From Eledone cirrhosa (lineage: Eukaryota), in the NCBI GenBank assembly GCA_964016885.1, contig OZ024741.1, positions 315,952,001-316,016,000 of the forward strand: 64,000 nt of DNA. Direction: 5' to 3'. The notes under the pieces were generated by a model. The model had not been told where the DNA came from. It did not search any database and worked only from the letters and a program-made list of their open reading frames with translations. Both the position numbers and the translations under genes were made by a program. Shown here piece by piece: positions 1-64,000 of the stretch (position 1 is the stretch's first letter; every line of letters starts with the position of its first letter).

Positions 1-14860: not shown

Positions 14861-16216
14861 ATATATATTTATACTCGATCACATGTAAAAGTCGACCCTA
14901 GTATGCTTAATTGTTGTATTTCTTTTCTTTTTTTTATTTATTTATTCTTTCTCTAGGACTACTGATATTTTCTTTGAAAGCAACGTTTTTGTATTGGCCC
15001 CTAAGGCACTACCGTGGGCCCCTGAAGGGCACACTTGCCATCAGGCAAACTGACGACCTGGCCAGTTCATGATATATATGTATGTGTGTGTGTGTACGTG
15101 TGTGTGTGTGTATGTTTCTGTGTGTGTGTGTGTGTTTCTCTGTGTGTGTGTGTGTGTGTGTGTTCCTCTATGTGTGTGTGGGTGTATGTATATATATATA
15201 CATACGCACAAAAACAAGATGGTGTAGGACAGAACAAAGGAGAGACACAAAATAAAAAAAACAGTCACTGAGGAGGTCACAGAATGTGTGACGAAAGTGC
15301 TTTGACAATATATACACAACGATCTGGTTATGGAACCAACTATTCATCCAGAAATTTATAATAAATTGAAATGACAATCAACAGGTACGTGTATTTTTAT
15401 TGCCAGCATGACCATCCCAAAATCTCACAATATATAGATGTATAAAGAGAGAGAGGGGGGGGAGAAAGAAAGCGAGATAGAAAGAGAGAGAGAGAGAGAG
15501 AGAGAGAGTGAGAGTGAGAGAGAGAGAGGGGGGATGGCACAGTAAAATCCCAACGGTGTGCCTTCTTCATTTTGGAGTCCATCTACTGTCACCACTACTA
15601 CAATGTCACCTGCACTAATAACAACAGGTCCACTTTGTCTAACCCTAAGGCTAAAGAAGCAATAATAACACTTCTTAGCACAACCAACATACTCAACACC
15701 TCCACCACCCTCAACAACATCACCAAGAATAACATTATTCAGAAAAACATAAATTGCCACTTCAAAATATCCATTGAAAGTGGCCACCATTACGATGGTT
15801 AGTGATGGTCACTCTTCAATAGAGATATATAATGGTCATCGCAGAAATAGTGGTGGTTATGTTGGTGATGGTGGTGATATTAGTGATGATGTTGGTGGCG
15901 GTGGTGGTAGTTGTGGTTGGTGCTGGTCGTGGTGGTGGTGGTGGTGGTCGTGGTGGTGGTGGTGGTTGGTGGGTGCTAATGATGTTGTGGAGGAGATAGA
16001 CGTGGTGGGGTATGTAAAACATGTGAACTGATTCTCTGCAACTCTCCTTTCAACAACATCATAATAATTATTACTGACGTCATCTATATTTTCTACCTCC
16101 CCCGCCCCTCCTCCTCTTGTTCACCATTATCATCATTATGACCACTGTAGCAACCACCATCCTCCTTATTGTCACTATTGCTGTTATCTAGACTGTCATT
16201 ATTAATATACTCTAAT

Positions 16217-16610
16217 GGCGGTGGATTGGCAGTATCGGTAGAGGGTCGGACGCCATGCTTTGACGCATAGAGTTACGGCCCTTGCCATTCTGAGTTCAAA
16301 TCCCGCCGAGGTTAACTTTGCCTTTCATCCTTACGGGGTCGATAAAATAAAGTACCAGGGATGCACTGGGTAATTGCTGGCCTTGTGCCAAAAGTAGAAA
16401 TAATTATTAATATACTCTAAGGGTAGTGGATTGGCAGTATCGGTAGAGGGTCGGACGCCATGCTTTGCAGTATAGAGTTACGGACCTTTACGTTCTGAGT
16501 TCAAATCCCACCGAGGTTAACTTTGCCTTTCATCCTTACGGGGTCGATAAAATAAAGTACCAGTAATGCACTGGGATAATTGCTGGCCTTGTGCCAAAAG
16601 TGGAAACATT
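16217..16610 (+). mobile_element. Two head-to-tail copies of the main SINE
   Basis: Two full ~190-bp units, each preceded by ttaatatactctaa. Confidence 0.9.
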
Positions 16611-17194
16611 TCTTAATATACTCATAATTATCACCGCCATCATCACCACCACCATTATCACCATATTCGCTGTCGTCTTTGATAACGATGACAACAACGA
16701 ACCAACGAAGTGACCTTCTACGTGGTCTTTCCCCATGCTAGAAATAGCAGCCATATTTTACCCTATTACACCATGCCATCTTAAAATTCAAAGGACACTT
16801 TAGGCAACGTAGTCATTGTTATATAGAAAAAAAAGTTGATTATGGCTTGAAAGCCTTTATCTATTTTTATACTAGATCAGGTTGAAACTGCGGCTAAATA
16901 ACATCAACAGGAAAAAGGAAGGAGAGGGCCCCCTTCGGCCATGATTGGCCATGGATTATTGCACTCAATGCTGACTAACCACAGGTTTCCTCACAGAAGC
17001 CTAGGTAAAGGATTTGTGAAAGACCAGCAGTCGTTCATGCATTCTGGTCTTCCCTTTCCATGTCATTGATGTCGAAGGAGAAGCAAAGACCGATGTAACT
17101 TGGCACCAGAGTCGTTGCAATTGGTTTGTGAGTGAGTGTGTGTGTGTGGGGGGGGGGGGGGGGTATGTGTGTAAAAAGGTAAAAAGGATTTAGA

Positions 17195-17468
17195 ACTGCC
17201 ATGAAGTCAAAGTGGTCCCGATTGTTATAGGCGCAAAAGGTACTATCTCAAAAAGTTTCCAGGGATGGTTAAAGAAAATTGGCCCCGCCCCGCTTTTTGG
17301 AACACTTCAAAATGCATGCTTGCTGGGAACAGCAAGAACCCTCCGATACGTCCTGAATATCTGAGGCTGCTGGTAGTGGCTTGATATTCATTTCAACAAA
17401 CTTTCCAGTTAACTAACATCAATGACTGAGACTCAAAGAACAATAATAATAATAATAATGATAATAAT
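17195..17468 (+). mobile_element. 3' end fragment of R4/Dong-type LINE with (TAA)n tail
   Basis: Translates EVKVVPIVIGAKGTISK...LQNACLLGTARTLRYVLNI*, short UTR, aataataat tail. Confidence 0.8.
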
Positions 17469-17555
17469 TGTTTCTACTTTTTGGCACAAGGCCAGCAATT
17501 ATCCCAGTGTATCACTGGTACTTTATTTTATCGATCCCGTAAGGATGAAAGGCAA
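17465..17555 (-). mobile_element. Partial main SINE (3' half)
   Basis: tgtttctactttttggcacaaggccagcaatt...aaggatgaaaggcaa. Confidence 0.8.
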
Positions 17556-20500
17556 TAGGGAAAATGAAACATGTGTCAGTGAAAACGAGGTAAATTGTAA
17601 CACTTCGAATCCCAGGGTTGGGGTGGAATCACTGACAACAGAACAAATTAAAGAAAGGATCGAAAAAGTGGAGGGAGTGCATGCTCAAGATGAAACTCAA
17701 AATGAAAACAATGAGATCGTAAATGATAAAGAAATGAATGAGAATGAACTTGCCAACTTGAAGGATGAAATTATGATCGAATGGATGAAAATGAAAGAAT
17801 CTGACATGGGGGAACGAGACACCCTCCCTAAGATCCAGAACTCCAAACAGAACCAAAAGGTAATACACAAGACTAACATAATTCTCATAAATATTATCAT
17901 CACAAACAAACCAAACATTACTGATTTAAATCATCTCTATTATGCATCGGCTAAAGTCACCACTCACTTACGTGGAGTGAAAATGAAAAAACAAAGTAAT
18001 TCCCACAAGAAATCTACTTGGCAAGAGAACATCAATCGCCAAATAAACATTCTCCGATCTGACATAGAAATGTTAACAAACTGCAAAGTAGGTGAACATG
18101 TTAAACAAACTAAACTTAGAAAATTGAAAAGAAAATACAGTATAAAATCAACAAGTGACATAGACATGCTGATAGAAATAATCAAGCAAAAAGTGTCGGC
18201 CAAATCTGCTCGTATAAGGCGCTTTGAAAAACGATCTAGATTCTATAAGGACAATATGTTTAAAAACAACCAAAGAAACTTCTACAGAAAAATTGGTAAG
18301 TCAACAATAATTGCTAAATCAATGGAAGGAGGAAGTGTAAGAATTCTGGGAAAAGATCTGGGCCGAAGAAAAAGTTCATAATATACATGCCCCATGGATA
18401 GACCGACAAATGAAAGATACAGCTCACCTTGAGGAACAAATATGGGAAAATATAACAGTTGAACAGTTGCGTTTGGCTCTTAGAAAAACCAGCAAATGGA
18501 AATCCCCAGGAAAAGACAAAATACCAAATTTTGGGATAAATGCCTTCACAGAGTCTCATGAGCTGTTAGCCCAACTTTACAATGAAATAGTTAAGGAGCC
18601 AGAAAAGATACCATCATGGCTAGTTAACGGCAGTACATTCCTGCTTCCGAAGAATGATGAGACACACAATCCCAAAAATTACAGACCGATAACTTGCTTG
18701 ACCACAATGTATAAAAATTTAACATCAGTCCTAACTGAATATACATATGACCACCTGATAACAAATGATCTATTTCCCAATGAGCAGAAAAGGTGTAAAC
18801 GAGGCTCATATGGCCGTAAGGATCAGCTTTTGGTTGACAAAATGATACTGAAAGATTGTCATAATAGACACAAAAATCTATCAATTGCTTGGATAGATTA
18901 TAAAAAAGCATTCGATAGTTTGCCACACAGTTGGATTGAAAAATATTTAGAGATTTTCAAAATATCTCCCGTTGTCAGGAGGTTCCTGTCATCCAGACAT
19001 GGAAAACGACACACCTTTTGAATAGTGAAAAAAAATCACTGGAAGCTGGAGAAGTTAATATTGATTGTGGAATTTTTCAGGGTGACTTTTATCACCGCTT
19101 TTATTCTGCATCGCATTTATACCATTAAGTAAAATGTTCAATGAAACAAAACATGGATATAAAGTCTGACAAAACCATTAATCACTGGTTCTACATGGAT
19201 GACCTGAAACTATTTGCAAAAAATGATGAACAATTGCAAGGGCTATTATCCACTGTGGAGTAGTTCAGTGATGACATTAAAATGGAGATTGGACTAGATA
19301 AATGCACCAAAGCAACGTTCACCAGAGGAAAGTTGCTGAAAAGTTCAGACATTAATCTTGATCGGAGGAATGTGATAAAAGAACTTGATCAAGAGGAAAC
19401 TTACAAATATCTAGGTGTTCGTGAAGGAGACGGAATCAAGCACTCGACAATGAGGGAAAGGATAAGGAAGGAATGTTACCGCAGAGTAAGAGCAATCTTA
19501 AGAACGGAATTGAATGCAAGGAATAGGATCGATGCCATAAACACGCTTGCCATACCAGTAGTAACCTACAGTTACAATGTCATCAACTGGTCAAGCACAG
19601 AGATCCGTAGGCTCGATACAAAAATTACAAAATTCTTAACCATGCACAGAATGCATCACCCTAAGGCAGATACAGATAGAATATATCTCCCTGGGAAAGA
19701 AGGAGGACGTGGGTTAATCCAGTTAGACATTGCGTTGAAAACTGCAACAATTGGATTATCTACATATCTAAGGGAATCACATGGTTGGATGATCAAACTC
19801 GTTTTGAAACACGAAAGCATAAAAAGATCATACTCCATTACAAAAGATGCACAAAGATACAGTAATGGACTACAAATTTCAGAAGTCCCATTTACTGCTG
19901 AAATGGAAAACACAGAAAAAGCAAAGCAGGTAAAAGTAACTGCAAAGAAAGAACTGCTACAGAAACTGGCTAAGAAATGGCAAGAAAAGCCTCTGTATGG
20001 AAAATACCCAGAAAGAGCTAACAATCCTGATGTTGACAAAACTTTAACCCATCTGTGGTTGGCATCCTCTGGACTGAAATCGGAGACTGAAGGACTGATT
20101 ATATCCGCACACGATCAGTGTCTGCCATCAAAAAATTACCAAGCCAACATAATAAAAATGGATGCAACCCATTATGCCGTGTATGTAAAAAAACAACCAG
20201 AGACCATTGATCATATAATTTCAATGTGCAGTCCTAAACAGGCATGACAGAGTTGCACATTATATACATTGGATAATGTGTAAGCATTTTGACTTGCCCC
20301 ATCAAAAGAATTGGTGGGAGCATCAACCACCTCCCATACTTGAAAAAGATCACATCTCAATCTTGTGGAACTTTAGCATCCAAACAGACCGAAAAATAGA
20401 TGCAAATAGACCTGATATAATACCGAAGGACTTTAAAAAGAGGGTATGCCTGCTAATTGATATGTCCTTTCCAATAGACAAGAATGTATCTATAAAAACA

Positions 20501-20745
20501 TTTGAAAAATTGAGCAAGTATAAGGACCTGGAGATAGAAATTGGAAAAAGGTGGAAATTGAGAACTAAAACAATACCAGTGGTTGTAGGCGCTCTAGGAA
20601 TGATACCTAAGTGGTCTAATGCTTACTTATCGCAAATCCCAGGAAACCCGCGTATAAGCGAAATACAAAAGATAGTACTAATGAGAACTGCCCATATACT
20701 AAGGAAGATTCTGTCAATATAAGTACATCACAAGTCTAACCACCT
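17556..20745 (+). mobile_element. R4/Dong-clade non-LTR retrotransposon (RT plus restriction-like endonuclease), frameshifted
   Basis: WKSPGKD, YRPITCL, WIDYKKAFDS.PH, YMDDLKLF, YKYLG, GGRGL, RPDII...IDMS...K.SKYKDLEIE. Confidence 0.92.
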
Positions 20746-20844
20746 AAAGATGCATGAGTGTGTATGTATGTTCTTTCTTGAACATGTGTGTATGTATGTT
20801 CTTTCACACATGTGTGTATGTATGTTCTTCCAATCTTGTCCACC

Positions 20845-23495
20845 TCACAATCTCTTTCGCCATGGCCACCAGGCAGAGGAAAACTGTCTGCCCTTCCTCG
20901 TCTTTAATGGAGGATGGCGGGGCACAATGGACTCAGTCGATAACCAGATCCGTCCTACATGCGACAGCAGCTGTTCAACATAGCTCCACAAGTCAGCAAT
21001 CCTTGGGCACTGAACGAGTGCCTGCAGCACGGTTTCGTCGCCCTGCGCGCATCTCGGACAAGCTCGGCTGACAGCACCCCCGTTCCTGTAGAGCTTATCC
21101 CGAACCGGCAACGCTCCCCGGTAGCACTGCCAGGTCAGGGACTTCTCAAAGTTGTCCATAGGCCCCGGTCTGAAAGTTCTCTTGAAGAGAGCGAACAGCT
21201 GGTCGTCTCGATGCCCAGGGTCTCCGCGAGAACGTCGTCGCTCTTTCCCTCCACTAGCCCTCTATAGAACGCCGAGGTGAATGTTCCACCGATCCACCGA
21301 TCAACGAAGCACCAGAGATGTCGCAGCCTGAGCGCATGTTTGCGCATCATCAGCCATGGCATGCCTAGTCCTCCACGCAACGGGTGTTGACAACAAATTG
21401 ATCGTCTGACCATGGGAGCACGTCCCTTCCACAAAAAGCGGAAGAGAAGACGCTCCATTTTGTTCAGAGTTGGGCGGGAGAAAGGTACGACGGTCAGGCG
21501 GTAGCAGATGACGGACGCTATTTACGCATTTGCCACCTCCGCCCGACCTTTTAGAGACAGCCTCCTCTCGGCCCATTTCTGCGTTGGAGAGGTCACCCTG
21601 CTTGTTACCTCGCTCCAGGTTTTCTCCATCTGGAGGTCCGGACCGAACCAGACCCCTAGCAATTTAAACCAGTCCTTCCATCCAGTGCCCCACGACGCTG
21701 TCGAACGGCATGGACTTGCATCTCCAGGTGACGAGCTGTAAGCCCACCAACTTTTCCTGGTTTAACGTTGCTCCTGTCACTGCTTCATATTCTTTGAGAG
21801 CGGTGCCGAGCATCTGGACATGTCTGGTGCTTGACACCAGCACGGTGACGTCGTCGGGGTAAGCCGATACGGATATCTCACATCCCAGTTCGCGTGGGAC
21901 GTCTCTCATCACCTCCAATTTGTGCAGTATCGGCTCTAGGGGCAATACGTAAAAGAGTGACGAGAGGGGATAACCATGACGGACCGAGCGCATGATGCTG
22001 AACGGCTGTGGCAGATGACCGTTTACCTTCACAACTGAGCAGATGTCGCTGTGCATCGCAGCGATCCAACCCTGAAAATGGGCTCGAAACCAGCCGCCTC
22101 AAGGACCGCCGCCAGGTACCGATGGTCGACTCTATCAAATGCCTTAGATTGATCTAAGTTGATCAGGGCCCCACCCGTTCTAGGTTCCTTAACCACCCGC
22201 TCTATGATGTATCGGATGAGGTGGAGGTTGTCGTGGCCATCCAAGACAACCTCCACCTCATCCGATACTGTCTGGAATGGTGCATGTCTGCGCCTCTCCT
22301 GCCAGATTACCGACGACAAGCGCTAATCTCGTTGCTAACACCTTGGCCAAAATCTTCAAATCTGTGTTTAACAGAGTTATGGGCCTGGAGTTGTCTATAA
22401 CGTTCCCTTTGTTCGGGTCTTTTCTCAACAGCGCCACCGCTCCCCGGCTCACAAAACTGGGAATGCTCCCGTTCTGCTGCCAGTTGCAGCAGACGTCTTC
22501 CAAGAGGTCGTCGAACAAGTCTGGCATGTACGCATAAAGCTCGTAGGGTAGACCATCCAAACCTAGCGATTTACCCCTCGGGCAGTCAGACATCGCTTCC
22601 CGTATTTCACCTGCTGTTATCGGCTTTTCGCAATACTGCTCTGCGGTCGTCGACAGCTGCGTCAGTCCCTCAGGGTATGCACTGAAGTTCATACTCCGAT
22701 CTGGCCCGCCGGCGCTCCCAAACAGTTGAGCAAAGTGCTGCTGAAAAGCCTGACACATCTGCTCGGGTTCGAGCAACATGTGGTGGTTTGGATCAGGCAA
22801 AATTGAATTGTGGCTTTATTGCCACGTCGCGCCTCCATCACCCGTGCCCATTGGACAGCTTTTGTCCCCTCCAGAGCACGCGCTCTAGCCTTCGTGCTTT
22901 GCATTGAAGAATTGGTCGAGTGCCAATCTTGCCGCAAGCACGTCGGTTGCGATGCCTGTCCTAAACGCCTCTTCTAGCTTTCTAACTAGCTCTCCTTCTA
23001 CTCTATTTTCCTCTATCTTTCCTTCTTTTCTAAACCTTATTGATTCTACTCTAATTGCCCTTTTCAGGGTAAACCACCACCTGTTATTGACGATCGCACC
23101 CTTCAACGCACGCTTAACTAATTCGCTAATCCGGTCTCTATGCAAAGACGCATTCAGCTTCCAGTAACCAGGTCCTTGCCTATGAAGTCTATCTAAGTCG
23201 ACTTCACAGATCACAAATTTGTGGTCCGAGTAGCCGACTACTTTAAATTGTGAACAACCTAGGCTAGCCTTATCTGTTTCCCTACACAATACCCTATCTA
23301 GATACGATCTGGATGACCCGATGCGGTTTTCCCATGTCCACATTGGCACATTCGGATAATCCAGTCGATACTTGTCAGACAGTTGAAAACGTCTGAGCAA
23401 GTTGGTGAGGCTTTTACCTCCTCCTCCCTTATTTACTAGCCCCAACATAATCCCAGCGTGCATCTAAGATACCGTTCCAATCACCCACTAACACT
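20845..23495 (-). mobile_element. Tx1/L1-clade LINE ORF2 fragment, decayed
   Basis: SDHKFV, PGYWKLN, GLDGLPYE, LDQSKAFDRVDH, AYPDDVT, CPRC..GDETV; same family as 36371-39789. Confidence 0.92.
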
Positions 23496-23513
23496 AATAA
23501 TAATGATAATATT

Positions 23514-23702
23514 TTTTTCTACTTTTGGCACAAGGCCAGCAATTATTCCAGTGTATTACTGGTACTTTATTTTACTGACCAAGTAAGGATGAAGGGCAAA
23601 GTTAACCTCGGCGAGATTTTAACTCAGACCATAAAGGGTCGTAACTCTTTGCTGCAAAGCATGGCGTCAGACCCTCTACCGATACTGCCAATCCACCGCC
23701 CT
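23514..23702 (-). mobile_element. Main SINE copy
   Basis: Full-length reverse complement with (TAA)n tail. Confidence 0.9.
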
Positions 23703-23717
23703 TGATAATAATAATAA

Positions 23718-23880
23718 TAATAACTTTATTGGCCACTAGTGCTTACATATAGGGGACAATACAAACAGACAGAGTGAGTGGAAGTTTACAATAACATTGA
23801 GTAAAAAAAAAAACAAATTAACAAGAAACAATTAACAATAAAATAATAACAATAAAACTTCCCATAATAATAACAATAAT
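23718..23880 (-). mobile_element. Probable Tx1 3' UTR fragment
   Basis: Minus strand ...ttgtcccc...gtggccaataaag then (TTA)n, similar to 3' end at 39960-40032. Confidence 0.5.
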
Positions 23881-23888
23881 AGTTATAA

Positions 23889-24075
23889 TAATTGTTTCTA
23901 CTTTTGGCACAAGGCCAGCAATTATCCCAGTGTATTACTGGTACTTTATTTTATCGACCCCGTAATGATGAAAGGCAAAGTCAGCCTCGGCGGGATTTGA
24001 ACTCAGATCGTAAAGGGACGTAACTATGCTGGGAAGCATGGCGTCCGACCCTCTACCGATACTACCAATCCACCG
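23889..24075 (-). mobile_element. Main SINE copy
   Basis: Full-length reverse complement. Confidence 0.9.
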
Positions 24076-24566
24076 TTAAAATCATATCTGTGGTTTTTAT
24101 TTGTTTATTCATGTATTTTCTTGGAATTTGAAGTGTTTTTCAATACTTTTCATAGTGCCTCATTCAGTGTTGAAGCAGCGAAGAGAATGGTTGTTGGATC
24201 AATCCCAACATTATTACTTCCCACTAACTCCTCTCCACCCCCTCTCTCTCACTCTCTCTCTCTCACTCTCTCCCTTTCTCTCTGTGTGTTATGTAACATA
24301 CGTCAGCATTTACAATTATAAATAGATTTGCTCTAATTCTTGCTTAAAATCTATCTTCTTTGTGCGAAGAGAGGGATAGAAAGAGAGAGAAAGAGAGAGA
24401 GGGGGGAGAGAATAGGAGATAGTAGGAGAGAGAGAAAGGAAAAGAAAACGAGTGAGAGAAGGAGAGAGAGAGAAAAAAAGAGAAAGAAATAGAGAGGGCT
24501 GTTTTCTGGATCAGCATTAGAGATTAGAAAAGTGATACAGGATATTCCTGTCGATATTATATGTTA

Positions 24567-25472
24567 TACTAGCAGAATGGCCCGGCGTTGCTCGGGTTTC
24601 TAAACATAGATTGGCATGTTTATCCCTCCTTTCTGAAACAGTACAGAGAAGTACGGAATATGCTCGGCCTGGGGATGGTGTCTACATGTTGTGCTTAGGC
24701 AAATAATTTTCCATTAAGATTTTTCCAAAGCATGTAATTGCGTTCCCTCTCTTTGTTGTTGTTGTTTTTGCTGCTGTTGGTCGTACTACTAAAACAGTCT
24801 CGTCCTTCTTCAGCTAATCGTGTATATCCCCTTCTGCCTCGTCTACCTAAACAATGATTGTAGCACCTCCTTCTACACAATGTTCCATGTTCTTCCGTGT
24901 CGGGCATATGAAAAGAGATTTGTCTTGCTTCCCACTCTTGAGCAGCCAACGTATAGTTGCCTGTGTGAAAAACATGACTCTTCCAAAAGAAGACCAGCAA
25001 CAGCTAGGGTCTGACGCTGGGATTTGTTGATAGACATTGCAAAGCTGACACGGTTCAGCGAATGGTTCGTTGGTTGTCTGTTTCAAGTGCTCTTCTGGTG
25101 GCAGTACGTTCAGCAACTTGCGACCGTCGAATAGCAGATTCCACTGACGATTCGTTTGCCCGCCTTGTTCTTTTTCTTTCCGCTTTCGCAGTATTTCTAC
25201 CAATGGAGTATCTCTTCCTTCGAGGCATGACCTAAAAGCAGGACGAAGTACACTAAGACTAACTGGTAGAGTAAGGAGTAAACTTGTCAGGGATGCATGT
25301 GATTTCTGAACCGTTGACTATGTAATTGCTGGCCTTGTGCCAAAAGTAGTGGGTCTTTTTGGGTGGCATATCGGCAGTAACAATGACGACAAGCCGCCTA
25401 TGCTTTCGTGAAATAAATACGTTTGTTTTTATTTTGTTTTTGTGTATTCAAAAACCTCTGTACACAAATATA

Positions 25473-25535
<63 letters not shown>

Positions 25536-26125
25536 TATATTAAAATAACACATTAAAGTTTAAGCAAAAAATCGCTGCTTTCACCCTTAACGGGATCTTC
25601 TGAAACTAAAAAAACCCTTCTGTGAACGCAGAAGTAAATATTTTGAAAAACGTTGCAACCGACGGAAAACAGGAAGACGATACTTTGGTTCGTGAAGACG
25701 TTCCTTGGCAATGAACGGAAAATACCGAAGATAATACGTCAGCAATGAGAACAATATTTGTCATAATGTCGTAATGCTGACAGGCAGATATGGCAGTATC
25801 AGTAGAGGGTCAGACGCCATGCTTTCCAGCATAGTTACGTCCCTTTACGATCTGAGTTCAAATCCTGCCGAGGTTGACTTTGCCTTTCATCCTTACGGGG
25901 TCGATAAAATAAAGTACCAGTAATGCGCTGGGTAATTGCTGGCCTTGTGCCTAAAGTAGAAACAATTATAAGGGCGCGACGTTATAGCTAGGAATATATA
26001 ACCGCTAGGAATATATAAATGCAAGTTTGAAGTCAATCGGAGTAGAAATGTGGATTTGTATAGACTTTGCAAAAATTTAGGACACACACACACTGACAAT
26101 TTCAGTTTTATATATATGTATAGAT
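24567..26125 (+). mobile_element. Non-autonomous Helitron/Helentron (DINE-1-like) element containing a SINE
   Basis: 5' end tactagca...cccggcgttgctcggg hairpin; 3' part aagtttgaagtcaatcgg...(CA)n...cagttttatatata; second copy of the 3' half at 29640-30105. Confidence 0.6.
25790..25969 (+). mobile_element. Main SINE inserted into the Helentron-like element
   Basis: Absent from the homologous position (agata|ttataag) of the copy at ~29900. Confidence 0.85.
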
Positions 26126-26713
26126 TCAGGCTGAACGTTGTGTTAAACCTAGTAATTTATTGTTAGCTTTTTAAGTGAAGGCATGTACTTTAGTGGTTAT
26201 TGGTTCGGCTCACGATCCTGAAGTCGTGAGTTTGGTTCTCGGCGGTACCCAAAACACATTTTTACATTGCTCCAGTCAACTCAGCTGGCAAAAATGAGTT
26301 GTACTTGTAATTCAAAGAGCCATCCTTGTCACACACTGTGGTATGCTGAATCTCTCTGAGAACTACATTAAAAGTATATGTGTCGGTGGAATACTCAGTC
26401 ACTAATGTTAGTTACAAGTGGTTCACCTGTCTGAGCATTCGATGCTGTTACAGTGGTCTAGTTACTGTAGTGGATTTAACATTCGTGTTGTAACATATAG
26501 GGTAGAGTGTTAATAATAAACATTTGGATGTGAGTCTTTACACATAAAGACTTCCATATCTGTTGAGCTATCGATTGGAATCGGGTCCGATCATGATCGA
26601 TCGTACCTTGAGCTGATCGATAATGAAACATGTTGTGTGATTAAAATGTCAATAAGATGCAATCTTCATACTTTGTTACACTTACACACGCGCACACATA
26701 CACACACACATAC

Positions 26714-26745
<32 letters not shown>

Positions 26746-27317
26746 GAGTGTGTGTATGTATGCATGTGTTATGTGTGTGTAAATACAAGCACACATTTCT
26801 CACAAATACCCACATATAAACGAACACTCCTATATGTACTTATACATAAATATATATATTTATATATACAGTGACACACTCAAATGGGTATATACAAGCT
26901 TTCATTACAAGCGATATTCCGATACGACATTTTTATTCATTTTATTAATATAAATATGCTCCTTAATTCTATTTGGATGAGCTTCTTATTGTTGAATGGT
27001 TTGGGGCTGCTTTTTCTAGCTATATGCATACTTATTCACGTCACGTAGTCAAAACTGAAGCGCGGTGTTATTTCTTAACTCCATGTGCGTGTTGGCCAGT
27101 CCTTATATTTGGTTAGAGGTATGAGTTCATATGGTTTAAGATCTCTCTCGCTGATGGCACTAGCTTACCATTTGAACTTCCCCATTCGAAGGTGAAACAT
27201 AGTTCTATAGCTCTTAAGTAATTATGTATGAGAGAGTAAAATAATTATTTGGTGTTTGGTATGTACCGTTTGATATATTCTTACATTTTTTGCGAAATAT
27301 CTCCCATGTAGTGTTTG

Positions 27318-27462
27318 AATGCAACTGGAGTCTTTTTAAAAATATTTATTCATGCGAGAAAAACCACAAACCCTCCATCTCAATTCTACTTTTGAAAAGC
27401 ATAAATACTGTGAAGCAGGTAAAGGAAACAAATTAATATTCTTAAAAAGACTCCAGTTGCAT
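27318..27462. repeat. Short inverted repeat pair
   Basis: aatgcaactggagtctttttaa...ttaaaaagactccagttgcatt. Confidence 0.75.
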
Positions 27463-27575
27463 TTTCCATTTTATCTTTTTTCCTTATACATTCACTCGCG
27501 TAGGACATTTCGTTTTTTTTTTCATTAAAAAAAACCCTTATTTATATCCCTTCTATATATTGTACCGAAATATAT

Positions 27576-27622
<47 letters not shown>

Positions 27623-27631
27623 CATACATAT

Positions 27632-28445
27632 ATATATGAATAAAGTTAGTCCTTCATCAGTGATCTTCCAACCATCATTGGTATTTCATCGCTTTAAAGA
27701 CCATATACCTACGGTTGGTGCGAGCAACGGCTAAAAAAAGTCGTTGGGACACGTAAATAAAGGGGACACGAGTGTAAACAAACAAAAATGGTGAAGCAAC
27801 GAAAAGTGAGGAAGAAGGAGTCAAGTCCCAAATTTCTATGAATTTAAATTCGGTGAAATCGTGAACGAGAGAGAATAAAGACCATCAAACCTGATTGAAA
27901 TGTGAGCAAGGAAGGAATTTCGCACAGGTCTAACGGGAGGAAGAAGGGGTCTAGTCTGTGAATTCGGTAAACATAAGTTCTGTGAAATCGTAGACGAGAG
28001 AGAGAAAAAAAATGCCGACCGGCCTGGCCAAGCCTGCGAAAGAAAAGAATTACGCACAGGTCAAACGGGAAGAAGGAGGAGGAGGAGAGGTAGTAACAGA
28101 GAATGAGTGAGTGAAGGGTGAGGAAGAGGCTAACAGAGAGAGTGACTGCTAGAGAGGGTAAAGATACAGAGAAAGAGGAAGCAGTAAGAACGAAATAGAC
28201 GGGTAACAGCAGGGGAAAAAATACTTCTTCCTCATTTTTCGTTGCTTCACCATTTTTGTTTGTTTACACTCGTGTCCCCTTTATTTACGTGTCCCAACGA
28301 CTTTTTTTAGCCGTTGCTCGCACCAACCGGAGGTATATGATCTTTAAAGCGATGAAATACCAATGATGGTTGGAAGATCACTGATGAAGGACTAACTTTA
28401 TTCATATGTAACCCATTAGCAACACCGCAGCACGTTTATTCTCAT
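27632..28445. mobile_element. Non-coding repeat family X, tail-out inverted arrangement
   Basis: 27632-27810 is the reverse complement of ~28226-28407; right arm has ~38 extra nt; inserted in (TA)n. Confidence 0.85.
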
Positions 28446-28466
28446 ATATATATATATATATATATT

Positions 28467-28560
<94 letters not shown>

Positions 28561-28617
28561 CTGCTAAGAGTATATATATATATATATATAAGAGTATATA
28601 TATATATATATATAAGA

Positions 28618-28652
<35 letters not shown>

Positions 28653-28755
28653 GAAAAATTTGAACAGGGACAGAACAGAGAGGCAGTACAATAAATGTTT
28701 ATTAAATTCACGCTCAGGAGAGTGGGGGGTAGGTGGGGGACGATATATATATATA

Positions 28756-28900
28756 AATAAAAATAGACCGAGAAAAGTCCGTCATCAGTAGTCTGCTGAT
28801 TCTCATTGGTATTTCTTCGCATTAAAGACGAACTTTTCTCGGTCTATTTTTATTCATATGTTCATATTCGCAACAACGCAGCACGCCATTTTTCATTCAT
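28756..28900. repeat. Diverged relative of family X with short inverted repeat
   Basis: aataaaaatagaccgagaaaagt / acttttctcggtctatttttatt; shares tcattggtatttc.tcgc.ttaaagac and gcaac..cgcagcacg. Confidence 0.6.
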
Positions 28901-28924
28901 ATGTATATATATATATATACATAT

Positions 28925-29046
<122 letters not shown>

Positions 29047-42850: not shown

Positions 42851-42991
42851 TCCTTTATAAAAGCACTTTCATTTTATATTCATCTTTTCTACATTTTCTC
42901 CGGAATATAATTTATACTCGTTGAGCAAACCTACACGTACGCTGTTCATCTCTAACGTGACGATATATCACTACATTATTGATAACTTGAA

Positions 42992-43038
<47 letters not shown>

Positions 43039-43069
43039 TATATATACATATATATATATGTATATATAT

Positions 43070-43345
43070 ATAGGAAAAAATGGCGTAGACATACAATACA
43101 ACAGGGGGAAACATAATAGTACCACTGATGATGTTGCAGATGTGCAACAAAGGAACTTTGATAGACTATATATATGTATTTATATCTGTATTTTAACTGC
43201 TGTTCAATCAATGATAAACATTGATTGCCAAATGAATTAACTATGGAGATATAAAAGATACAGAAGCGAAAACCAACCAAACATTGAGTGTATTCTGTTA
43301 TTATTTCTGGCAATATTACAACGTGACCCTCCCCGAGTATAACAA
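43070..43345 (+). mobile_element. Short hammerhead-bearing repeat (family Y); inverted homolog at 55295-55590
   Basis: CTGATGA t gttgca-gatg-tgcaac AAAG (GAAA mutated); shared ends with the 55.4-kb copy. Confidence 0.7.
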
Positions 43346-43364
43346 TATATATATATATGCTGTA

Positions 43365-43416
<52 letters not shown>

Positions 43417-44239
43417 TATATTTACCTAGGCGTATAAGCATATTCCGGTCAAGTCGAAGTTACATAACAAAAGGAAGACGTTGGTCAAAAGTCATTCAAA
43501 ATGGAATTGAACCCAGAATCAAATGACCATGAAGCGATCCTTTTAAGCGCGTGGCTTGGCATGTGCCTAAGTTGATATATTTAATCAATTATGAAATTTC
43601 AATCGATTTAACGAATTCACAATCATGCTTACTAATGTTACCTTTATTATTGTATTTGTTGTTATTATTATTATTTTTTGGCCTAACAAAATCGTTTGAG
43701 CGGCGGACAAAATGCTTCTTATACTTGTAGCAATTCCCATGAAAGGAAACTCTGCCTCTCATCCTTCATAGATCGATAAAATTACATACAACCCTGTTCT
43801 GGCGTTGATTTAATCGACAGTTTCAATCACACAGACACACTCACAAATGCCGGCCTTGTGCCCAAAATAGAAACCATTATAATTGTCAACATAATAATTG
43901 TTATTTTTAATGTTTGCTTTATGTATAGTTTTGTCTTTTTCCCGTAAATTTTAATCCGATTTCTATATGGTTGCAATACAATAGCGACTGAACGTCTAAT
44001 TGACATTGAACTACACAAACTGACACACAACATAATGAAATCAATCATGTTGATTCAACGTCCAATTTCAACGCCAATATTTATTTTAATAATGAAACAC
44101 AATCCACTGTTGATACAGTGTTACAACTGAGCGGTGCTTCAACAGCGTTCAATCAACATCAAAAGATGGAATATGTATGTATATGTATATATACATGTCA
44201 GTAAACATACATAAATATACACACACACATACACACACG

Positions 44240-44271
<32 letters not shown>

Positions 44272-44358
44272 CTCACAGACACATATATATATAACATATA
44301 TATATATATATATTATTTGGGTAATTGCTGGCCTTGTGCTTAAAGTAGAAACAATGGA

Positions 44359-44563
44359 GGGTGGTGGATTGGCAGTATCGGTAGAGGGTCGGACGCCATG
44401 CTTTCCAGCATAGTTACGTCCCTTTACGATCTGAGTTCAAATCCCGCCGAGGTTGACTTTGCCTTTCATCCTTACGGGGTCGATAAAATAAAGTACCAGT
44501 AATGCACTGGGTAATTGCTGGACTTGTGCCTAAAGTAGAAACAATTATTATTATTATTGTTAT
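44359..44563 (+). mobile_element. Main SINE copy with (ATT)n tail, preceded by another SINE 3' end
   Basis: Full-length. Confidence 0.92.
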
Positions 44564-47500
44564 TATCGGTCTGTTCGGACGCTTTTCGCTCGCCCTCCAG
44601 TAAGTCGCTTTATTTGCCTGTTAAAATTATTTGTTGTTAAATATTTCTTGTTGTGTAAGCGATATAAGCCCTTAGACTTTGCCCTGTGAAGGGGCCAAAT
44701 ATTTGAACATTTTACTTTAAAAAAAAATATATATATATATTTTTTAAAAAACATGGCTGAGCCACGCCGCCAGTAATATGTCTGCTGTCGTCTGACAACG
44801 GCGTAAAAGTTGAGAGGAGGGATAGTAACACCACCACAAACAACGTGAACAAAGACAACGCTGAGAACACTAATTTTGAAAAAATTACCACACCAACTAC
44901 AACAATAACAGCGTCAACCAAAGTAGAGACAACAGAAAAAACGAGAACAAATGCAACAACGATATTAACACCACTAACAAGAAAATAAACAATGACAACA
45001 CCAACAACAACAATACAAATTGCACCGAAAACAACAACAACGGTGGCACCAAAAACACAACCAACTACAACAGTCATAACAGCAACAACATCGTTTGTAG
45101 CAGTAGCAACAGCAAAAACTCCAACAAGACTAGTAGCAGCAGTAGCGGCAGCAATAATGGTGCCGCTGAAAACGGAGCCACTTCTTTCGCAGGTGTGGCC
45201 CGAAATATAGAGACAGTGCTAGTCACGGAGGACTTGGCAGTGGTAATTGCCCCGGTGACTAGAAATGACAATAGAGTTTCCCTGAAACCTCCACCCGATT
45301 TCTTCAAAGACCAGCAGCTGCGCACGGTGACTTACTGCATCGTAAGCAAAATGTCACATCGGGTGGAGAGAGCCATGGAGGCTCAAATCCAAAAGGCCTT
45401 GGGGTGCGTCTGGGCGCGCACAACCCACATCACCCGAGGCAAAAGTACGCTACAGTAGACGTACTTTTCGCCACCCCACAAGCGGCGAAGTCTCACTCTT
45501 TGGAAACCCTAAAGAGTGAGGAGATAGTCTTGGTGCCCTCCTACTGCGGGCAGAAAATTGTGAGGGTCAAAGTGACCCAGGTCCCGCCCGACGTGCCCAT
45601 ACCTTGGCTGGCCACGTCTGTACTGGCTGGAATCGAGGAGAAGACCACCATACTACAAATACAGAGAATGGGAAGAGAGAACTGGCCAGGAATAGACATG
45701 CAAATGTTAATACAGACTGACCAGGAGTGCATCGAGGCCATCCCAGATATCATAGACCTCGAAAAAGGACTCCAGCTCCCTATAAGCGTGGAAGGAAGGC
45801 GCTCAAAGTGCTATATCTGTGGGCAGAAGGGTCATCTCAGGGCCTTCTGCCCGCAGAAGACAGCCAAGAAGAGGGCGCCCCTCCTTCCTACACCTGATCC
45901 GCTGCTACCAAGAGTAGGGCAGGCAACAGAGGCGAAGACCCTTCCATGGTGAGTAAGATGGCAACGTCCGTGGCACTCATACCTAGGCCACGGACAACTA
46001 AAGCAGCGGCAGCAGTGGCGGCAACACCAACAGTCCCAGTATCTACACCGGCGGTAAAGTCGCCGGTGCTGGCTCCACTACCACCACCAACAGCAGTGGA
46101 TCTCGTGTCCCTCCAGGACACCGTGGGGTCTGACATGGAGTGTACGGCGGGAGGGAAGTGGCAAATGGTCTGCCACAAAAAAAAAAAAAAAAGAAAATAA
46201 CCCTTAGCTTCACCCTCCAAAAGCGAAGGCAGACAAAGAGGGGTAAGGCTGCAAGGAGACTTGCAGCAACACCACCACCATCAACATCACCACCACAAGC
46301 TTCACCACCAACAACAACCACACCATCACCAGCATCATCAAAAACACCAACATCGCAAAGACAACAAAACACACACACCCAACAGCAACAACAAGAAAAC
46401 AGCAACAAAATCGCCCCTCCCCCAAAAAAGTACACAGCCATAAACATGGCAAATAAAGAACTCTTACAACATATAAAGCAGCACACAGACATCACAGAAG
46501 AAAACTACTACACCCCTCCAATACCAAGAACTCTCCCAACGAACATAAACATCATTGAAATCAAAATTACAAACTTTTAAAACAAAAATTCCCCAACGCA
46601 GTTGGAGACGTCAGAGGGTCGGTTACCAAGACGATATACACCGACATCCTCTTGGAACCACCCATGACCAGCCAAGGGGACAGTTCTACTGTCTCTTCAC
46701 CACACGATCAAGGTAAGTAATCCTTTCTCAATTACTCCGTTTCTCATCCAACATGGCCGTACTTAGAATGGGCCCGGGTGGTGGAGGCGCGACGTGCCTG
46801 ATCAAAACGGGCGCATGCTGCTCGAACCCTAGCAGATGTGTGCGGCTTTTCAACAGCACTTTGCTCAATTGTTCGGGAGCAGCAGCGGGCCGGATCGGAG
46901 TATGGATTTCGGTGCATACCTCGACGGACAGCCGCGGCTCTCGACGACCGCAGCGCAGTGCTGCGAAAAGCCGATAACAGCAGGTGAAACACGGGAAGTG
47001 ATGTCTGACTGCACGAGGGGTAAATAGCCAGGTTTGGATGGTCTGCCCTACGAGCTTTATGCGTATATGCCAGACTTGTTCGGCGACCTCTTGGCAGGCG
47101 TCAACTGCAACTGGCAGTAGAACGGGATCATTCCCAGTTTTGGGAGCCGGGGAGCGGTGCCGCTGCTGAGAAAAGACCCGAACAAGGGGGACGTTATAGA
47201 CAATTTCAGGGCCATAACTTTGCTAAACGCAGAGTTTAATATTTTGGCCAAGGTGTTAGCAAAGAGATGGCGATTGGCGCTTGTCGTCGGTGATCTGGTG
47301 GGAGAGGCGCAGATATGCGCCATTCCGGACAGATCAATCCACGACAACCTCCATCTCATGCGATTCATCATAGAGAGGGTGGTTTAGGAACCTGGCACGG
47401 GTGGGGCCCTGATCAACTTGGATCAATCTGAAGCATTTGATAGGGTCGACCATCGGTACCTGGCTTCGGGCCCGTTTTTAGGGGCTGGATCACTGCTATG

Positions 47501-48335
47501 CACAGCGGCATCTGCTTGATTGTGAGGGTGAATGGTCACCTGTCACAGCCTTTCAGCATCATGCGCTCGGTCCGCTAGGGTTGCCCCCTCTCGTTCCTCT
47601 TGTACGTACTGGCCCTAGAGCCGTTACTGCACAAATTGGAGACGATGAGAGGGGTCCCACACGAACTGGGATGCGGGAGATCCGTGTCAGTTTACGTCGA
47701 ATACATCACCGTGGTGGTGTCGAGCACCAAAGATGTCCAGATGCTCGGCACCGCTCTCAAGGAATACGAAGCAGTGACAGGAGCAACGATAATCCAGGAA
47801 AAGTCGGTGGGCTTGCAGCTCGGCACCTGGAGACGCAAGTCATGCCGTCCGACAGCGTCATGGGGCGCTGGACAGAAGTACCGGTTAATTTGCTCGGGGT
47901 CTGGTTCAGACCGGACCTCCAGAATGAGAAAAACTGGAGCGAAGTGACGAGCTGGGTGGCCTCTATCGCCCAGAAATGGGCCAAGAGGAGGCTGTCTCTG
48001 AAAGGTCGGGCAGAGGTGGCGAATGCGTACATAGCGTCCGTCATCTGCTACCGCCTGACCGTCGTACCTTGCCCCCGCCCAACTCTGACCAAAATGGAGC
48101 GCCTTCTCTTCCGCTTTTTGTGGAAGGTACGTGGTCGCCGTTTGCCAGACGCGCTTTTCCCTAGCTCGTCTCCTTGACGGAGCTGCAATCCTGGATCAGG
48201 AAAAGACCGAGGGATAGCGCTTGGAAGCTGGAATGTCTCCAAGCAATCACCGCCCTCTACCGGCTGGGCACTAGTATCGGTGGAACATCCACCTCGGCGA
48301 TCTATAGAGGGCTAGTGGAAGGAAAGAGCCACGAA
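44564..48335 (+). mobile_element. Tx1-like LINE, internally deleted and 3' truncated
   Basis: ORF1 with CYICGQKGHLRAFC knuckle; ORF2 jumps from its ATG (46753) past the whole endonuclease; RT with stops. Confidence 0.9.
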
Positions 48336-48904
48336 TAACAGAGGCAGGAATGGAGGGGGACACTCGGAGTTACAGATAAGCGCCTCAGACGTTTCAGTTT
48401 ATAGAAAAGCAAACCCTTGATACTGAAGGATGTTTTGACCCTCCGTCATGTTGTACTGTCGTAGAAAGCGCTTTAAGCTTCGTTAATTAAATGAGAAGTG
48501 GCTGTGTGAAAGAGCAATCCTTGCTCGGCAAAATATCACAGTGAATGATATCAACAAAATCTCTCACAAAATCCCTGGAGGTAGTCAGGCCTATAAATCT
48601 AGAGACGCTAAAATCATTGTATATACTGAAGTTTTGTAAATGTTATATAATTTTCGTAGAATAAATTTTTATATTATTTTCTTTATTACTTTCTGTATTT
48701 ATATATTCTAAATATACTTTTTATTATGTTATGAAATATTTAAATACCTTTTAACATATTTTGCTCAAAGGAATGTACACATTACGACAGATGACAGTAG
48801 GTGCCTTATGAATAGATTTGGGCACAGTACAGACCGGGGCGTAGGTCGTGAAGTCACTAATATGTATAAATATATGTGTGTATATGTGTGTGTTTATATA
48901 TATA

Positions 48905-50283
<1,379 letters not shown>

Positions 50284-50438
50284 CGAGCTTCGATTCATTT
50301 TTCATCTACCAAATTCACTCACACACAATTTGACAACCCCTGGCTAAAGTAGAAAATATTCAACGCACCTTTTAGTTGCACTGAAAACCAAAGTAAACTT
50401 CTTAACCGCACTTATATGCATACATTATATTTTTATAT

Positions 50439-50630
50439 AGGGCGTTGGATTGGCAGTATCGGTCGAGGGTCGGATGCCATGCTTTGCAGCAAAGAGTTAC
50501 GGCCCTTTATGGTTTGAGTTCAAATCCCGCCGAGGTTAACTTTGCCTTTCATCCTTACGGGGTCGATAAAATAAAGTACCAGTAATACACTGGAAAAATT
50601 GCTGGCCTTGTGCCAAAAGTAGAAACCATT
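50439..50630 (+). mobile_element. Main SINE copy
   Basis: Full-length. Confidence 0.92.
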
Positions 50631-51525
50631 ATATTTTTATATGTAATATATACTATAAAACATGGTGATGTACACCGAATATGTTTATAACAAAGCTAGA
50701 AATATGTTCTCATACAGAATTATTTCATTCATATTGGCTATTGATTGCCACGTAAATTTCCCACGCACTACATACTGAATCATTCAAATTTACGCCTATC
50801 ACATATTATATTCTAATTATTTACAATTATATACACTCGTTGACTCAAAAAAAGGGCGAATATGTCAAACTAGAATGACGTTGGGACAACCCAGCAAGGT
50901 TGAACTGTTTTTGTATTGCAGTGGTTGTTGTGAAGCTGCATGGTTGAGTGGTTAGAGTGTTTGTCTCATGATAGTAACGTTCGATTACAGGTGATACTTT
51001 GTGTCCTTGGGCAAAACGGAAAAAAATAATAACTGGACCTGTAATTCTAAGGACCTACCTTGTCACAAACTGCGTCATTCTGAATTTCCCTGAGAACTAC
51101 GTTAAGGCTTCACTTGTATATGGAATGCCTATTGAATTGCACCTTAATTTTACAAGCAGGCTGGAATACACATCGTCGAAACTGGTGAAGGTTCATACAG
51201 AGTGGTTGTTAAAACTGAGTTGATCCCTTAGAAATTATAACATAAAATGTTTACCCCTTTTGACACCAGTCGCCTAAAACACTCCCTCATTATATACGAA
51301 ACATATCCACCGATTTTAAAGAGTTGCTGTTGAAATTAGAACCTAACATAATTTTAAATAGTATGCCTAATTTTCCTCAGAAAACATGCTTTAAAAATTA
51401 AAAAAACCACCAAACTAATTTTTAATAAGATCCATATATTAGGTTAAAACAAATTACCTTTATAATGAAGCAGTAATTTTCGTAAAATTATCTAAATTCT
51501 TCATTAATTAATTAGGATTTAATGT

Positions 51526-51868
51526 ATAGTGTAATCTTGATTCACGAACGCCACTCATCACGACCAAATCGGTTTACGAACAATTTTTTCAGAACATAAA
51601 ACGTCTCGGTTGACAACGGTGTCTTGAGTAACAAACACGCAAGCCGACAACAACAGTTGGTGACAAGTTGGGAGTGTCGGCGGGAAAACGTCACTTCCTG
51701 GGTAGTTAATTACTATGGTGATATATATTGCCTTTAACACATAGTATTTTTCTGACTGTGTTTCTCTCTCAACATTTTGTATGGAAAAAATAGTTTCGGT
51801 TTATAATCATTTCGGATGACGAACGGCCTTCAGGAACGAATTAAGTTCGTGAACCAGGGTTCCATTAT
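51526..51868. mobile_element. pogo/Tigger-like MITE
   Basis: Imperfect TIRs TAtagtgtaatcttgattcacgaac / gttcgtgaaccagggttccattaTA. Confidence 0.6.
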
Positions 51869-52364
51869 ATTTTATATTTATACTCTGGTAGAGGTCTCCC
51901 TTTCACTTTCTTAACTGAGAATTTACTATTATTTAATTTTCTATACATAATTCTATGGCGGGGGTAGGAGGAGACGCGTTGTTGAGTTATACTCACTAAA
52001 GGGGGTGAGGGAAGTAGTTACGGAATGTTTCGATAACTCTGCTTTAATCATATTCGCCACTGCTAGCATCACTATCTTCATTAGCCCCGTCACAACCAGC
52101 TCGGTATCTACAAAAACACAACTGATATCACAACCACTAATACTATTACCACCAACACAACTACTATTAACAAGACCACTACCATCATCAAAACTACCCC
52201 AAAAACCACCACCATCAACACACCCATTACTAACACCACTACCACCACCACCACAACCATCACAATATCTACTAACAACACCATGGTGAACATCACCACA
52301 ATCTCGTACAGTCAAAAGACCAGCTAACATTTGATGCAAATGATTGATTTTGATTATAGGATAG

Positions 52365-52586
52365 CTGTGGATTGGCAGTATCGGTAGAGCGTCGGAAACC
52401 ATGCTTTACGGCATAGAGTTACGGCACTTTACGTGCTAAGTTCAACTCCCACTGGGGTTAGCTTTGCCTTTCATCCTTACGGGGTCGATATAATAAAGAA
52501 CCAATAACGCACTGCGGTTGATTTCATCGACTTGCCTCCCACCGCCCGTAAAATTGTTGGCCTTATGCCTAAATCAGAAACCATTA
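52365..52586 (+). mobile_element. Main SINE variant copy
   Basis: Head and core present, longer 3' variant as at 33875. Confidence 0.85.
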
Positions 52587-52716
52587 TATGCTAACTGTTT
52601 ATCTCATATGTATCTATAACATTTTTACATGTAAACGCACACAGACGCATTATGCATATCAAACATATATGTATACAAACAGGCACATGCTAATATAGAC
52701 ACACGCACATTATATA

Positions 52717-52950
52717 TACAAGGTGTCCCCAAAAAATTGACATCATTTCGTAGTCTAATAACAGCCAATTCTCGCTCAAATGACCTCAAAGGTCAACAAA
52801 ATGTGTAAAAACTAACCAAGTTTAATGTTAAATGTTTTCTGTATTTTTCAGGTTGAAGAATGACATTCACTAGAAATGAAAAGGCATTTTGTGTTGAATG
52901 TTTGAACACAGTCAAACAATGATGTTAATTTTTGGGGGACACACCTTATA
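52717..52950. mobile_element. Tc1/mariner-derived MITE
   Basis: TIRs TAcaaggtgtccccaaaaaattgacatcatt / aatgatgttaatttttgggggacacacctTA; a solo TIR at ~54285-54316. Confidence 0.7.
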
Positions 52951-53009
<59 letters not shown>

Positions 53010-53049
53010 TTTATATATATATATCTAGGGCGGGTAAAATTCCCGAGAT

Positions 53050-53965
53050 CTATGAACGAGTTCTCTCCAGCGGTCTCTGTCCCTCAATATCGTTACCAGT
53101 GTGTCCATGTAGGGGCTCCCACAGGAGCACTGAGTGCAATGTCAACTCTGGATGTCGGTGAGCATGTCCAGCTAACCTCAGTCTCTTCTGTGTCACTTTT
53201 GAGCTGACTTTTGGGAGGATCCCATACAGCTCTGAGTTTTTCATCCTCAGTGTATACTGATTAATGTTCAGAGCCATCCTCAGCATTCTCGTGTAGCGCC
53301 CATCCACCATCTGAGTGATTTTCTTGGTCAGTGTCCAAGTCTCAGACCCTTACAGCAGCAGAAACTCCACCACAGCAATGAAGAGGCGGATTTTCAGGTC
53401 TAACGAAGGTCCGACTTCCACACCGATCTCAAGCTGTGGCACGCCGCCCAGGCTTTGTTCTTCCTCTCAACCACATCATCTTCTGTATTCCCAATCTTTG
53501 CTCCCAAATACAGGAAGTCCTCAACCAATTCTGCGGCTTCCCGCCTACATTAGTGATCCCCTCTGGCTTCTAAACATTCTCTATCAGATATTTTGTTTTA
53601 GTCTCATTCATTCTCAGCCCCACACTCATCGACACAGTCTCAACCTCCTGCATCAAATCCTCTGCCTCCTTCACTGTATTTGCAACCAAAACTATGTCGT
53701 CGGCAAATTCAGCATCCGATATCTTTTTCGCCTTAACTCTCCTTCTCTGAGCCGGTGCTACAGTAAAGCCAGAGTTCTTGTGTTTCTCCAGTGCAAGGCG
53801 CATATAATAGTCCACTACGATGATAAAAAGGTAGAGAGCCAATGTATCTCCCTGGAGCACTCCAGCCAGTATCTCAAAGAACTCTGTCATCCATCAGGTA
53901 TAAGGGGTTTGGTGTTGGTGTAGAGCAGTGATATCAATTCACTGCCTAATGATGATCTTACAGGC
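53050..53965 (-). mobile_element. RTE-clade LINE RT fragment
   Basis: GVLQGDTLA.YLFIIVVDY, EFADDIVL, GLRMNETKT, DGRYTRMLR, RLRLAGH. Confidence 0.88.
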
Positions 53966-53985
53966 TTATGGAATCCCAAAGAAGA

Positions 53986-54049
<64 letters not shown>

Positions 54050-54316
54050 GAGTTAAACAAGATTTAATGAGTATATCAAAGAATGAGTTTTACAGTAGAT
54101 TGGAAGCACTCTATGGGGGAAATAATTTTCCAGAGTTATTAATATTAAAATACAAATATTAATAAAATAGATGTTCTGTACTGTTGTATATCCGAAATAT
54201 GTATAGTATAATGTAATTGATCAAAAGAACATCTATTTTCTTAATATTTGTATTTTAATATATATATATATCTATATATATATATACAGGTTGTCCCCCG
54301 AAAATTGACATCATTG

Positions 54317-54407
<91 letters not shown>

Positions 54408-54758
54408 TGTGTGTAGAAATAGTCTCTGGTGCTGAGACCAAGAAGACTACTATTCATGTGAGTACTCGATACATCGGGAGATGTAGAGTGGGTATAGAGA
54501 TATGTAAAATCCCGACCGTGGCGCAAAGTGGTTTCAGTTTGTTTGATCAGCACCCATACCGTAACAAGCTGAAACAAGCTGAACACACAAGCAGATGCCG
54601 CTCGGCACCACGCTCGAGATTATACATATCTCTCTCTCTCCCTCTCTCTCTCCCTCTCTGTCTCTCTCTCTCTCACTCGCTCTCTCTCTCTTTATATATA
54701 TATATATATATGTGTGTGTGTATATATATATTTATATGTATATATGTATATATATATT

Positions 54759-54789
<31 letters not shown>

Positions 54790-54911
54790 GTATATATATT
54801 TATGTATAAATATATTTATATATATATATGCATGTATATATATATTTATATATATATATGTATATATATATGTATATATATATATGTATATATATATATG
54901 TATATATATAA

Positions 54912-54967
<56 letters not shown>

Positions 54968-54974
54968 GTATATA

Positions 54975-55054
<80 letters not shown>

Positions 55055-55294
55055 AATATGTATATATATATGTATATATATGTATATATATATATGTATA
55101 TGTATATATATATTTATATGTATATATATATTTATATGTATATATTTATATATATATTTATATGTATATATTTATATATATATTTATATGTATATATATA
55201 TTTATATGTATATATTTATATATATATTTATATGTATATATTTATATATATATTTATATGTATATATATATTTATATGTATATATTTATATATA

Positions 55295-55590
55295 TATTGT
55301 TATACTTGGGGAGGGTCATATTTGTGTAATATTGCCAGAATTAATAACAGAACACACTCACCGTTTTGTTTGGTTGGTTTTCGCTTTTCGCTTCTGTGTC
55401 TTTTATATCGGTAATCTAATTTATTCGGTCCTCAATGTTGCCATTGACTGACCAACGGTCAAAAATAATACAGATACAATATAGACACAAACACATATAT
55501 ATAGTTTATCAAAGTTCTTTCGTTGCACATTTGCAACATCGTCAGTGGTGCTATTGTTTCCTCCTGTTACATTGTATGTCTAGGCCATCT
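55295..55590 (-). mobile_element. Family Y copy with hammerhead core
   Basis: Minus strand CTGACGA t gttgca-aatg-tgcaac GAAA at 55545-55518. Confidence 0.7.
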
Positions 55591-55911
55591 TTAATTAGTC
55601 TGTTTATATCTTTATTTATTTATTTGTTTGTTTGTTATCGCCGTTATATATATATTTATTTATTTATTTGTTTGTTTGATATCGCCGTTATATATATATT
55701 TATATGTATATATATATTTATATGTATATATTTATATTTATATGTATATATATATTTATATGTATATATATATTTATATATATATATATGTATATATATA
55801 TTTATATATATAAATGTTGTATATATATATTTATATATATTTATATGTATATATATATATATTTATATATATGTATATATATATTTATATATATGTATAT
55901 ATATATTTATA

Positions 55912-55998
<87 letters not shown>

Positions 55999-56030
55999 AA
56001 TAACAAAGAACGCCTATAGCATATGCATAT

Positions 56031-56088
56031 CTTTACTTGCTAACATTGTTTCATCTGCACTATAAGTGGGACTCATCAGAGCATAAAG
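56031..56088 (-). ncRNA. PLE type I hammerhead ribozyme (core intact)
   Basis: Minus strand ctttatgct CTGATGA gtcccacttatagtgcagat GAAA caatg TT agcaagtaaag. Confidence 0.7.
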
Positions 56089-56743
56089 GTTAATTACATA
56101 CCATACAAGCAATAACAAATCCAAGACATTGAAGAATGAAAAATAATAATAGACGATAAAGGATATTAAGGAAGTAAAAGTAAAAATAAAGATAAGAATA
56201 AAAATAAAAATAAAAATAAAAATAAAAATAAGAGAATAAAATAAACAATGAAAAATAAGGGGTGCTATCAGTCACAGTTGGGCGGGGTGCTGTCAACATG
56301 TAGTTACATACAAGCATACACATGGATAAGAGAACAGACAAGAGTAGATAAGATAGATAGGATTAGGTAAGAGTAGGTAAAAAATAGGTGAAAAACAGAC
56401 TTATAATATATATAAGAAAATATAAAGAAATACATAACAAACTTACATATAAAATATAAAATATACAGATAATAGTGATACAGGGTAAGGAATGAGATAA
56501 AATAATATAAAATTAAAATTAAAATTATATAAAATAGAACATAATATAATATAATCATGAAATAAGATAAAATAAGGTAAACTAAAATAAAATAAAATAG
56601 ACTAAATTAAAATAATATAATATAAGATATAATTAAATGTAATTAAATAAATAAATAAATAAATAAATAAAGTTAAATAAATAAATAAAATTAAAATTAA
56701 AATTAAAATTAAATTTAAATAAATAAATAAATAAATAAATAAG

Positions 56744-56778
<35 letters not shown>

Positions 56779-57100
56779 ATGGAATTAAATAAGTAAATAA
56801 ATAAAATTAAAACAAATAACGAAACGAAATTAAATTTCGTTTCGTTTGTAACTCACTTTTGTATGACTGACGCTTAAACAATTAAGTTAAAAATGTACAT
56901 CCACATATGTATACTGAAATACTAGTATGCATATGAATACACACACGTGTACATATGTAGATGTACCGAGTTTTTCACTGGACACTTTACTGTGAGTGTC
57001 CAGCTATTCTGTATGTAAACACACAGACAAACCGGTTTTTAGAGTCATACTGGTTTTCGAGGAAACACCTTTCCTCTATTCTCCAGAAAGCCAGACAAGG

Positions 57101-57145
57101 AATATTGGACTAGTTTCGATGTTGTTACATCTCATCAGCAATATT
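57101..57145 (-). ncRNA. Type I minimal hammerhead ribozyme, copy 1
   Basis: Reverse complement of 58061-58105. Confidence 0.92.
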
Positions 57146-57566
57146 TACCTATCTTCCGGCCTTTCTAGAGAATCGTAAAAGCACATATCGTTATATGCTT
57201 TTTCTATGAAAATTAGTAGTGGGCAGACTAATTTGCATAGAGCGTGAGTACGTACCGGTTGAGCGGAGACGATAAAAACAAATAACGAAACGAAATTAAA
57301 TTTCGTTTCGTTTGTAACTCACTTTTGTATGACTGACGCTTAAACAATTAAGTTAAAAATGTACATCCACATATGTATACTGAAATACTAGTATGCATAT
57401 GAATACACACACGTGTACATATGTAGATGTACCGAGTTTTTCACTGGACACTTTACTGTGAGTGTCCAGCTATTCTGTATGTAAACACACAGACAAACCG
57501 GTTTTTAGAGTCATACTGGTTTTCGAGGAAACACCTTTCCTCTATTCTCCAGAAAGCCAGACAAGG

Positions 57567-57611
57567 AATATTGGACTAGTTTCGATGTTGTTACATCTCA
57601 TCAGCAATATT
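57567..57611 (-). ncRNA. Type I minimal hammerhead ribozyme, copy 2
   Basis: Identical to copy 1, 466 nt away. Confidence 0.92.
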
Positions 57612-58060
57612 TACATATCTTCCGGCCTTTCTAGAGAATCGTAAAAGCACATATCGTTATATGCTTTTTCTATGAAAATTAGTAGTGGGCAGACTAATTT
57701 GCATAGAGCGTGAGTACGTACCGGTATACAGAATAGCTGGACACTCACAGTAAAGTGTCCAGTGAAAAACTCGGTACATCTACATATGTACACGTGTGTG
57801 TATTCATATGCATACTAGTATTTTAGTATACATATGTGGATGTACATTTTTAACTTAATTGTTTAAGCGTCAGTCATACAAAAGTGAGTTACAAACGAAA
57901 CGAAATTTAATTTCGTTTCGTTATTTGTTTTTATCGTCTCCGCTGAACCGGTACGTACTCACGCTCTATGCAAATTAGTCTGCCCACTACTAATTTTCAT
58001 AGAAAAAGCATATAACGATATGTGCTTTTACGATTCTCTAGAAAGGCCGGAAGATAGGTA

Positions 58061-58105
58061 AATATTGCTGATGAGATGTAACAACATCGAAACTAGTCCA
58101 ATATT
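58061..58105 (+). ncRNA. Type I minimal hammerhead ribozyme, copy 3
   Basis: AATATTG CTGATGA GATGT aaca ACATC GAAA CTAG TC CAATATT; GUC cleavage after 58098. Confidence 0.93.
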
Positions 58106-60040
58106 CCTTGTCTGGCTTTCTGGAGAATAGAGGAAAGGTGTTTCCTCGAAAACCAGTATGACTCTAAAAACCGGTTTGTCTGTGTGTTTACATACAGAAT
58201 AGCTGGACACTCACAGTAAAGTGTCCAGTGAAAAACTCGGTACATCTACATATGTACACGTGTGTGTATTCATATGCATACTAGTATTTCAGTATACATA
58301 TGTGGATGTACATTTTTAACTTAATTGTTTAAATAAAATTAGATAACATGAAATGAAATAAAATAAAATAAAATGAAATAAAGTAAATTGAGATAAGATA
58401 TATATTTTTTTAGAATATATCTCTTGAATATATCAGGGGCCCACGAAGGCACTAAGTGTCACAGTTATGTGTATCACTTGACCATTTTTTTTAAATATAT
58501 TTCTTGAAAATATCAGGGGCCCACGAAGGCACTAAGTGTCACAGTCACCAGTATCACTTGACCATTGCAAGGCAATGGAGGCGTCCCAGGTTGGGCAGTC
58601 TCAAAAGTTCACTCGAAAGTCGCGGGTGTGCATTCACACAGTTGAGCGGTGGGGTAATCACAAACCGGTTCACACCCGGGCAGGAGTCCAATGGTCAGAG
58701 AGAGGTGCATCGAAGGAAGGTAGGAGAATTCACGTGCATTAGCAAGCGAGGTGCAGGCGGGTTAGCCAAAGCAAGCAGACACAGTTGGAGCGCATACAAA
58801 AGATATATAAAAGGACAGAAGATATATAAAAAATAGCTTCAAGAGCCATTAAGTCACCGCATTGGGACATCACAAGATTGTACACATCAATATGTTCAGC
58901 ACGTATATGCACATATACATACCACATGCATATGCAGAGACGGTATACATATATATATATTTTTTTTATATACAGACATATACAACCACCTACACCCATA
59001 CACATATAAATGTATACACGGACACACACGCACACACACACAGCGTAGGACACCCGGGTCAAAGCTGATATTAAACACCGAAATATCACATTAGGCCAGA
59101 CCCACCACCACGGATAATACATTCAAAATAAATACATACGATGAGATGTAGTAAAATAAAGTTGAAATCCTACGGAGATAATCATGTCCGCACGTGCCAT
59201 TGCCCGATTCAAGTGTACACAGACCGTTAGTAACTACGGAGGGCTATCGGGGCCAAAACGTTACTTTCGGGATCATAACAACGACCGTCAATATATGGAA
59301 GGCCGATCGTGCTAGAAAGACTACAACCCCGGGCAAGAGCTCCCAGAAGTCAGCCTGTAGATCTTAAACCACAGAATATGAGGGCAACACGTACATGCGC
59401 CACGTATCCACTGCTTACGGCGGGATGGCACAGGTCCGCCCACAGTTACAGGCTAAATTTCTATTAGTGCAGCCTAAATCACAGTACACGCTTTACATAA
59501 ATACATTACCTCACAACTCATGCGCATACAGAGGTACAGATCCACAAGATATACGTCAGGATAGACCCACCAATGCACCAATGGTGGGTAGGCGAGCGTG
59601 GATGGGTTACATCCGCTGTGCCAAACAGGGGTGCTTATTAACATACACACCCACTCACCCGTACACCCCAATATCCAGATCAATATCCTCCCACAGGCAT
59701 ACGTATACATTCACCGACTCATATACATAGACGACCAACAATAGGAGACAGTTACACACAATCAGAGACAGTTACACAAGACAGCCCAACTGGAGGAATA
59801 AGGAAGTGCTAGCTAACAGGTTTAAAGTAGAAGAAAGAGCTTAATATTCGGTGGGGGCAAGAGGAGAATATTTCAGACTTTCTATTTAGTAGAGGGCATT
59901 TAGCAAATATAATAGAGTGGGATTCGGCAAGGCATAGGTTACATACTCTATTATGAGGAGTATATGGATGGGATTTAGCAACCTGCCGCCAAGTAAGTGT
60001 GTAATGTGTTCGTGCATTTTTTACAACCCAAAATCTGGCC

Positions 60041-60629
60041 ATTTTTTACAACCCAAAATCTGGCCTCTCATCTGGCCATTACTAATAATAAGAAAATAAA
60101 GGAAGGCCTGGACAACCTAAGCCTAGGGGAAAACACGGTAGTGGACAGAGTGGGCAGAAACACAAGTGGTGATCATTCTGAGAATAGCATCACCAGAGGT
60201 TGTAACTGTAGAAGGGCTTCAGGCTGCTCCCTGAATGGTTTCTGCCTTGTTAGAAACATAGTTTATGCGTGTGATGTAGTAACTACGGCGTCCACTAAGA
60301 CCTATATAGGATCAACCTCCACCCCCTTTAAGACCAGGTTTAACTCTCACCAATGCACTTTTAGACATAATAAACTGAGGAACTCCACCTCCTGGGCAGC
60401 GTACGTCCATAATTTAAAAAATGCACGAACACATTACACACTTACTTGGCGGCAGGTTGCTAAATCCCATCCATATACTCCTCATAATAGAGTATGTAAC
60501 CTATGCCTTGCCGAATCCCACTCTATTATATTTGCTAAATGCCCTCTACTAAATAGAAAGTCTGAAATATTCTCCTCTTGCCCCCACCGAATATTAAGCT
60601 CTTTCTTCTACTTTAAACCTGTTAGCTAG
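60041..60629 (+). pseudogene. PLE C-terminal GIY-YIG endonuclease (5' truncated, frame open)
   Basis: CNCR...CSLNGFCL..NIVY.C.V...TYIGST...FKTRFNSH...F, CNLCLAE, LLNRKSEIFSSCPH. Confidence 0.93.
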
Positions 60630-62112
60630 CACTTCCTTATTCCTCCAGTTGGGCTGTCTTGTGTAACTGTCTCTGATTGTGTGTAACTGTCTCCTATTGT
60701 TGGTCGTCTATGTATATGAGTCGGTGAATGTATACGTATGCCTGTGGGAGGATATTGATCTGGATATTGGGGTGTACGGGTGAGTGGGTGTGTATGTTAA
60801 TAAGCACCCCTGTTTGGCACAGCGGATGTAACCCATCCACGCTCGCCTACCCACCATTGGTGCATTGGTGGGTCTATCCTGACGTATATCTTGTGGATCT
60901 GTACCTCTGTATGCGCATGAGTTGTGAGGTAATGTATTTATGTAAAGCGTGTACTGTGATTTAGGCTGCACTAATAGAAATTTAGCCTGTAACTGTGGGC
61001 GGACCTGTGCCATCCCGCCGTAAGCAGTGGATACGTGGCGCATGTACGGGTTGCCCTCATATTCTGTGGTTTAAGATCTACAGGCTGACTTCTGGGAGCT
61101 CTTGCCCGGGGTTGTAGCCTTCCATATATTGACGGTCGTTGTTATGATCCCGAAAGTAACGTTTTGGCCCCGATAGCCCTCCGTAGTTACTAACGGTCTG
61201 TGTACACTTGAATCGGGCAATGGCACGTGCGGACATGATTATCTCCGTAGGATTTCAACTTTATTTTACTACATCTCATCGTATGTATTTATTTTGAATG
61301 TATTATCCGTGGTGGTGGGTCTGGCCTAATGTGGTATTTCGGTGTTTAATATCAGCTTTGACCCGGGTGTCCTACGCTGTGTGTGTGTGCGTGTGTGTCC
61401 GTGTATACATTTATATGTGTATGGGTGTAGGTGGTTGTATATGTCTGTATATAAAAAAAAATATATATATATATGTATACCGTCTCTGCATATGCATGTG
61501 GTGTGTATATGTGCATATACGTGCTGAACATATTGATGTGTACAATCTTGTGATGTCCCAATGCGGTGACTTAATGGCTCTTGAAGCTATTTTTTATATA
61601 TCTTCTGTCCTTTTATATATCTTTTGTATGCGCTCCAACTGTGTCTGCTTGCTTTGGCTAACCCGCCTGCACCTCGCTTGCTAATGCACGTGAATTCTCT
61701 TACCTTCCTTCGATGCACCTCTCTCTGACCATTGGACTCCTGCCCGGGTGTGAACCGGTTTGTGATTACCCCACCGCTCAACTGTGTGAATGCACACCCG
61801 CGACTTTCGAGTGAACTTTTGAGACTGCCCAACCTGGGATGCCTCCATTGCCTTGCAATGGTCAAGTGATACTGGTGACTGTGACACTTAGTGCCTTCCT
61901 GGGCCCCTGATATTTTCAAGAAATATATTTTTAAAAAATGGTCAAGTGATACACATAACTGTGACACTTAGTGCCTTCGTGGGCCCCTGATATATTCAAG
62001 AGATATATTCTAAAAAAATATATATCTTATCTCAATTTACTTTATTTCATTTTATTTTATTTTATTTCATTTCATGTTATCTAATTTTATTTATTTACTT
62101 ATTTAATTCCAT

Positions 62113-62143
<31 letters not shown>

Positions 62144-62144
62144 C

Positions 62145-62180
<36 letters not shown>

Positions 62181-62811
62181 ATTTAATTTTAATTTTAATT
62201 TTAATTTTAATTTATTTATTTATTTAACTTTATTTATTTATTTATTTATTTATTTAATTACATTTAATTATATCTTATATTATATTATTTTAATTTAGTC
62301 TATTTTATTTTATTTTAGTTTACCTTATTTTATCTTATTTTATGATTATATTATATTATGTTCTATTTTATATAATTTTAATTTTAATTTTATATTATTT
62401 TATCTCATTCCTTACCCTGTATCACTATTATCTGTATATTTTATATTTTATATGTAAGTTTGTTATGTATTTCTTTATATTTTCTTATATATATTATAAG
62501 TCTGTTTTTCACCTATTTTTTACCTACTCTTACCTAATCCTATCTATCTTATCTACTCTTGTCTGTTCTCTTATCCATGTGTATGCTTGTATGTAACTAT
62601 ATGTTGACAGCACCCCGCCCAACTGTGACTGATAGCATCCCTTATTTTTCATTGTTTATTTTATTATCTTATTTTTATTTTTATTTTTATTTTTATTTTT
62701 ATTCTTATCTTTATTTTTACTTTTACTTCCTTAATATCCTTTATCGTCTATTATTATTTTTCATTCTTCAATGTCTTGGATTTGTTATTGCTTGTATGGT
62801 ATGTAATTAAC

Positions 62812-62870
62812 CTTTATGCTCTGATGAGTCCCACTTATAGTGCGGATGTAACAATGTTAGCAAATAAAGA
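62812..62870 (+). ncRNA. PLE hammerhead, right-arm copy with core mutation
   Basis: CTGATGA 62821-27; GTAA replaces GAAA at 62848-51. Confidence 0.65.
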
Positions 62871-63014
62871 TATGCATATGCTATAGGCGTTCTTTGTTAT
62901 TTATTATATCACGGCTCTGTCCTCAGACATTGAGCTAACCTTATACTGCCTGCTGGATAAGTGGAGTGTTATACACCCCTGATCCTCTCCCTAGTATACT
63001 ATATATATATATAT

Positions 63015-63560
63015 GTATTTTTCATATATTTACCTAAACTGCGATTCTATGTTTCTCTCTTTCTCTCTTACTGCTCTCTCGTTCTCTCTGTTTCTCTTAC
63101 TTTCTTTCGTCCCCTCTGTCATGTCAGTTAACACTTTCTCTCTACTGACATCTTCCTCGCACTTCCACTCACTCACTCTCTGTTTCTCCCCTTCTTACTT
63201 CCTCCCGTCCTCTACGAACCCGATTTTCCTTCTTTCTCACATCGGATTCACTAGCGAAAGGTCTGTTTCTTACTCGCTCATGTATTCACCCTGCTTATGC
63301 TGACAGAATAACCATGTTGCTTGTGTTTCTTTCCATCTTCGGTTAGCTTTCCTCTGTGTTGTTTACTTGTTTCACTCGCTTTACGCGTTTCAATTGTCCC
63401 AATAACTTATTTTAGTTATTGTCGCACCAACATGAGGTATATGATTTTTAATGCGATGAAATACCAATGATCGTTGGCAAATCACTGATGAAGGACTCAT
63501 TTTATAACATGTAATCCATGTGCAACCATGCAGTATTCTTCTCCCAATATTTTTCATATA
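63015..63560 (+). mobile_element. Diverged family X copy
   Basis: gcgatgaaataccaatgat...atcactgatgaaggac and a pyrimidine-rich 5' half; starts and ends with atttttcatatat. Confidence 0.7.
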
Positions 63561-63626
63561 TATATATGTATATGTATATATATATGTATATATATATATA
63601 TATGTATATATATATTTATATATATG

Positions 63627-63658
<32 letters not shown>

Positions 63659-63790
63659 AATATGTATATATATATTTATATATATGTATATATATATTTA
63701 TATATATGTATATATATATATAAATATGTATATATATATTTATATATATGGATATATATATATATATAAATATGTATATATATATTTATA

Positions 63791-63850
<60 letters not shown>

Positions 63851-64000
63851 TGTATATATATATTTATATATATGTATATGTATATATATATTTATATATA
63901 TGTATATATAAATATATATATATATAAATATGTATATATATATATAAATATGTATATATATATTTATATATATGTATAAATATGTATATATATATATATA

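Follow-up and report, generated by a model that had tools for sequence, protein, structure and literature searches.

How did a non-coding ribozyme repeat come to lie, as two opposed arms, inside one arm of a Penelope-like element (PLE)? The locus that raises this question lies in a 64,000-nucleotide stretch of the Eledone cirrhosa genome, the whole of which is referred to here as the window. The spread of animal hammerhead repeats is still described as proposed, and a 2026 preprint urges work on their mobilisation (10.64898/2026.07.22.740005); on the PLE side, the account given in PMC8557442 terms the origin of tandem and inverted structures and of tails undefined.

The host of the repeat is an inverted pair. 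Its left, inverted arm (55991..60023, minus strand) is interrupted by the insert and ends 3′ in an A (...TTATTTATTATAT) that adjoins (TA)n at 55990. The right, longer copy (60024..62909, plus strand) is 5′-truncated inside its open reading frame (ORF), retains the C-terminal part of that ORF with a GIY-YIG-like region in an open frame at 59997-60629, and continues through a 2.3-kb 3′ region to its end A at 62909. The right arm alone carries a tail (62910..62999, plus strand), which corresponds to the initial ~90 nt of the following tandem unit; (TA)n comes directly after it. Inverted pairs with (TA)n flanks recur across the host family, the ~90-nt tail being confined to one arm in 9 of the 10 determinable pairs, and in L083 a 1.3-kb partial copy precedes the ORF (a partial tandem, pLTR). 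The family ORF spans 844 aa and contains a YRDD motif, read by eye. The GIY-YIG match of the window ORF is weak and lies below the cut-off (E 0.0078, 16.9 bits); the full 844-aa ORF matched no Pfam family at E ≤ 0.1 and gave no relevant match in a PDB sequence search, and look-alike clusters in the Atlas, which serve as leads only, bear GIY-YIG, RVT_1, HTH_animal, and DUF8422. Taken with the YRDD motif, the weak C-terminal match, the partial tandems, the inverted pairs, and the one-sided tail, the 844-aa ORF makes assignment to the Penelope-like elements, the label given by the sequence-only reading, a reasonable one.

Within the left arm, a 1,521-bp insert at 56810-58330 is bracketed by two plus-strand copies of the 11-mer AAATAAAATTA, at 56799-56809 and 58331-58341, and the reverse complement of this 11-mer occurs as a single copy in the host's mirror arm, at 62082-62092. 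All three strings are thus present where the sequence-only reading had placed them. On its own the 11-mer is weak evidence: as the region is AT-rich and of low complexity, the window contains it 5 times where 0.25 occurrences would be expected, with one extra copy at 56683. The decisive evidence comes from comparison of the arms. We deleted 56810-58341 (the insert plus one repeat copy) from the left arm 55991-60023 and aligned the remainder to the reverse complement of 60415-62909. The arms align end to end; over 2,483 aligned bases they differ by 16 substitutions (0.64% of sites), with 4 indel events in the alignment. The flanks are colinear and match at 100 of 100 bases across the insertion site, with no difference in the 101 bases printed around it. 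The arm comparison thereby confirms that the block at 56810-58330 is a true insertion, with 62082-62092 (minus strand) as its empty site.

The length of the target-site duplication can be bracketed rather than fixed. The full flank match comprises 12 bases (TAAATAAAATTA), the left copy being matched to 12 nt from 56798. Its final A may be element-derived instead, and at the right copy the T just before the duplication, together with the duplication's own first two A, is also compatible with the element end, so that the first three bases (right copy) and the last (left copy) of the 12 also fit the element ends. Because these bases are common to the insert ends, the duplication measures 8-12 bp, most simply 11-12. 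The earlier figure of 11 bp fits this range, whereas its margin of 1-2 bp was too narrow and extends to 4 bp.

An uninterrupted 52-nt version of the site was found in eight further host-family copies with 0-2 mismatches (4 of 14 sources scanned). Since the empty state is present in the mirror arm and in these eight copies, it is ancestral, and the insertion postdates the host inverted pair, as previously proposed. The accompanying description of the insertion as very recent holds relative to the host, but the arms are 0.64% apart and the 1,521 bp of the insert already include 3 private substitutions; compared with the host pair the insert is the younger of the two, yet it is not brand new. Short reads cannot reveal an empty allele here, since host copies in the tens of thousands resemble one.

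The insert itself is a multimer of a 466-bp non-coding unit, laid out in two opposed arms with fixed 3′ ends outward. The left arm (56810..57725) holds 1.97 units with the ribozyme strand on minus; its outer (3′) end lies at unit 298/299, the "tail" end, and its inner end at unit 315. Unit mapping places a tail segment (unit 231-299) at 56810..56878 (minus strand), at the outer end of the left arm only, and a perfect 29-nt hairpin palindrome lies inside it at 56818-56846. The right arm (57726..58330) holds 1.3 units with the ribozyme strand on plus, runs from an inner end at unit 94 to an outer (3′) end at unit 231-234, and lacks the tail. The arms meet bluntly at 57725/57726, with 0 shared and 0 extra bases.

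Each of the three stretches of the unit that cover the ribozyme region in the window matched the Rfam family HH9 in an E-value search (E 3e-07 to 6e-06). The first predicted hammerhead, of type I with a minimal helix III formed by the palindrome ACUAGU, lies at 57085..57156 (minus strand; 38.9 bits, E 3.1e-07), the second at 57551..57622 (minus strand; 34.9 bits), and the third in the right arm at 58050..58121 (plus strand; 38.9 bits). One of the private substitutions is a G-to-T change in the distal helix I of the second motif. At Rfam gathering thresholds the window yielded zero matches, the hammerheads scoring below the gathering score of 52; direct reading recovers the core CUGAUGAG...CGAAAC...GUC and a 7-bp helix I. 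The unit is also predicted to fold strongly as a circle (-156.5 versus -95.4 ± 5.7 kcal/mol for shuffles, z -10.7). Judged by its sequence, the insert is a Penelope-type minimal hammerhead repeat, i.e., an animal non-LTR retrozyme.

The unit family has at least 160 matches in the genome at 95-100% identity (40 scored of 351 candidates), dispersed at about 35 loci without LTR, PBS, or PPT. Our sample comprised 38 insertions of at least 300 bp, namely 37 fetched stretches and the window. Every outer end in this sample falls at unit 227-234 or 296-303, that is, at about 230 or about 300, two positions 72 nt apart around the 29-nt hairpin; inner ends are scattered over the unit. All 24 clear two-armed copies have one outer end of each kind, a rule that, read by eye, extends to one decayed copy and to four with 9-13-nt stubs of a second arm. 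In these 24 copies the arm order is always (-) then (+). Arms consist of up to ~16 units, each exactly 466 bp long and arranged head to tail without intervening coding sequence, and at the inner junctions the two arms either share 0-12 nt or are separated by 5-27 nt of filler.

The two arms of an insertion also carry one and the same sequence variant. Alleles at unit positions 222 and 322 match between both arms in 24 of 24 copies, an agreement whose chance probability, by our own arithmetic, is ~1e-4 or less for position 222 alone. Divergence within an arm equals that between arms (0.44% each), against 0.72% between insertions. Tracts of (TA)5 or longer adjoin 36 of the 38 insertions. Target-site duplications, compiled at other copies, span 7-13 bp where readable: besides the 8-12 bp of the window, 11-13 bp in L066, 9-12 in L047, 7-12 in L049, and ~10-13 in L031, whereas the 15-39 bp that appear duplicated where flanks are (TA)n or quasi-periodic give upper bounds only. 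The fixed 3′ ends, variable 5′ ends, and duplications elsewhere in the family support the staggered cleavage and target-primed copying put forward earlier from the window. Ten of the 38 insertions consist of a single arm, and some events fall outside a two-primer scheme, because at least five of these single-armed copies lack a duplication at the truncated side.

Unit insertions and the coding host PLE family share their layout of inverted arms, one-sided tail, and (TA)n targets. Searches of the unit against the host PLE family (blastn at word size 7, tblastn, and nhmmer --max) detected no similarity, and neither the hairpin nor a unit-like hammerhead was found in the host-family and second-family loci scanned. 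Two chimeric insertions combine the unit with PLE sequence within one two-armed structure, although these would also fit insertion accompanied by loss of target DNA. For PLE insertions elsewhere, duplications of 8-10 bp are described, along with a truncated copy in inverted orientation, a tail of 30-40 bp on one side, and AT-rich or (TA)n targets (PMC3846280, PMC8557442).

From these features we infer that a PLE enzyme supplied the cut and both cDNAs. The insert is best explained as a young copy of the 466-bp hammerhead repeat, probably written in by a PLE reverse transcriptase/GIY-YIG endonuclease that primed at the two 3′ ends left by a staggered cut. A Penelope-like enzyme would make a staggered cut in an AT-rich or (TA)n target, and both 3′ ends of the break would prime reverse transcription on ribozyme-strand RNA. 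Both cDNAs would stem from one RNA, a circle or a multimer left uncut, since none of the outer ends coincides with the ribozyme cut site; end joining or template switching would then connect them mid-insert. We propose more tentatively, as a possibility somewhat short of an even chance, a general route by which retrozymes arrive as ready two-armed arrays: a PLE cut with a stagger of ~8-13 bases, two reverse transcriptions from two sites 72 nt apart on one circular RNA, several rounds around it, and joining of the cDNAs.

Two narrower variants of the priming step were discarded. A linear, ribozyme-cut monomer is excluded as template, the outer end lying at the cut site (unit 466/1) in 0 of 38 insertions, and priming by (TA)n base pairing alone is insufficient, as the ~228 end shares no bases with the flank.

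Other histories of the insert were weighed against copying by a PLE enzyme. Rather than a separate non-coding element, the block could be nothing more than the truncated end (pLTR) of a coding PLE, given that minimal hammerheads of this type occur in PLE pLTRs, as described in PMC7761336. Such a piece would sit poorly with up to ~16 exact head-to-tail units with nothing coding between, with a longest open frame of 67 aa in the insert and its lack of similarity to the 844-aa family, and with a strict hammerhead pattern that, across the 37 fetched stretches, matched nowhere outside unit blocks; we regard it as very unlikely. It is slightly less likely still that a single unit inserted and that multimer and inversion arose by later local amplification (unequal crossing-over, replication errors, satellite birth), even though amplification into tandem repeats is proposed in the 2026 preprint (10.64898/2026.07.22.740005). 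The duplication encloses the entire two-armed block, arm lengths are non-integer with outer ends fixed and inner ends free, units within an arm are no closer to each other than units across arms, and 24 loci show this layout with junctions that differ.

Internal junctions with short shared bases and fillers are typical of end joining, and duplications are absent from some one-armed copies; both would suit capture at the DNA level, in which repeat DNA, extrachromosomal or from another array, is ligated into a double-strand break with no reverse transcription at the target. Random ends would then be expected, whereas the outer ends lie at two positions only and always as one of each; an 8-12-bp duplication requires a staggered cut, and the strong (TA)n preference fits PLE endonuclease behaviour as reported in PMC8557442. 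We consider capture highly improbable. Least credible is an assembly artefact, in which the repeat block would have been misplaced into one side of an inverted repeat that is difficult to assemble. PLE structures of the inverted and tandem kind do trouble assemblies (PMC8557442), and four runs of short contigs bridged neither junction, skipping the repeats at 56489-56811 and 58331-58424. A mis-join, however, would neither yield an exact extra copy of 11-12 bases that are single in the mirror arm nor keep the flanks colinear; about 35 other loci share the architecture and the same two end positions, and the window contains no N.

The insert resembles metazoan non-LTR retrozymes (Cervera and de la Pena 2020, PMC7229834; PMC7761336; Li, Clavereau and Pollet 2026, 10.64898/2026.07.22.740005) in being built of non-coding tandem units that each bear a type I hammerhead, and in having no LTR, primer-binding site, or polypurine tract; for these elements, too, target duplications exceed 4 bp "when present" and dependence on PLEs is proposed. 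It differs in its unit of 466 bp, against ~150-300 bp for animals (PMC7761336), and in its minimal, PLE-type ribozyme with palindromic helix III, which is not the "classical" type I. In the portions of these three accounts available to us, two opposed arms, two fixed ends, a one-sided tail, (TA)n targeting, and a filled/empty pair do not appear.

A second close system is provided by insertions of endonuclease-bearing PLEs, among them the Adineta vaga element Pen2a_Av (PMC3846280), for which Craig et al. 2021 give a general scheme (PMC8557442). Insertions of that type, as described there, share the inverted 5′-truncated copy with 3′ ends outward, the extension ("tail") at one end only, the AT-rich or (TA)n preference, and duplications of 8-10 bp that are likewise backed by an empty allelic site. 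Unlike them, our insert lacks an ORF and belongs to a family with arms of up to ~16 short units, and its tail measures 72 nt (~90 nt in the host family) against 30-40 bp (PMC3846280, PMC8557442). Protein-less PLE passengers with multicopy head-to-tail insertions are also represented by non-autonomous derivatives in Chlamys, e.g., MRC1 (PMC8557442); according to that account, these have 3′ ends in common with a recognised autonomous partner and carry no hammerheads, whereas sequence comparison with the loci scanned here yielded no partner for the repeat unit.

A snap-back (self-priming) origin of the inversion is excluded in our case: inner ends differ freely (unit 315 versus 94 in the window), and the self-priming model of rotifer elements does not fit because the junctions are not palindromic. 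Twin priming, the source of 5′ inversions of human L1, starts two cDNAs on a single RNA, one at each 3′ end of a staggered cut; the resulting segments are opposed, point their 3′ ends outward, and meet via short shared bases. The insertions studied here are alike in their opposed segments and in the proposed use of two primers on one RNA, but would involve another enzyme class and fixed internal start sites on a repeating or circular template. Because the primers would start inside such a template, both arms can exceed one unit.

In most copies of the family the target duplications are unreadable because they lie in (TA)n. The window holds the target both before and after insertion because the copy at 56810-58330 entered AT-rich but non-repeat DNA within a duplicated host. 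As evidence, the resulting pair of filled and empty sites is unusually clean: it sets the cut stagger at 8-12 bases, shows that the entire two-armed multimer came in one event, and ties the layout of the insert to coding PLEs of the same genome. Should entry of two-armed arrays via one circular RNA prove true, then the filled/empty pair, the rule of one outer end of each kind, the identity of variants between arms, and the two PLE-retrozyme chimeras would together form the first sequence-level record of the route by which these repeats spread and of the enzyme behind it.

The 11-mer AAATAAAATTA stands on both sides of a 1,521-bp block in the window, with the left copy at 56799-56809 (+) and the right copy at 58331-58341 (+), and its reverse complement occurs once in the mirror arm, as an empty site, at 62082-62092 (-). 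All three were read directly from the sequence and lie exactly as the sequence-only reading had claimed. The flanking repeat by itself is weak proof, since the 11-mer is common in the window (five occurrences versus 0.25 expected from shuffles), an excess due to a region that is AT-rich and low in complexity. The decisive evidence for insertion is the alignment of the two arms of the host inverted duplication, a Penelope-like element (PLE) pair (left arm, 55991-60023, -; right arm, 60415-62909, +; spacer, 391 bp). With 56810-58341 excised and, as that reading had proposed, the two arms aligned (the right one reverse-complemented), they proved colinear end to end, differing by substitutions at 16 of 2,483 aligned positions (0.64%) and by four indel events, and were 100% identical across the 101 printed bases surrounding the insertion site. 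The 52-nt site is also intact, with zero to two mismatches, in eight further host-family copies (four of 14 other sources scanned). Because the site is uninterrupted in the mirror arm and in these eight copies, the empty state is ancestral, and the extra 11-12 bases therefore came with the insertion. The flank-to-flank match is 12 bases, but four of these (three on one side, one on the opposite side) are equally compatible with the element termini, so that the duplication measures 8-12 bp; it is real, whereas the uncertainty of 1-2 bp attached to an 11-bp duplication was too narrow.

Insertion postdates formation of the host pair, though both are of the same order of age, the insert carrying three private substitutions in 1,521 bp versus a mean of eight per host arm in 2,483 bp. 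The proposed order of events, insertion after host inversion, thus stands, but the description "very recent" applies only relative to the host. An 80-bp direct repeat (90% identical) is also present in the host 3′ region of both arms (58404-58563 and 61857-62016).

The insert is composed of 466-bp units. HH9, a hammerhead model, is matched by every stretch of it that spans the ribozyme portion (38.9, 38.9 and 34.9 bits; E 3e-07 to 6e-06), and a default Rfam search of the window is blank because these scores lie below the gathering score of 52. The HH9 alignment comprises the cores CUGAUGAG and CGAAAC, a helix II of 5 bp and a helix I of 7 bp, with the palindrome ACUAGU replacing helix III. Judged by sequence, this putatively self-cleaving hammerhead is of the minimal form, which the hammerhead passage of a review ties to PLEs and to cleavage as dimers (PMC7761336). 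No open frame in the unit exceeds 67 aa, and its predicted fold as a circle is far more stable than that of shuffled sequence (z -10.7). A plain tandem array is rejected by the ribozyme strand, which is minus in the left arm (56810-57725; 1.97 units) and plus in the right (57726-58330; 1.3 units); both 3′ ends face outward, and the 5′ ends abut each other bluntly. Elsewhere in the window, three consecutive open frames at 36332-39789 (+), with AP-endonuclease, RVT_1 and zf-RVT domains, represent a LINE-type retrotransposon with frame breaks, and another RVT_1 fragment occupies 18341-19021.

The 3.0-Gb Eledone cirrhosa genome holds at least 160 matches to the unit at 95-100% identity (40 scored of 351 first-look candidates). 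We fetched 37 stretches around such matches, mapped each copy onto the unit, numbered from the ribozyme cut site, and assembled a set of 38 insertions of at least 300 bp. All outer ends fall at unit positions 227-234 or 296-303, and inner ends are scattered. Twenty-four insertions are clearly two-armed, with an arm order that is invariably minus then plus, and every one of them pairs an arm ending near 300 with an arm ending near 230. The same one-of-each-end rule is obeyed by one decayed copy and by four copies with a 9-13-nt second-arm stub, the stubs being read by eye. The 72-nt segment between the two end sites, the tail, contains a perfect 29-nt hairpin. Inner junctions were tabulated for the two-armed insertions and the decayed copy (n = 25): 19 have shared bases, numbering 1-12 in 18 and 62 in one small copy whose arms overlap across the hairpin palindrome; five carry filler of 5-27 nt; and one, that of the insert in the window, is blunt. 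The 6-nt helix III palindrome ACTAGT (unit ~451-466) lies at or beside four of the 25 junctions (L042, L047, L040/L041, L044), and unit 1-60 appears somewhat enriched for inner ends.

(TA)5 or longer adjoins 36 of the 38 insertions, the exceptions being the window copy and L066. The suggested compilation of duplications at other copies was productive where flanks are not simple repeats: 11-13 bp at L066, 9-12 at L047, 7-12 at L049 and about 10-13 at L031, beside 8-12 in the window; longer apparent flank matches lie within repeats and are upper bounds. Ten insertions are one-armed, at least five of them without duplication at the truncated side. In four one-armed copies (L050, L067, L033, L060), the truncated 5′ side adjoins unrelated non-(TA)n sequence without duplication; these copies could be additional chimeras, or insertions associated with deletions.

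With the outer ends fixed and the inner ones free, the insertions indicate copying that began at the outer ends and proceeded inward. Such a pattern has the geometry of target-primed reverse transcription that uses ribozyme-sense RNA and would start from the two 3′-OH ends of a staggered cut, and is consistent with the staggered cleavage and target priming originally proposed. Since no outer end among the 38 insertions lies at the ribozyme cut site, a linear self-cleaved monomer is excluded as template. The RNA would instead have been circular or an uncut multimer, and the longest arms, of ~16 units, would fit copying round a circle. Three unit variants are marked by positions 222/322 (CC, CT, TC; L031-L067), and a single variant runs throughout both arms in all 24 two-armed insertions, apart from a point exception confined to a single unit in each of L036 and L046. 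Unit divergence is 0.44% within an arm, 0.44% between opposite arms and 0.72% between insertions. One variant per insertion, coupled with equal within- and between-arm divergence, therefore indicates that both arms came from a single template in a single event, and disfavors later local amplification. Snap-back synthesis is excluded by the unequal junction coordinates.

The host family, which in the window spans 55991-62999, is young and extremely large: first-look candidates number 60,786, and intact open frames of 844-873 aa occur in many copies. The full copy L083 consists of a 1.3-kb partial tandem, an 844-aa ORF with a YRDD motif plus a GIY-YIG-like block at its C terminus, and a 2.3-kb 3′ region; a hammerhead search in this copy found none. 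A Pfam search of the full ORF returned no family at E<=0.1, the central open frame in the window (59997-60629, +) gives a weak GIY-YIG match (E 0.0078), and GIY-YIG, RVT_1, HTH_animal and DUF8422 occur in atlas look-alikes, as leads only. Host arms terminate at '...TTATTTATTATAT' or else some 90 nt beyond, this tail being the beginning of the next tandem unit, and (TA)n adjoins the arm ends. The tail is on one arm only in nine of ten determinable inverted pairs (two other pairs were unscorable); the exception, L092/L093 (G000:C6:49147650-49157950), has tails at both ends and identical 40-nt flanks, and could have arisen by subsequent inverted segmental duplication rather than as a single insertion. 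Excerpts of two PLE papers describe an inverted truncated copy, a one-end tail, targets that are AT-rich or (TA)n, and duplications of 8-10 bp (PMC3846280, PMC8557442), the rotifer duplications being confirmed by an empty allelic site (PMC3846280). The host family resembles these published PLEs in its inverted truncated copies, one-sided tail and (TA)n flanks, so that "host PLE" is a fair label, with the protein domains weakly recognized.

In two chimeric loci, one arm is a PLE copy with a normal 3′ end, and the other starts within the same PLE and then follows the ribozyme unit to its fixed end in (TA)n. L051 (G000:C1:404298000-404306000, 1114-4813) comprises a 3′ portion, in inverted orientation, of a second coding PLE family and then the family's sense copy, which stops internally, 80 nt past the ORF, and gives way to the 466-bp repeat, 4.4 units long and terminating in (TA)n at fixed site 233; PLE sequence continues past this switch point in nine of nine other copies of that family. 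L069 (G000:C2:59322025-59325462, 2-2960) repeats this layout using the host family: after an inverted arm come 85 nt of the ORF in sense, then 16 nt of the unit in antisense, then a diverged unit relative, 87-96% identical to the unit, that extends through its hammerhead and stops in (TA)n at fixed end 228. Such loci could reflect a template jump in one event or an insertion deleting 1-3 kb of an older neighbor, and they lend suggestive weight to PLE involvement. By analogy, the enzyme would be that of a PLE, because the unit shares its signature with published PLEs and with a coding family of this genome; blastn, tblastn and nhmmer comparisons found no sequence link between unit and host family.

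Animal non-LTR retrozymes and their suspected PLE dependence are already published. One retrozyme paper gives duplications, when present, as >4 bp, with nothing further on them in its excerpted text, and excerpts of a 2026 preprint derive retrozymes from PLE pLTRs and favor local amplification (10.64898/2026.07.22.740005). In the main-text excerpts of the retrozyme literature searched, two-armed insertions, fixed paired ends and a filled/empty pair are not described. The special value of the present finding lies in a target duplication that is both readable and internally controlled.
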